Part shown: positions 1-58,634 of the stretch, piece after piece | Position numbering within the stretch: position 1 is the first letter of the stretch | How the letters are laid out: each line of letters opens with the position of its first letter | Assembly: GCA_043754515.1 (NCBI GenBank) | Contig: JAYUUO010000027.1 | Location: 1-58,634 of the forward strand | Direction of reading: 5' to 3' | DNA length: 58,634 bases | Source: Armatimonadota bacterium | GTDB taxonomy: Bacteria; Armatimonadota; Armatimonadia; Armatimonadales; Armatimonadaceae | Notes under the pieces: model-generated | Told to the model about the DNA's origin: nothing | Databases searched by the model: none | What the model saw: only the letters and a program-made list of their open reading frames with translations | Position numbers and translations under genes: made by a program

Positions 1-2
1 AT

Positions 3-1007
3 CCCGCGTACTTCGGCGATTAGATCGGGGAACGTGTCGCCGAGTTCGGCGAGGCGGTCGCGTAGGTACGCACCGGTCTCGCGAGCGTTTCGCGTCAACT
101 CCTCATCGGCGAGAATATCCAGCACCGCGTTCGCCGCAGTGGTCGCGAACGGGTTGCCGCCGAACGTCGTCCCGTGATCGCCCGGCACGAGCGTGGTCGC
201 CGCCGCGCCGCGCGCGAGGCACGCGCCGATAGGGATGCCGCCGCCGAGGCCCTTCGCGAGCGTCATGATGTCGGGCACGATCCCGAATTGCTGGTAGCCC
301 CACAGCGTACCGGTACGCCCGACGCCGGTCTGCACCTCGTCCATGATCAGGAGCGCGTGATACCGGTCGGCCAGCTCCCGCGCCGCCTTCAAGTACTCGA
401 CCGTCGCCGGGATAATGCCGCCCTCGCCCTGGATTGGCTCCAGCATAATTGCCGCCGTGTTTTCGTTCACCGACTGGATCAGCGCGGCGACGTCGTTGAA
501 CGGGACGTAGTGGAAGCCGCCCGGTAGCGGCGCGAACGGTGCGCTGTACTTGGGCTGGCCAGTCGCGGTCACGGTGGCGATGGTTCGCCCGTGGAACGAG
601 TTCTTCGCGGTGATGATGTCGGTTTTGTCGGGAGACAGGCCGCGCCCGTACTTGCGGGCGATTTTAATCGCGGCTTCGTTCGCCTCCGCGCCGCTATTAC
701 AGAAGAACACGCGCTCGAAATCGGACAATTCGACCAGACGCCGCGCGAGCCGCGCCTGCGGTTCGGTCAGGAACAGGTTCGAGACGTGGAGCAGGGTGGC
801 AGCTTGTTCCTGTAAGGCTCGGGTCAGATACGGGTGCGCGTGCCCGACGGAGCATACCGCGATCCCGGCGAGCAGGTCGAGGTAGCGCCGCCCGCCCGCG
901 TCGAACAGGTACACGCCTTCGCCACGCGTGAACGTCACGCCGTAGCGGGCGTAGGTGGTCATCACGTGGTCGGCGTCCCACTGGCGCGATTGCGTGGTGC
1001 CCATCAT
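3..1007 (-). CDS. argD: Acetylornithine aminotransferase (class III PLP); 3' end runs off the window
   Basis: Manual translation from ATG 1007 (AAGGA upstream): MMGTTQSRQWDADHVMTTYARY...DLLAGIAV...FGNSGAEANEAAIK-like segment, SFHGRT, EPIQGEGG, DEVQTG, TLAKGLGGG, HGTTFGGNP. Lies downstream of argB. Absent from the ORF track because there is no stop in the window. Confidence 0.93.
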   Translation of the reverse strand, partial: MMGTTQSRQWDADHVMTTYARYGVTFTRGEGVYLFDAGGRRYLDLLAGIAVCSVGHAHPYLTRALQEQAATLLHVSNLFLTEPQARLARRLVELSDFERVFFCNSGAEANEAAIKIARKYGRGLSPDKTDIITAKNSFHGRTIATVTATGQPKYSAPFAPLPGGFHYVPFNDVAALIQSVNENTAAIMLEPIQGEGGIIPATVEYLKAARELADRYHALLIMDEVQTGVGRTGTLWGYQQFGIVPDIMTLAKGLGGGIPIGACLARGAAATTLVPGDHGTTFGGNPFATTAANAVLDILADEELTRNARETGAYLRDRLAELGDTFPDLIAEVRG

Positions 1008-1049
1008 TGTTTCCTTAACCGCTTGTATCATAAGTTTACCTCTAAGTTA

Positions 1050-1264
1050 TCCGGCGAAGCCGGACGTATGAGCACATATATACGGGTTTGTTACCCGCTG
1101 GCACGGGTACGCGGGTTCGCGACCCGCGCGAGAGAGTACGCGGGTCTTCGACCCACGTCTATAGGCTCCTTCGGAGCCAGGCGTCCTTCGGACGCGGGAG
1201 GAGTATCAGAAGGTGTACTCATGTTGTTTCACGATACGCGAGTACGCGGTTTTCCAACTCGCAT
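1050..1264. repeat. Cluster of REP-like hairpins between argB and argD
   Basis: tccggcgaagccgga, three gtacgcgg(g)t... copies (e.g. cgcgggtcttcgacccacg 1139-1157), ggctccttcggagcc 1164-1178, gcgtccttcggacgc 1181-1195. Confidence 0.65.
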
Positions 1265-1297
1265 AACCCGCTTTTCACCCCTCCTAGGGCAATGTTC

Positions 1298-2296
1298 TTA
1301 AACAAGCAAAGGCCGAAACCCCATTTCCCCCGGCTTGACCATCGTCCCAATCCCCGAATCGGTAAATATCTCGATCAGTAGCGAGTGGAGACGACGTCCG
1401 TCTATGATGTGCGCGCGGGGGACGCCGTCCTCGACCGCCTCGCAGCACGCTTCGAGTTTGGGGACCATGCCGGACTCCACCGTGCCGGAGCGGATCAGGT
1501 CGCGGGCGTCCGCCGCCGTGATCTCCGAGATCAGCGAGGCTTTATCGGCGAAGTCGCGGTACAGCCCCTCGACATCGGTGAGCAATATCAATTTCTCCGC
1601 CCCTACCGCGATCGCGATTGCCGCCGCCGCCGTGTCGGCGTTCACGTTATACGACTCGCCCTCCGCCCCGATAGCGACCGACGAGACCACGGGGATGTAA
1701 CCCGCCCCGGCGAGCGTGTGCAGGATCGCGGGGTTGGTTTTGCTCACGCGTCCGACGAAACCGAGGTCGCCGTGCGCCGTGTCGCGCACCGCTTGTAACA
1801 GGTTCGCGTCCTTGCCCGATAAGCCGACGGCAAGACCGGGGCGATCCGCGACGCTCGGACGGTTCCCCAGGTTCAGACGACTCCCCGGCGCGGAGCGATC
1901 CGCCGAGTCGGGACGGTCGCCGAGCAGGGGGGGACCCGTCTGTCCGCCTTCGGCGTTCAGGAGCGCGACGATGTTCTTATTCGTCTTGCCAGTCAATACC
2001 ATCTCCACGATCTGCATTGTCTCCGCGTCTGTCACGCGCAGTCCGTCCACGAACTCCGGCTCCTTGCCCATCTTGCGCATCGCGTCCGAGACTTCCGGCC
2101 CACCGCCATGTACCAGGATCGGGTTAATGCCGACGTAGCGCATCAGGAGCACGTCGCGCGTCACGGCCCGCTTCAAATCATCGTCAATCATCGCGTTGCC
2201 ACCGTACTTGATCACGATCGTCTTGCCGCTAAACGTGCGGATATAAGGCAATGCTTGTACGAGCAGTTGCGCTTGCAGGTCGGGGGATTCGTTCAT
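1298..2296 (-). CDS. argB: Acetylglutamate kinase with a 36-aa insertion
   Basis: VIKYGGNAM, VHGGGPE, GLRVTD, GLSGKDA, NVNADTAA, LLTDVEG, GMVPK, HIIDGR...GIGT motifs. Confidence 0.97.
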   Translation of the reverse strand: MNESPDLQAQLLVQALPYIRTFSGKTIVIKYGGNAMIDDDLKRAVTRDVLLMRYVGINPILVHGGGPEVSDAMRKMGKEPEFVDGLRVTDAETMQIVEMVLTGKTNKNIVALLNAEGGQTGPPLLGDRPDSADRSAPGSRLNLGNRPSVADRPGLAVGLSGKDANLLQAVRDTAHGDLGFVGRVSKTNPAILHTLAGAGYIPVVSSVAIGAEGESYNVNADTAAAAIAIAVGAEKLILLTDVEGLYRDFADKASLISEITAADARDLIRSGTVESGMVPKLEACCEAVEDGVPRAHIIDGRRLHSLLIEIFTDSGIGTMVKPGEMGFRPLLV

Positions 2297-2383
2297 AGGT
2301 TTATATTCCTCGTCAGATCCTCGCCGGATCGAGCGGCGTCACGCCGTATGGGATAAACACCGCAGGCGTTATCAGACAGAAAA

Positions 2384-2515
2384 CGCGGGTTAAAACCCAC
2401 GTCATCGGCAAATCGGCAAAACGCGTTTTGCCTGGCTCGTTTTGCCTGTCCGGCAAAACAAGTTTTGCCTGTGTAGGCTACTTCGTAGCCGGACGTCGGG
2501 TACCCGCTTGCGGGT
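2384..2515. repeat. Second REP-like hairpin cluster, upstream of argB
   Basis: cgcgggttaaaacccacg 2384-2401, ggcaaaacgcgttttgcc 2415-2432, ggcaaaacaagttttgcc 2452-2469, ggctacttcgtagcc 2476-2490, acccgcttgcgggt 2502-2515. Confidence 0.65.
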
Positions 2516-2571
2516 GGGACGGACCGATACGGGCATCCGAAACCGCCAACCGCGTAACTCCCAATACAATA

Positions 2572-3170
2572 TCAAGTGCCAGGCTTAAACCCCGCGTTGA
2601 TCCGCGTCACAATCAGGTGCCACACCCACTTCTGGGCGTCGGGGTAGGTCATCTCTCAGCTCATGAACTTGTCGCTGACGTGGTACGTCTTGCGATAAAA
2701 CACCTCGCCCTCGCGCACGCCGGACACCACGAACCAGCTGGCCTTGCGTGCTTTATAGGTGACCACTCGCTTCGGATCGCCGGGCGTGCCGCCCGTGCGC
2801 CTCCTGCGCGTACTGGTCGTCGAGCGTGTCACCGGAAGCGTCATAGGAGCCGTAAACCAGCAGCTCGGTGTGGCCGTCGCGGGACAGGAAGATCTGCCCA
2901 TCGCCGTTGTCCGGCTCGCCCTGTGGGAACAGAGCAGGTGGGTAGTGCACCGCGTACGCGAACCGGGCGTTTGTGTAGCTCTTCCAGCGGGCGTCCTTCT
3001 TTGTGCCTTTAGTTTGCGCGAGAGTGCCGACCGATACGGACAATGACGCGCCGAGTAGCACCACCGCGCCGATGATTAACCCCGAGACGCCGGATCGCCG
3101 CCCTGAACGGATGTGAGGGCTTGGTATTGGTGCCCTGGTGTCGGCAAGGCTCCGTAACGGTACATCCCAT
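2572..3170 (-). pseudogene. Disrupted exported hypothetical protein (YxNARF...DNGDG...VTY...WFVVSG type)
   Basis: Protein-like sequence switches frame near 2795 (from ORF 2753..3334 to ORF 2656..2901). It continues past an in-frame TGA at 2656-2658 as EMTYPDAQKWVWHLIVTRINAGFKPGT* to 2572. Start is uncertain. Confidence 0.7.
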
Positions 3171-3316
3171 ATCCGTTTTATACGAGAGCTCGCCGCCGCC
3201 TGTTGCCGCCAACCGTCCCCAAAATTGCGGCCGATTCTCGCGTTCCGGACGCACCCATCCGCGACGCAACCGATGAAATCCGTCACCTTTTCTTCCTGCC
3301 GTGGGGCTTTATCATC

Positions 3317-4708
3317 ATGGATGACATAACGCAATTAATCCGGCGGGTGACAGATGGTGACGCGAACGCCTTCGACGCGATTGTTCGACACTACCAGAAC
3401 CCAGCGGTCGCCTACGCCTATGCCGTCCTCGGTTCGCGGGTGCGGGCGGAAGACGCCGCGCAGGACGCGTTCTTGCAGGCATGGCGCGACCTGCCGACGC
3501 TACGTGACGCGGCGGCGTTCGGGGCGTGGTTCCGCCGCATCGTGTTCAAGCACGCCGATCGGTATCGTCGGCAGTCGGCGGCAACCGCGTCCCCCGAATC
3601 CATCGCGGAGGCGGCAGATCTGTCGGCGGACCCGGTGCGGGAGGTAATCCGAGAGGAAACGAGGGCAGCGACGCGCGACATCGTCGGCTCGCTTGGGGAC
3701 GGTGAACGCGCGGCCATCACGCTCTTCTACATGGCGGGGTACAGCGCGGCGGAGGTAGCGGCGTTTCTGGGACTGACCGAGACAACGGTGAAACAACGAC
3801 TATCGCGGGCGCGTAAACGCCTCGCGGAAAGGATGGCGATACTAGTGAGTACGGAACTTCAAGATATGGCACCCTCGAAGGGGACCCGGTTTGTGGAGGT
3901 GGCGCGGCTCCAGCGGCAGGTGACGCACGTGTTAGAGGCGGACGACAACGTTCTAGCGGCATACCTCGCGCCGTTCGGCAAGGACGAAGGGTTCGGGGCG
4001 GGCAACGACGCGTGGGCATCCTTAAATGTCCACGCGGTGATGAAGGAGGAGGCGATGCCCACTCTGGCGGCGGGCCGCGACGGGTACGTGCGCCGCGTCG
4101 GGGGTACCTCCGGGGGCGACTCGGCGTATGGCGAGCCGATCCTATGGGTCGAGGGGCAACAGAACGCGCCGCCGCAAGGCTACTATTTGATGGCGATCTA
4201 CGACGCGCCCGCCGGGCCGTACGAGGTGGACTGGTACTGGCATGCGGCGGGCGGAGCGAGCATTCCGGCGGAAGGACGGGTGCTGTTTAACCGGGCGGAT
4301 GTGCCCGTCCTCGCCGAGAAGGTGAAATGGCGGTACACGCCGGAGGGCGAGTACCCGGAGGCGATACGGCGCGTCTGGGCGGCGCGAACAGTGGAGGAGG
4401 CACGCCAGGAGGAGACACGGAACACGGTTCATCTGTTCTGGGCGATGTGGCTGATCTCCGCGAAATACTGCGTTCGGGACGCGGCGCAACGGGAAACGCC
4501 GTTCGCGGTGATGCTGGGAAACCTGCTTGCCGACACGCGCCGGAACACGTTGGGGGGCGAATGGGTTGCGCCGGAGCCGCCCGCGCCCGCGCCGACGCTG
4601 GCGGAGAAGGTTGCCGCGCTACGTGGCCTCGCGGACGCGATGGCCGCGCTCGGAAAGGCTCCGCCGGACGCCGTGCCGCGCTTCCTCGCGCTTGTCGAGA
4701 GGGGTTAA
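3317..4708 (+). CDS. ECF sigma-70 factor with a long C-terminal extension (nucleotidyltransferase-like)
   Basis: Region 2: AEDAAQDAFLQAWRDL..LRD..AFGAWFRRI. Region 4: LFYMAGYS.AEVA.FLG..ETTVKQRLSRARKRL. About 270 extra C-terminal residues. Confidence 0.9.
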   Translation: MDDITQLIRRVTDGDANAFDAIVRHYQNPAVAYAYAVLGSRVRAEDAAQDAFLQAWRDLPTLRDAAAFGAWFRRIVFKHADRYRRQSAATASPESIAEAADLSADPVREVIREETRAATRDIVGSLGDGERAAITLFYMAGYSAAEVAAFLGLTETTVKQRLSRARKRLAERMAILVSTELQDMAPSKGTRFVEVARLQRQVTHVLEADDNVLAAYLAPFGKDEGFGAGNDAWASLNVHAVMKEEAMPTLAAGRDGYVRRVGGTSGGDSAYGEPILWVEGQQNAPPQGYYLMAIYDAPAGPYEVDWYWHAAGGASIPAEGRVLFNRADVPVLAEKVKWRYTPEGEYPEAIRRVWAARTVEEARQEETRNTVHLFWAMWLISAKYCVRDAAQRETPFAVMLGNLLADTRRNTLGGEWVAPEPPAPAPTLAEKVAALRGLADAMAALGKAPPDAVPRFLALVERG

Positions 4709-4756
4709 AGGGGGCAGGGCGCGGGAAAAGGCGTTCCCGCGCCCGCACCCCTTAAC
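4704..4756. terminator. Long GC-rich stem-loop at the end of the sigma gene, probably bidirectional
   Basis: gttaa..gggg.gc.gggcgcgggaa / ttcccgcgccc.gc.cccc.ttaac inverted repeat. Confidence 0.65.
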
Positions 4757-4761
4757 TGTCT

Positions 4762-4925
4762 GCGTCGGGAGCAAATGTCAGCTTGATAGTCCCCTCCAGT
4801 GCGCCGATACAGGCAGAAACCTCCGTATGCGGGGGTGGTATAAAGAGCGTTTTCCCGGTCTGCTACCACCGATCCAGTTCTGGCTGCCTCGGAGGCGACC
4901 CGGCTCTTTTGCCGTGCGCCGACGC
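4762..4925 (-). ncRNA. Candidate structured non-coding RNA of unknown class (6S-like size)
   Basis: Nested long-range stems close the 5' and 3' ends. An extended -10 (TGGTATCCT, 4930-4938) lies immediately upstream and a hairpin immediately downstream. No credible ORF. Confidence 0.55.
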
Positions 4926-5203
4926 TAACAGGATACCATGAACCTCTCACAGGAGACGGGACGAGAACTGAAATTGATCCTCGCGTAGCCGCCTCAAGCC
5001 GCGCGGTAGTGCCGCCACAAATTGCCGGACTTCTTCCACGTCGTCAGTCGGCATGTCGGGAGCCTCCCCGTATCCGAAACGGCCTTCGTTATTTCAGCTT
5101 TACCGCCTCTATCGAAGTAACGAGTCCGGTTTCTCAGCACACTTACACACCGAGCCGAGCCGAGCAGGAGGATTTTGACCGGTCGCGGCGGAACGAAGAC
5201 CAT

Positions 5204-6481
5204 ATGAATCCTCTCGTTCCTCTTCTGCTGTCGGTGGTAACTCTCCCCGCCACGCCGGTTACGGTAGCCCCCCCCACCACTTCTCATAACACCCTGACAC
5301 CGTTTACAACCGAAGTCCGCGACGAACTGCGCCGCGTCGCCCGCGAGAACCGCATCCCCTCTACGATCCTGTGCGCGCTCGTATGGCAGGCATCAAGGTT
5401 CCGGCAGTTCGACGCGGCGACCGGCAAGCCGACCGAGACAGTACCGGGGCGTGTCGGTCTATTATCCGTACCGATTATGGGGCGCGCGGACGCGGGGCGG
5501 CTCGGAAATGACTGGCACTACAACGTCCGCGAGGGCGCGAAACTGCTGGTACACGCGTGGAATCGCGCGCCGCTTCCGGGAACGTCGCGGCTCCCGGCGG
5601 GGCGCAACATCCTCGAATGCTGGTACCCTGCGCTCGGCTGGTATGGCACAGGAGGCGCGAATGGCTTTCGCGGGCGCGAGGGGGACGCCGCGCATGCCTA
5701 TGCGGGGGCGGTGTTGGATGCGGCGGCGACGGGCGGGGACGGACTCTGGCTACCGGTCAGCATGTCGCGCCCGTCGCCAGAGACGCTGGCATGGGGGCGC
5801 AACTGGCTGAGCATCCCCGCCCCCTGGCACTACGGGGATGTGCCCCCGCTCCCCCCGGCCAGCGTGGTCGTCAACCTGCCCGTGCCGTACCTGTCGCAGG
5901 CGTGGGATTTGCCGGACGGCTTCGACGGCGACGGGTCGTGCGGGCCTTGCTCCGCGCTGATGGTGCTACTGCTCGCCGGGAAGGCGGCTCCAACGCCAAT
6001 CCCGGTCCGCGATTCGTACCCGCACGTGTCGCCTTACGGTTCCGCGATCCCGGCGGTTCAGGCGGCGATTTGCGACCCGGATCTCGGTGCGGTTCACGCG
6101 AAGATGCTCCAGTACCTGCGCCCGTCGTTCCCAGGCGTCGCTATTTTCTACGACGCGAAGGCGACGCTGGCGCGTGTCAAAGTCGAACTGGATCGCGGAC
6201 GTCCGGTGATCCTCGGTGTGTCGGTGACGCCTGCGGGGCATCTGATGGTCGCGCGGGGCTATCTGTCCGATGGTCGCCTGATCGTGAACGACCCGGCGGG
6301 GGACCGCGAGCAGTTCGCCCGCCGCGACGCGCCGGACGGCCCCTACTCTTCGACCGGTTCGCGCTACTGGAACGGCGGCGGGATTGGCGCGGTGTACGAC
6401 TGGGATTCGCTCGACGTCCGCTGGGTAATGACGTTCGGAGACGCGCCGCCGAAAGACGCCGATAAAGCCGAGGACGAGTAG
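5204..6481 (+). CDS. Exported protein: degenerate lytic transglycosylase (SLT)-like domain plus C39-like cysteine peptidase
   Basis: IPSTILCALVWQASRFRQFD...YNVREGAKLL...ILECWY in the N-terminal half. VPYLSQ...SCGPCS...GHLMVARGY...IVNDP gives the Q/C/H/D set. Confidence 0.75.
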   Translation: MNPLVPLLLSVVTLPATPVTVAPPTTSHNTLTPFTTEVRDELRRVARENRIPSTILCALVWQASRFRQFDAATGKPTETVPGRVGLLSVPIMGRADAGRLGNDWHYNVREGAKLLVHAWNRAPLPGTSRLPAGRNILECWYPALGWYGTGGANGFRGREGDAAHAYAGAVLDAAATGGDGLWLPVSMSRPSPETLAWGRNWLSIPAPWHYGDVPPLPPASVVVNLPVPYLSQAWDLPDGFDGDGSCGPCSALMVLLLAGKAAPTPIPVRDSYPHVSPYGSAIPAVQAAICDPDLGAVHAKMLQYLRPSFPGVAIFYDAKATLARVKVELDRGRPVILGVSVTPAGHLMVARGYLSDGRLIVNDPAGDREQFARRDAPDGPYSSTGSRYWNGGGIGAVYDWDSLDVRWVMTFGDAPPKDADKAEDE

Positions 6482-6522
6482 CCAGTTTTCCGGTTCTGGT
6501 CGCCGCGCGATAGTTATTCGTC

Positions 6523-7215
6523 ATGCTACGAGACTTTATCCGCCCGCTGACCGACGAGGAACGCCGGACGATGACCGACTGGCTCGCCTTTCTCGAAAAG
6601 CAGTCAACAAGCCAATCTGCTGTGATACTCAATTACTGGCTGACTCTGGGCGCGACCTTTAGCGCGTTCGTCGGGGTCGCCGTGCTCCTGCGCCTGACCG
6701 ATCTGTTGCCGCTGATGATTTGTGTCCACGTCTTGCTCGGTTTCGCGGGCGCGGGGGGGCTTCAAAGCCCGCTTTTCGAGAGGTGGCAGATGACAGGAAA
6801 CTACCTCGCCCAGATCGCGCGGCACCGGGAAACACTGACGCGGGGGCAACGGCGCGTTCAACAGGTTGAGGCGGTAGCGGTAGCGGTGCTACGCTTCGCG
6901 GACGATGAAGACGGGGACGACTATGAGGTGTTCTTCTGCGATCTCGGCGACAGCACGGTGCTGTGTCTGAGCGGCGACGCGGTGACCGAAGCGTCCCAGG
7001 ATGGCGAGTTCCCCTGCCTTCGGTTCGAGCGACTAGGCTACCCGGACGGGGGCGGGTTCGACGCGCTAGTCTCCAAGAGCGAGCCGGTCGCGCCCGCTTT
7101 CGTGTACGATTGGGCGGAGCTCACGGGCGTTCGTATGCCGGAAGACGGCGAGATATTGACCGGCGTTTCGCTGACGACATTGCCGGAGGACCTGCGCCGA
7201 CTCGGGCGCGGGTGA
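6523..7215 (+). CDS. Hypothetical membrane protein (2 TM plus acidic domain)
   Basis: 230-aa ORF with a hydrophobic hairpin, co-oriented with the upstream gene. Confidence 0.7.
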   Translation: MLRDFIRPLTDEERRTMTDWLAFLEKQSTSQSAVILNYWLTLGATFSAFVGVAVLLRLTDLLPLMICVHVLLGFAGAGGLQSPLFERWQMTGNYLAQIARHRETLTRGQRRVQQVEAVAVAVLRFADDEDGDDYEVFFCDLGDSTVLCLSGDAVTEASQDGEFPCLRFERLGYPDGGGFDALVSKSEPVAPAFVYDWAELTGVRMPEDGEILTGVSLTTLPEDLRRLGRG

Positions 7216-7216
7216 A

Positions 7217-7250
7217 GGAGGCACCTCGCGTCACGCCGCGAGGTGCCTCC
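7217..7250. terminator. 14-bp perfect stem between convergent genes
   Basis: ggaggcacctcgcg-tcacgc-cgcgaggtgcctcc. Confidence 0.7.
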
Positions 7251-7258
7251 ATCCTCGA

Positions 7259-8002
7259 CTAGGCTTTGACCGCCACGCCGCCGCGCGTCAGCGCGATCTT
7301 GTTGTTCACGCAGGATCCGTCCGCCACCAGCGTTAGCGGTGCCTTGCTGTATTGCAGGATGTACGCCTTGCGCGGGCCTCGCGAGCGGTTGACGCCGGAC
7401 TTGTGCATAGTGGTGGACCAGAACGCCGCGATGCTCCCTGCTTTTACTGGCACCTGGACGCCCTGATCGGGGTCATCCGCGTCGTGGCATACCAGGCCGA
7501 GCGGTGACTGCTTGTGCGGGACCACCCCGTTTTTGTGCGAACCGGGCATCGCCGAAATGCACCCGTTCTCGGGGGTCGCGTCGTTCAACGCGAGCCAGAG
7601 CGTCAGGTACGGAGAGGGCGAGACGGCGGTGTAGCCGTCGTCCTGATGCCACGGGAACTCCTTCTCGCCCTCCGGCATCTTGAACACGGACTGGTTCCAG
7701 TACAGGTCGGTGTCGGGTCCAAGCAACTCGGTGGCGAGTTTAACGAACTCCGGTCGCCGCGCGAACGCCTCGATCTGCTCGTCGTGCTCGGCGAGGTGGT
7801 CGGTGAAGGTTATCTCGCTCGCCCGCGAGATGCCGTCGTCGCCTACGCCCGCGGCCAGACGCTCGTTATGCCGCTTCTGGTAGGTCTCGATGCGCTCCGC
7901 GAGTGTGCTCATGTCCTCGTCTGAGAAGACGTTCGGGAAGATCGTGAAGCCCCGCTCGGCCAATTCGGCGCGTTGCGCGGTGCTGATTTCGGGTACTGCC
8001 AT
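7259..8002 (-). CDS. Phytanoyl-CoA dioxygenase (PhyH) family Fe(II)/2OG enzyme
   Basis: PWHQD, LTLWLALNDATPENGC...PGSH, HKSGVNRS..PRKA. Confidence 0.92.
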   Translation of the reverse strand: MAVPEISTAQRAELAERGFTIFPNVFSDEDMSTLAERIETYQKRHNERLAAGVGDDGISRASEITFTDHLAEHDEQIEAFARRPEFVKLATELLGPDTDLYWNQSVFKMPEGEKEFPWHQDDGYTAVSPSPYLTLWLALNDATPENGCISAMPGSHKNGVVPHKQSPLGLVCHDADDPDQGVQVPVKAGSIAAFWSTTMHKSGVNRSRGPRKAYILQYSKAPLTLVADGSCVNNKIALTRGGVAVKA

Positions 8003-8041
8003 GGGTCAATGCCTCCGGTGTTGTTCTACGAACTTACTGGT

Positions 8042-8968
8042 CTAGGAACCGTTCGCGTCCGTGCGTGTATTGTACGTCGGCGCGTTCGCGGCGGACAAGG
8101 GCGATAAGTAGCCGGTTTTGGTACGATTTACGCCGTCCCGCCACTTGCCCGGCGCGATGCCGAACCGGGCGCGGAACAGGCGCGAAAGGTGCGCGGCGTC
8201 GGTCAATCCGACCGCGTGCGCGATAGTTTCCAGTGTGTCGTCGCCGGTCTCCAGGCGGCGGCGGACCTCGGCGAGGCGCATCTCGGTGTGCAGACGGACC
8301 GGCGTCTGGCCCGTCGCGCGGACGAACGCCCGGTCGAAGGCGGTAGGGTGCAGGGAGGCGATTCGGGCGAGGTCAGCGCGGGTAACGCGGGCGGCGAGGT
8401 TCTGGCGCAGGAACGCGATGACCGGAGCGAACCGACCCACAGGCGAGGCGAGCGCGTCGGGGCGCGTCGGGCACCCCGACACCTCCCAGGCCTCGATCAG
8501 GAACGCGAGCAGTTCCGTCAAAAGCGCGGTCTGACGTAGCCGACTCACGCCCGGCCCCGATGCGATCGGGTGAACCGCTTCCAGCCGCGTGAACGTTTCG
8601 GCGTACTCAGGGGCACGCGCGGCAGGGAGGGTCAGAACGGGCGGGAGCGGGTACCGGTCCAGCAGGTTCTCCGGGTGCGGGTCGTGTATACGCGCCTCGC
8701 ACGCCAGCCAGCGGTGCAAGCCACTCCCGGCGTTCCGCTCGCTGAACGCGATGCCCGGCGGGTGGATCATCACGTCGCCTGCCCGCACGTCGTAGGTCTG
8801 CCCCCCGGTGACCATCGTAACCGTGCCGGTCACGACCTCACTGATCGTCCAGTGCGGCAACACATGATCGCGGATGTCGAGGCGCGGATACGGCGCGGAG
8901 CGGCACACGTACAGTGCCGCCTCGATCCGCTCTCCGACCCGTTCCACCGCCGTGGCGAGACCCGTCAT
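8042..8968 (-). CDS. AraC-family transcriptional regulator
   Basis: Cupin-like N-terminus; C-terminal LETIAHAVGLTDAAHLSRLFRARFGIAPGKWR. Confidence 0.92.
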   Translation of the reverse strand: MTGLATAVERVGERIEAALYVCRSAPYPRLDIRDHVLPHWTISEVVTGTVTMVTGGQTYDVRAGDVMIHPPGIAFSERNAGSGLHRWLACEARIHDPHPENLLDRYPLPPVLTLPAARAPEYAETFTRLEAVHPIASGPGVSRLRQTALLTELLAFLIEAWEVSGCPTRPDALASPVGRFAPVIAFLRQNLAARVTRADLARIASLHPTAFDRAFVRATGQTPVRLHTEMRLAEVRRRLETGDDTLETIAHAVGLTDAAHLSRLFRARFGIAPGKWRDGVNRTKTGYLSPLSAANAPTYNTRTDANGS

Positions 8969-10104
8969 GGCGCGGGCGGCGTGAATTTGGCGAGTTCCGC
9001 CTCCGTGGTCGGGGGGACGATCTTCCCATCAATGATCGCGGAACGGAGGGCGGCGATTCGCGCCATCACGGGGGCGGGGACGTCCTGCTTGGTGTACTGC
9101 ATTGCTGACAGACCGACGCCGTCCTCCTTCAAGCCCACCGTGGTCGAACCGCTCTTGAAGTTGCCGCCCGCCGTGTCTTTAACCGCTTGATACACGGCGA
9201 CATCCACGCGCTTGACCATGGAGGTCAGCACGCGTCCCTTCGCTTCGGCGTCCTGGTCCTTGTCAACCCCGACCGCGTAAAAGCCCGCGCCCTTCGACTC
9301 GACCGCCTTGATCACGCCGACGCCGGTCTCGCCCGCCGCGTGGTAGATGATGTCCGCCTTCGCATTCATCTGCGAGAGCGCGAGTTCGCGCCCTTTTTGT
9401 GGGTCGTTGAACGCGTTCGCGTACCCAACCTTCACCTCGGCTTTGGGGTTCGTGGTCTTCACCCCCGCTTTGTAGCCCGCCTCGAACTTCGCGATCAGGG
9501 GCATCTGCTCGCCGCCGACAAATCCGACGACGTTGGTTCTCGTCATCAGGCCCGCGAGCGCGCCGACCAGAAACGAGCCTTGTTCCTCACGGAACTTGTA
9601 CGCCGCGCAGTTGGGGAGCGCGGGCGCGTCGCCGTCAATGATCACGAACTTGACGTCCGGGAAGCGCGGCGCGACCTCCTTCAGCGCGTCCTGCATCTTG
9701 AACCCGACCGCGAAAACGACGTCATAATGAGCCTGCGCGAAGCGGGTCAGGTTGCTCGCATAGTCGGCGTTCGCCTTCGACTCGGAGTACTTGATCTCGG
9801 CACCGAGATCCTTCTGTGACTTCTGCAAGCCCTCGTACGCCATCTGGTTGAATGAGCGGTCATTAACGCCGCCGGTGTCAGTGACCAGACCGGCTTTGAT
9901 CTTCTTCGTGACGGCGGGCACCGCCCCCCCGCCCGCCGGAGACGACGCGACGGACGGGGAGGAGCCGGACGGGGACGCGGCCCCGGTGCCGCCACCCGAC
10001 GGACAACCAGCGAGCAAAGTCGAAACCAGAGCGGCGAGGCCGAGAGCGGTCAAAAAACGGCGGCGGGTAGAGCGGGCGACGGGATTGTTTTGGGAATATG
10101 ACAC
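8965..10104 (-). CDS. BMP-family (nucleoside/purine) ABC substrate-binding lipoprotein
   Basis: DTGGVNDRSFNQ, FREEQGSFLVG, IIYHAAGETG, GVDKDQ, TSMVKRVD; TRRRFL plus lipobox LAGC; GTG start with AAGGA upstream. Confidence 0.93.
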   Translation of the reverse strand: MSYSQNNPVARSTRRRFLTALGLAALVSTLLAGCPSGGGTGAASPSGSSPSVASSPAGGGAVPAVTKKIKAGLVTDTGGVNDRSFNQMAYEGLQKSQKDLGAEIKYSESKANADYASNLTRFAQAHYDVVFAVGFKMQDALKEVAPRFPDVKFVIIDGDAPALPNCAAYKFREEQGSFLVGALAGLMTRTNVVGFVGGEQMPLIAKFEAGYKAGVKTTNPKAEVKVGYANAFNDPQKGRELALSQMNAKADIIYHAAGETGVGVIKAVESKGAGFYAVGVDKDQDAEAKGRVLTSMVKRVDVAVYQAVKDTAGGNFKSGSTTVGLKEDGVGLSAMQYTKQDVPAPVMARIAALRSAIIDGKIVPPTTEAELAKFTPPAP

Positions 10105-10338
10105 CGGACGGAGTTCCTTCGAGCGAGTAAGTTTGATAGATAGTGAACCGTGGCGACGCGACACGCGCGGTTTCCTGGTGCCATGAGAGACACCGCGCGC
10201 CGCGATCATTGTGCGTCATAGTCGGCGGCTTCGCAAAAACGCATCCGCCGCCCGGGATGCCCATGAGTATACAGGCCCAGCTCTATGTTAATGCTGTAGG
10301 CGCGGCTACCACACGGGCATGACACCCCGAATAGCCAA

Positions 10339-11261
10339 CTACAGGGCGAACAGGTCGTTCCACGACTTCGCCACCGAGACGCGCTTGATCAACGCCGGGA
10401 ACTGCTCCCGCGACGGGATGCTTTCCCGTTGCGCGGTGACCTCCGGCGATGGCTCGCCGAGCCGCTCACGCCCGAGCGTGACGATCAGCTCGCGCCCTTC
10501 GCGCAATCGCCCGCGCAATTCCCCCTGCGTAATGCCCTGCGAGATGCCCTGTGCGCGCTCTTTTTCCACCGCCTCCGTATAGGTGCTTGATTCAAACATA
10601 ATCCCGATTCCTTTCAACAGCCGGTTCGTGACCTGACTGGGGTACTTCGCGCCCATCAAGAAATAGGTAGACACCCACAACTCCTGTTGAGTTTCTTTGG
10701 GTTCGGCCCCGATGCGCTCGCGTATACGGGCTATTACCCGTGGCAGCTCGCTCTCCGGTACGTCGGCGATCGGCGCGAGTGGGAGCGTCGCCACCCCACC
10801 TGTTAACAACTCCTCCACGGGCAACCGCCACACATGCACTACCCTGTACTCGAAGCGTAGGTACACCGAGCCGTCCGCATATCTCCGCTCGTAAACACCG
10901 TTCAGCGCGGGGCTGTCGGCCTCCTTGCGCAACAAGAACACCGCACTCCTGACGGGCAAGTCGTACTTATGCGTCAGCGTCACGCTGTATAAAAGTGGCC
11001 ACTCCGCGAGTTTGCTTCCGTGGTGTCCCGTCTCGCATTTCCGATTGAACAGTTCCGGCACCGTGCCGCCCTCAGTAGCACGCGGTCGGCTTGCGGCACC
11101 AGCGTGGCTAGATCGGCGTCAATGACCTCTACCGGCGTGGCCCCCGCATCTGTTACGCCGATCAGCGCGAGCCAGTCCTCCGGATGCACGGCGATCAGGT
11201 ACCTCCCGATCACGTCGCACGGCTTTTCGGACAGTGGCTTCGGCGGCGTGGCTTGCTCCAT
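10339..11261 (-). pseudogene. Frameshifted Rpn/YhgA-like (PD-(D/E)XK-related) protein
   Basis: N-terminal ORF 10980..11261 (PEDWLALIG...DADLATL..ADRVL) joins ORF 10339..11061 (YRVVHVWRLP...PLAPIA...ESSTY...QGI repeats) through a frameshift near 11070; the core motif looks eroded. Confidence 0.72.
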
Positions 11262-11330
11262 ACGCTAGAGTATATCCGGTTTTCAAGCCGCCCTGCCGTG
11301 AACATTCTCCGGTGCTTGGCGCGGACGCGG

Positions 11331-12461
11331 CTACAGGGCCAGGTACTCGCGTAGCTCGCGGACGCGGGCACGGGCGTAGTTGCGCCCCTCGATCCGCAAA
11401 TCGTCCGCGACGGCGGGGACCGGCTCGGTGTCGTGCAGGTTCGCGATGCCGTACTGCTCGGCGTACGCGGCCGGCACCTGGTCCGATAGCGTGATGCCCG
11501 CCGCGTGGGCCATCACCAGCGTCCAGAGCCGCGCCACCGTCCGAATGTTGTAGCCGCCGCCGCCGGTAACAACGACCGGCTTGCCCGCCGCGATCTTAAA
11601 CAGCTTCTCGACCGCCCGCATCCAGCCCCGCGACGAGAGCATCAGGTGGGCGAGCGGGTCGGCGAAATGCGCGTCCGCGCCGAACTGGAAGACGTACGCG
11701 TCGGCGTTAAATCGCGCCAGCACGTCCGGAATCACGGCGTCGAACCCCTCGTGCCAGACGTCGTCGCCGGTATACCGATAGAACGGCAGGTTGACGGAGG
11801 AGCCTTCCGCACCCGGCCCGCCGATCTCGGACGGGTACCCCGTGCCGGGGTACAGCGACTGCCCCGACTCGTGGAGCGAAACGGTCAACACGCGCGGATC
11901 ATTGTAGAAACAGGCCTGTACGCCGTCCCCGTGGTGCGCGTCAATATCAATATATGCGACCCGCGCGCACCCGCCGCGTAGAAGTTCGTGAATACCGATG
12001 GCACAGTCGTTGAACGTGCAGAAGCCGGACGCGTGGTCGGGGTGCGCGTGGTGCAGGCCGCCCGCGACGTTGAACGCCGCGTCGTAGCCGCCCAGAACGA
12101 GCCGCGCCGCGTCCACGGTGCCGCCGCAATAGAGCCGCGCCGCGTCGAACATGCCGGGGAAGGCGGGGGTGTCACCCGGCCCCACGCCAAACTTGCGCAG
12201 GTACGACGTTGACTGTGGCACATCGCTTCCCGCCTTTTGCACAGCATCCACGAACTCCCCTGTGTGGACTTCGAGCAGGGCGTCCTCGGTGCAGGGGGTC
12301 GGCTCGATCCACTCGACCGCGCCGCCATTCGTGTCGAGAACGCCGTACGCGCCGAGGAGACGATACACCATCTGCAACCGTTTCTGCTGGAGCGGGTGAT
12401 CGTCGCGCAGGTTGTAGGTCAGGTAATCGTCGGTATAAAGGAAGGCTGTTTTCGGGTTCAC
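11331..12461 (-). CDS. acuC: Zn-dependent lysine deacetylase, AcuC/HDAC family
   Basis: AGGLHHAH...ASGFC.FND, YIDIDAHHGDGVQ, SLHE...PGTG, GADAH..DPL, GGGGY. TAGAAT sits 6 nt before the GTG, so the mRNA is probably leaderless. Confidence 0.9.
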   Translation of the reverse strand: MNPKTAFLYTDDYLTYNLRDDHPLQQKRLQMVYRLLGAYGVLDTNGGAVEWIEPTPCTEDALLEVHTGEFVDAVQKAGSDVPQSTSYLRKFGVGPGDTPAFPGMFDAARLYCGGTVDAARLVLGGYDAAFNVAGGLHHAHPDHASGFCTFNDCAIGIHELLRGGCARVAYIDIDAHHGDGVQACFYNDPRVLTVSLHESGQSLYPGTGYPSEIGGPGAEGSSVNLPFYRYTGDDVWHEGFDAVIPDVLARFNADAYVFQFGADAHFADPLAHLMLSSRGWMRAVEKLFKIAAGKPVVVTGGGGYNIRTVARLWTLVMAHAAGITLSDQVPAAYAEQYGIANLHDTEPVPAVADDLRIEGRNYARARVRELREYLAL

Positions 12462-12609
12462 GGGATCATTCTACCCGGTTCTTGCTTCACCCCGTAGCGC
12501 GCGCGAGCTCGCCTCCCGGTCGCGGATGTCATCCCCCGAACCGGGGGAAGGAAAAGCGCGGATTGCGCGTATAATAGGGTACCAACCCCGTTTGTAGGAG
12601 ACAGTAACT

Positions 12610-14544
12610 GTGGCTGATGCCCCCCCGACCGTTGACGTTGAACTCGAAAACCTGATCCGCGCCCGCTACCCCCTGATCTACATCGTATCCTGGGAGGAGA
12701 AGCGCGTTGAGGAAAGCATACGTGAGGTTTGTCAGAGGCGCGGCAAAAAGATGATCGTCTGGACGTTCACCACCGGCATGGCGGGGAACCTGGCGTCGAA
12801 AGACCCGATCGCCGCCCTGGATTACGTGATCAACGCCCCTGACCAGACCGTGTTCGTCCTTAAAGACTTTCACCCCTTTATCGGCGACGTCGCGGTGACG
12901 CGGCGATTACGCGATCTCGTCTACGCTCTGAAGCAGTCTTACAAGACGGTGGTGCTCCTGTCGCCGCTTCTCAAACTGCCGCCCGAACTGGAGAAGGAGA
13001 TAACCGTCGTTGACTACCAGTTGCCCACGATCGGCGACCTGGATCGCTTGCTAGAAAGCATCATCCAGTCTGTTCGCGGGGACAACCGGATCAGCGTCGC
13101 GCTGACCCCGCTGGAGCGCGAGCAGGTGCTTAAAGCGGCGTCGGGTCTCACCTCGATTGAGGCAGAGAACGTCTTCGCTAAATCGCTGGTCGAAAAACGC
13201 CGCTTCGATATTGACGTCATCCTGGGTGAGAAGGAGCAGATCATCCGCAAGTCGGGGATCCTGGAATACTTCCGCGCCTCGGACTCGTTCGCGGATGTCG
13301 GCGGCATGGACCTGCTCAAAGGCTGGATGGAGCAGCGCACGACGTCGTTCAACGAGGACGCTAAGAAATATGGTTTGCCCGAGCCGAAGGGCATCTTGCT
13401 CCTCGGCGTGCAGGGTTGCGGCAAGTCTCTCATCGCGAAGTCCATCGCGTCGCTGTGGCGTTTACCCCTCTTGCGCCTCGACGTAGGCAAGATATTCGCG
13501 GGTATTGTCGGCTCATCGGAAGAAAATATGCGGAAAGCAATAGCGACGGCGGAATCGGTTTCGCCGGCTATTTTATGGCTCGATGAACTGGAGAAAGGGT
13601 TCGCCGGGACGCAATCTTCGCCGTTCTCGGACGGCGGAACGACCAGCCGGGTCTTCGGGACGTTTATCACCTGGCTTCAGGATAAGAAGGCGGCGTGTTT
13701 CGTCGTGGCAACCTCGAACGACGTTTCGCAGCTACCGCCCGAACTGATGCGCAAGGGGCGGTTCGACGAGATCTTCTTCGTGGATCTGCCCGCCGCGCCG
13801 GAGCGGCGCGAGATCTTCGCGATTCACCTGCGGAAGCGGGGGCGGGACGCGACCAGGTTCGACCTGGACCGGCTGGCGAAGATGGCGGCGGGCTACTCGG
13901 GGGCGGAGATCGAGCAGGTAGTGGTCGCGGCACTTTTCAATGCGTATAACGACGGCAAGCGCGAGATCGGGGACGAGGACATGGTGCAGTCCATGCACGA
14001 CTCGGTGCCGCTTTCGGTGACGATGCAGGAGGGGATTCAGAAGCTACGGGAGTGGGCTGCCACGCGGGCGCGGCCTTCGTCGTCCACCACGGTGGAGCCG
14101 ATGGACGAGTGGATGGAGACGCAGGATTTCGCGCGGGCGACGGGCGCGCTGGCGATGCGCGAGCGGCGTCTGCCCAGCGCGGTGTTGCCGCAACCGAGCG
14201 ACTTCGGGATCGTGGAGGCGCCGTCGCCGTACCTGATTGAGGACGATACGGACGACGTCGAGGACGAGGCGACGGCGTCGTTCAACGCGCTTTCGGAGCG
14301 GCTGGCGATGCTGGAGGCGAAGACGTCTACGGGCCTCGGGACGATCATGAGCGAGACGCAGAACCTGGATAGGCCACGCAAATCGGTGCCGAAGCCGCCG
14401 GTGATGGACGCGCCGGTGCCGAAGTCGGCGAAGAACGCGAAGAATCCGGGGGCGGGGGACGCGGGGGGGCCGAAGGGCGCGGGGGGTGACGCGGCGGGCG
14501 CGGCTCCGGCTCTCACGGGTGACGCGGCGGGGGTGACTCCGTGA
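12610..14544 (+). CDS. Ycf46-like AAA+ ATPase with a low-complexity C-terminal tail
   Basis: GVQGCGKS Walker A, LWLDELEK Walker [21 protein letters not shown]; degenerate N-terminal AAA domain. Confidence 0.92.
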
Positions 14545-15590
14545 CGGACGAAACCGCGCCGACCGCCGATGCTTTCGGAGCCATGGACGCTTCCGGGGTT
14601 GTTCGCTCTCGCCCCGCCGGGGGGGAAGGTCCACGCCCCGCGTCTGTTTTATCGGGCGGCGTTGCGGCGGGGGACGTGGCCGCGAATGGCGCGGCGGGGC
14701 TGTCGGCGGCGTTCCGCGAGGTCGAGGCGACGCTGAGTGGTGGGGTGCTGGGGGTTTGCGCGACGGCCGATGGGGTGTCATGGGTGACATACAACGCGGA
14801 CGTGTCGTTCCCGACGGCTAGCACGATCAAGGCGGCTATCGTGGCGGAACTGCTGGCGCGGGTGGAGGACGGAGCGGTGAGTCTGGGTACGCGGGTGGAG
14901 ATCGGGGCGGCGGATTTCGTGGCGGGGTCGGGGGTGCTGGCGGGGCTGGAACCGGGGCATTCGTTCACGTTGGGGGAACTGGCGCGGCTAGCGATTTCGG
15001 TGTCAGATAACACGGCGTCGAACGTGGTGCTGGCGGCGGTGGGCGGGCCGGAGTCGGTGAACCGCCGGATGCGGGGCGAGTGGGGGATGACGGGCACGGT
15101 GATCCATCGCCCGATCCGGTTTCATGTCGGGGCGGGCGATCCGCCGCACACGGCGACGGGGACGCCCGCCGACATGTGCCGTTTTATGTGGGCGGTGGCG
15201 ACGGGGACGCTGCATTCGCCGGGGGTGAGTTCGGCGGTGATGGGGCTGCTGGCGATGTGCGACGATACGGAGATGTTGCCGCGCTACCTCGACGTGAACG
15301 CGTTTGCGGGCGATCTGGATGTCGCCGCGCCGCCGCTACGTGTGTTCCACAAGCCAGGGGCTGTGACGGGGGTTCGGAACGACGCCGGGGTTGTTCTGGC
15401 CGGCGGGGGGAGCAATTTATTAATTTCTTCGAGTTCCGTGTGCGGGGCTTCTTCGGGCGGTGGGGCTTCGGGGGTTGCTCTTTCGGTGTATACGAAGGGG
15501 ATCGGGGACGGGCGTTGGACGGCGGCGAATGTGGGTTGCGAGGCGGTGGCGCGGGTTTCGAGGTTGCTGGTTTCGTATTTTATGGGGTAG
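14541..15590 (+). CDS. Serine hydrolase, class A beta-lactamase-like (Beta-lactamase2) fold
   Basis: FPTASTIK (SxxK), SDN, HKPG, RNDAGVV; GTGA overlap with the AAA gene. Confidence 0.85.
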   Translation: MTDETAPTADAFGAMDASGVVRSRPAGGEGPRPASVLSGGVAAGDVAANGAAGLSAAFREVEATLSGGVLGVCATADGVSWVTYNADVSFPTASTIKAAIVAELLARVEDGAVSLGTRVEIGAADFVAGSGVLAGLEPGHSFTLGELARLAISVSDNTASNVVLAAVGGPESVNRRMRGEWGMTGTVIHRPIRFHVGAGDPPHTATGTPADMCRFMWAVATGTLHSPGVSSAVMGLLAMCDDTEMLPRYLDVNAFAGDLDVAAPPLRVFHKPGAVTGVRNDAGVVLAGGGSNLLISSSSVCGASSGGGASGVALSVYTKGIGDGRWTAANVGCEAVARVSRLLVSYFMG

Positions 15591-15620
15591 GTGCGCTTGT
15601 TTCTGCCCGGCCCCGTTTTG

Positions 15621-15665
15621 CCCTCACCCCCCAGCCCCCTCTCTCGCTGCGCTGGGACAGGGGGA
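15621..15665 (+). repeat. CCCTCACCCC..CCCCTCTC..AGGGG palindromic intergenic element
   Basis: ccctcaccccccagccccctctctcgctgcgctgggacaggggga; a weaker copy lies at 33054-33086. Confidence 0.55.
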
Positions 15666-15693
15666 ATTGATTCGTACCGTGTGCGAAACCCGC

Positions 15694-17580
15694 TCACTCG
15701 TGGTCGTTCCGCATCCAGGAGGGCGGGGGTGGGGTGCGGCCTTGCTCCAGCACGACGGTGGTGCCACCCGCGCCCGTGAGCAGGTAGACGCGGTCGCAGG
15801 TGCGGTGCATCAGGAACATCCCCTGCCCGAACCCGCCGGTGGTCCAGCCGCGCTCCACGGCGCGGTGGATCAGATGCTCGGCGATGCCGTCGCCCTCGTC
15901 GCGCACCCATATTTGCACCGTGCCCTTTTCGGCGTCGGCATGCACGACCCCGACCCCGTTTCGGGCGTGGCGTATCGCGTTCATACCCGCCTCGCCGACC
16001 GCCGTTTCGAGATCCTGGACCCGCTCGTCGTCGAAGCGTAGGGTCGCGGCGGCGGCGAGAACCTGTTTTCGGAGGGCGCGTACCGTGGCCGGGGCGAGGG
16101 TGACGGGTGGGAACGCTTCGGGAAGCGGCGCGGGCAGGTCGGCTTCCGAGTCACACAGGCGGAGCCGCCCTTCCGTCATTCCGAACAGCATCTCTTTCAG
16201 AAACGTGCGCTGGCGGGCGGCGGCTTCCTTCTCAGCGGAAATGTCGCGGCACACCCCTACGATTTTAAGCGGCTTATTCGTGGCGACGTCGCGCCGGATG
16301 GTGGCGAGTGCCGACACCCAGCGCACCGTTTCGCTGTCGGGCCATACCGCGCGGTACGTCATCTCGTACCGCGCCGTGGAGCCGCTCAGGGCGGCGGCGA
16401 ACGCGGTGGCGACCGGCACGCGGTCCTCGGGGTGTATCCAATTCACCCATTCGTCGCCTACGATGGTAAGCACGCTTTCGCCCGGCGGGGGGTGCCTGCC
16501 GAAGAGCGAGGCGGTGTAGGCGTCGAGTGTGTTCACCGCCTTTTCCGGCGTCAGGTCAATGCTCCACGTGCCCAGCCCCGCGACGCCGACCGCGAGACGG
16601 AACCGCTCGGCACTCTCCGCCTGCTCGCGCCGCAGACTGGCGTTGTAGACAGCTAGCCGCGCACGCTCCGCGACCTCGAAGAGTAGTTCGCGGTCTGCTT
16701 TCGACCAGGAGCGCGGGGTAGCGTGGTTCAGAACCAGTGCGGAGACCCATTTCCCGTCGCGCATGATCGGGACGGCGGCGTAGGCGCGGATGCCGAGATG
16801 CGCATAGGCGACGCGGTTTTCGGGCGGTATGCGTGGATCGGCGAGTACGTCCTCGCTCTGGACGAACAGCCCCGCCTGGAGCGAGGCGAATACGTCTCGC
16901 CCGAACGAGATCTCGGGGAATGTCATGCCCGCGAGACTCGCCATGCCGTCCCGCGCGAAGTCGCGGTAGACCGTGAGTGCCGCCGCTTCGGTGTCGCCGC
17001 CCGTCACCTCCGCGAACAAGGCGCGGCTCGCTCCGGTAAAATCGCCGACCATCCGCGCCGACTCGTACAAGATCGCGTCGGCATCGGATAGGGAGCGCAC
17101 GCACTCGGAAAGGTCTGACAGTAGTCGTTCCCGGCGCACGGCGAGGGTGCGCTCGATCTCGCGGGTTTTGCGCTCAGAGATGTCGTTGTAGGTCGCTATT
17201 GCCACCACGGACATCCCGTTCTCATCGCGGAGCGGGGCGGCACTGACGGAGAGCCACACGAGTTCGCCGTCGTCCCCGCGGTACAGCATCTCGTGGTCGC
17301 GCACGGCCGCGTCGTGGAGAATGGCGCGCGCTAACGGATAGTCGGTCAGTGCGTACGGGCGCAGGGGACTTCCCGCGCTATCCGTGTGCAGTCCGCCCAA
17401 CCCGGCGTATTCGGCCAGGTCGGACAGCGCGAGGGCCGCGCGACCGAGCAGAGTGGCCGCATTCTGGTTCTGGTAGATGATTTCGCCGGAGGGGATTTGG
17501 GCGAGCACGACGCCGTAGGGCATCGCTTCGAGAGCCGCCGCAAGCATCCCGCTCCCGCGCGGCAGGTGTAGCGCGGCCAT
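15694..17580 (-). CDS. PAS-GAF-PAS sensor with a C-terminal RsbW/SpoIIAB-type HATPase
   Basis: PAS/PAC (WLSVSAAPLRD), GAF (RAYAAVPI...PRSWS), PAS_3 (IHPEDR), AVGEAGMNAIRHA, DEGDGI, GFGQG; start uncertain. Confidence 0.85.
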   Translation of the reverse strand: MAALHLPRGSGMLAAALEAMPYGVVLAQIPSGEIIYQNQNAATLLGRAALALSDLAEYAGLGGLHTDSAGSPLRPYALTDYPLARAILHDAAVRDHEMLYRGDDGELVWLSVSAAPLRDENGMSVVAIATYNDISERKTREIERTLAVRRERLLSDLSECVRSLSDADAILYESARMVGDFTGASRALFAEVTGGDTEAAALTVYRDFARDGMASLAGMTFPEISFGRDVFASLQAGLFVQSEDVLADPRIPPENRVAYAHLGIRAYAAVPIMRDGKWVSALVLNHATPRSWSKADRELLFEVAERARLAVYNASLRREQAESAERFRLAVGVAGLGTWSIDLTPEKAVNTLDAYTASLFGRHPPPGESVLTIVGDEWVNWIHPEDRVPVATAFAAALSGSTARYEMTYRAVWPDSETVRWVSALATIRRDVATNKPLKIVGVCRDISAEKEAAARQRTFLKEMLFGMTEGRLRLCDSEADLPAPLPEAFPPVTLAPATVRALRKQVLAAAATLRFDDERVQDLETAVGEAGMNAIRHARNGVGVVHADAEKGTVQIWVRDEGDGIAEHLIHRAVERGWTTGGFGQGMFLMHRTCDRVYLLTGAGGTTVVLEQGRTPPPPSWMRNDHE

Positions 17581-17899
17581 CGCGGCCCCGCGCTTCTTGT
17601 CCGGCGGCACGTCGTGCTCCCCACCCCCGCCAACTTCATGATTGATGGTTTTAGCGTGTGGCAATTCTGATGCTCGCTTCTGTGTGACGCGTTGCCGGGA
17701 GTCGCGAGCGCGTCGCGCACAATATACCACATTTGGCAGTGGAAACGAAACAAGGAAGTCTTAGGCGGGACGATCGCATCTGTATCATAGTCGCCTTGAT
17801 TTCGCACGGATTAGCCGACGCGGGTTTCGCGTCCACCCGCGTCGGCACGCGAGTGTTCGCCGTGCGTCGTGGTCACGCGGGTTTCGCCCCGCGTGCCGA

Positions 17900-18397
17900 T
17901 TAATCTACCCGCGTGACTTTGCCCGTTTGGACGTCGTAGATAGCACCGCTGATGGGGATATTTTTGGGGATCAGGGGCGATTCGCGCAGGGTTTTGAGGT
18001 CATCGCGCACGCTCTGAGCGAGGTCGGTGAACGGCAGGAAGTCGCGCCCTGGCTCTACGTCCACGCCGAGGTCGGTTTTGATTTTGGCGGTGAGTTGCTG
18101 GTTGGTGAAGGTGACCATGCCGCAGTCGGTGTGGTGCATGACGACGATTTCGGTGGTGCCGAGGAGCCGTTCGGAGATCACGAGGGAGCGGATGGCGTCT
18201 TCGGAGACGCGCCCCCCGGCGTTTCGGATCATGTGGGCGTCGCCGATGGCGAGTCCGAGCGCGGTTTCGGGGTGGATGCGCGCGTCCATGCAGGTGACGA
18301 CGGCGACGTGTCGGGCAGGTGGCATGGGGAGTTCGCCGCTATGGAATGTGGCGGCGAATTGTTCGTTGGCGGTCAGGAATCGGTCGAATTCGGACAT
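17900..18397 (-). CDS. Beta-class carbonic anhydrase
   Basis: TCMDAR, IRNAGGR, HHTDCGM, YDVQTG. Confidence 0.95.
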   Translation of the reverse strand: MSEFDRFLTANEQFAATFHSGELPMPPARHVAVVTCMDARIHPETALGLAIGDAHMIRNAGGRVSEDAIRSLVISERLLGTTEIVVMHHTDCGMVTFTNQQLTAKIKTDLGVDVEPGRDFLPFTDLAQSVRDDLKTLRESPLIPKNIPISGAIYDVQTGKVTRVD

Positions 18398-18564
18398 GGG
18401 TTCAGGTGCCTTTCGTGACCCGGTGGTTTGATTGTCGGGTTCACTGATAGGGTTATACCTGATTCGTGTTGGGGTTCAGGAATCCGTTCGGTGGTCAGGG
18501 GAGGCACATAAATCGGAGTTGAGTTATGAGGAACTTGGTGCTCGCTTCAAATAGGGAAACGGGA

Positions 18565-18608
18565 AGGCCCGCTATGATCCGTTGGATGATTCGGGTAATA
18601 GCGGGCCT
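18565..18608 (-). terminator. Hairpin after the prepilin-like operon
   Basis: aggcccgctat ... atagcgggcct inverted repeat. Confidence 0.55.
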
Positions 18609-18623
18609 GACCATAAGCGGGTG

Positions 18624-18863
18624 TTACTCGTTCTCGTGTTTACTCAGGGGTTGCTTCGTGACCCCGGCGGACGCCGAGTCGGTGGGCACCGGCTTAGCGG
18701 GTTTTGACGCGGACCCTCTCGCCTCGGCGGGTACGTAGCTCGTTTGCACGGTTTCTTTCGGCGCCGCCATCCGCATCATGAATGCGATGGCCATAACAAT
18801 GACGGCTACCGCGCCCGTCACGAGTACGGCAACCGGTATTTTAGGCTTCTCTTCTTGTTGCAT
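18624..18863 (-). CDS. Small single-TM protein paired with the prepilin-like gene
   Basis: AAGGAG overlaps the upstream stop; one hydrophobic helix. Confidence 0.7.
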   Translation of the reverse strand: MQQEEKPKIPVAVLVTGAVAVIVMAIAFMMRMAAPKETVQTSYVPAEARGSASKPAKPVPTDSASAGVTKQPLSKHENE

Positions 18864-18872
18864 CGCGTCTCC

Positions 18873-19727
18873 TTAGTAGTTGCAGCAATCTGTCGGGTAT
18901 TTGCCAGGATTGGTGAACATGTTCGGGGCATCGGGGTCCCATATGACGCCCGCTTTGTTGTAGTTGGTCATCGTCAGGGCGTCAATACGTCCCTGAGTGT
19001 ACAGCGAGCCGGGATTGTCATGCGCGCCCTGGTTCAGCAACGCGTCGCTCCGGTACCATTTCGCGTGCCCGTCTATGAACGCGACGTTGGTGCCCTTCTG
19101 GTGCCGGTCCGAGATGCCGAAGCGTATCCCTTTGCCGTTTATAGCACCTATCCAATAGCCGGACGCGGATGACCCATTCACCCACCGGTCGAAACTGTCC
19201 GCAAACAGAACGGTGCTGGCAGGGTATTTGACGACCGAATCTGTCAGCGGGCGCGGATCATCCGGTACATAGGTCTGCTCATACCAGTTCCAGTAGTAAC
19301 CCAGGTAGGAGTTCATGCCGATCGTGTAGGAGGAGCGTCCGGCCGGCGTCCAACGCCAGTCTACCTCGGTTCGTGCGTTCGCATTCGCACCGTCATTATT
19401 GCCCGAGGGGCAGGTGAATATCGCCTTGCTCTTGACGTAGGGAAAGATTATCCCGGCCCAGGTTGTGTTCATTGTCGCAGCCGCTGAGAAGAATCCGCCC
19501 ATGGCGAGTTCGTGAAGAGTACCGTCATAGTCCTGCATGTATTGTACTTCGGCAAGCCCCAATTGCTTCTGGTTGGACAAACAGGAAGCGGAGCGCGCCT
19601 TGTCGCGGGCCTGGGCGAAGACGGGAAACAGTATAGCGGCGAGGATCGCTATGATTGCGATGACGACGAGTAGCTCGATCAGCGTAAACGCGGAGCGGCG
19701 GTTTAATGACGGATGTACGGACTTCAT
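18873..19727 (-). CDS. Prepilin-type N-methylation domain protein with H-X9-DG motif (DUF1559-like)
   Basis: [29 protein letters not shown]...[42 protein letters not shown]. Confidence 0.95.
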
Positions 19728-20029
19728 ATGGTCTAACTCCTTCGACTGGTTACGGTAGCGCGAAGAGCGGACGGCACCATGTGGTGACGCCGACACGCGC
19801 TCCGGCAGGTTGAGTATGAGGTACACAGCAACGGTGCCTTATGTGTGGAATGAGTATATACCGGAGTATGGGTAGTGTCAATATAATTATTTCCGCCGGG
19901 GAACAAGACGCGTGGTTCGGGTGTTGGTGATTCTACATCGGTTGACGAGACCTCGCATCAATTGACAGGATAGGGGGAAGGCGTGTACCCTGTTCTTATT
20001 GCTGAATGCTTAGGAGTGTAATTCCCCTC

Positions 20030-21160
20030 ATGATTTCTCCCCCTCTTTCCCGGCGCGACACGTTGCGCCGGTGGTTCGGCGGCGTCGCGCTCGCCGCGCT
20101 CGTCGGCTCGCCGCTTTTGCTGATCGGTTGTCAGCAGGAGGCCGCGAAGACGGATGCGTCCTCCGCTCCGGCAGGCGCGTCTCCCGCCGTTGTTCCGGGC
20201 GCGTCCCCCGCGACCGGTGCCGCGACTGGCGACAAGGGCGCGTTCCCGCCGAAGCCGGGGGCCGCGTTCAAGATCGGCCTGATCACGCCCGGCTCGGTGA
20301 AGACGGATAGGGACTGGAGCGGTCTTGCGTATGAAGGCGTCCAGCGCGTCGCGAAGGCGACAGGCGCGATGGTGACGCCGCCGGTGGAAGGCCCGGACGC
20401 GGCATCGGTCGCGGGCGCGATCCGCAACCTCGCGCAGGACGGCAACCTGCTGATTTTCTTGCACGGCTCCGAATACGATGAAGCGGCGGCGTCCGTCGCG
20501 CCGGACTTCCCGAAGGCGACATTCGTGGTGGTGGGTGGGCGCAACGTCAAGCCGAACCTGACGCCGATCAATTTCTCGGCGGGCGGCGCGGTCTACCTCG
20601 CGGGCATGGTCGCGGGTAGCATGACGAAATCGAACAAGATCGCCTGCGTCGGCGGCGAGGAGATCCCTATCGTCAAAGAGGCGTTCGCGAACTTCATTGA
20701 CGGCGCGAAGTCGGTGAACCCCAAAGTGGACATTCGCGTCGTGTTCACCGGTAGCGGTAAAGACCAGGCCAAAGCCAAACAGCAGACCGAGGCGTTGCTG
20801 GCGGAGGGCGTGGACGTCGTGCAACATGACGCCGACAATGCGGGGAACGGCGTCGCGCAGGCCATCGCGGGCAAGCCAGGCACGTACTTCCTGGGAGCGA
20901 ACGCCGACCAGAGCGACCTCGCGACCAAGCAGAACCTCGGCTCGTTCGTGCTGGATACCCCGACGGCGTACCTCGCGATGGGCAAGCGCGTCGCGGCGGG
21001 CAAGGGCGACGGCACGGCGATGAAGGCAGGTCTCGCCGAACACGCGGCCTACTTCAAGTTCAACGACAAGTTCGGCGGCATGATCCCGCAAGCCGTGAAA
21101 GTCAAAGTCGCACAAGCCGAGAAGGATATTATCTCGGGAAAAGTCGTCCCCAAGAAATGA
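20030..21160 (+). CDS. BMP-family ABC substrate-binding lipoprotein
   Basis: SRRDTL...LIGC signal, LITPGSV.D..W...AYEG, YLAGMVAG..TKSNKI; first gene of the ABC operon. Confidence 0.9.
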   Translation: MISPPLSRRDTLRRWFGGVALAALVGSPLLLIGCQQEAAKTDASSAPAGASPAVVPGASPATGAATGDKGAFPPKPGAAFKIGLITPGSVKTDRDWSGLAYEGVQRVAKATGAMVTPPVEGPDAASVAGAIRNLAQDGNLLIFLHGSEYDEAAASVAPDFPKATFVVVGGRNVKPNLTPINFSAGGAVYLAGMVAGSMTKSNKIACVGGEEIPIVKEAFANFIDGAKSVNPKVDIRVVFTGSGKDQAKAKQQTEALLAEGVDVVQHDADNAGNGVAQAIAGKPGTYFLGANADQSDLATKQNLGSFVLDTPTAYLAMGKRVAAGKGDGTAMKAGLAEHAAYFKFNDKFGGMIPQAVKVKVAQAEKDIISGKVVPKK

Positions 21161-22770
21161 GGGACGCGTCGGTGATCGGGGGAACGGCTAGCGGCGGCGA
21201 GGCGTCCGTTCCGCTACTGGAAGCGCGGGGGGTGGTCCGGCGATTCGGCGCGTTTACCGCGCTGGACGGGGTTGATTTCTCGGTCGGGGAGGGCGAAATC
21301 GTCGCCCTCCTCGGCGAGAACGGCGCGGGGAAGTCCACGCTGATGAACCTGCTGTCCGGCTCGCTCGCGCCGTCGGCAGGCACGCTTCTGATGGATGGGA
21401 AGCCGGTCCAGTTCGCGTCGCCGACAGACGCGGCGGCGCGGGGGATCGGGATGGTACACCAGCACTTTTTGCTCGTGCCGACCCTGACCGTGACCGAGAA
21501 CCTGCTACTCGGGGCGAGTCGGCGGGCGGGCGGCGCGTTCTCGTACCCGCTCAAGGCGGTGCGCAAGGAGGCGGGGATACTGGCGGGCCGGCTGGGCTGG
21601 ACGATACCCTGGGACACGCTCGCGGGGGAGTTGCCGGTCGGAACGCAACAGCGGGTGGAGATTCTGAAGGCGTTGCGCGGGCAGACGCGGGTGCTGATCT
21701 TCGACGAGCCGACGGCGGTTCTCACGCCGACCGAGACGCCCGAGTTGTTCGGCACGATCCGCCGCCTCGCGCACGAGGGGCGCGGCATCGTTTTTATTTC
21801 GCACAAACTGGATGAAGTGCTCGCGCTGTCGGAGCGGGTGGCTGTGTTACGGCGGGGCAGGATCGTCTTCACGGGCGCGACTTCGGCGGTGAGCAAGGGG
21901 ATGCTCGCCGAAGCGATGGTCGGCAAAGGCTCGGACGCGGCGGGATTGCTGGCGACAGTCGGCGAGTCAATTTCTCTCTCCGCCCCTCCGCCCGGCGGAG
22001 ATGGGAGGGCGGCGAGGGCGGGCGAGGGTATGACCGTATCAAGCGTCACCCTGCGCCGACCTGGTGCCCCGCGCCCGCTCCTGGATGACATTTCTTTCTC
22101 GGTCGCGGCGGGCGAGATTTTCGGGATCGCGGGTGTGGACGGCAACGGGCAGGAGGAGCTAGCGGGCGTCCTTTCGGGCCTCCTGAAACCTACAAAAGGC
22201 GGTGTCACCGTGGGCGGGGTCGCGCCCGGCCCGGACGCGGCGTCGTTCCGCGCGGCGCGAGTCGCGGTGATCCCCGCCGACCGTCAGGCACGCGGTCTCG
22301 CCATGCCGTTCACGGTCACTGAGAATATCGCGCTCGGGGTTTACGACGACGCCCGGTATCGGCGCGGGCCGTTCCTGCTCGGCGACAAACTACGCCGCCG
22401 CGCCGATGATTTGATCCGCCGCTTCGACATCCGCGCGTCCGGTGCCAACTCGCTGGTGAGTGATCTTTCGGGTGGGAATCAGCAGAAGGTGGTCATCGCG
22501 CGCGCGCTCGGGGGCGACCCGCGCGTGGTAATCGCCGTGAACCCGACGCGTGGCTTGGACGTCGGGGCCATCGCGTACGTTCACGACGCCCTGCGGCAGG
22601 CGCAAGCGGGCGGCGCGGCGGTGGTGCTGATCTCCACCGAACTGTCCGAAGTGCTGACACTCGCCACCCGCGCCGTGGCCGTCCTGTACGAGGGTCGGTT
22701 TACTGGCGTCGTGTCGCCGGACACGCCGAGGGAGCGGATCGGTTTGCTGATGGGGGGCAGGGGCGAATGA
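21157..22770 (+). CDS. CUT2/nucleoside ABC transporter ATPase (two NBDs)
   Basis: GENGAGKST, GIGMVHQHF, FDEPTAVL, GVDGNGQ, LSGGNQQK, NPTRGLDVGA. Confidence 0.95.
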   Translation: MRDASVIGGTASGGEASVPLLEARGVVRRFGAFTALDGVDFSVGEGEIVALLGENGAGKSTLMNLLSGSLAPSAGTLLMDGKPVQFASPTDAAARGIGMVHQHFLLVPTLTVTENLLLGASRRAGGAFSYPLKAVRKEAGILAGRLGWTIPWDTLAGELPVGTQQRVEILKALRGQTRVLIFDEPTAVLTPTETPELFGTIRRLAHEGRGIVFISHKLDEVLALSERVAVLRRGRIVFTGATSAVSKGMLAEAMVGKGSDAAGLLATVGESISLSAPPPGGDGRAARAGEGMTVSSVTLRRPGAPRPLLDDISFSVAAGEIFGIAGVDGNGQEELAGVLSGLLKPTKGGVTVGGVAPGPDAASFRAARVAVIPADRQARGLAMPFTVTENIALGVYDDARYRRGPFLLGDKLRRRADDLIRRFDIRASGANSLVSDLSGGNQQKVVIARALGGDPRVVIAVNPTRGLDVGAIAYVHDALRQAQAGGAAVVLISTELSEVLTLATRAVAVLYEGRFTGVVSPDTPRERIGLLMGGRGE

Positions 22771-23936
22771 TTCGGTCGTTGCGCGACACGCTTTTGCTTC
22801 TGTTATGCTTCGCCGCCGGTGTGCTGACGCTCGCCGCGATCACGCGGGGCGCGGGCGCTTCCCCGGTGGCAGTCGCCGCCGCGCTCTATAAGGGCGCGTT
22901 CGGCTCGCGCTACAACCTCGCCGAAACGATGATCCAGGCGACCCCGCTCCTGCTCACGGGGCTTGCGGTCGCGGTCGCGTTCCGGTGTCGCCTATTCAAC
23001 ATCGGTGCGGAGGGGCAACTACTCGTCGGCGCGATGGCGGCGGTGGGCGTCGGCACCCGCCACCTGCCGGTGTCGGTGCAACTCGTCGCTTGTCTAATCG
23101 CGGGGGCGGCGGCGGGCGCGCTCTGGGCGGGGATCGCCGCAGTGCTGAAGATATATCGCGGCGTGCAGGAGGTATTAACAACTCTGCTGCTGAACTTCGT
23201 CGCCGTGCAATTTCTCGCATACGCCGTGCGCGGGCCGCTCCAGGAAGCCGCCGGATACTCGCCGCACTCGGACAAGATCGCGATCCCCGCGCGCCTCGCT
23301 CTGCTCCAACCCCACTTCGGTGACCTGCCCGCGACGCGGCTGCACGCGGGGGTGTACATCGCGCTGTTCGCCACATTTTGTCTGTGGGGCTACCTGCGCT
23401 TCACTGCGTCGGGGTTCGCGCTCCGGGCGGTTGGGGCGGGCGCGGGCGCGGCGGAACTCGCCGGAATCCCGGTGCGCCGGACCATCATCCAGACGTTCCT
23501 GCTGTCGGGTGCGCTCGCCGGGCTAGCCGGTGCCGTGCAGGTGTGCGGCGTCACCTACTTCCTATCCGACCCGTACTCGCCCGGCTACGGCTATACCGCC
23601 ATCGCGGTCGCGCTACTGGCGAACCAATCGCCGGGCTGGATCATCGTTTCCGCGCTGTTCTTCGGCGCGCTCACGGCCGGCTCGTCGTCGGTACAAACGG
23701 CGGGTGTGTCGCCGGTCGTGATCCAGATGATGCAGGCGGTGGTGCTGTTCTCCCTGCTGGCGTTCGGCTACCTGCGCGGGCGGAACTTCGGCGGCGTGGG
23801 CACCGCGAGAGTCGCGAGTGCCGGGGAGAATACGGGCATTCCGGGCGCGGGTGGCGCGGCGAACGGTGACGACAGGTCGGGTACCGCGAACAGTGCCCGC
23901 GCGACGGAAGGCGAAGGCGGGTCGCCCCATGCTTAA
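22767..23936 (+). CDS. Nucleoside-type ABC permease
   Basis: LFNIGAEGQ, EVLTTLLLN, GYGYTAIAVALL. Confidence 0.93.
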   Translation: MIRSLRDTLLLLLCFAAGVLTLAAITRGAGASPVAVAAALYKGAFGSRYNLAETMIQATPLLLTGLAVAVAFRCRLFNIGAEGQLLVGAMAAVGVGTRHLPVSVQLVACLIAGAAAGALWAGIAAVLKIYRGVQEVLTTLLLNFVAVQFLAYAVRGPLQEAAGYSPHSDKIAIPARLALLQPHFGDLPATRLHAGVYIALFATFCLWGYLRFTASGFALRAVGAGAGAAELAGIPVRRTIIQTFLLSGALAGLAGAVQVCGVTYFLSDPYSPGYGYTAIAVALLANQSPGWIIVSALFFGALTAGSSSVQTAGVSPVVIQMMQAVVLFSLLAFGYLRGRNFGGVGTARVASAGENTGIPGAGGAANGDDRSGTANSARATEGEGGSPHA

Positions 23937-24819
23937 TCAGGGCCTTATCGGGCAGACCCTAACCGCGTCCACGCCGGTGCTACTCGCCGCGCTGGGGGGG
24001 CTTTGGGGCGAGCGGGTGGGCGTGATCAACATCGGGCTGGAGGGCCTGATGGTGCTCGGCGCGTTGACCGCGGTCGTGGTCGGCGTCGCCACCGGCTCGC
24101 CGCTCCTCGCGGTGCTCGCCGCGTCGCTCGCGGGGCTAGCCGGTGCCGCGCTGTTCGGCCTGTTCGCGGTCGTGCTACGGCGCGACCAGGTTATCGTTGG
24201 CACGACGCTGAACTTCCTCGCGCTGGGTCTGACGGGGGTCTGGTACCGCGCGTGGCTCGACGGGCCGGGCGCGGGCAAGACCGCGCCGGTACTTCCGGTA
24301 CTCTGGGGGAGCGGCGCGGGCGGCCTGAACGCGCTCACGATCTTCGCGCTACTTCTCGCCCCGGCGGCCCATTACCTGCTGTTCCGCACGCGCGTCGGAC
24401 TGATAGTTCGCGCGTCGGGCGAAGTGCCGGCGGCGGCGGCGGCGGCGGGCGCGCGGGTACAAACGCTTCGCTTCGTGGTCACGCTCGCGGTCGGCGCATT
24501 GTGTGGACTTGGCGGGGCGGCACTCGCCATCGGCATCGGGAACTCGTTCACGGAGGGCATCACGAACGGACGCGGGTTCGTCGCGCTCGCCGTGATCGTT
24601 TTCGGGCGCTGGAACCCGCTCGGCGCGCTCGGCGCGGCACTCCTGTTCGCCGCCGCTGACACGCTACAACTCACCCTACAAGCGAAGAACCTGTTCCCGC
24701 ATGTGCCATACCCGCTGTTTCTCGCCGTACCGTATGTGCTGACGCTGGTCGCACTCGCGGTGCGCGGGGCGAAGGGAAAGGCACCGGCGGCACTTGGGGT
24801 TGCGTACGAACGGCAGTGA
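23929..24819 (+). CDS. Nucleoside-type ABC permease
   Basis: ERVGVINIGLEG, GRGFVALAVIVFGRWNP, PYVLT. Confidence 0.93.
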   Translation: MLNQGLIGQTLTASTPVLLAALGGLWGERVGVINIGLEGLMVLGALTAVVVGVATGSPLLAVLAASLAGLAGAALFGLFAVVLRRDQVIVGTTLNFLALGLTGVWYRAWLDGPGAGKTAPVLPVLWGSGAGGLNALTIFALLLAPAAHYLLFRTRVGLIVRASGEVPAAAAAAGARVQTLRFVVTLAVGALCGLGGAALAIGIGNSFTEGITNGRGFVALAVIVFGRWNPLGALGAALLFAAADTLQLTLQAKNLFPHVPYPLFLAVPYVLTLVALAVRGAKGKAPAALGVAYERQ

Positions 24820-24885
24820 ACATCTACCTTTGGAACGGGGTAGATTTGAGTTCTCTCGATGAACTAAAGGTGTGACACTCCCGAC

Positions 24886-25407
24886 TTACAGTTCGTCGGT
24901 GAGATTTGGCTGTTTCAGCTGTAGGATGTACTGGATCGGCATGTACAGGTGATTCGGGTCGTCTAGAAACGTCGCGAAGCCAAAATCCAAACTCAAGTAC
25001 CAATCCCGCGCCCGTGCGTCGAGGGCATCGAGCGTGAGCGCGTAAATACCGACAGTACGCGATGCTAGGGCGGTTTCATACATCGCCCGCAATACCATCC
25101 GCTTACCCAAGCCTTGCCCTTGCGCGTCCTTGTTGACGGCAAGCCGCGCCAGTAAAACCACGCCCACCGGGTTACTGGCGGGTAATTTCTTGTTCGGGAT
25201 GGTCGCGCCCCCGACAGCACTGGTGACGAGCGTATAGCAACAGAGCACTTTGCCATCGCTACGTTCAGCCGCGATAATATGCGTCACCCCCAGGTTGCAG
25301 TCAGCGTTCTGGCGGGCCTAGCGTTGCAGAAAATCATTGAGTGGAGCGGACCCGCAATCGAACCCTTTACGATCATGGTGGCTGGAGAGCAGTTCGACGA
25401 AGGGCAC
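24886..25407 (-). pseudogene. GNAT acetyltransferase toxin (TacT/AtaT-like) with an in-frame TAG at codon 30
   Basis: GTG 25407: MPFVELLSSHHDRKGFDCGSAPLNDFLQR*ARQN...LLARLAV...QGQGLG...LDA; TAG at 25318-25320. Confidence 0.88.
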
Positions 25408-25410
25408 CTG

Positions 25411-25731
25411 TTAATCGCCTGATCCGGCGGCGTCAGCGTGCCGTCGTTCATACCCCGAGACAGCCAAGATTAGCCCCGCTGTCGGCGGTTTAGCAGGCCC
25501 ATCAACGGCTTCCACAAAGGCGGCGAAATCACGCTCGGACAGGACAATACGCTCGTGGCGGGCGAGGATTTCTTCGGCGCGTGTCGAGATCGCCTCTTCC
25601 GTGAAATGCGTAATGCTTTGCCCTATGACGCGGGCGGCTTGTTCGGCACGGCTCTTGGTCACCGGGCTAACGCGGCAACTCAGCCGGACGCTCGTAGTTC
25701 GTTTGCCGGTTCGGGGGGCGGCAATACTCAT
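25411..25731 (-). CDS. DUF1778 / TacA-like RHH antitoxin
   Basis: RLSCRVSP..K...EQAA...GQSITHF...AEEIL....I.LSERDFAAF; directly upstream of the GNAT gene. Confidence 0.9.
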   Translation of the reverse strand: MSIAAPRTGKRTTSVRLSCRVSPVTKSRAEQAARVIGQSITHFTEEAISTRAEEILARHERIVLSERDFAAFVEAVDGPAKPPTAGLILAVSGYERRHADAAGSGD

Positions 25732-25928
25732 GATATTTCCCCCTTATCAGAACGGCACTCACGGTAGCATACCGACGAATGAGGTGGGTATCAATGTGAC
25801 ACCCGTTAATACCACGCGACTCGGAAGGAGTGTCACCTTTTCGGCTCCGATGTGTTCATGTTCTGAACCCGCGATGTTGAGGCCCGCCGAGTCCGGGTCC
25901 CGCCGCGCAAGTGGTACAATGCGGGACC

Positions 25929-26948
25929 GTGGCTAATCCGACCGCTTCGCGCCTCCTCCTCGTTAAACTTTCCTCGCTCGGCGATGTGGTACATGCCCTG
26001 CCGCTCGCGCAAGCCCTGCGCGCGGGACTCGCGCCCGACGCCGTGATCGCATGGGCGGTCGGCGAATCGTTCGCGCCGCTACTGGAAGCGAATCCCTACC
26101 TTTCGTGGACGCACGTCCTGCCGTCGAAGGGACCGCGCGACCTGTGGGATTTTGGCCAGGTTCTGCGCCCGTATGACTACGACACCGCGCTCGACGCGCA
26201 GGGCCTTTTCGTGTCCGGCGCGGTGACACTCTCTTCCGGGGCGAGGCGGCGCGTCGGCTTCGACGGGGGGCGCGAGGGGAACCGTTTTTTTCTGACCGAC
26301 CCCATCGTGCCGAACACGGAGCGGATACACGTCGTCGAGCGGTTGCTCGGATTCTGCGAAGCGGTGAACGTGCCGCGTCCGGCGAAGATCGAGGCGCAGA
26401 CATGGCTCGCCGGTGCCGATGTTTCCGCGCTTCTGGAACCGGCGCGGCGCGGGGGCGCGCCGCTGGTCGGGTGCGTCGTCGGCGCGTCGGTGGCGAGTAA
26501 ATCGTGGACGAGTGAGCGATGGGCGGCGTGTGTGCGCCTGCTGGCTGACGCGGGTGTGCGCCCGGTCCTGCTCGGCTCGCCGGGGGAGGCGGGGGCGGCG
26601 GAGGTGGTGGAGCGCATCGCTGGGGACGCGACCGGGGCGAATTTGGTCGGCAAAACCAGCCTGCCCGAGCTCGCGTCGGTGCTAGCGGGGTGCGCGGTGG
26701 TCGTTGGTCCTGACTCGGGAGCCACACATCTGGCGGTTGCTGTCGGGGTCCCGGTTGTGGGTCTGTATGGGGTGACCGACCCGGCGAGAACAGGCCCCGA
26801 TTGGGGACCCGCCCGCAGCATCGTGCTCGACTACGCGATAGACGACGCGCCGCCGGAGACACGCCGCCCGCGCCACCCGACCCTGCCGGACGCCCTGGCG
26901 CGAATACCCCCGCAAGCCGTCGCCGACGCCGTGCTCCGCCTGATATAG
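25929..26948 (+). CDS. GT9 glycosyltransferase (WaaC-like heptosyltransferase)
   Basis: LLVKLSSLGDVVHALP, DAQGL, GKTSLPEL, GPDSGATHLA, LYGVTDP; TGGTACAAT promoter at 25912-25920. Confidence 0.9.
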   Translation: MANPTASRLLLVKLSSLGDVVHALPLAQALRAGLAPDAVIAWAVGESFAPLLEANPYLSWTHVLPSKGPRDLWDFGQVLRPYDYDTALDAQGLFVSGAVTLSSGARRRVGFDGGREGNRFFLTDPIVPNTERIHVVERLLGFCEAVNVPRPAKIEAQTWLAGADVSALLEPARRGGAPLVGCVVGASVASKSWTSERWAACVRLLADAGVRPVLLGSPGEAGAAEVVERIAGDATGANLVGKTSLPELASVLAGCAVVVGPDSGATHLAVAVGVPVVGLYGVTDPARTGPDWGPARSIVLDYAIDDAPPETRRPRHPTLPDALARIPPQAVADAVLRLI

Positions 26949-26960
26949 TGAGAATCGTTT

Positions 26961-29171
26961 ATGTCTGACGCCGAACCGAAGCGGATCCTCGCGGTAAATC
27001 TCAACTACCTCGGCGACGCGCTCTTCACTACGCCCGCCCTGTCCGCGTTGCATTCCTGTTTCCCGGATGCCCGGATGGACGTCCTCGCCGGGGAGCGGGC
27101 GGCGGCGATGCTTGCGGGCGACCCCGCCATCTCGAGCCTACTGGTACGCCCGCCGCACCGGGGCGTGGAACGCGCCACCGCTTTGCGCCGGACACTCGCT
27201 TCGGGCGGCTATGACGCCGTGATTCTGTTCCAGAGCACGCTCTCGAACGCCCTGATGACATTCCTACAAAACGTCCCGCGCCGCGTCGGGTTCGCGCAGG
27301 ATGCCTGTGGGCCGTTCCTGACGCACCCGGTCGCCGAGCGGGAACCCGGTGAACATATCGTGGACGCGTATCTGCGCCTCGCCGGCGTACTGACCGGCGA
27401 CGAAATCGCCGGGCGCGTCGCCGCCGAGGGGTTGCGGATCACGCTGTCGGAGAGTGATATCGCGTTCGCCGTGAGTCTTTTAGAGGAGGCGCGGTCGGGC
27501 ACGGGGCCGGTCATTGGCTTAGTCATCGGCGCGACCCGGGCGCAGAAACGCTGGTCTGAGGAGTATTTCGCGCGGCTCGCCGAACTGCTGTACCGGCGTC
27601 TCGGCGCGTCCATTTTGTTGCTGGGGGGGCCGGACGAATACCCGTCCGCGCGGCGCATCGCGGAGATGTGCCGCGTCCCGCTCCACTCCGCGATCGGGAA
27701 GACCACGGAAAAGCAGCTCGCGGCCGTCTCGGCGCGGCTGAGCGCGATCGTGTCGGGTGACTCGGGGCCGCTGCACATCGCGACAGCGGTTCGCACGCCG
27801 GTGGTCGCGCTTTTCGGCTCGACGGATCCCGCCGACACCGGACCCTGGCAACCGGCGGGGGGGGATAGGGTACCCGCGATCACGCTGTATGATCACTTCG
27901 GTTGCGCGCCGTGTCGCAAGACCCCGACCTGCGGCGGGACGTTCGACTGTCTGTGGACGCTGACTCCGGACCGGGTCCTCGACGCCGTGTATGAGTTGAT
28001 CGGGGGTGGGGCGGCAACACCCTACCGCCCGCTCCCGATGGGGGCCGGGCGCGGCGGAAAGGTGGACGCGCTGGTCGGTGCCGAAGAATCGTTGCGTCCG
28101 CCGTCCGGGGCGGCGGAGATGGGTTCCGCGCAAGTGGCGTCGAGGCCCGTCAGCCCACCCCGCTCCCTGCTCGTGATCACCAAGCACCACTTCATGGGCG
28201 ACGCCATTGTCGCTGTGCCACTCCTGCGGGCGGCGCGTCGGGCGTTTGGGGACGCGACGCATATTTCGGTGCTCACGGGGGCGGCGGCGGCGACTGTGCT
28301 GGAGGGTTGCCCCTACGCGAACCAGGTAGTCGCCTATAACCCGAAGGTAGAACGTGGTTATCTGCGCCAGATGCGGTTCATGCGCGAGGTGCAGGAGACG
28401 ACACCCGAGATGTGTCTGGTGGTAGATCGCTCCTTCCGCTCGGCGGTGCTAGCCGCGACCACGGGCGCGGGTACTCGGGCGGGGTTCGCCGTGGAATACC
28501 GCTCCGCGCTTCTGACGCACCCCGTCGCCTATAATCTGGACCGCCGCGAGATCGAGTGTTGCCTGGACGTGCTACGGGCGGTGGTGCCTGACGCGCCGGG
28601 AGAGAGGCGCTACGATCCCGCGCCGGAACTATGGATTACGGATGCCGAGCGGGAGCGGGGGGAGTCCCTCTTGGAGGCGGCGGGCGCGGGCGATTTCCCG
28701 ACGCTGATCGGCATCCAGCCCGGCGCGACGTTCGCGGTTAAACAGTGGGATACCGCGCGGTTCGCGGCGGTGGCGGACGCGCTGGCGGGTGCCGACGACG
28801 CGGCAATCGTGCTGATCGGGGGCGCGAGTGAAGCGGAGACCGCGCGCCGAATGAGCGAGTTGGTATCGCCGCGTACCCCGGTGTTCGACCTGACGGGCGC
28901 GACCACGCTCCGCGAGACGATGGCGGTGCTGGCACGGATGTCGCTGTTCATCAGCAACGACACGGGGGTGGCTCACATCGCGGCGGGTCTGCGAATCCCG
29001 CTCGTGACGCTGTTCGGGGCGACCATCGCGCACAAGTGGGGCAACTACGGGCCGTACAATGCCGTGATCCGTGCCGATGACAACGACCTGTCCCGTCTGC
29101 CCGTCGCACAAGTAACGCTGGCGGCGGCGCGGATTTTGAGCAAGATCCACCGCGAGGCCGCCGGAGCGTGA
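26961..29171 (+). CDS. Tandem double GT9 glycosyltransferase (two WaaF-like units fused)
   Basis: Unit 1: LNYLGDALF...SGDSGPLHIA...FGSTDP. Unit 2: HFMGDAIV...SNDTGVAHIA...LFGAT. Confidence 0.9.
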   Translation: MSDAEPKRILAVNLNYLGDALFTTPALSALHSCFPDARMDVLAGERAAAMLAGDPAISSLLVRPPHRGVERATALRRTLASGGYDAVILFQSTLSNALMTFLQNVPRRVGFAQDACGPFLTHPVAEREPGEHIVDAYLRLAGVLTGDEIAGRVAAEGLRITLSESDIAFAVSLLEEARSGTGPVIGLVIGATRAQKRWSEEYFARLAELLYRRLGASILLLGGPDEYPSARRIAEMCRVPLHSAIGKTTEKQLAAVSARLSAIVSGDSGPLHIATAVRTPVVALFGSTDPADTGPWQPAGGDRVPAITLYDHFGCAPCRKTPTCGGTFDCLWTLTPDRVLDAVYELIGGGAATPYRPLPMGAGRGGKVDALVGAEESLRPPSGAAEMGSAQVASRPVSPPRSLLVITKHHFMGDAIVAVPLLRAARRAFGDATHISVLTGAAAATVLEGCPYANQVVAYNPKVERGYLRQMRFMREVQETTPEMCLVVDRSFRSAVLAATTGAGTRAGFAVEYRSALLTHPVAYNLDRREIECCLDVLRAVVPDAPGERRYDPAPELWITDAERERGESLLEAAGAGDFPTLIGIQPGATFAVKQWDTARFAAVADALAGADDAAIVLIGGASEAETARRMSELVSPRTPVFDLTGATTLRETMAVLARMSLFISNDTGVAHIAAGLRIPLVTLFGATIAHKWGNYGPYNAVIRADDNDLSRLPVAQVTLAAARILSKIHREAAGA

Positions 29172-30184
29172 TGCCCCCCCCCCGAAAAATATGTATGGTT
29201 CGCTTCGGCGGGATGGGCGATATTCTCCTGGCGACGCCCGCGCTCCGTGCCCTGTCGGTGGCGTTCGACACCGTGGCGATTGACGTCATTGTCGGGCGCG
29301 GGATGGCCGACGCCGTGACGGGGATTCCCTATATCCGCAATGTGACCGAGTGGGATAAGAAGGGCGCGGACGGCAAGGTCGCCGAATTCGTCCGCCTCCT
29401 GACCCGTCTGCGCCGCGAGCGGTACGATCTGTTTCTGAACTTCCAGCCGGGCACCCGCGCGAATCTGATGGCGTGGGCTTCCGGGGCGCGGCGGGTCACG
29501 TTCCGCAAAGACCGGCGTAAGCAACCCGATACCGGACGCGTGCGGCACGCCATTGATGACTTCGCCAAGGAACTCAAGCCGCTCGGTATCGCGTCGGTCG
29601 CGGATCGGCGCATGGACTTCCACGTGCCGGACGCGGCGCGGGAGTCGTGCCGCGCTAAACTCGACGCGCGCGGGGTTCTCGGGCGGTACGTCGTGGTCAA
29701 CCCGGCGGCAACCCGGCTCGTCAACCGTTACCCGCCGGAGCGGTTCGCGGAAGCGATCATCGCGCTATCGGATGCGTTGCCCGGCGTCACCTTCGTTCTC
29801 TCGGGCGCGCCGAACGAGTGGGAGTTGGTGGACGCGGTGCTTGGCTGCGTAACGCCCGACGCGAATGCGGTCTCGCTCGCGGGCGTGTTATCGCTGAAGG
29901 AACTCGGCGCGCTACTTGCGGGCGCGGAGTGCGTCGTCACCGGCGACACCGGACCGCTCCACATCGCGTCTGCGGTCGGCGCGCCGATCGTGTGTCTGTC
30001 GGGTGCCGCCGACCCTGACCGTACGGGGCCGACCGCGCCGCGCGATCTGGTGGTCATCCGCCGCGACCTGTCCTGCGTGCCGTGTCAGGATCGCGTCTGC
30101 CGCCGGGGGGATATCGCCTGCATGACGGGATTGCCGGTGGAATGGGTGGTGCGTGCCGCTTTGAAGCGGATGGAGGCACGGTGA
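29168..30184 (+). CDS. GT9 glycosyltransferase
   Basis: RFGGMGDILLATP, TGDTGPLHIA, CVPC...C...C. Confidence 0.9.
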   Translation: MMPPPRKICMVRFGGMGDILLATPALRALSVAFDTVAIDVIVGRGMADAVTGIPYIRNVTEWDKKGADGKVAEFVRLLTRLRRERYDLFLNFQPGTRANLMAWASGARRVTFRKDRRKQPDTGRVRHAIDDFAKELKPLGIASVADRRMDFHVPDAARESCRAKLDARGVLGRYVVVNPAATRLVNRYPPERFAEAIIALSDALPGVTFVLSGAPNEWELVDAVLGCVTPDANAVSLAGVLSLKELGALLAGAECVVTGDTGPLHIASAVGAPIVCLSGAADPDRTGPTAPRDLVVIRRDLSCVPCQDRVCRRGDIACMTGLPVEWVVRAALKRMEAR

Positions 30185-30284
30185 ACTCACCGGGGAATGG
30201 AATACGGGTCAGTCTCGCGGGGACATCCAGGAGTGCCGCGCGGATGGCGGTATACTCCAGCGCGGAGGAACCGTTGGCATAAGC

Positions 30285-30895
30285 ATGGTGATCGAACTCG
30301 GCGCGTTGCCGCTATTGATGAACGAGCGGGAAGGGAAATTCGCCCTGCCTCCCGTCACGGACGAACAGTTTTACGAGTTCTGCCAGCGCAACCCGCTGGT
30401 AAACGCGGAGCGTACCGCGAAAGGAAATACCCTTCTGATGCCGTCCGCCGAAGCATAGACTGACAGCGGGGGCTTTCCCTCGCCTTTGATTTGGAAGCGT
30501 GGAACCGTGTTCTGGCGGTACCGGGAATCACCTTCGGGTCGAGTGCCGACTTTAAGTTGCCGAACGGAGCGATATGTGCCCCGGATGCCTCGTGGGTATC
30601 GCAAGCGCGCTGGGACGCACTCGCGAAGGGCGCCTGGTCTCCGTACCCGCACCTTTGCCCCGACTTTGTGGTCGAGGTGATGTCGCCCTCGGACCGGATC
30701 GGGAAGTCGAAGGAGAAGATGGAAGAGTACCGGATGAACGGCCCGCGCCTCGGGTGGCTCGTGGATCGCAAGAGCCGTGAGGTACACATTTACCGCCCCA
30801 ACGTCCCGGTGGAGATGCTGAGCAACCCCACGAGCGTCACCGGCGACCCGGAATTGCCCGGCTTCATCGCCGACCTGTCCCGCGTTTTGGCCTGA
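30285..30895 (+). pseudogene. Uma2 (DUF820) endonuclease-like pseudogene
   Basis: MVIEL...TDEQFYEFCQRNP...ERTAKG..LMP, then TAG 30456-30458 and a frameshift before FKLPNGA..APDASWV...CPDFVVEVMSPSD...LGWLVD. Confidence 0.85.
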
Positions 30896-30932
30896 CGTTT
30901 TCCGCGCCCGGAACGGTGTTCAGAATGGCGCG

Positions 30933-31781
30933 TTACCCTTCGTTCACTATACCCAGCAGGCGTTTCACCGAGTCGTCGCGCAGGTGTGGTGGCAGTTCCG
31001 TCTCGCGGGCAGGAAGCGGCGCGTCAAGGTAAGCGACAAGAGTGTCATCGGGCGCGAGGAGGCGGATCACGCCGTCCAATTGACGGAGATGATTCGCGCA
31101 GTCACTCTGGGCGAGTAGGACGGCGGCTTCTCGCGCTTCGAGTGCCGCCCGTGCCGCGTCGAGTCGTGCCTTATATGTGGCGATTTGAGTTTCGATTTCG
31201 GCGACGGTTTCGCGGAGCGGTCGCGATTCGCGCTCCCATTCGGCGGTCAGGGCGTCGCGGAACTGGGTCATGCGCGTGTGCCGCAAGCGGGCGTCGGCGA
31301 CCACGGTGTCTACGGGTATCCCGGTCGCCTGAGCGAGGGAATTCACCGTCACCTTGAGTGCGGCGCGGCGCACGCTCTCCGGCACATCGGCGGGCAACTT
31401 CGCGAGTGCCTGTAGTATCTGTTCGGCGGAGATCGCGACGTCGGGTACCTGCCCGTACCGGTAAACGGTCGCGGCGTCCAGCGTGCCGTCGGCGCGTAGC
31501 ATGTCGGAGAAGCGGAAGGATGCGCCGCCCGCTCTGGGCGTCTGCACCAGCGGCGCGGGCGGTGGAATCGGCGTCGCGCCGAAGAGCGGCAGGGGTACGT
31601 CGCTGAGTTGTGACATGGTCGGGCGTGGCGTGGGAGCGGCGGGCGTGCCGAGTGCTTCGCCCAGCATTCTTTCCACCGACTCCAGCGGGATCATCGCGAA
31701 ATCTTCGGGTGGCGGCGCGGCAGACCGTCGGGCGGGTAGGGCAGATGCGAATCGGGACGCGGGCGTGTTCGGGGAACCCAT
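30933..31781 (-). CDS. Hypothetical protein with Pro-rich N-terminus and coiled-coil C-terminus
   Basis: 282-aa ORF with AGGAG upstream and a heptad-like segment. Confidence 0.72.
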   Translation of the reverse strand: MGSPNTPASRFASALPARRSAAPPPEDFAMIPLESVERMLGEALGTPAAPTPRPTMSQLSDVPLPLFGATPIPPPAPLVQTPRAGGASFRFSDMLRADGTLDAATVYRYGQVPDVAISAEQILQALAKLPADVPESVRRAALKVTVNSLAQATGIPVDTVVADARLRHTRMTQFRDALTAEWERESRPLRETVAEIETQIATYKARLDAARAALEAREAAVLLAQSDCANHLRQLDGVIRLLAPDDTLVAYLDAPLPARETELPPHLRDDSVKRLLGIVNEG

Positions 31782-31914
31782 AACCGGCTATCTTCTCCTG
31801 CTAGGCTGTCGTTATGTCAATTGTACCACAGTATTCCCGTCATGGAACACACTTTGTTGCCGAACTACCGCGCGGATTGCGGGCACGCCCCAACCGCCGT
31901 ATCATCGGGAAATT

Positions 31915-32493
31915 GTGACCGTCCCGCGCCCCTGCCCATCACTCCCCGAACTCGCCCGCGTTTTCGCGCGGATCGGCATGACCGCGTTCGGCGGACAGGT
32001 GGCGTTGCTCTCGTTGCTGAACCGCGAAACGGTAGAGCGGCGCGGCTGGCTGACGGCGGACGACATTACCGAGGCGTTCACCTACACGAAACTGCTCCCC
32101 GGCCCGGTGGTCGTGCAGGTGGTCGCCTACCTCGGCTACCGGATGCGCGGCGTGCCAGGCGTTCTCGTCGCCACCTTGCTCTTCCTGCTTCCTTCGGTTG
32201 TAGCCATGCTCCTGCTCGGTGTCATTTATCGGCGCATCTCGTCGGCGGCGGGCGTGACCGCCGCGTTCGGCGGCCTGACGGCGGGCGTAGTCGGTATCGT
32301 GCTGATGGCGACGTGGGGGCAGGCGTGTAAAGGGATCACGGACGCGGTTAGCGCGGCGGTCGCCCTGCTGGTTTGCGTCGCCGCGGTGGTCTGGAACACG
32401 AACCCCGCGCTTCTCGTGCTCGCAGCGGGGCTGATCGGGATCGCGCGGGAATACCACAAGCCGCGACCGGTTCCGGAGAACGCCGCGCCGTGA
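31915..32493 (+). CDS. Short-chain chromate transporter (CHR) subunit
   Basis: IGMTAFGG, VERRGWLT, LLPGP, FLLPS. Confidence 0.9.
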   Translation: MTVPRPCPSLPELARVFARIGMTAFGGQVALLSLLNRETVERRGWLTADDITEAFTYTKLLPGPVVVQVVAYLGYRMRGVPGVLVATLLFLLPSVVAMLLLGVIYRRISSAAGVTAAFGGLTAGVVGIVLMATWGQACKGITDAVSAAVALLVCVAAVVWNTNPALLVLAAGLIGIAREYHKPRPVPENAAP

Positions 32494-33044
32494 CGACCGA
32501 TTACGCCGTGCTAGGGACGCTCTTCTGGCAGTTCGCCGTGATGAGCGTGCTGGCGTTCGGCGGCGGCCAGTCGGTGCTCCCCTTAATGGAGCAGATCAGC
32601 GTTCGGCAACAGGGCTGGCTGACCGCGGGCGCGTTCGCGTCGGGCGTAGGCTTCGGCTACACGGTGCCCGGTCCGGTGACCACGACGGCTACCTTCATCG
32701 GGTATCAGGCGGCGGGGTTCCCCGGCGCGCTGGCGGCGACCTTAGGCATGTTCCTCGCGCCAGTGACTCTCGCCGCCGTCGCCGCGGCGGGGGTCGGGCA
32801 GTTCGCGAAGAACCGGTACGTTCAGGCGTTCAGCAGTGGTGCGGTGCCGGGCGTGGTTGGCCTGCTCGCGGCGACGACGTGGAACATCGCCCGGCACGCG
32901 GTGTCGTCGTGGGCATATGCCACGATCGCGCTAGCGGCGATGCTGGTGGCGGCGCGGACGAAACTGTCGCCGGGCGTCATTCTCTTAGGCGGCGCGGCGT
33001 GCGGGTACGCGGCGTGGGCGGCGGGGCTGCTCAAGCCGTTCTAG
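32490..33044 (+). CDS. Short-chain chromate transporter (CHR) subunit
   Basis: LAFGGG, GWLT, VPGP..ATFIGY; GTGA overlap with the first subunit. Confidence 0.9.
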   Translation: MTTDYAVLGTLFWQFAVMSVLAFGGGQSVLPLMEQISVRQQGWLTAGAFASGVGFGYTVPGPVTTTATFIGYQAAGFPGALAATLGMFLAPVTLAAVAAAGVGQFAKNRYVQAFSSGAVPGVVGLLAATTWNIARHAVSSWAYATIALAAMLVAARTKLSPGVILLGGAACGYAAWAAGLLKPF

Positions 33045-33232
33045 ATCGAGTCGCCCCTCCCCCTTCCCCACTTCACCGGGGGAGGGATGGATGAATGAGC
33101 CGAAGACGCAAGGGGGGAACCTCCACCGACACGCGCGAAACGCTCCCCGAACGTGGTACTCTGAGACCCGGCGGCACGGCTCGCGCCCGCACCGCGTGAC
33201 TCCTCAAGCCGATGCGTTCTCGAACCCTCTTT

Positions 33233-33835
33233 ATGAAACAGACCACACCCAAAACATTCACCGCCACTCTCGCGTTGCTCTCTCTGGCCGCCGGCACGGT
33301 AGTCGCGTCCGGTGTCCCAGCGCACGCGGGCGATCCGCTGGATCGGCGCATCGCGCGGTTCGCGACGGACGAAGGGAACATCGGATTTTTGGCACTCGGA
33401 ACGGTGTTGCCGCTCCTGCGCGACGGCAAGGGGGGGCGGGACCGCGCCCTGCGGGTCGGCGACGCCGCGCTGTCTAGCACGATCATCACGTACGCGCTCA
33501 AAGAGACGATACGGGAAAAGCGTCCCGACGGCAGTAGCCGCGACTCCTTCCCGAGCGGGCACGCGACGGCGGCGTTCGCCGTCGCGACTATGGAGAGCGC
33601 GTACCATCCCAAAGAGGCGTTGCTCTGGTACGGTGGCGCGGCGATCATCTCCTGGTCGCGCGTGCGGCTCAATCGTCACTACACGCAGGACGTTCTCGCG
33701 GGTGCCGTCATCGGGTACGCGACCTCACGCTGGGAATTGTCCCGGAAGCGCGGACTATTGCTATCCCCGTTCGTCGGCTCGCTGGACGGCGGGAGCGGGC
33801 GCGGGTTCGGCATCCGTATGGTAAAAGAACTGTAA
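33233..33835 (+). CDS. PAP2-family phosphatase
   Basis: KETIREKRP, SFPSGH, SRVRLNRHYTQDV. Confidence 0.92.
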   Translation: MKQTTPKTFTATLALLSLAAGTVVASGVPAHAGDPLDRRIARFATDEGNIGFLALGTVLPLLRDGKGGRDRALRVGDAALSSTIITYALKETIREKRPDGSSRDSFPSGHATAAFAVATMESAYHPKEALLWYGGAAIISWSRVRLNRHYTQDVLAGAVIGYATSRWELSRKRGLLLSPFVGSLDGGSGRGFGIRMVKEL

Positions 33836-33911
33836 CACCGCGCCGGGTGACGCCGCCCGGCGAGTTATAAGCAAGTCATAACTACGAACCGTGAGACGAG
33901 AAAACCGACCG

Positions 33912-35408
33912 ATGCCCGCCCGAACCCAACCCCGCGCGATGATGACGCGCCGACTACTTGTGCTCGCCGCCTTGCTGTTGATCCTGCCCTCGCGCGTTCA
34001 GGCGGCGATCCAGGACCAGTACTTCGGCATCTACCTGCCGGGTGGCAAGATCGGGTTCATGCACGTCCGCAAGGAGACGGGTACGAAATACGCGGGGAAG
34101 CCCGCCGTGCGTACAGACAACGAGACGCAGATCACGATCAACGCGCTTGGGAACGCTTCGAGGACGGTTTCGATCACCACCTCCTACAACGACCCGAAGA
34201 CCGGCGCGCCGTTCGCGCTCCAATCGCGGAGCGAGGGAGCGGGGCGCGTCTCCACCGTTTCGGCGGTCTATGACAGGTCGTCCGTGCGCTATGTCGCCGA
34301 CATACAAGGCACGAAGCGAAGCGGCACACTCTCCCTCAAGGTCGGGGAATCTTTCCTCGCGGACCCGTCCAGCGCGGCGGGGGATCTGGTGCCGAAGGTC
34401 GGCGACGTGATCGCGGGCAAGTCTTTCATACCGGAGACGTTGCGGCTCGCCGACGAGTCCGTGGTCGTCGTGCGTAAGGAGCGGGTCGCGGTCGGCGCGG
34501 CAAAAGCGGTGGATGCGTTCGTGGTCGAGGATCGCTCCGAGATGGGCAAAATCACCCTGTTCCTGTCGGGCGAAGGCGAAACGCTCCTGCTCCGGTTCGC
34601 GCTCGGCATGGAGGCGCGTCTCGAACCGAAGGCGGTCGCGCTACGCGTCCCTCCCGCGTCGGAGATCGCCAAACGCGCTGACCTCGCGGTGTCGGTCGGG
34701 ATAATTCCGACCGGCAGACTGATCGCCGACCCGCGCGGCTCGACCCGCGTCCGCTACCGGCTCAGCGGCGGGGTCGGTGACCTGCCCGCGAGCGACAACC
34801 GCCAGACGATGGCCGTGGTCGGTACGGGCGCGAGCCGCGTGGCGACACTCGATGTTTCGGCGAATCCACTTCCAGACAGAGCGGGTGTTTCGCGTTTCGC
34901 GAAGTCGGGCGACGCGCCCGAGAATCTGCGCCCGTACCTGTCACCGAGTGATTATGTCGCCTCGGACAGCCTTGAGTTCGTCGCGCTGGCGCGCGAGGCG
35001 ACCGGTGGGGAGACGGATCTGGCCCGCGCCGCCGCTAAAGTGGCCGCTTTCACACACGGGGTGATCCGGACGGATTCGTCGGTCGCGGTGCTACGAACGG
35101 CGACTGACATCAACCGGGACCGGCGCGGAGTCTGCCGCGAGTACGCGACCTTTTTCACTGCGGTAGCGCGCGCCGCCGGAATCCCGACCCGGATCTGCGT
35201 CGGGGTCGTGCTGTCGGGCGATTCGTTCGTCTACCACGCGTGGCCCGAAGTCTGGGTGGGGGAGACGGGCGGCTGGGTCGCGCTGGAGCCGACATGGGGG
35301 CGACCGTTCGCGGACGCGACCCATATCAAGCTGGCGCAGGGCGAGATCACCGACCTGTACCGCGTGGCGGACGACATGGGGCGGTACCGCATCGAGGTCG
35401 TGAATTGA
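33912..35408 (+). CDS. Exported transglutaminase-like domain protein
   Basis: Signal peptide; GVCREYA...ARAAGIPTR...YHAWPEV...WVALEPT. Confidence 0.88.
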   Translation: MPARTQPRAMMTRRLLVLAALLLILPSRVQAAIQDQYFGIYLPGGKIGFMHVRKETGTKYAGKPAVRTDNETQITINALGNASRTVSITTSYNDPKTGAPFALQSRSEGAGRVSTVSAVYDRSSVRYVADIQGTKRSGTLSLKVGESFLADPSSAAGDLVPKVGDVIAGKSFIPETLRLADESVVVVRKERVAVGAAKAVDAFVVEDRSEMGKITLFLSGEGETLLLRFALGMEARLEPKAVALRVPPASEIAKRADLAVSVGIIPTGRLIADPRGSTRVRYRLSGGVGDLPASDNRQTMAVVGTGASRVATLDVSANPLPDRAGVSRFAKSGDAPENLRPYLSPSDYVASDSLEFVALAREATGGETDLARAAAKVAAFTHGVIRTDSSVAVLRTATDINRDRRGVCREYATFFTAVARAAGIPTRICVGVVLSGDSFVYHAWPEVWVGETGGWVALEPTWGRPFADATHIKLAQGEITDLYRVADDMGRYRIEVVN

Positions 35409-36268
35409 TCACCGCCCGCACACGAGTCGCTGCCGTCTGGGGCTACCCCGTCACCCATTCGGCGTCCCCGGCGATGCACAACGCCGCCTTCGAGGCGACC
35501 GGCTTTGACGCTGTGTACGTGGCGTGCGCGGTCGCGCCGGAGCGGATCGCGGAAGCCATCTCGGGAATCCGCGCACTAAACCTGCTCGGCGTGAATGTAA
35601 CTGTACCGCTCAAGGAGGCGGTGGTGCCACTTTTAGACGCGGTGAGCGAGACGGCGCGGGTGATTGGCGCGGTGAACACTATTGTGAATCGGGACGGCGT
35701 TTTATGGGGTGATTCCACGGACGGCGCGGGGTTCCTCGCCGCCCTTGAAAGCGAGAGCGTGGTCGTGAATCCCGACGCGCGCTTCGTCGTTCTGGGCGCG
35801 GGTGGGTCGGCGCGGGCGGTGGTGTACGCGCTGGCGGAGCGCGGGGCGGCCGTTATTGTCGCCAACCGGAACTGGTACCGTGCGCACCAACTGGCGAAGG
35901 ACTTCGCGCACCTGCCGGGGCGCGTCGCGCCCGCCGAACTCGGCCGCGAAGATACGATCGGTCGTGCTCTCGCGGCGGGCGCGACGGCTCTCATCAACGC
36001 GACAAGCGTCGGGATGTCGCCGGACGACGCCGGGATGCCGCCCGTTCCCATTGACGCGCTGTCTCCCAATACGCTCGTCGTGGATCTGATCTACAGGCCG
36101 GCCGAGACGCGATTGCTCGCCGCGGCACGGGGGCGCGGCTGCCGGACTCAGAACGGCGTCGAGATGCTGGTGCGGCAGGGCGCAACGGCGTTCACGCACT
36201 GGACGGGACTGGCGGCTCCCATATCCGTGATGCGCGACGCGGTACTGAAGGCGATAGTTCCGGCGTAA
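35405..36268 (+). CDS. aroE: Shikimate dehydrogenase
   Basis: HSASPAMHN, NVTVPLK, GAVNT, STDG, GAGGSARA, NATSVGM, DLIY.P.ET, MLVRQG; TTG start overlaps the upstream stop. Confidence 0.95.
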   Translation: MITARTRVAAVWGYPVTHSASPAMHNAAFEATGFDAVYVACAVAPERIAEAISGIRALNLLGVNVTVPLKEAVVPLLDAVSETARVIGAVNTIVNRDGVLWGDSTDGAGFLAALESESVVVNPDARFVVLGAGGSARAVVYALAERGAAVIVANRNWYRAHQLAKDFAHLPGRVAPAELGREDTIGRALAAGATALINATSVGMSPDDAGMPPVPIDALSPNTLVVDLIYRPAETRLLAAARGRGCRTQNGVEMLVRQGATAFTHWTGLAAPISVMRDAVLKAIVPA

Positions 36269-36368
36269 GCCGCGTGCCATGCCGAGGTGCCAATAATCCG
36301 TCGGGAACCTCCCCCCCCGACCAGTGCGTAGTATGACGTATTCTGTGTGCGCTTTTTGACACAACCTT

Positions 36369-37187
36369 ATGAACGCAACACCGCCTGATAACAACACCCT
36401 GCCGGTACCACCGACCGCTATCGCGGGTGACACGCCCGCCGAGCGGTACGCCACGTACCTCGACTACGCGTTCTCGCCCGAGTCACACCGGGGACGGTAC
36501 GCCGTAGCGGTCGCGTTGCTGGTGCTTGGCCTCGGGGTTGGAGTCGGTTCAGGTTGGCTCGCGTTGCACTGGCACCCCACCGCGTGGGCGGGCATGGTCG
36601 CGGGGGCCTTGATAGCTGGTCGCGCTCTGACCCTGATGCACGGCATGGTGCGCCGCGCCCAGTTGTACGGACGCCGCAAACAGATAACGCGCAAAGGGGA
36701 ACTGGTGAAGGGGTACGTGGTGCAGTGCTCACCCGCCCTCCTGCGCCCTGGCGCGGAGGCCGCGCTCCCGTGCCGCGTCCTGTTCTCGTTCCAGCCGGAG
36801 GTCGGGGGGGATGGGCAATATCTGCGCTACCTGGCGACCCGCGTCGCCGAGTTGAAGAACAAATTGCCGCGCGGCGACATGGACAAGCAGTACATCGCCG
36901 TGCTCGCGTCGGAGACTACCGCGTCCGCGAACCGCCGTTACCTGCTTCCACTCTCGTTCACGGACGGTTCCGCCGTGTACCTGGCGGACTTGTTCGTCAG
37001 CCGCGCCCATCTGCCAGGCGGCTACCTGCATACGGATGCCCTACCCTGTCTCGCCGAGGCGGGCGCGACGGGTGGCATCGAAATGATCCCGGAGTGGCTA
37101 CTGGATCATAAGGCGGTGCCAGTCGCGTACGCAAGCGAGACGCTTCCGCCGCCCTCGACCGAGGACGCCCCGCTGGGGCTGGGCTAA
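36369..37187 (+). CDS. Hypothetical membrane protein (2 TM)
   Basis: 272-aa ORF with two hydrophobic helices. Confidence 0.72.
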   Translation: MNATPPDNNTLPVPPTAIAGDTPAERYATYLDYAFSPESHRGRYAVAVALLVLGLGVGVGSGWLALHWHPTAWAGMVAGALIAGRALTLMHGMVRRAQLYGRRKQITRKGELVKGYVVQCSPALLRPGAEAALPCRVLFSFQPEVGGDGQYLRYLATRVAELKNKLPRGDMDKQYIAVLASETTASANRRYLLPLSFTDGSAVYLADLFVSRAHLPGGYLHTDALPCLAEAGATGGIEMIPEWLLDHKAVPVAYASETLPPPSTEDAPLGLG

Positions 37188-37253
37188 CCGGGCAGCGGTG
37201 CCGCGCCCTGCTTGAATGGTATTGCTCGCGTTCAAGACCTAGCACTCAAACCG

Positions 37254-37718
37254 ATGCGCATCTACTCCGCCCCGGCGAAGCCCGAAGAACCGCTCACAGT
37301 GGAGCTATGGTACGCGCCGCTTCCGCGCCCCTTGTCTCGTTTCGCCTGGCACCACTGGCTGGTGGCTCGCGAGGCGGAGCGAGCAACACGCTGGGAGGTC
37401 TGGCAGTCGCGGGGCGCGGGTGGGGAGAGTGTCGGGCACGTCCACAAAAACCTGATGCGCCCGGACGGCGGCGTGGGCGGTGGAGACGCGGTCACGCTGT
37501 TCACGTGGCGCGGCGCGGAAGCCGAAAATATAGTCCGCATTTTGGAGCGCGCCTGGAGCCACTACCCCCACCGTTTTCGCTACCTCGCTTTTCCCGGCCC
37601 TAATAGCAACACGTTCGTCGCGTGGGTGCTGAAACGCGCCGGGCTTGCCGGGGACGCCGCGCTGTTGTTGCGCTGGCAGGCCGTAGGTAGGGGGTGGCTG
37701 TTGCTTCCGGGCCGCTAA
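37254..37718 (+). CDS. DUF3750-like protein
   Basis: FAWHHW, RWEVW, YP..FRY.AFPGPNSNTFVAWV. Confidence 0.75.
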   Translation: MRIYSAPAKPEEPLTVELWYAPLPRPLSRFAWHHWLVAREAERATRWEVWQSRGAGGESVGHVHKNLMRPDGGVGGGDAVTLFTWRGAEAENIVRILERAWSHYPHRFRYLAFPGPNSNTFVAWVLKRAGLAGDAALLLRWQAVGRGWLLLPGR

Positions 37719-37829
37719 ATCCTTCCGCCGGGTTTGGACCTGTGACGGAGGGTTGCCGCGCCTCTAAAAACGCGGTATTCTCTTTTAAGAACTTTGTAAC
37801 GCAAAGAAGGTGCGCCGAAAACACCGCCG

Positions 37830-38546
37830 ATGACATCGCCGTTCCCGAAGACACCGCGTCCGGATGACACGCCCCCCCTCAAAGAGAGTGATGGCAGACC
37901 TATGTTCCGCGTGGTGAACACGGCGGATGAGGCGCAGGAGCACCTGCGGGTCATCCGGCAGACGATGGAGCGTTCCACGAAGCACTCCACGCTCTCCGGG
38001 CTTTCGGGGGTGTTGGTCGGGCTGTACGCGCTGGTCGGGTCCGTCCTGACGCAGTTCGTGACGCCATTCCCGAACCTCCCGCGTCCGCTCGACCGGTACG
38101 CGTTTATCGCGGTCTGGGCGTGCATCGGAATGCTATCGCTGGCGACCGACATCGTGCTGACCAAGCGGAAGGCGGCGCGGGTCGGCAAGACACCGTTCTC
38201 GCCGCTGGGCAAGCACCTGACGCGGGCGGCAGCTCCCGGCGTCGCGGTGGGCGTGATCCTTTCCGCGTTCTATCTCTTGCACTCGAACCTGATCGGCGAG
38301 TACATCTACGGGGTCTGGATGCTGGCGTACGCGGCGGCACTGCTCGCGGTCGGGCAGTTCTCGGTGCGCGAGGTGTCGGTGCTCGGCTGGGTGTTTTTGG
38401 TGGCGGGGGCGGTCACGCTGTTCCTGCCACAGACGGCACCCGCGCTGTTCCTGCCGCAGACGGCACCCGCGCTAATGATGGCACTGTCGTTCGGCGGTGT
38501 TCACATCTGGTACGGGGCGTACATGGGGCGCAAATACGGCTGGTAA
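37830..38546 (+). CDS. Integral membrane hypothetical protein
   Basis: LRVIRQTMERS...LSGLSG...FGGVHIWYG; about 6 TM; precedes a wHTH regulator. Confidence 0.8.
   Translation: MTSPFPKTPRPDDTPPLKESDGRPMFRVVNTADEAQEHLRVIRQTMERSTKHSTLSGLSGVLVGLYALVGSVLTQFVTPFPNLPRPLDRYAFIAVWACIGMLSLATDIVLTKRKAARVGKTPFSPLGKHLTRAAAPGVAVGVILSAFYLLHSNLIGEYIYGVWMLAYAAALLAVGQFSVREVSVLGWVFLVAGAVTLFLPQTAPALFLPQTAPALMMALSFGGVHIWYGAYMGRKYGW
38416..38473 (+). repeat. 27-nt in-frame tandem duplication (LFLPQTAPA x2)
   Basis: cgctgttcctgcc(a/g)cagacggcacccg twice, one synonymous difference. Confidence 0.95.
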
Positions 38547-38605
38547 GCTCGCGGTAGGCGGTAAACTTTTTCGGCAATAGCTAAAGGACGGAACTGAGGA
38601 TACGA

Positions 38606-38944
38606 ATGACGGCGGCACTGCGGAGACCGGACACCGGTAGCGAAACATTGGAAGCGTGTTTAGAGCGGCTCGACGATGCCATCCACCAGAAGGTGCGACT
38701 GGGGGCTATGAGCACGCTGATGGCGCACGGCGAGGTGGATTTCAACTTCCTGAAATCTGCCCTGAACGTTTCGGACGGTAACCTGTCTACGCACCTTTCG
38801 GTGCTGGAAAATCACGGCTACCTCGCGGTGCGCAAAGAGTTCGTCGGCAAACGTCCCCGCACAACGTACACGCCGACCCCCGCCGGTCGCAAGGCATTCG
38901 AGGCATATATCGCCGCGCTCGAACTGCTGGTGAAAAGCCTGTAG
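38606..38944 (+). CDS. Winged-helix transcriptional regulator (HTH_34-like)
   Basis: IHQKVRLG.MS.L...DFNFLK..L.VSDGNLSTHL..LE..GY...K.F.GKRPRT.Y. Confidence 0.9.
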   Translation: MTAALRRPDTGSETLEACLERLDDAIHQKVRLGAMSTLMAHGEVDFNFLKSALNVSDGNLSTHLSVLENHGYLAVRKEFVGKRPRTTYTPTPAGRKAFEAYIAALELLVKSL

Positions 38945-39005
38945 CGGCGGACGCCTAGTCGCCCCGCGCACCGCCGCGCGTGGACGAACCCGTGAGTGTC
39001 AGGCT

Positions 39006-39629
39006 CTACTCCGGCTCCGTCTTCTTCTTGTTCTGGGGCACCTTTCCCCCAACTGGCATGACCTTCTTGAAATCTTCCGGCGAAACAGTGTCGTCGCGCT
39101 TTCCGAGCGGTGCTTTCGCGCCCGCGTCGAGGCGCATCACCACCAGTCGCCAATCTTCGCCCGACTCGGGGTTCATCTGCACAACCACCGTAGTCGCGCC
39201 CATGACGTAACTCGCACCCGCCTTCCCCGCCCCGCCGAGTTGCGTTTTGGTGAAGCCGAGTCCCGCCATCTGGGTGTCGTAGAAGGGGAGCACTTTCACC
39301 GGGGTGTCGGGCGTGCGGAATCCGACCGCAGTCATATTGCTCGCGGGGGTCAAGCCCCGAAAGAGACGGGTGACCCGCGCGCTACGTGTCATCTCCTCGT
39401 CAATCTTTGCTTGAGGATATACCGGAACCCCATCGAGCGCGGCGACTTCGGCGGCGGTGTTCAAAGGCTTATCACGCTCGGTGTTCAGCATCACGGTGCC
39501 GACCCCGATTACCAGAAGTAGGAATCCCACGATCACGCCGCAACCGATCCCGACGACGCCGAGTGGGGTGATTTTGCGGCGCGGTTCGGTCGGCGGCGTG
39601 GGTTCGGAAGAGGGGATGGGCTTGGACAT
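39006..39629 (-). CDS. Hypothetical single-TM exported protein
   Basis: GIGCG-containing TM, GVPVYPQA motif; TGGTACAAT upstream. Confidence 0.75.
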   Translation of the reverse strand: MSKPIPSSEPTPPTEPRRKITPLGVVGIGCGVIVGFLLLVIGVGTVMLNTERDKPLNTAAEVAALDGVPVYPQAKIDEEMTRSARVTRLFRGLTPASNMTAVGFRTPDTPVKVLPFYDTQMAGLGFTKTQLGGAGKAGASYVMGATTVVVQMNPESGEDWRLVVMRLDAGAKAPLGKRDDTVSPEDFKKVMPVGGKVPQNKKKTEPE

Positions 39630-40018
39630 TATGCACAGAATTGTACCATCTGGGTTCTGATTCGGACACGGGCGGGTTCATTCCAGGGCGGTGGACCTTT
39701 CTGGAGCGCGCGGAACGTGCGCGTTCCGGTGCGGGACGTTTCCGGTAGGTCGCGCGGGGCGACGGGACGTGGACGTGGACGTTGCCGGTGGGTCGCGCTC
39801 CGCGTCGGACAGCGGGGCGTTTCCACCCGCGACCCGGTATCCGCTCGCCGGTCGGAAAGCTCCACCGCCTGTTCTCGCGATCAGGATGCAAGCAACAAAA
39901 CTGTGACTGTGACAAAATCGCCCTGCCGTTCGGGGCACCCCAGCCACCGGGGAGGAGTACACCCCCGCCCCGGCGAATCTACATCGAAATTCAAGGCAGA
40001 TTATGGAGACCCCTGACA

Positions 40019-41143
40019 ATGCGTTTCGATGTTTCCACGGATGAGGTAGGCGAGAAGAATCGCCGTATAACTGCTTTCCTGGCGAAGCACGGCTATGCGG
40101 GGGTGATTATCAGCAATACCCGTAACTTCGCCTGGGCGACGTGCGGGCGCGACAACCATGTCGTTCGGGGGAGCGACGCGGGGGTCGGGCACGCGCTTTA
40201 TCTGGCGGACGGCGGCAAATATATCCTCTGCGATAATATCGAGGAGCCACGTTTGCGGGAAGAGGAAGGGCTTGAGGAGCAGGGGTTCCGGTTCGTGACC
40301 GGTCCGTGGTATGCGTTCAGCCCGGCGGCGGAGGCGGCGAAACTCGTGGACGGCGGCACGCTCGCGGTGGACACGATGCTGAGCGGCGCGAAGTTGACCA
40401 TGGTCGGTGGGGCCGATCTCGCCTGCCTGCGCTACGAACTGACCCCGGCGGAAGTCGAGCGATATAAGTGGCTTGGCACCGTGGCGGGTCAGGCGATGAG
40501 TGCCACGGCGCAGGTGATCAATCCCGGCATGACGGAGCACCAGGTCGGCGCAATGCTCGACCACTACCTGACGGACGAAGGGGTGACGCCGTACCTGACG
40601 CTGGTCGCCTCGGATGAGCGGATCAATCGCTACCGGCACCCGATCCCGACGGACAAAATTGTGGAGCGGGTCGTGATGTTCGTGACGTGCGCGCAGGCGT
40701 TCGGACTGATCGCGTGCGTGACGCGCCTCGTCTCGTTCGGTGCGCCGGACGTTGGCCTTCGGAAGCGGCACGAAGCGTGTTGCTACGTGGACGCGGTGTT
40801 CAACCTCGGCACGGTGCCGGGCGCGGATGTCGCCGCCCTCTTCGACGCGGGCCGGGAAGCCTACGCTTCGGTCGGGTACGCGGACGAGTGGACTTTACAC
40901 CATCAGGGCGGCGCGACGGGATACGCGGGGCGCGATTATCTGGCGGTGCCAGGTATCCATGCGACGGTGCAGGTAAACCAGGCTTTCGCGTGGAATCCGT
41001 CCATCACGGGTACGAAGACGGAAGACACGGTACTCGCCACGCCGGAAGGGCTGGTGCTACTGACCCCATCCCCCGACTTCCCGGCGGTACACGTTCGGAC
41101 GCCGCTCGGTGCGATGGACCGTCCGGCGATTCTGGAGCGGTAG
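40019..41143 (+). CDS. M24 peptidase / creatinase-fold protein (HHQGG subtype)
   Basis: NFAWAT, PGMTE, YRHPIPT, HHQGG.TGY, FAWNPSITG.K.EDT. Confidence 0.85.
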   Translation: MRFDVSTDEVGEKNRRITAFLAKHGYAGVIISNTRNFAWATCGRDNHVVRGSDAGVGHALYLADGGKYILCDNIEEPRLREEEGLEEQGFRFVTGPWYAFSPAAEAAKLVDGGTLAVDTMLSGAKLTMVGGADLACLRYELTPAEVERYKWLGTVAGQAMSATAQVINPGMTEHQVGAMLDHYLTDEGVTPYLTLVASDERINRYRHPIPTDKIVERVVMFVTCAQAFGLIACVTRLVSFGAPDVGLRKRHEACCYVDAVFNLGTVPGADVAALFDAGREAYASVGYADEWTLHHQGGATGYAGRDYLAVPGIHATVQVNQAFAWNPSITGTKTEDTVLATPEGLVLLTPSPDFPAVHVRTPLGAMDRPAILER

Positions 41144-41176
41144 GTTCACACGAAAGATCGAGGAGATAAAAAAGCG

Positions 41177-41542
41177 ATGGCTCGGATACTGCTGGTGGAG
41201 GATAACGAGGATAACCGCGACATGCTCGGGCGGCGTCTTCAGCGCAAAGGGCACGAGATTCTGATCGCGGTGGACGGCGAGGAGGGCGTCGCGAAGGCGG
41301 CGAGCGAGCAGCCGGATATGATCCTTCTGGACATGAGTCTGCCGCGTATGGATGGATGGACGGCAGCACGGACGATCCGCGCCACCGGCTCGACCGTGCC
41401 GATCATTGCGCTGACCGCGCACGCGATGCAGGGCGACCGCGAGAAGGCGTTGCAAGCCGGGTGCGACGATTACGACACGAAGCCAGTGGAACTGCCGCGG
41501 CTCGTTGAGAAAATGGACGCGCTACTGAACCGGGCCGCGTAG
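41177..41542 (+). CDS. Single-domain response regulator (DivK-like)
   Basis: ILLVEDN, LLDMSLP.MDG, IIALTAHAM, DTKP; GAGGAG RBS. Confidence 0.95.
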   Translation: MARILLVEDNEDNRDMLGRRLQRKGHEILIAVDGEEGVAKAASEQPDMILLDMSLPRMDGWTAARTIRATGSTVPIIALTAHAMQGDREKALQAGCDDYDTKPVELPRLVEKMDALLNRAA

Positions 41543-41582
41543 CCGCCGTGATGATCCGTCCCCGTTTAGTCGGACGGGCGAC

Positions 41583-41623
41583 GGGCGCGGGCGGGTCTAG
41601 CGAAGCACGACCCGCCCGCGCCC
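41583..41623. terminator. 15-bp stem between convergent genes
   Basis: gggcgcgggcgggtc ... gacccgcccgcgccc. Confidence 0.7.
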
Positions 41624-41666
41624 TTGTCGCGGTTTCCCGCCGTGGATGCTTTTTTGTCGCGCTCGT

Positions 41667-41918
41667 TTAATGCGGGTGCGCGTGTCCGAACATCTCGGCG
41701 AGGGTCAAAATGCGATAAAACGCGAGCAACACCACGAGGATCAGGTAGCCGCGTAGCAATAGCAACGATATCCGGACGCTGGGCGTCAGCTTAATGGTAC
41801 CCAGACCCTCGGCACTCCGCTTCTTCTCCGGGGTGTCATCCAGGGGATGAACGACATACAGATCGTGATCGGTCGGGCTCATGCCGCTCAGCGTGTCCGT
41901 GGTCATTTGTTGAGTCAT
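41667..41918 (-). CDS. Small membrane protein accompanying the NRAMP-like transporter
   Basis: VVHPLDD.PE.K...LTPSVRISLLLLRGYL; AAGGA RBS; last gene of the operon. Confidence 0.8.
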   Translation of the reverse strand: MTQQMTTDTLSGMSPTDHDLYVVHPLDDTPEKKRSAEGLGTIKLTPSVRISLLLLRGYLILVVLLAFYRILTLAEMFGHAHPH

Positions 41919-41945
41919 TGTCTTTTCCTTCTTCCTTCGTAACTG

Positions 41946-43286
41946 TTAAGCCGACCCGCCGGGGATCAGGTTCGGCGCGATAACTTGCACCGCCAGGATG
42001 AGCGACAGCACGAACAGCACCGCGACTATCGTCCAGTTTACGACGTTGTTCCACGGCTTGTTGACGAACTCGTCGCCCAACAACTCGCGGTCGTTGAGCA
42101 GTAGTTGCAAAAAGATGATCGCCGACGGCAGAATTAACCCCGCCAGAACCTGTACTCCGATGATGATCAGTTGTAGCGGCGCACGCGGGATCAGCACGAC
42201 CGCCGCCGCCGCGAGTGTGCAACCGATGTAGGTCAGGTAAAACCCTTTCGCCTTCGCGAACGGCATTTGCAGGCTGTGCGGCCACTCCTTCACCTCCGCG
42301 TAAGCCCACGCCGAGGCCAGCGAGATGGCGGTCGTACCCAGAACGGCCGCGTTGATCATGAACAGTAACACCCCGGTGCGAACCCAGTAACCGACGATGG
42401 GGCCGAGAGCTTCCGCCATCTGCGCGGGGTCGGTGTAGTTGATGTGGTGTGTATACATAACGTTCGCCACGCAGATCATCGCGCCCGCCACGATGACCGT
42501 GAAGCACGATCCGATCAGGGTATCGAGGCGTGCGCTCCCCAGATCCTTGAACCGCAATTTCTTGTCGGCGACCGCGCTCTGCTGGAAGAACAGTTGCCAG
42601 GGTGCTATCGTCGTACCTACTATCGCCACGACGAGAAGGACGAGATCCGGCGTGATCCCCTTCGGCGGTAGGTTCGGGATAAATGTGTTCTTCAGCACCG
42701 GCATGAAACCGGCGTGGCAGGCCGCCGCCATGGCAATCCAGAACAGGTCGGCGATGCACAGGAAGATGGTGATCCGCTCCCAGCGCAGGTAACCCCCCGA
42801 AAGCACGAGCGCGATCAGAGCGACCGCCGCGACCGGCACGGCGACTACCGGGGGGATCCCCATCTTCGTCGTGGCAAGCGAAATCGCGGCGAACTCCGTG
42901 ACAAGCGTCAGGAAGTTGACCAGCAACAGGTCGAAAAGTGAGAAAAGGCCCCACCACTTGCCGAACCGCTTGAAAATGATGGCGGCGTGCCCTTGCCCGG
43001 TCGCTATACCCAGCCGCGCTACCATTTCCTGGACGAAGTAGCACACCGGCAATAGCAACAGCATGAGCCAGAGCAGATGCAACCCGTACTGCGCCCCCGC
43101 CTGCGTGTAGGTCGAGACCGCCCCCGCGTCATTATCCGCCTCCATCACGATCAGGCCCGGACCGATAATGAGCAGATGTGTGAGTAGCCTCTTCTGCCAC
43201 TGATTTTTCACCAAGATGCCCTTCGGCTTCGCGGCGTTGGTACCGACTATCTCTTTGTTGGTTTCTTGTCCCGTCGTTGTAATCAT
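41946..43286 (-). CDS. NRAMP-related divalent metal transporter, probably Mg2+ (NrmT-type)
   Basis: GPGLIVMEADNDAGAVSTY, QEMVARLG, GTTIAPWQLFFQQS; lacks the MntH DPGN and MPH motifs; under M-box control. Confidence 0.88.
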   Translation of the reverse strand: MITTTGQETNKEIVGTNAAKPKGILVKNQWQKRLLTHLLIIGPGLIVMEADNDAGAVSTYTQAGAQYGLHLLWLMLLLLPVCYFVQEMVARLGIATGQGHAAIIFKRFGKWWGLFSLFDLLLVNFLTLVTEFAAISLATTKMGIPPVVAVPVAAVALIALVLSGGYLRWERITIFLCIADLFWIAMAAACHAGFMPVLKNTFIPNLPPKGITPDLVLLVVAIVGTTIAPWQLFFQQSAVADKKLRFKDLGSARLDTLIGSCFTVIVAGAMICVANVMYTHHINYTDPAQMAEALGPIVGYWVRTGVLLFMINAAVLGTTAISLASAWAYAEVKEWPHSLQMPFAKAKGFYLTYIGCTLAAAAVVLIPRAPLQLIIIGVQVLAGLILPSAIIFLQLLLNDRELLGDEFVNKPWNNVVNWTIVAVLFVLSLILAVQVIAPNLIPGGSA

Positions 43287-43380
43287 GCTCGTACCCCGTC
43301 CCTTTCCTGCCTCGTCCGGGCGGAACCGGGCGGATGGCCCAGTTCTCCCTATACGTTTATCCCTCTCTCGAACCCGGCTC

Positions 43381-44814
43381 CTAGAACTCGATGTGCGTAC
43401 GTAGCGAGATCACATCCACCGGCCCGCGATCTTTGTTATACGCGGGGTTCGTCAGCCTCTGGTAATCGAGCGACAGGCCGACCGTCGGGTTTAACTGAAA
43501 CGTGTAATAGCTCTCGAAAATCTGCTCGCGCCCGTAGTTCAGTCTGCCGTCGCCGATGATGAACCCGTAACCGCCTGCGGCGAGGTAGTCGCGGTGCGGC
43601 GATGACAGGCCGTTTGACACGAACGCAGTGGCGAACCGGTCTTTCGGGCGGTGCCATTGTGCCCCGGACAGTTGCCCGCCGAAGGAGACGTGGCTGTCTA
43701 TTTCCGTGAACGCGAACGAGTCGGTTTTGCCGTCGTCCGCCCCGAGACGCGCCCAAATTCCCGTCGCGCCGTCGTCGGCTAGTGCCTGCTCGATGTTGAT
43801 GCCGTAGCCGTACTTGATCGCGCCGACGTGTGCCGCCTTCGTGATGTCCGGGCGCGTTCCGCTCGCGGCCGATTGCGCGATGGCCTCGCGGTAGTCGCCC
43901 ATGTGCGCCATGTTGCGGAAGCCGAGTAGCCGGACAATGGTCGGTGCCTTCCCGCGAACCGCGTGGGGGTGCAGTTCGATTTCGAGCTGATCGCCCCGGT
44001 TGAACGCCAAATTGTTCGCGAGATCAATGCCGTTCGCGACGGTGGGCATCTGGAACGAGCCGAACCGTATGGCATGCGTCGGGGCGATCCACTCGGCGGC
44101 GACCCCTCGGCTGTAGCCGCGCGTGTCGGCGGCGTAGTCATACGCGCCGTTATTCAGGAGTGCCCAGTTCATGAACTGCGTCCGCGCGCTGTTCGCGTAG
44201 GAGGACACGTCGAACACGTCGTTCGTGCCGAGTTTGCCGCCGGTCAGCACGAGCCGGTGCGTCGGCTGCTTGCCGCCGACCTGGTGGATGCCGCCGCCGA
44301 TTACCTCCTCGCCCTTGCCGGTCGCGATCATGTAGCGCGCGAAATAACGGGCGAGATACGGCTCGCTGTTCAGGAGCGGGTTACGGATCACCTCGCCGTT
44401 CAGGAACCCCGCCGTGCCGAGCGAATTGCTGACGCCGAGGCCCGCGACCTCCTCCGGGTCAATGTAGATGTCCAAGTTCGGGCGGACGCGCACGCCCATA
44501 TAGAGCGTGAATGATTCGGAGACCTCGGTCTCGTCGCGGGAGATCAAGCTGAAGTCGCCGCTGTACGGACTGCGGAACTTGAGCAGGCTCTGCGAGATAA
44601 CGGTGGCCTGGCTGTTGAACTGGAAGCCGATGACGTTGGTCTTGTTCGCCAGTTTATCGGCGGGCGTGGTCGTGGTCTTCGTGGTGTCCGCTGGTGCCGG
44701 CTCCGCGCTCTTCTGCGCATAGGCGGCCGTACAGGCGAGGAGGTAGGTGCCTACAACAGCCGCGAAGGCGGCGTTGGACAGGATTGTGTGGGTTGAGTCG
44801 CGCATTGTTTTCAT
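43381..44814 (-). CDS. OprB/carbohydrate-porin-like outer-membrane beta-barrel
   Basis: Signal peptide; FMNW....GAYDYAADTRGY; GYGFIIGDGRLNYGREQIFE.YY; NPAYNKDRGPV; terminal F. Confidence 0.85.
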   Translation of the reverse strand: MKTMRDSTHTILSNAAFAAVVGTYLLACTAAYAQKSAEPAPADTTKTTTTPADKLANKTNVIGFQFNSQATVISQSLLKFRSPYSGDFSLISRDETEVSESFTLYMGVRVRPNLDIYIDPEEVAGLGVSNSLGTAGFLNGEVIRNPLLNSEPYLARYFARYMIATGKGEEVIGGGIHQVGGKQPTHRLVLTGGKLGTNDVFDVSSYANSARTQFMNWALLNNGAYDYAADTRGYSRGVAAEWIAPTHAIRFGSFQMPTVANGIDLANNLAFNRGDQLEIELHPHAVRGKAPTIVRLLGFRNMAHMGDYREAIAQSAASGTRPDITKAAHVGAIKYGYGINIEQALADDGATGIWARLGADDGKTDSFAFTEIDSHVSFGGQLSGAQWHRPKDRFATAFVSNGLSSPHRDYLAAGGYGFIIGDGRLNYGREQIFESYYTFQLNPTVGLSLDYQRLTNPAYNKDRGPVDVISLRTHIEF

Positions 44815-44975
44815 TTCTTCTTCCTTCTAACCGGTCATTAACGGGCGAATTCCTGGCTCATGTCGCTTGTTGCCACTCGGGAAAGGATGCGGCAGGCTCT
44901 GCCTGACATTGCTTCATCATCCTGACATAATGATGGTCGCGTCGTTCGGAGTGAAGGGGGGGCGGGGCGCGGCGT

Positions 44976-45032
44976 AAACAGAAACGCCCCGCTTCTTCAC
45001 GAAAGTTCGTTCTTCCGTGAGAAGGCGGGGCG
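44976..45032 (-). terminator. Second intrinsic terminator in the leader (attenuator)
   Basis: Minus strand: cgccccgc-cttc-tcacggaag...ctttcgtga-agaa-gcggggcg followed by tttctgttt. Confidence 0.65.
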
Positions 45033-45053
45033 CGGTTCGGGGAACCCTACGCT

Positions 45054-45185
45054 TTACAAAAGGCGCGGGGGCGGGAACATGGCGCTCGGCATCGTCACGG
45101 AAAGCCGCGCCCCCAGGGAAAAGGGAGACGCGACATATTCGGTTGTGATTTGTACGATGTGAAAATCGCTACTGTCTGCGTCCAT
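45054..45185 (-). CDS. Putative 43-aa leader peptide with a PPP motif
   Basis: GAAAGG 7 nt before the ATG; MDADSSDFHIVQITTEYVASPFSLGARLSVTMPSAMFPPPRLL*; below the ORF-track length cutoff. Confidence 0.6.
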   Translation of the reverse strand: MDADSSDFHIVQITTEYVASPFSLGARLSVTMPSAMFPPPRLL

Positions 45186-45244
45186 ATTGTTACCTTTCGT
45201 TTGCAAGCGGTCCGAAACGAAACGGGCAGGGCGGTTGATGCCTT

Positions 45245-45286
45245 AAAAAACAAAAAACCCTCTGCCCGGACATGCGGGAAAAGGGT
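45245..45286 (-). terminator. Riboswitch expression-platform terminator
   Basis: acccttttcccg-catgtc-cgggcagagggt plus tttttgtttttt; the 5' arm is complementary to the aptamer 3' tail ggggaaagcagggggtga (antiterminator). Confidence 0.85.
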
Positions 45287-45348
45287 GACACGCTGTGCAA
45301 AAGACAGCCGTGCTAAGGAGTGCTATCACGAATGATCTCACCCCCTGC

Positions 45349-45527
45349 TTTCCCCACTCGTTTGAGTTTCGGCACCGCGCACCGTAAGAGAAGAACGACG
45401 GATCGTCCTCCCAGCCACGTTAAGCAAACCCTTATTTCGGGAGTGCCTGTTATACCCATCGCGGACATCTCTGGATGTTGCAGGGCAGTGGCTTATGTGT
45501 TACGCGGGAACCTCACCTACCGAGGAA
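45349..45527 (-). promoter_or_regulatory. M-box (ykoK) Mg2+ riboswitch aptamer
   Basis: ctcggtaggtgaggttcc...gccactgccc...gatgggtataacagg...gaaataagg...ttaacgtggctgg...gtgccgaaactcaaacga follows the ykoK consensus order; upstream of a metal transporter operon. Confidence 0.93.
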
Positions 45528-45592
45528 CCTGAACTATTCGATTGATGGCCATTCGTTCGCCTACATTACCAGGCAAACTCCGGCACGGCGAG

Positions 45593-45621
45593 ATGGTACC
45601 ACCGCCTTTATACACTGTCAA
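45593..45621 (-). promoter_or_regulatory. Sigma70-type promoter for the M-box leader
   Basis: TTGACA-17 nt-TACCAT with extended TG. Confidence 0.8.
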
Positions 45622-45936
45622 GAGCGACGCGGATAAATATCTCCGTGCGTCCAGCGATTGCTGAGTTAGAGTGGTGCCGCGCCTTCGCGGGGCGGACCGA
45701 ACGGCGAACGATAGTTCACGGAGGAAAAGTAGAAGTAATGACTGAAATTACGCGCAGACGCCGATACAATGACGCGAACACAACATCACGTACACCATGG
45801 TGCGCGGCTATACGGCATGTAGTGTATAGCCTTGCGCTTAAAACCGCAACATTATGTCGCGCGACGCGCGTGGCTGACTAAAAACAACCAATCAAATTTA
45901 TCAACAGGGCATGCAGGGAGCAACAAGAGTTATTCG

Positions 45937-47100
45937 ATGGTAATACCGGAACCGTTTGCGAAAATTAAAGTGATCGGCGTGGGCGGGGGCGGTACCAACG
46001 CCGTGAACCGCATGATCGAGGCCGGCCTGTCCGGCGTGGACTTCTGGGCGATGAACACCGATGTACAGGTTCTGGCAACCTCATCGGCGGACAACACCTT
46101 GCAACTCGGCGTCCGCCTCACGCAGGGGCTCGGCGCGGGCGGCGACCCCGAACGCGGTCGCGAGTCCGCCGAGGAGTCACGCTCCGACATCCAGAAAGCC
46201 CTCGACGGCGCGGACATGGTGTTCATCACGGCGGGCATGGGCGGCGGCACCGGCACCGGTGCGGGTCCGGTCATCGCCGAGATCGCCCGCTCAATGGACA
46301 TTCTCACCGTGGCCGTGGTCACCAAGCCGTTCCGCTTTGAGGGGCCGCGCCGCGACCGCCTCGCCCGCCAAGGGATTGATAACCTGCGCCAGCACGTGGA
46401 CACGGTGATCATCATCCCGAACGACCGGCTGTTAAACGTCGTCGAGAAGAAGGCGACCCTGATGGAAGCGTTCAAGGAAGCCGACGACGTGTTGCGGCAG
46501 GGTGTGCAGGGTATCTCCGACATCATCACGATTCCGGGCCTGATCAACGTTGACTTCGCAGACGTCAAGGCGGTCATGTCGGACGCGGGCACGGCTCTGA
46601 TGGGCATCGGGTTCGCCGAAGGGGATCACCGCGCGGTGGAAGCGGCGCAGATGGCTATCTCGTCGCCGCTCCTCGAGACCGACATTTCGGGTGCCCGCTC
46701 CGTGCTCGTGAATGTCACGGCAGGCGCGGACCTGACGCTCGCCGAGGTGAACGAGGCGTTGGAGCTGATCCAGAACGGCACCGACGGCGAGGACGCGAAC
46801 ATCATCTTCGGGGCGGTGATCGACCCGCGCCTGATGGGCGCGGTACGTATCACGGTACTCGCGACCGGTTTCGAGGCGCGTCAGGTCGCGACCACGGCGG
46901 TGAAATCGTACCCGGCGGCGGCGACCACCCCGCTCCGGCGACCGGTAGCGATGCCTGCGATGGGTAGCACAGTTGCCAGCGCGAACGGTAGCGATATGGC
47001 CGAGGCGCAGAGGGATCAATCCCCCCAGCCGTCGCGCACGGCGACGCTGACCGCCGAGGACACGATAGACATCCCGGCGTTCCTGCGCCGCAAGCCGTAG
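45937..47100 (+). CDS. ftsZ: Cell division protein FtsZ
   Basis: [41 protein letters not shown]-terminal DIPAFLRR. Confidence 0.98.
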
Positions 47101-47118
47101 GCACTCCAGGTCATTCAG

Positions 47119-47149
47119 TCGGGGGCGGGGCATTTTGCCCCGCCCCCGA
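47119..47149. terminator. Bidirectional hairpin between ftsZ and yebC
   Basis: tcgggggcggggca-ttt-tgccccgcccccga. Confidence 0.75.
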
Positions 47150-47160
47150 AATGATCGCTT

Positions 47161-47898
47161 CTATACCTCGTCGTCGGGTGTGTCGAAGTTGGCATACACG
47201 TTCTGTACGTCGTCGTCCTCTTCGAGCCGGTCAATCATCTTTAGAATCTGCTCGGCGTCCTTGCCGCTGATCATCACCATGGTGACCGGTATCATCGCGG
47301 TTTCGCCCGAGATGTAGTGCAGTTTCGCCTTATCAACGGCTTCCTTAACCCGGAAGAAGTCCTCGAACGCGGTGGAAACTTCGAAGCCACCGTCGTCGGT
47401 CGTGGTCACGTCCTCCGCGCCCGCGTCCAGCGCGACCTCCATCAGCGCGTCCTCCGTGGTCGCGCCGGGATCGAATAGGAATAGCCCCTTCGACTCGAAC
47501 AGGTAGGCGACACTCCCCGACTCACCGAGGCGGCCCCCGGCTTTGGTGAAGATGGAGCGGACATTGGCGACGGTGCGCTGTTTGTTATCAGTGAAGCACT
47601 GCACGAGCACCGCGACGCCGGACGGGCCGTAGCCCTCGTAGGTCAGCTCCTCGTAGTTCGCGCCTTCGAGTTCGCCGGTACCACGCTGGATCGCCCGCTT
47701 GATCTTCTCGGCGGGCATGGATGCTTTGCGGGCGTTGTCAACGGCCTGCCGCAATGAAAGGTTCAGGTCCGGGTTGCCGCCGCCTCCCTTAGCCGCCATA
47801 ATGATCTCGTTGGCGAGTTTCGTGAACGATTTCGAGCGCACCGCGTCCTGCTTGCCTTTGCGCAGACGGATGTTGTGCCATTTACTATGTCCCGACAT
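47161..47898 (-). CDS. yebC: YebC/PmpR family protein
   Basis: MSGHSKWHNI, YEGYGPSG, TDN..RT, LEEDDDVQNVY.N. Confidence 0.96.
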   Translation of the reverse strand: MSGHSKWHNIRLRKGKQDAVRSKSFTKLANEIIMAAKGGGGNPDLNLSLRQAVDNARKASMPAEKIKRAIQRGTGELEGANYEELTYEGYGPSGVAVLVQCFTDNKQRTVANVRSIFTKAGGRLGESGSVAYLFESKGLFLFDPGATTEDALMEVALDAGAEDVTTTDDGGFEVSTAFEDFFRVKEAVDKAKLHYISGETAMIPVTMVMISGKDAEQILKMIDRLEEDDDVQNVYANFDTPDDEV

Positions 47899-48006
47899 GG
47901 TATATTTTCGCTGTGCCGGAGCCACTCCGCGAGTGACAAACGGCGTCCTTTATTCGTTAAAATGATCGTTCGATTTTACGGCGAACGGGGGGGTTGCGCA
48001 AGCGGT

Positions 48007-48645
48007 TTAGAAGTATCCATAGTCGAATACTGGCTCAGCGAACGAGATCGCGTCGCCGTATCGTAGCAGAAACCGGAACGGTACACCGTCCACGTTGGCT
48101 TGCCGGAGCCGCGCCTCAAACCGTTCCAAGTCGGCGAGCACTAATGCGGTGTCCGTTATGCCGAGCGTAAGCCAATCCTCGCGTAAAGAGCTGATCAGGC
48201 TGGCGAGGGTTGCGAGGACGTCGCCCAGCGCGTGCCAGATGTCGTGGTCGAAGTCAGGCGCGGCCTCGGAGTAGCCGAAATCAGCGAGTGGAATACGGCC
48301 GAGAAGCATCGCCTGGGCATCCACCGCACCCGCGTTGCGGGCGAGGGCTTCGCCAAAGACTAACGTTCCGACCGCGCCCGTGCGGTTCGCGAAAAATAGA
48401 AGCACGCGAATCGAGAGTGTTTTGCGAAGGTTTACGATACCGAGCCAGCCGATGAACCCGAAGATCGCCCCATACCCCGCGAGCATCGGGATGGGAGCGT
48501 TCGTGGCCAAGATCAGGTACAGAACGCCGAGAGCACCGATCGAGCCGGTGGCGGAAAGCGTCGCATCCACGCGCCTCCAGTGGGACGCGACGCGGTAATA
48601 CTGCGCGGGGTAGGACGCGGGATGGGTTGTCGCGATGCTTCTCAT
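48007..48645 (-). CDS. Hypothetical membrane protein
   Basis: 212-aa ORF, GAGG-C-ATG start, two N-terminal TM helices. Confidence 0.6.
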   Translation of the reverse strand: MRSIATTHPASYPAQYYRVASHWRRVDATLSATGSIGALGVLYLILATNAPIPMLAGYGAIFGFIGWLGIVNLRKTLSIRVLLFFANRTGAVGTLVFGEALARNAGAVDAQAMLLGRIPLADFGYSEAAPDFDHDIWHALGDVLATLASLISSLREDWLTLGITDTALVLADLERFEARLRQANVDGVPFRFLLRYGDAISFAEPVFDYGYF

Positions 48646-48734
48646 GCCTCACAGACGGTGCGCCGCATCGCGCGGTTACGCCGCCCGGTCGCGGTGCCGT
48701 CGGCGGTACAATAGCGGGCAGAGACCAAACTTGT

Positions 48735-49377
48735 ATGCGTTCCCCTTTTGTGTTGCCGGAGTCGGTGCGTTTCTCGCAGTACGCCGAGTTTAACGTTGGC
48801 ACCGAAACCGTGCTCGCGGAGCTCGGCTACCGGTTCGCGCGATTCCATCGCGCTCCCGACGGTCGCCGTCTCCGACATTCCTTCGGACAGACGGGCGTCC
48901 TTGCGCGGACAGATAGAGACGGCGATCCGCGTCGTCGGCTTCAACAGCGAGATGGCGCGGCGCGAGTTTCTAATGGCACCTATCGTTCTGGAAGCAGCGC
49001 GTTGCGCAGGCGCGGATCTGGCATCGGAACACCCGTTCGATGTTTCTCCACGTCTCCACGGCAGCCTCGATTATCTCCTGCGAAAGGAGAACGCTCTAGT
49101 CGTGATCGAGGCGAAAAACGCCGACCTGTCGCGGGGGTTCACGCAACTGTCGGCCGAGATGGTTGCGCTTGATATGTACGCGAGCGCGGAATCTTCCTGT
49201 CTTTATGGCGCGGTCTCCGTAGGGGACGTTTGGCGGTTCGGCGTTCTCGACCGGGCGGGCAAAACGATTACGCAAGATGTAAGTCAATTCATCGTGCCGG
49301 ACAGCATGGATGATCTTCTCGCCATTCTCGTGGGTATTCTGCTGAACTCGCCCACTATATACAAGCGGGCTGGCTAG
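48735..49377 (+). pseudogene. Frameshifted PD-(D/E)XK / HsdR_N-like protein
   Basis: MRSPFVLPESVRFSQYAEF...LAELGY, frameshift near 48840, then SEMARREFL.AP...LHGSLDYLL...VIEAKN...GFTQL...LYGAVS.G.VW.FG. Confidence 0.75.
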
Positions 49378-49443
49378 CGGTGGATTCTACCAATGCCGGA
49401 GTGCCGCCGCGGTGACTTACGGATACGTATCATCCGCGCTAAT

Positions 49444-49471
49444 ATGTGAGTGCGAATGAACATGCTCACAT
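49444..49471. promoter_or_regulatory. Putative ArsR operator (inverted repeat)
   Basis: atgtgag-N14-ctcacat upstream of the ArsR gene. Confidence 0.5.
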
Positions 49472-49518
49472 GACCCGCCGGGTGCTTTGTGATAAAGCGC
49501 GGTATTGTTAAGCGCGAT

Positions 49519-49821
49519 ATGCCAACACAACAGGAAGTCACACGCTTTTTGACCGCGATCGGCGACCCGGCGCGCCTGGAGATCATGTTCGTGCTCGGCA
49601 AACAGGATCGGCTGAATGTCACGGATCTGGCGAGTAATTTCCGCATCAGCCGCTCCGCCGTGTCGCACCATTTGAAGGTGTTACGCGACGCGGAGGTGGT
49701 CTGTAACGAGAAAATAGGTCAGGAAGTTTTCTACTGGCTCGACATCCCGTCCGTGGTCTCTAAACTGCGCGACTTATCGGACGCGCTGGAGGCTTACAAG
49801 AAAGACGGCAAGCCGGAATAA
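49519..49821 (+). CDS. ArsR/SmtB-family regulator
   Basis: AIGDPARLEI...NVTDLA..F.ISRSAVSHHLKVLRDA.VV...K.G.E.FY. Confidence 0.93.
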   Translation: MPTQQEVTRFLTAIGDPARLEIMFVLGKQDRLNVTDLASNFRISRSAVSHHLKVLRDAEVVCNEKIGQEVFYWLDIPSVVSKLRDLSDALEAYKKDGKPE

Positions 49822-49878
49822 GGCGACCCTCTCGCGGCAGTACGTGAATATGTTTACACACACGAACGGATAACACAC

Positions 49879-50784
49879 ATGGCGAAAAACTATACCCCCC
49901 CGGATCAGTCCGGTCGAGTCACGGTCGTGACCGGCGCGAGTTCCGGCATCGGTTTGTGGACGGCACTAGGGCTTGCCCGCGCGGGCGCGACGGTGCTTCT
50001 CGTCTGCCGGAGCCGCGAGCGAGGCGAGGCGGCGCAAGCGATGGTCGCCCGCGAGACAGGCAAAGCCGCGCCCGCCTTGTTCCTCGCCGATTTCGCGTCG
50101 CTTCGCGCCGTTGACGACCTGGCAACAGCGATACTGATCGCCTACCCGGCTTTGCACCTGCTGGTCAACAACGCGGGCGTCTTCGTGTACAAACGCGAGA
50201 CGACCACCGACGGCTACGAGAAGACGTTCGCCGTCAACCACCTCGCGCCGTTTCATCTTACCAACCGGCTCCTCGGGGCGTTACGCGCGGGCGCGGGCGG
50301 GTTGCCCGGCTCGCCCGCCCGCGTCGTGAACGTCTCATCCGCCGTCGCCGCGCGGGCGGTGTTGAACTTCGACGACCTGATGGCGGCGAAGAAGTACGAC
50401 ACACTTACCGCCTATGGGCAGTCGAAACTCGCCAACATACTTCACGCGAACGAGTTGTCGCGGCGGGTCTCCGGCGAGGGCATCACCGCGAACAGTTTAC
50501 ACCCCGGCGCGGTCTCGACCGCGCTCGGCGACACTGGTGTGCCGACTGCACTCGGTCTCCTGTGGAAACTGATGAAACCGTTCCTGCTGACCTCGGAACA
50601 GGGCGCGGTCAACTCGCTCTTCATCGCAACCGCGCCCGAACTCGCGGGAACATCCGGTGCCTACTTCGACAATATGAAAGTGGTTACGACAAACCCGCTC
50701 GCCACGGACGAGCGGGTGGCCAGCCGGCTCTGGCAGGAGAGCGACGCGCTGGTTCGGAGTGCCCTCGGCACGACGGGTAGGTAG
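49879..50784 (+). CDS. SDR oxidoreductase (retinol dehydrogenase-like)
   Basis: TGASSGIG, NNAG, FAVNHL, VNVSS, YGQSKLAN, HPG.V. Confidence 0.95.
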   Translation: MAKNYTPPDQSGRVTVVTGASSGIGLWTALGLARAGATVLLVCRSRERGEAAQAMVARETGKAAPALFLADFASLRAVDDLATAILIAYPALHLLVNNAGVFVYKRETTTDGYEKTFAVNHLAPFHLTNRLLGALRAGAGGLPGSPARVVNVSSAVAARAVLNFDDLMAAKKYDTLTAYGQSKLANILHANELSRRVSGEGITANSLHPGAVSTALGDTGVPTALGLLWKLMKPFLLTSEQGAVNSLFIATAPELAGTSGAYFDNMKVVTTNPLATDERVASRLWQESDALVRSALGTTGR

Positions 50785-50960
50785 TTGCGGGAGGGATGAT
50801 CGGGTTTTTGTCCCCTTGAGATTCAACGGTCCTGCCCTTACGCGGGTTGGTATCGGTAGTTCAGGAACCGCCGAACGGCGCGGGGACCGTTCGCGGTATA
50901 ATCCGTCGGGCGTGAAGGACGACGTGTCCTCGCGCGTCTAAAACCGGTGTAATCCCCGCC

Positions 50961-52070
50961 ATGCGACTATCTGACCGCTATATCCTGAGCGAACTCCTGC
51001 TCCCGTTTTTTATCAGCACGTTCGCGGTGCTGATGATGCTGGTTGGAAACACCCTGTACGCCGTTTTGGAGCGGTTGCTACAGGAGAAATGGCCGCTGGA
51101 GATGGTTACGCGGATGTTGGTGCTGAACATCCCGACTGTGTTAACCATGACACTTCCCGTCGCCGTAGCACTCTCGGCGTCGCTCGCCGTAAACCGCATG
51201 GCGCGCGACTTGGAGATGACCACGCTCCGCTCCGTGGGGCAATCACTTTTCCGCACGTTTATTCCGATATTTCTTTTCGGCGCGCTCGTTGCCGCCGGGG
51301 ACTTTTACCTCAGCGAGAAGGTCGTGCCGTGGGCGTTCACCGAGCAACGGAACGTCGAGGCGGTGCTTTACAATCTGCCTAAAGACCCGGTGAGCGGTGG
51401 CCGGTCGCTCGCGGTGGACGACTACCTGATCTCATTTAACTCCGCGCAACAGGTCGTGCAGGGCAAGCGGTTCCGGTTCAACGACGTGATCGTGATACGC
51501 AACGCGAACCACGCCGCGAACCAGAACAACGGCGAGTTCGCCGACGTCGTCACCGCTGGGTCCGCCGAGTACGAGAACGGGATCTGGGAGCTACGCAAGG
51601 TACACGGATTCCACTTCTGCCCGGACGGCTCGTTGGAGGTGATGGCGACCGCCGAGCCGACGCTGATCAACCTTCGGATTGACTTTTCCAGCGTGTATAA
51701 CCCGCCCAACGACTTTGCGCGTAACCAGCAGTCGTACGCCGACCTGACGCGGATGCAGACCGAGGCGTTGCGACAGAAGCGGTTCGCGGACGCCCGCAAG
51801 ATCGAGGTAGACCGCTACTTCAAACTCACGCTCCCGCTGATGTGCTTCGTGTTCGCGCTCTGTTCGCCCCCGCTGACACTCCGGTTCGCGCGCACCGGCG
51901 CGTTCACCGGCGTATTGTTGTCTATCGTGGTGGTGTTCGTCGGCTGGAATACGCTGCTTCTCATGAAAGGGTTCGGGCTGGGCGGCTACGTCTCACCGCT
52001 CTTCGCCGCGCTGTTCACCCCGGTGCTTTTCACCGCGGTCGGCGTCTGGCTCCTGCGGGTGCAGGAGTAG
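50961..52070 (+). CDS. LptF/LptG family permease
   Basis: DRYILSELL.PF, LP.A..LSA...NRMARDLE..TLRS.G; 3+3 TM with a periplasmic domain. Confidence 0.9.
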   Translation: MRLSDRYILSELLLPFFISTFAVLMMLVGNTLYAVLERLLQEKWPLEMVTRMLVLNIPTVLTMTLPVAVALSASLAVNRMARDLEMTTLRSVGQSLFRTFIPIFLFGALVAAGDFYLSEKVVPWAFTEQRNVEAVLYNLPKDPVSGGRSLAVDDYLISFNSAQQVVQGKRFRFNDVIVIRNANHAANQNNGEFADVVTAGSAEYENGIWELRKVHGFHFCPDGSLEVMATAEPTLINLRIDFSSVYNPPNDFARNQQSYADLTRMQTEALRQKRFADARKIEVDRYFKLTLPLMCFVFALCSPPLTLRFARTGAFTGVLLSIVVVFVGWNTLLLMKGFGLGGYVSPLFAALFTPVLFTAVGVWLLRVQE

Positions 52071-52072
52071 AA

Positions 52073-54544
52073 ATGCCGTTCGCGCCGGTGTTGGTCCGGG
52101 AGCCGTCTCGCCCCGCGCAAACCGCGCCCGCTCCGCCCGCCCCCTCCCCGCCCGTGACAATTCCGCCGCTCTCCTCCCCGATGGACGGCTCCCCGACAAC
52201 GCCGGGCACGCTACTCGACGCGCCCCGAAACGGCGCGGGCGGCGTTATCGTCCTGCCCCCGTCGCAAGCGATCGGCGCGCCGCCGACGCTGACACGGCCC
52301 GAGTCACAAGCCCCCGACGACGCATTCTCCTTCCCCGAGGATGAGCGTGGCAAGATATATGTCGAGGCGGAGAAGGACTTCCACACCGATCCTGGCAACA
52401 TGGACGTCTACATCGCGGAAGGCAACGTCGTGATCCGCTACAACGGCTACCGCGCGTTCGCCGACCGGGCGGTGGTGGACAGCAAGACGCGCGTGGTCAC
52501 GCTCTCGGGGCGGGCACGGCTGGAGACGGCGCGGCAGACGGTGTACGCGGACTACGTCTCGCTGAACACGGTCACCCGCGACTTCGTGGCGCGCAAGGCG
52601 CACACCATCGTCCCGCCCGACCTGGTCGGTCCCAGCCTCCAGGAGCCGCTTTACCTGGAAGGCGAGACGGTCACGCGCACCGGACGGGTGACCGTCGCCG
52701 AGAACGGGCAGTTGACCACCTGTGACTTTCCCCTGCCGCACTACCACTTCCAGTTCGCGCGGGCACAGGTCGTTCCGAACGACCGCGTGATCCTGCGTAA
52801 TACGTCGTTTTATCAGTACAATAAGCGGGTTTTCACGGTGAAGTACCTGTCGGTGCCGATACGCGATGACATACGGACGTCGTTCACGCCACAGGTCGGG
52901 CGCACTGACGAGGAAGGTTACTTCATCAAAACAGCGTTTGGGTACGCCCTGACGCAGTTTTACCCGCGCCTCGGCCGCCCGGATTATCCCGGCTTGCTTC
53001 GCATTGACCTGATGGAGAAGAAGGGTGTCGGCCTCGGGATAGACCAGGCGTACCGGTTCGCGAACGTCGCGGCGGGCACGCTGGTGCTGTATGGCTTGCG
53101 CGACCGAAACCGTAACGTGACCAACTCGAACGGGCGGCTGGCGCATCTCCAGCGGTTCGGTGAGGTGGACGTTTCGCTTGCGACGGACTTCCAGAACAAC
53201 TCGTACTACGCGGCGACGCAGAACTCGCGGACGCAGAACAGCACGATCAGCGCGACGCGCCTGGTCGGGCCGAGTAGCACCACGGTCACGTACAACCTGA
53301 GCAACAGCAACCTGCAAACTAGTGTGTCGAACAACGAGGCGTATACGATCACCCAGGAGGAGCGTTTCGGGCAGAAGTTCCGGGTCCGCGCCCGGCTCAA
53401 CGGCACCGACCAGAACAGTTCCGCGACGACAACGACTTCGGGACACACCGAGCAGAACGGCGACCTGTCGGCGACGGGGCAGGTGGGCGTTTTCGACCTC
53501 GATTTCCAGGCTAACAAATCGTTCGTGGCGCGGCTACGCGGGGCGTCCGGCTCGTCAAACTTCTTCGCCGGAACGGAGCGGTTGCCTGAGTTCACGTTCC
53601 GCACTAGCGGCCAGCGCATTGGGGGCGCGTTCGCGAACCTGCCGCTGAACGTCTCGCTAGGCTTCGGGCGATTCGTGGAAAGCCCGACGAAGGTGACCAC
53701 GAACCGCGCCCTGTTCGACCTGGACGGGAGCCGGACGTACCCGCTCGCGCCGCGTAGCGCGACCACGCTGACGGTGAACGGCGGCTTCCGGCAGTATTTA
53801 TACGCGAGTGGCGACGCGGCGCAGTACGTGCTCGAATCGTCGCCGCAACTTGCGCAGAAGGTCGGGCGCGACGGCTCGCTGAACCTGAACTATAGCTACC
53901 TGCGCCCTTACGGCGGCGCGCCGCTCAACTTCCGGCTCGACTCCATCGGCTCGAACAACAACCTCGGGACGTCATTTAGCGTACAGTCCTACCGCGCCCG
54001 CCTGTCGCTCCTAACCGGCTATGACATACAGCGGGCGAAGTCGGTGATGACGGTGGGGCCGAAGAACCCGTGGCAGAACCTGACGGGGCAGCTCGCACTG
54101 CGGCCCTCGCCGGTTTTCCAGACGCGGTTCACGTCCACGTACGACATCAATAACAAGGTGCTCGTGGACGCGACGAACCGGATCCGGATCCGCGCGCCCG
54201 GCGGGTTCGCGTTCGACTCGGGGTTGCGGTTCGACCCGCGCACGAAGCGTTTCCCGCAGATCACCGGGTCGCTGGAAACGCCGCTGTTCGGGGACAAGGC
54301 GAACTTCACGGCGTTCGCGGGCTACAACGGCTTTACGAACAAGTTCGACTATCGGAGTTTCGCGCTGACCCGGATACTGCACGACTACGAGATAACGTTC
54401 CGATACGTGGATCAGCCGTTCGGGTTCCGCACCGAGCGCGGGTTCTCGTTCACGATCCGGCTGAAGGCGTTGCCGGGGGCGGTGTTCAGCAACACGGGGC
54501 AGTACGGGACGCCGCTGGATACGGGAACGGGCGAGGTGTTCTAG
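52073..54544 (+). CDS. lptD: LptD-like LPS assembly outer-membrane protein
   Basis: OstA-like AEGNV.I.Y....AD, TTCD...PHY, long beta-strand-rich C-terminus ending in F; follows lptF/G. Confidence 0.75.
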   Translation: MPFAPVLVREPSRPAQTAPAPPAPSPPVTIPPLSSPMDGSPTTPGTLLDAPRNGAGGVIVLPPSQAIGAPPTLTRPESQAPDDAFSFPEDERGKIYVEAEKDFHTDPGNMDVYIAEGNVVIRYNGYRAFADRAVVDSKTRVVTLSGRARLETARQTVYADYVSLNTVTRDFVARKAHTIVPPDLVGPSLQEPLYLEGETVTRTGRVTVAENGQLTTCDFPLPHYHFQFARAQVVPNDRVILRNTSFYQYNKRVFTVKYLSVPIRDDIRTSFTPQVGRTDEEGYFIKTAFGYALTQFYPRLGRPDYPGLLRIDLMEKKGVGLGIDQAYRFANVAAGTLVLYGLRDRNRNVTNSNGRLAHLQRFGEVDVSLATDFQNNSYYAATQNSRTQNSTISATRLVGPSSTTVTYNLSNSNLQTSVSNNEAYTITQEERFGQKFRVRARLNGTDQNSSATTTTSGHTEQNGDLSATGQVGVFDLDFQANKSFVARLRGASGSSNFFAGTERLPEFTFRTSGQRIGGAFANLPLNVSLGFGRFVESPTKVTTNRALFDLDGSRTYPLAPRSATTLTVNGGFRQYLYASGDAAQYVLESSPQLAQKVGRDGSLNLNYSYLRPYGGAPLNFRLDSIGSNNNLGTSFSVQSYRARLSLLTGYDIQRAKSVMTVGPKNPWQNLTGQLALRPSPVFQTRFTSTYDINNKVLVDATNRIRIRAPGGFAFDSGLRFDPRTKRFPQITGSLETPLFGDKANFTAFAGYNGFTNKFDYRSFALTRILHDYEITFRYVDQPFGFRTERGFSFTIRLKALPGAVFSNTGQYGTPLDTGTGEVF

Positions 54545-54603
54545 GTGCCAGGGTTGACTTTGTATACGCTTGCGTCTCATGATGACACGAAGGACCTCGA
54601 AAC

Positions 54604-55122
54604 ATGCTTTCCATGTCGGATCATTACCAGAATCTTGCGGACGAAGATTCGTATGTCGGGATGCGCGATGACAGCATCACTGACAGCGATTACATCCCGG
54701 ACGACGTGCGGTTCATGGCGCGGTCGCTCCGCGAGTGCGGCTTCCTGCCGGAGGATCTATTGCCTCTGGTGGACCAAGGAGAACGCCTCTGTGGCGTGGA
54801 GGAGGAAACCGAGGTAGTCCCTTTCCGCGTGCAGTTGTGGAAGCGGTGCGACGCTCTAGCGGATAAATGGGGGACCTCACGGACATGGCCGTCGGGTGAG
54901 CGGGATAAGGCGGATGAAGGTTTGAGAAGAGAGCGAGCCTCCTGGCGCGCTATGCGGGCATTGATTTGTATGTTTACCCCTCGTTCGGATCTGTTCGACG
55001 GTGGTGTATACGCCGTTGAGCATTTCATAGACTTCATGGAAGAGGGGAGCTATTTTGACGATCCGTCGTTCGTGGACCGGATGGTGAAAATATTTGATGA
55101 GTGCGTGTCCGGTAGTCGGTAA
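54604..55122 (+). CDS. Hypothetical acidic protein, immunity-protein-like
   Basis: Lower GC; RVQLW..CD...RALIC pattern. Confidence 0.6.
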   Translation: MLSMSDHYQNLADEDSYVGMRDDSITDSDYIPDDVRFMARSLRECGFLPEDLLPLVDQGERLCGVEEETEVVPFRVQLWKRCDALADKWGTSRTWPSGERDKADEGLRRERASWRAMRALICMFTPRSDLFDGGVYAVEHFIDFMEEGSYFDDPSFVDRMVKIFDECVSGSR

Positions 55123-55343
55123 AACGGGAATAAACTTCCTTGTTTGACTGCTGGCATTCCCTGCATGAAGTGAACCAGGTATAATCCCAGTCGTTGCCTG
55201 ACAACTGGACCGAGGCGGTCAAGGAATGCAACGCCAATCTACACGCGATGGGGACGCGTGGCTTCACTACCGCTGTCGCGGTACTACTCGCCCCACGATC
55301 AACACTGCCGTCGCCGAGACAACGTTCAAAGGATATTCTGATT

Positions 55344-55979
55344 ATGAACCCTTTGGGAGATATTATCGCGCCGGAATTATACGGATCTTCTGTTGCCGGC
55401 GGGGAAGCAAGCCCCGCCCCAAACGCCGCTCGCGCCGTGCTACTTCATTACGCGTCGATTATTGACCGGGTCGGCGGGGAAGGCGGCATACTATTCGCGA
55501 CTCGCCTACGCACGCTGGCCGACCCAGTGCGGACGGCGGCGGATGCGTTCGCCAGGTATCTCTCCGGCGGCGACCCCGACCTATCGTTCGACGAGCGTAG
55601 TCTTCACAGGCCGTGGCGGAGTTTCTTCCGGTATGACGGGCAATGGTTTCGCGGTTCTGAATTCATAGGCGCGGCATGGCCTCAGTCCCTCGGTGGCGCG
55701 TTACCGGAGGTAGGTCGGGGCGCGTTTTACTTCGGTCTTTGGGATGAGGTAATCGAAGCACTGCGGGACGGGCGTATCGCCGACACAGTTTCGATGAAGG
55801 TTGAAGCCGGTAGCTCCTGGCACAACGAAAAACTATTCGTGCTCCTCGCGGACGGCACCGCGCTCGCTTGGGCGAGAGAGGAATCCGCTTTAACGCCAGT
55901 TATGTTCGACTACTTGTTTGCACGCTTCGTAGCCGCGCCCAACAAGGCGACAGCCGAGGGTGCCTTAGCCGGACGATAG
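55344..55979 (+). CDS. Hypothetical protein, possibly SUKH/immunity-like
   Basis: AAAGGA upstream of ATG 55344; C-terminal LADG...W..EE. Confidence 0.6.
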   Translation: MNPLGDIIAPELYGSSVAGGEASPAPNAARAVLLHYASIIDRVGGEGGILFATRLRTLADPVRTAADAFARYLSGGDPDLSFDERSLHRPWRSFFRYDGQWFRGSEFIGAAWPQSLGGALPEVGRGAFYFGLWDEVIEALRDGRIADTVSMKVEAGSSWHNEKLFVLLADGTALAWAREESALTPVMFDYLFARFVAAPNKATAEGALAGR

Positions 55980-56079
55980 TGAGTGGCGAGCACGGAATGT
56001 CTGCGGAAGTAGTAGTTGAGACAGACCTGGCAAGTGGACCAATCTTGCTCTGACCACGGGGGAGCGGTTAACGGCTAAC

Positions 56080-56778
56080 ATGAAAGTAATACTCAACTCG
56101 AACGATGACCTTTTGTCTCATATGCGAGGCTTATGCAGTGCCTTCTACGCGGCTATAGACGATGAAAACAGCGATGATCGGGATGTATTAGCCATGTCGC
56201 TCGTAGTCTTAGATAGAATTATGCCTTGCTACCATGCAGTTTGTTTGATTGAGGGGATCAACGATCACGGTCGACTCGACGGGATCATCGAACGTCTCTG
56301 GAGGGTGGTAACCGAGGGAGTTATAATTAGCAGGAACGAGATTGAGACGACACTCAACTTTGTGTTAGAAGAGGTGTATGTAGATCACGACTCCGGCAGT
56401 GTTCTGAGTTCACCTTCGGCGAAATCGGTCGCGACGATCCTTTACATACTGAAAAGCATACTCGAATCAGACCGTCAACTACTGAAACATTGCGCCTTTG
56501 ACATGTTAGAGGCGTCTCTCGACTATGTGTATGCAACGTGTGGTGCCTCATCCGACAGGAATATAACAAGCGAGCGTCTATTAGAGATGTATGAGTGGGT
56601 AGTCGAATCCCCGTTTTTCCAGGTTGAGGCTGAGTTCATCCGCCAGGTGCCTTCGATGGTTTTGTCCTACAAAGCCGACAACTATGCAGCCCTCTACAAA
56701 AATCGGCCATCTGTCTCGTCCGGCGGCATAAGCCCGTTCGGCAGGTACATAGCCAAACGTCAACGTGGGGCGGTTTAG
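56080..56778 (+). CDS. Hypothetical helical protein, DUF416/immunity-like
   Basis: Markedly AT-rich; DRIMP.Y...IIERLW...LDY...P.FQ.E...Q pattern. Confidence 0.65.
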   Translation: MKVILNSNDDLLSHMRGLCSAFYAAIDDENSDDRDVLAMSLVVLDRIMPCYHAVCLIEGINDHGRLDGIIERLWRVVTEGVIISRNEIETTLNFVLEEVYVDHDSGSVLSSPSAKSVATILYILKSILESDRQLLKHCAFDMLEASLDYVYATCGASSDRNITSERLLEMYEWVVESPFFQVEAEFIRQVPSMVLSYKADNYAALYKNRPSVSSGGISPFGRYIAKRQRGAV

Positions 56779-56816
56779 CGTGTGTCGCCTTCGGACTCCT
56801 GATGTTTGTTCTGACT

Positions 56817-58436
56817 CTATCCGGCAGGTGAAGGACTCGCGCCACGCCGGGGCGACAGGTCCCACCAGTGCCGCCGCAGGCTCTGCGCGACCACGCCCGC
56901 CGCGTTCAGGCCGGACGCGCCGAACACGCCGCCGCCAGGGTGCGTACTTGCGCCGCACAAAAATAGGCCGGGGATAGGGGTCGTGTAGTTCGACAGCTCC
57001 GGGAGCGGGCGGAACGCGAACATCTGATCAAAACTCATCTCGACGTGCATCACGTTCCCCTGGAGCAGGCCGATGCGCCGCTCGATCTCCAGCGGCGTCT
57101 GGATGTATCGGTTCGTGATCTTGCCGCGCAGGTTCGGCGCGTAGGAGTAGAGCGTTTCCAGGATCGAGTCCGCCATCTCGTCCGCGCACCCGTCCCACTG
57201 TCGGCCGTCGCGCCGCTTGTAGGGGAAGTACTGCGACCAGAGCGATAATACATGCTGTCCCGGCGGCGCGAGCGTGTCGTCAATCGGTGAGAACGTCATC
57301 GCGAGCACCGGCGGCTTCGCGCTCGGCTTGCCCGCGAAGTAGTCCGCGTATGCGTCGGCTAAGAACTCCTCCGTGGGGCACAGTAGCTGCATCCCGTGGT
57401 GCGTTTTCGTCGCCGTGCCGTTACCGCCGTCGCCGTAGTCAGGTAGCTCGGACGACGCGCAGCGCACTGTCGCGCCGAAGCCGTTGCCGACGTTTATGTT
57501 GCCGACGCGCCGGAGCAGGTCGCCCGGAACGTCGGCGGGCGCGAGCAGTTTTGTGAACGTGGTGACGACGTGGCACGCGGCGACCACGGCGTCGGCGCGG
57601 ATCATCGTCCCATCTGCCAGCACCACGCCCGTCGCCTTCCCCCCCTCGACCAGAATCCGCTCCACCGCCGCGTCCAGACAGACGTGCCCGCCCGCCGCCG
57701 TGAGCGCGGACGCCAGTGCCCGTGTAAGCATACCCGAGCCGCCCTTGGGATGCGCCGCGCCGGTCTCGTGGATAACAGCGTGCCACGTCGCGAACGGCGC
57801 GGACGCCATTTCGGTCGGCGGGGGGCCGGACTGCGCCGCGAGCCATGCCAGCGCGGAGCGGACGTGCGGGGACGTGAATGTTTCCTGTAGCAACCGTCCG
57901 TAGCTGGTGAACGTCTGCCGCAGGGACTCCTCCGTGCCCGGCGACGGCCCCTTCGCCATCATCACGTGCCGACCGAGGTTCATCATGGTCGGCGGGGCGA
58001 GGAACGCCTTGAACGTGCCGTGCGCGATGGGAGTCCAGGCGGCGATGAACTTGCGGTACGCGATCGCGTCCTCGGGCGACACTTCGGCGATGCTCGCGCA
58101 GGTCTCGTCCATACTCTTGTGAAAGCAGATCACGCGCCCGGAGCCGTCCGGCAGAGGGTAGGTCGCCCACGGGTCCATCGGGCAGTAGATTAAGCCGTGC
58201 GCCCGGAGGTTCAACTCCTCGACGATGCGCGTCTGGTGTACCATGATGTGGACGGACGAACCGACGTCGTAGTGGTAGCCGGGGAATATCTCCTCCGTGC
58301 AGACCGCGCCGCCGACGATAGGGCGGCGCTCCAGCACGGCGACGGTATGCCCGGCACGGCGCAGGTAGTTCGCGCAGACAAGTCCGTTGTGACCGCCGCC
58401 GATCACAAGCACATCAACCGAAGGAGGGGTATTCAT
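56817..58436 (-). CDS. Phytoene dehydrogenase-like FAD oxidoreductase (COG1233; CrtO-like)
   Basis: IGGGHNGL, LERR..VGGA..TEE, PKGGSG, TP.EIE...G...GN..H, LFLCGASTHPGGGV.G.SG. Confidence 0.92.
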   Translation of the reverse strand: MNTPPSVDVLVIGGGHNGLVCANYLRRAGHTVAVLERRPIVGGAVCTEEIFPGYHYDVGSSVHIMVHQTRIVEELNLRAHGLIYCPMDPWATYPLPDGSGRVICFHKSMDETCASIAEVSPEDAIAYRKFIAAWTPIAHGTFKAFLAPPTMMNLGRHVMMAKGPSPGTEESLRQTFTSYGRLLQETFTSPHVRSALAWLAAQSGPPPTEMASAPFATWHAVIHETGAAHPKGGSGMLTRALASALTAAGGHVCLDAAVERILVEGGKATGVVLADGTMIRADAVVAACHVVTTFTKLLAPADVPGDLLRRVGNINVGNGFGATVRCASSELPDYGDGGNGTATKTHHGMQLLCPTEEFLADAYADYFAGKPSAKPPVLAMTFSPIDDTLAPPGQHVLSLWSQYFPYKRRDGRQWDGCADEMADSILETLYSYAPNLRGKITNRYIQTPLEIERRIGLLQGNVMHVEMSFDQMFAFRPLPELSNYTTPIPGLFLCGASTHPGGGVFGASGLNAAGVVAQSLRRHWWDLSPRRGASPSPAG

Positions 58437-58634
58437 TCTTGGTAGCGAGATTTCTAATGCGATCCGAAGTGGGAGTCGCGGAACCAATGCGGTAAATCAC
58501 GAGGCAACCGTCACCGTCGGCAAAAATCACTGTACCCGACATTCTGTCACAGAACATCGCGTAGCGTTAGCACAATGTAGCGTGATCTACCGCCGCCGCC
58601 GGGTACCACGAGCAGTTTCACCGTGGTCCCCGCG

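Follow-up and report, generated by a model that had tools for sequence, protein, structure and literature searches.

The window analysed in this study is a 58,634-nt contig of an Armatimonadota bacterium (JAYUUO010000027.1), and we focus here on the leader of an operon carried by its minus strand (Table 1). This leader comprises an M-box riboswitch with its terminator 1, then a short open reading frame (ORF) and a terminator 2, and it precedes genes for an OprB-family porin and a transporter of the Pfam Nramp family. An initial annotation, made from the sequence alone, had listed these elements in the same order, and all were recovered: the TTGACA-17-TACCAT promoter, the M-box, which was confirmed with the ykoK covariance model, a hairpin with U tract behind it together with a competing strand at the aptamer 3' end, GAAAGG and a 43-codon ORF with the expected end, a strong hairpin with U tract after this ORF, and the porin-NRAMP pair downstream.

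Table 1 Features of the leader and of the operon, with positions in the window
Feature	Position	Strand	Basis
Sigma-70-type promoter TTGACA-17-TACCAT, extended -10 (TG)	45593..45621	-	10/12 consensus matches
M-box (ykoK) Mg2+ aptamer, RF00380	45346..45531	-	123.2 bits, E 3.7e-27
Predicted antiterminator-1 strand (3' side of aptamer P1 and beyond)	45338..45355	-	complementary to 45288-45276
Intrinsic terminator 1, hairpin and U tract, riboswitch expression platform	45245..45286	-	folding
Shine-Dalgarno-like GAAAGG, 7 nt before ATG	45193..45198	-	sequence
43-codon leader ORF, divergent family member	45054..45185	-	reading frame, profile matches
Codons 1-7, three Asp (residues 2-7) among small residues	45165..45185	-	sole part matching the family profile
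Weak hairpin at the position of the family Pro-Pro hairpin A, no Pro codons	45152..45172	-	folding
Hairpin over codons 18-27, holding the G-rich segment 45114-45105	45104..45134	-	folding
Predicted antiterminator-2 strand TTTCCGTGA (codons 28-31)	45095..45103	-	complementary to 45020-45012
Pro-Pro-Pro, codons 38-40, not conserved, beyond the switch point	45066..45074	-	folding, relatives
Intrinsic terminator 2, family hairpin C and U tract	44976..45033	-	folding, arm alignment
OprB-family porin	43381..44814	-	E 3.6e-28
NRAMP-related Mg2+ transporter (NrmT/NRMT-like)	41946..43286	-	Pfam Nramp; structure match
83-aa ORF, no Pfam or NCBIfam family, likely third operon gene	41667..41918	-	position

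Several relatives of the porin are named high-affinity Mn2+ porin by their source. For the NRAMP-related protein, the closest solved structure is that of EleNRMT (7QIA, E 2.5e-55, versus 2e-14 for MntH). Its helix 6 carries the TxxA/T motif in place of A/CxxM and is identical to 7QIA there, and its helix 1 reads DxxA where NRMTs have DxxG replacing DxxN, the Asn being lost with an Ala instead. The operon likely serves magnesium uptake. ORFs like the 83-aa ORF adjoin NRMT in the relatives L054 and L227. Neither MgtE nor CorA was found in the 92.7% complete genome, and a shut NRMT operon would therefore be costly; the MgtA-like ATPase of this genome is encoded inside another operon, directly upstream of which no leader of this type was found. 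Both EF-P and Rho are encoded. A terminator lying within 12 nt of a stop codon is a criterion for coupled transcription and translation, and 9 of the 90 crudely predicted terminators of the genome lie that close, which by this criterion suggests coupling. The groups with runaway transcription named in the available part of PMC13323073 do not include Armatimonadota.

In the promoter scan, 4 sites were found versus 0.8 expected, and from the spacing transcription is predicted to start near 45586. The M-box match covers model positions 1-169, lies above the gathering threshold of 44 and is the sole gathering-level Rfam match in the window. The 5' arm of terminator 1 can, in the folding model, be captured by the strand at the 3' end of the aptamer, in a duplex of -24.2 kcal/mol; the terminator 1 hairpin is present in both equilibrium folds, and aptamer-driven switching was not reproduced by folding. 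A simple terminator scan missed terminator 1 and terminator 2 alike. In described M-boxes, high Mg2+ folds the aptamer and the terminator stops most transcripts (PMC4072509).

The hairpin of terminator 2 (45033-44984, -34.0 kcal/mol) is followed by TTTCTGTTT; the region folds with a z-score of -3.8, none of 200 shuffles being as good, and terminator 2 is unchanged in three strain contigs (runs X6, X7 and X8). The lower part of its 5' arm is repeated at 44973-44963 (minus strand), directly after the U tract, where it opens a C-rich stretch. The ORF that lies between the two terminators is presumably translated, and its GAAAGG also precedes the leader ORFs of the relatives L048, L049 and L225. 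A 219-nt contig of a second study (run X5, depth 3.4) is identical to 45024-45242 without a gap, and thus the 43-codon frame does not result from an assembly error. We also considered a frameshift or assembly error joining the start to a 13-codon frame at 45136-45095 (minus strand), and rejected it because the X5 contig is gapless and this frame has no Shine-Dalgarno (SD) sequence. The 13-codon frame ends exactly on the predicted antiterminator strand, like the ORFs of seven short relatives, and is possibly the trace of an ancestral frame. The leader is single-copy in its genome, and searches found neither a protein homolog of the ORF nor a close relative of this long variant. Three RNA runs (X18-X20) contained aptamer-like pieces only.

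Since none of the 60 nearest genomes has an M-box, related leaders were gathered through relatives of the NRMT and the porin, and through M-box searches of 68 and 151 genomes (partly overlapping sets). Behind 19 of the 23 non-window M-box loci from the two genome-wide searches lies a second module, and the metagenome locus L205 adds one (20 of 24), with a leader ORF of 17-30 codons in these 20; the module is missing at L178, L180, L181 and L192. At L178 the M-box stands before an ABC-type permease (PF00528), an unusual target. L211 (1769-3283) and L212 (1-1505) are also without module; in each, an NRMT gene is preceded by three M-box aptamers, of which two stand in close tandem.

Twelve module copies are found without M-box (L047-L049, L148, L154, L198, L201 and L223-L227), as judged by an Rfam run for seven, and for the other five by the lack of room for an aptamer or by a genome without M-box match. 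Eight of these copies (L047-L049, L198, L201 and L224-L226) follow a metal-sensitive repressor gene of the CsoR/RcnR type, assigned to PF02583 in two cases and by visible likeness in the others. A C-tract/G-tract palindrome, which we take to be operator-like, lies at the promoter in L198 and L233. In L148 (870-1270) the promoter stands directly before terminator 1, the aptamer is gone, and the ORF module and the porin are intact; in L227 (1501-1697, minus strand) the module copy sits inside the operon, between the NRMT block and the porin gene. In 12 module loci compared with Rfam up to E 5, the module matched no entry; the Rfam MgtL/mgtA Mg sensor leader was matched neither there nor in the window, which leaves the functional analogy with MgtL untouched.

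Two further candidates were dropped: L052 (E 0.0024), which is cut by a contig end and yielded no start codon, and L064 (E 0.24), which has no family-like start or hairpin A and came from a porin scan of named genomes (80 distant loci, mostly of other phyla, 18 of which were searched with R1, the model of the leader family). A search with R1 of 151 genomes of the phylum of L107, another phylum, returned a single weak match, L233 (1501-1671, minus strand, E 0.02); it is a typical module with a U-tract terminator, behind which lie only a 62-aa ORF and, in convergent orientation, a galactose operon.

The module has a constant order: an SD sequence, an ORF of 17-37 codons, a hairpin A over Pro-Pro, a strand near the ORF end and a long hairpin C past the stop codon. 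Terminator 1 ends 40-81 nt before the ORF start; a script recognised it in 18 of 21 module loci and visual inspection in two more (L059 and L060), and L196 has none. Where the genes after the module can be named, they always encode NRMT, OprB, MgtC, MgtE-N or CorA, and they are often preceded by a small ORF of no family. Two small protein families, with no Pfam match in the five members tested, recur as the first gene after the module, one in L040-L046 and L233, the other in L048, L049, L153, L191 and L225.

Of the 33 leaders (window included), 26 have Asp or Glu as residue 2 and 29 have Pro-Pro within the first 14 codons, typically at codons 7-10, versus 7% and 3%, respectively, of 1204 long ORFs of the window genome; the leaders counted include kin, which are not independent, and span more than a dozen genera. 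Early Pro-Pro is missing in the window, L047, L154 and L198, and the enrichment of an acidic residue 2 is seen irrespective of Pro. The hairpin-A motif lies 18, 21 or 24 nt from the start codon, thus in frame, in 31 of 32 relatives, and the 3' arm of the hairpin is spread over the three frames (16, 10 and 1 of 27 matched). Together with the ORF length of 17-37 codons, this suggests that the frame counts as far as the prolines and that the peptide sequence beyond them does not. The initial annotation had proposed to look for a conserved MDADS..PPP ORF: the acidic early start is indeed a family trait, but Pro-Pro in the last eight residues occurs in one of the 32 relatives only; the C-terminal Pro-Pro-Pro is not conserved and is probably not the sensor. 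Some relatives start differently: the leader ORFs of L053, L054 (two copies) and L206 begin with TTG, those of L054 and L206 encode Glu-Pro-Pro at codons 11-14, and that of L053 appears frameshifted. In L197, L199, L200 and L208, the leader ORF upstream of NRMT counts 45 codons, has an acidic residue 2 and lacks early Pro-Pro; its distal part pairs with a hairpin by which the following SD sequence is otherwise masked, the same logic applied to translation.

Behind hairpin C, C outnumbers G by a factor of at least 1.5 in 27 of 32 leaders, a raw count with no background control, and a U tract follows in three of 32 (the window, L040 and L225). From this C-rich tail in place of a U tract, Rho is the probable output in most relatives. 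Default alifold on a 23-row alignment returned no structure; on a 19-row alignment the paired share was 77.8% versus 72.2 +/- 1.0, with 28 compensatory cells versus 14.8, both counts leaning towards the structure, which was derived from the same alignment.

The window shares with this family the SD sequence, the acidic residue 2, an AGT codon at codons 4-7 and the distance of 40-80 nt after terminator 1. Its start region is the best R1 match in 28.6 kb (E 0.0044), and genome-wide no other site matches the 5' profile better (E 0.66); the whole-module R1 model misses the window in genome searches, the full family HMM gives E 31, and the hairpin-C profile finds no match. The 5' arms of hairpin C of L048, L191 and L201 align on the arm of terminator 2 better than all but 0, 2 and 2 of 300 shuffles, the alignment being not significant for most of the 32 relatives. 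The window ORF has no Pro before codon 21, and with no early Pro-Pro we call it a divergent relative of the family rather than a typical member. In the host's own family, the M-box was found in 0 of 31, the NRMT in 0 of 23 and the porin in 0 of 23 genomes, and the cassette is closest to that of G379, a genome of another family (NRMT 81%, aptamer 87%), which suggests transfer and remodelling.

Throughout the family, the sequence that follows hairpin A pairs, locus by locus, with the upper part of the 5' arm of hairpin C. In 15 leaders, one per genus or contig, the cognate pairing reaches -19.7 versus -12.8 +/- 0.9 kcal/mol for permuted partners (0 of 100000 permutations), and in 20 of 23 leaders the pairing is stronger than in 95% of the shuffles of the same leader. 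A held-out set of 10 leaders gave -17.4 versus -14.4 +/- 0.85 (p 0.0009), three of the 10 being individually significant. These tests left out L050, L053-L056, L058, L197, L199, L200, L203, L206, L208 (divergent), and L233. In the relatives, a ribosome footprint up to about codon 12 spares the helix and later positions lose it, which places the Pro-Pro just before the switch point. At equilibrium, most full-length folds favour hairpin C, most members showing no switch, and the switch must therefore be kinetic, that is co-transcriptional, if it operates.

For the window, the transcript was folded up to the loop of terminator 2 with ribosome footprints at successive codons. In the naked RNA, 45103-45095 is predicted to form 8.8 of nine possible pairs with 45020-45012. 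This antiterminator helix is present with the ribosome at codons 2-14, 21 and 23, dips at codons 17-19 and is absent at codons 25-34; with all RNA behind the ribosome covered, it is off from codon 25 onward. It re-forms with a lone ribosome on P38-P40 (6.0-8.3 pairs) or on the last codon (8.8 pairs), so that in the model the off state needs a timely ribosome on codons 25-36, or a queue. None of 200 shuffles reaches the real value under a 36-nt search rule, and 71 of 1000 do under a 60-nt rule. The helix amounts to -8.7 kcal/mol versus -34 for the terminator, only two of the other 32 leaders having a weaker one, and in full-length equilibrium folds terminator 2 wins at every ribosome position. 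Mutually exclusive predicted stems overlap the ORF, with a weaker signal for the window alone.

We lean towards reading the second tier of the window as an MgtL-type attenuator in series with the M-box, and at the level of the family a translation-coupled switch is strongly favoured. The serial tiers, competing RNA structures and MgtL-like logic proposed in the initial annotation are supported at the family level. At high Mg2+, the aptamer would fold and terminator 1 would stop most transcripts, those escaping meeting the second tier. Ribosomes past about codon 24 would then cover 45103-45095 and let terminator 2 form; an early stall or drop-off would free this strand for 45020-45012, and the porin-NRMT operon would be transcribed. 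The acidic, proline-containing start of MgtL aborts translation more often at low Mg2+ (bioRxiv 2021.02.02.429294; PMC11552253), so by analogy low Mg2+ is the likely trigger of early stalling or abortion here. The sensor would be acidic residue 2 with Pro-Pro at codons 7-10 in the relatives, and the Asp-rich start alone in the window, where codons 1-7 are the candidate Mg2+-sensitive stretch; relatives with a C-rich tail would likely use Rho. The cell would thus likely check magnesium twice, directly and through the passage of ribosomes over the first codons, in an AND-type logic.

Among other explanations, the window copy may have decayed or been rebuilt after transfer within a working family, leaving terminator 2 as a nearly fixed damper that responds little to ribosomes. 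The loss of the Pro-Pro hairpin, the weak antiterminator, the very strong terminator and the suggested acquisition speak for this; but the SD sequence, the start region, the open frame and a 9-bp complement at the family position are all kept, terminator 2 is unchanged in the three strain contigs, and shutting the NRMT operon would be costly. On this balance we consider decay unlikely.

The same RNA mechanics might instead answer another input, such as shortage of proline or EF-P, or ribosome stress caused by another metal, the two tiers then reading different signals. Salmonella mgtP responds to proline, most M-box-less copies follow the metal-sensitive repressor gene, and one tested NrmT homolog without riboswitch moved Mn2+ better. 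This is likewise an unlikely reading, since the genes downstream represent five types of Mg2+ uptake, the enrichment of acidic residue 2 does not depend on Pro, the window ORF is Pro-free over its first 20 codons, and the mgtL and corL leaders respond to Mg2+.

The initial annotation had favoured a ribosome stalled at the C-terminal Pro-Pro-Pro, which would free the G-rich segment, or the neighbouring strand, to break terminator 2. The Pro-Pro-Pro is there, the antiterminator helix re-forms around a lone ribosome on it, Salmonella mgtP uses consecutive Pro codons, and the G-rich segment with its two complements exists, the isolated duplex being strong (-17.9, rank 1 of 44 non-cognate pairs). 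However, 43 of 200 shuffles pair equally well, and in the folds, where the segment was set as 45115-45106, it forms no more than 2.5 pairs with the terminator arm for all ribosome positions tested, and none with the Pro codons in naked RNA. Moreover, the fold hardly changes between a ribosome on the Pro-Pro-Pro and a ribosome on the last codon, so in the model stalling there cannot by itself tell low from high Mg2+. In the family, the corresponding pairing of the hairpin-A 3' arm with the post-stop stretch is weak (-11.1 versus -9.9 +/- 0.46). With folding, shuffles and relatives all against it, this mechanism is quite improbable. Shuffling the last 13 codons yields Pro-Pro-Pro in 3.8% of cases; its origin as a relic of the hairpin-C arm was not supported, the best of 32 alignments being reached by 10 of 300 shuffles and the others being weaker. 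Speculatively, Pro-Pro-Pro could at most slow the leading ribosome like a brake, so that the next one would wait about ten codons behind it, over the antiterminator strand, favouring termination. Finally, a small trans-acting protein, as proposed for the mycobacterial M-box ORF Rv1805A (PMC12810186), would fit the good SD sequences but is most improbable, as the peptide after the prolines shifts among three frames, its length varies and the window ORF has no protein homolog found.

Returning to an Mg2+-responsive attenuator behind the M-box, this arrangement would put in series, on one transcript, two known RNA-level Mg2+ sensors that have been described from different bacteria, the M-box aptamer and the MgtL-type leader ORF. 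RNA folding, Pro codons and destabilisation of the ribosome by acidic residues are all under discussion as the way in which MgtL senses Mg2+ (PMC11552253). With about 30 natural variants, some of which lack Pro-Pro, with an intrinsic or probably Rho-dependent output, and with the aptamer as internal Mg2+ control, the family makes this question directly testable in reporters; the window would be a natural test of whether an acidic start without prolines suffices. We also put forward, tentatively, a broader idea: an undescribed ribosome-based Mg2+ attenuator could be the constant core of the Mg2+-uptake leaders of the whole phylum, in which first tiers (M-box or CsoR/RcnR-type repressor) and outputs (intrinsic terminator, Rho or hidden SD) are interchangeable, the window being an AND gate of free and ribosome-felt Mg2+.

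In agreement with the initial annotation, which knew of no description of this tandem, our literature search, with most subscription journals outside its coverage, found neither a leader-ORF attenuator behind an M-box that has an intrinsic terminator nor any account of Mg2+ riboswitches in Armatimonadota. The closest known systems are MgtL/mgtA and CorL/corA of Salmonella and E. coli, in which a short ORF with early acidic and Pro codons and alternative stems precedes an Mg2+-uptake gene (PMC11552253, PMC12360218, bioRxiv 2021.02.02.429294). The family has both kinds of early codon, full translation is predicted to turn the gene off as in those leaders, and the C-rich tail of many members fits Rho. 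They differ, as far as these sources describe them, in their first tier, which is PhoPQ or none there and an M-box or a metal-sensitive repressor gene here, and the window copy has an intrinsic terminator and no early Pro, its three Asp lying within residues 2-7. The mgtM/mgtP leader of Salmonella mgtCBR likewise places two serial switches, with consecutive Pro codons, before Mg2+-related genes, but both of its tiers are ORFs (sensing ATP and proline), with no intrinsic terminators in the account available, whereas here the first tier is a riboswitch with a terminator (PMC3641672). A described mgtE motif is confined to Thioalkalivibrio (PMC11109978). In mycobacteria, an M-box is followed by a small translated ORF before Mg2+-related genes at pe20/rv1805A (PMC12810186), and by a uORF at M. 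abscessus mgtE (PMC4974804). There, as these sources present it, the aptamer controls the ribosome-binding site of the uORF, which is itself the regulated gene, by hiding its SD sequence, and Rho acts; in the present leader an intrinsic terminator follows the aptamer, and the ORF is part of another, separable switch also found without M-box. M-box NrmT operons, lastly, share the M-box and terminator before an NRAMP-related Mg2+ transporter (PMC4072509, PMC8806188), but the available parts of these reports mention no leader ORF or second terminator, and the window operon is headed by an OprB porin.
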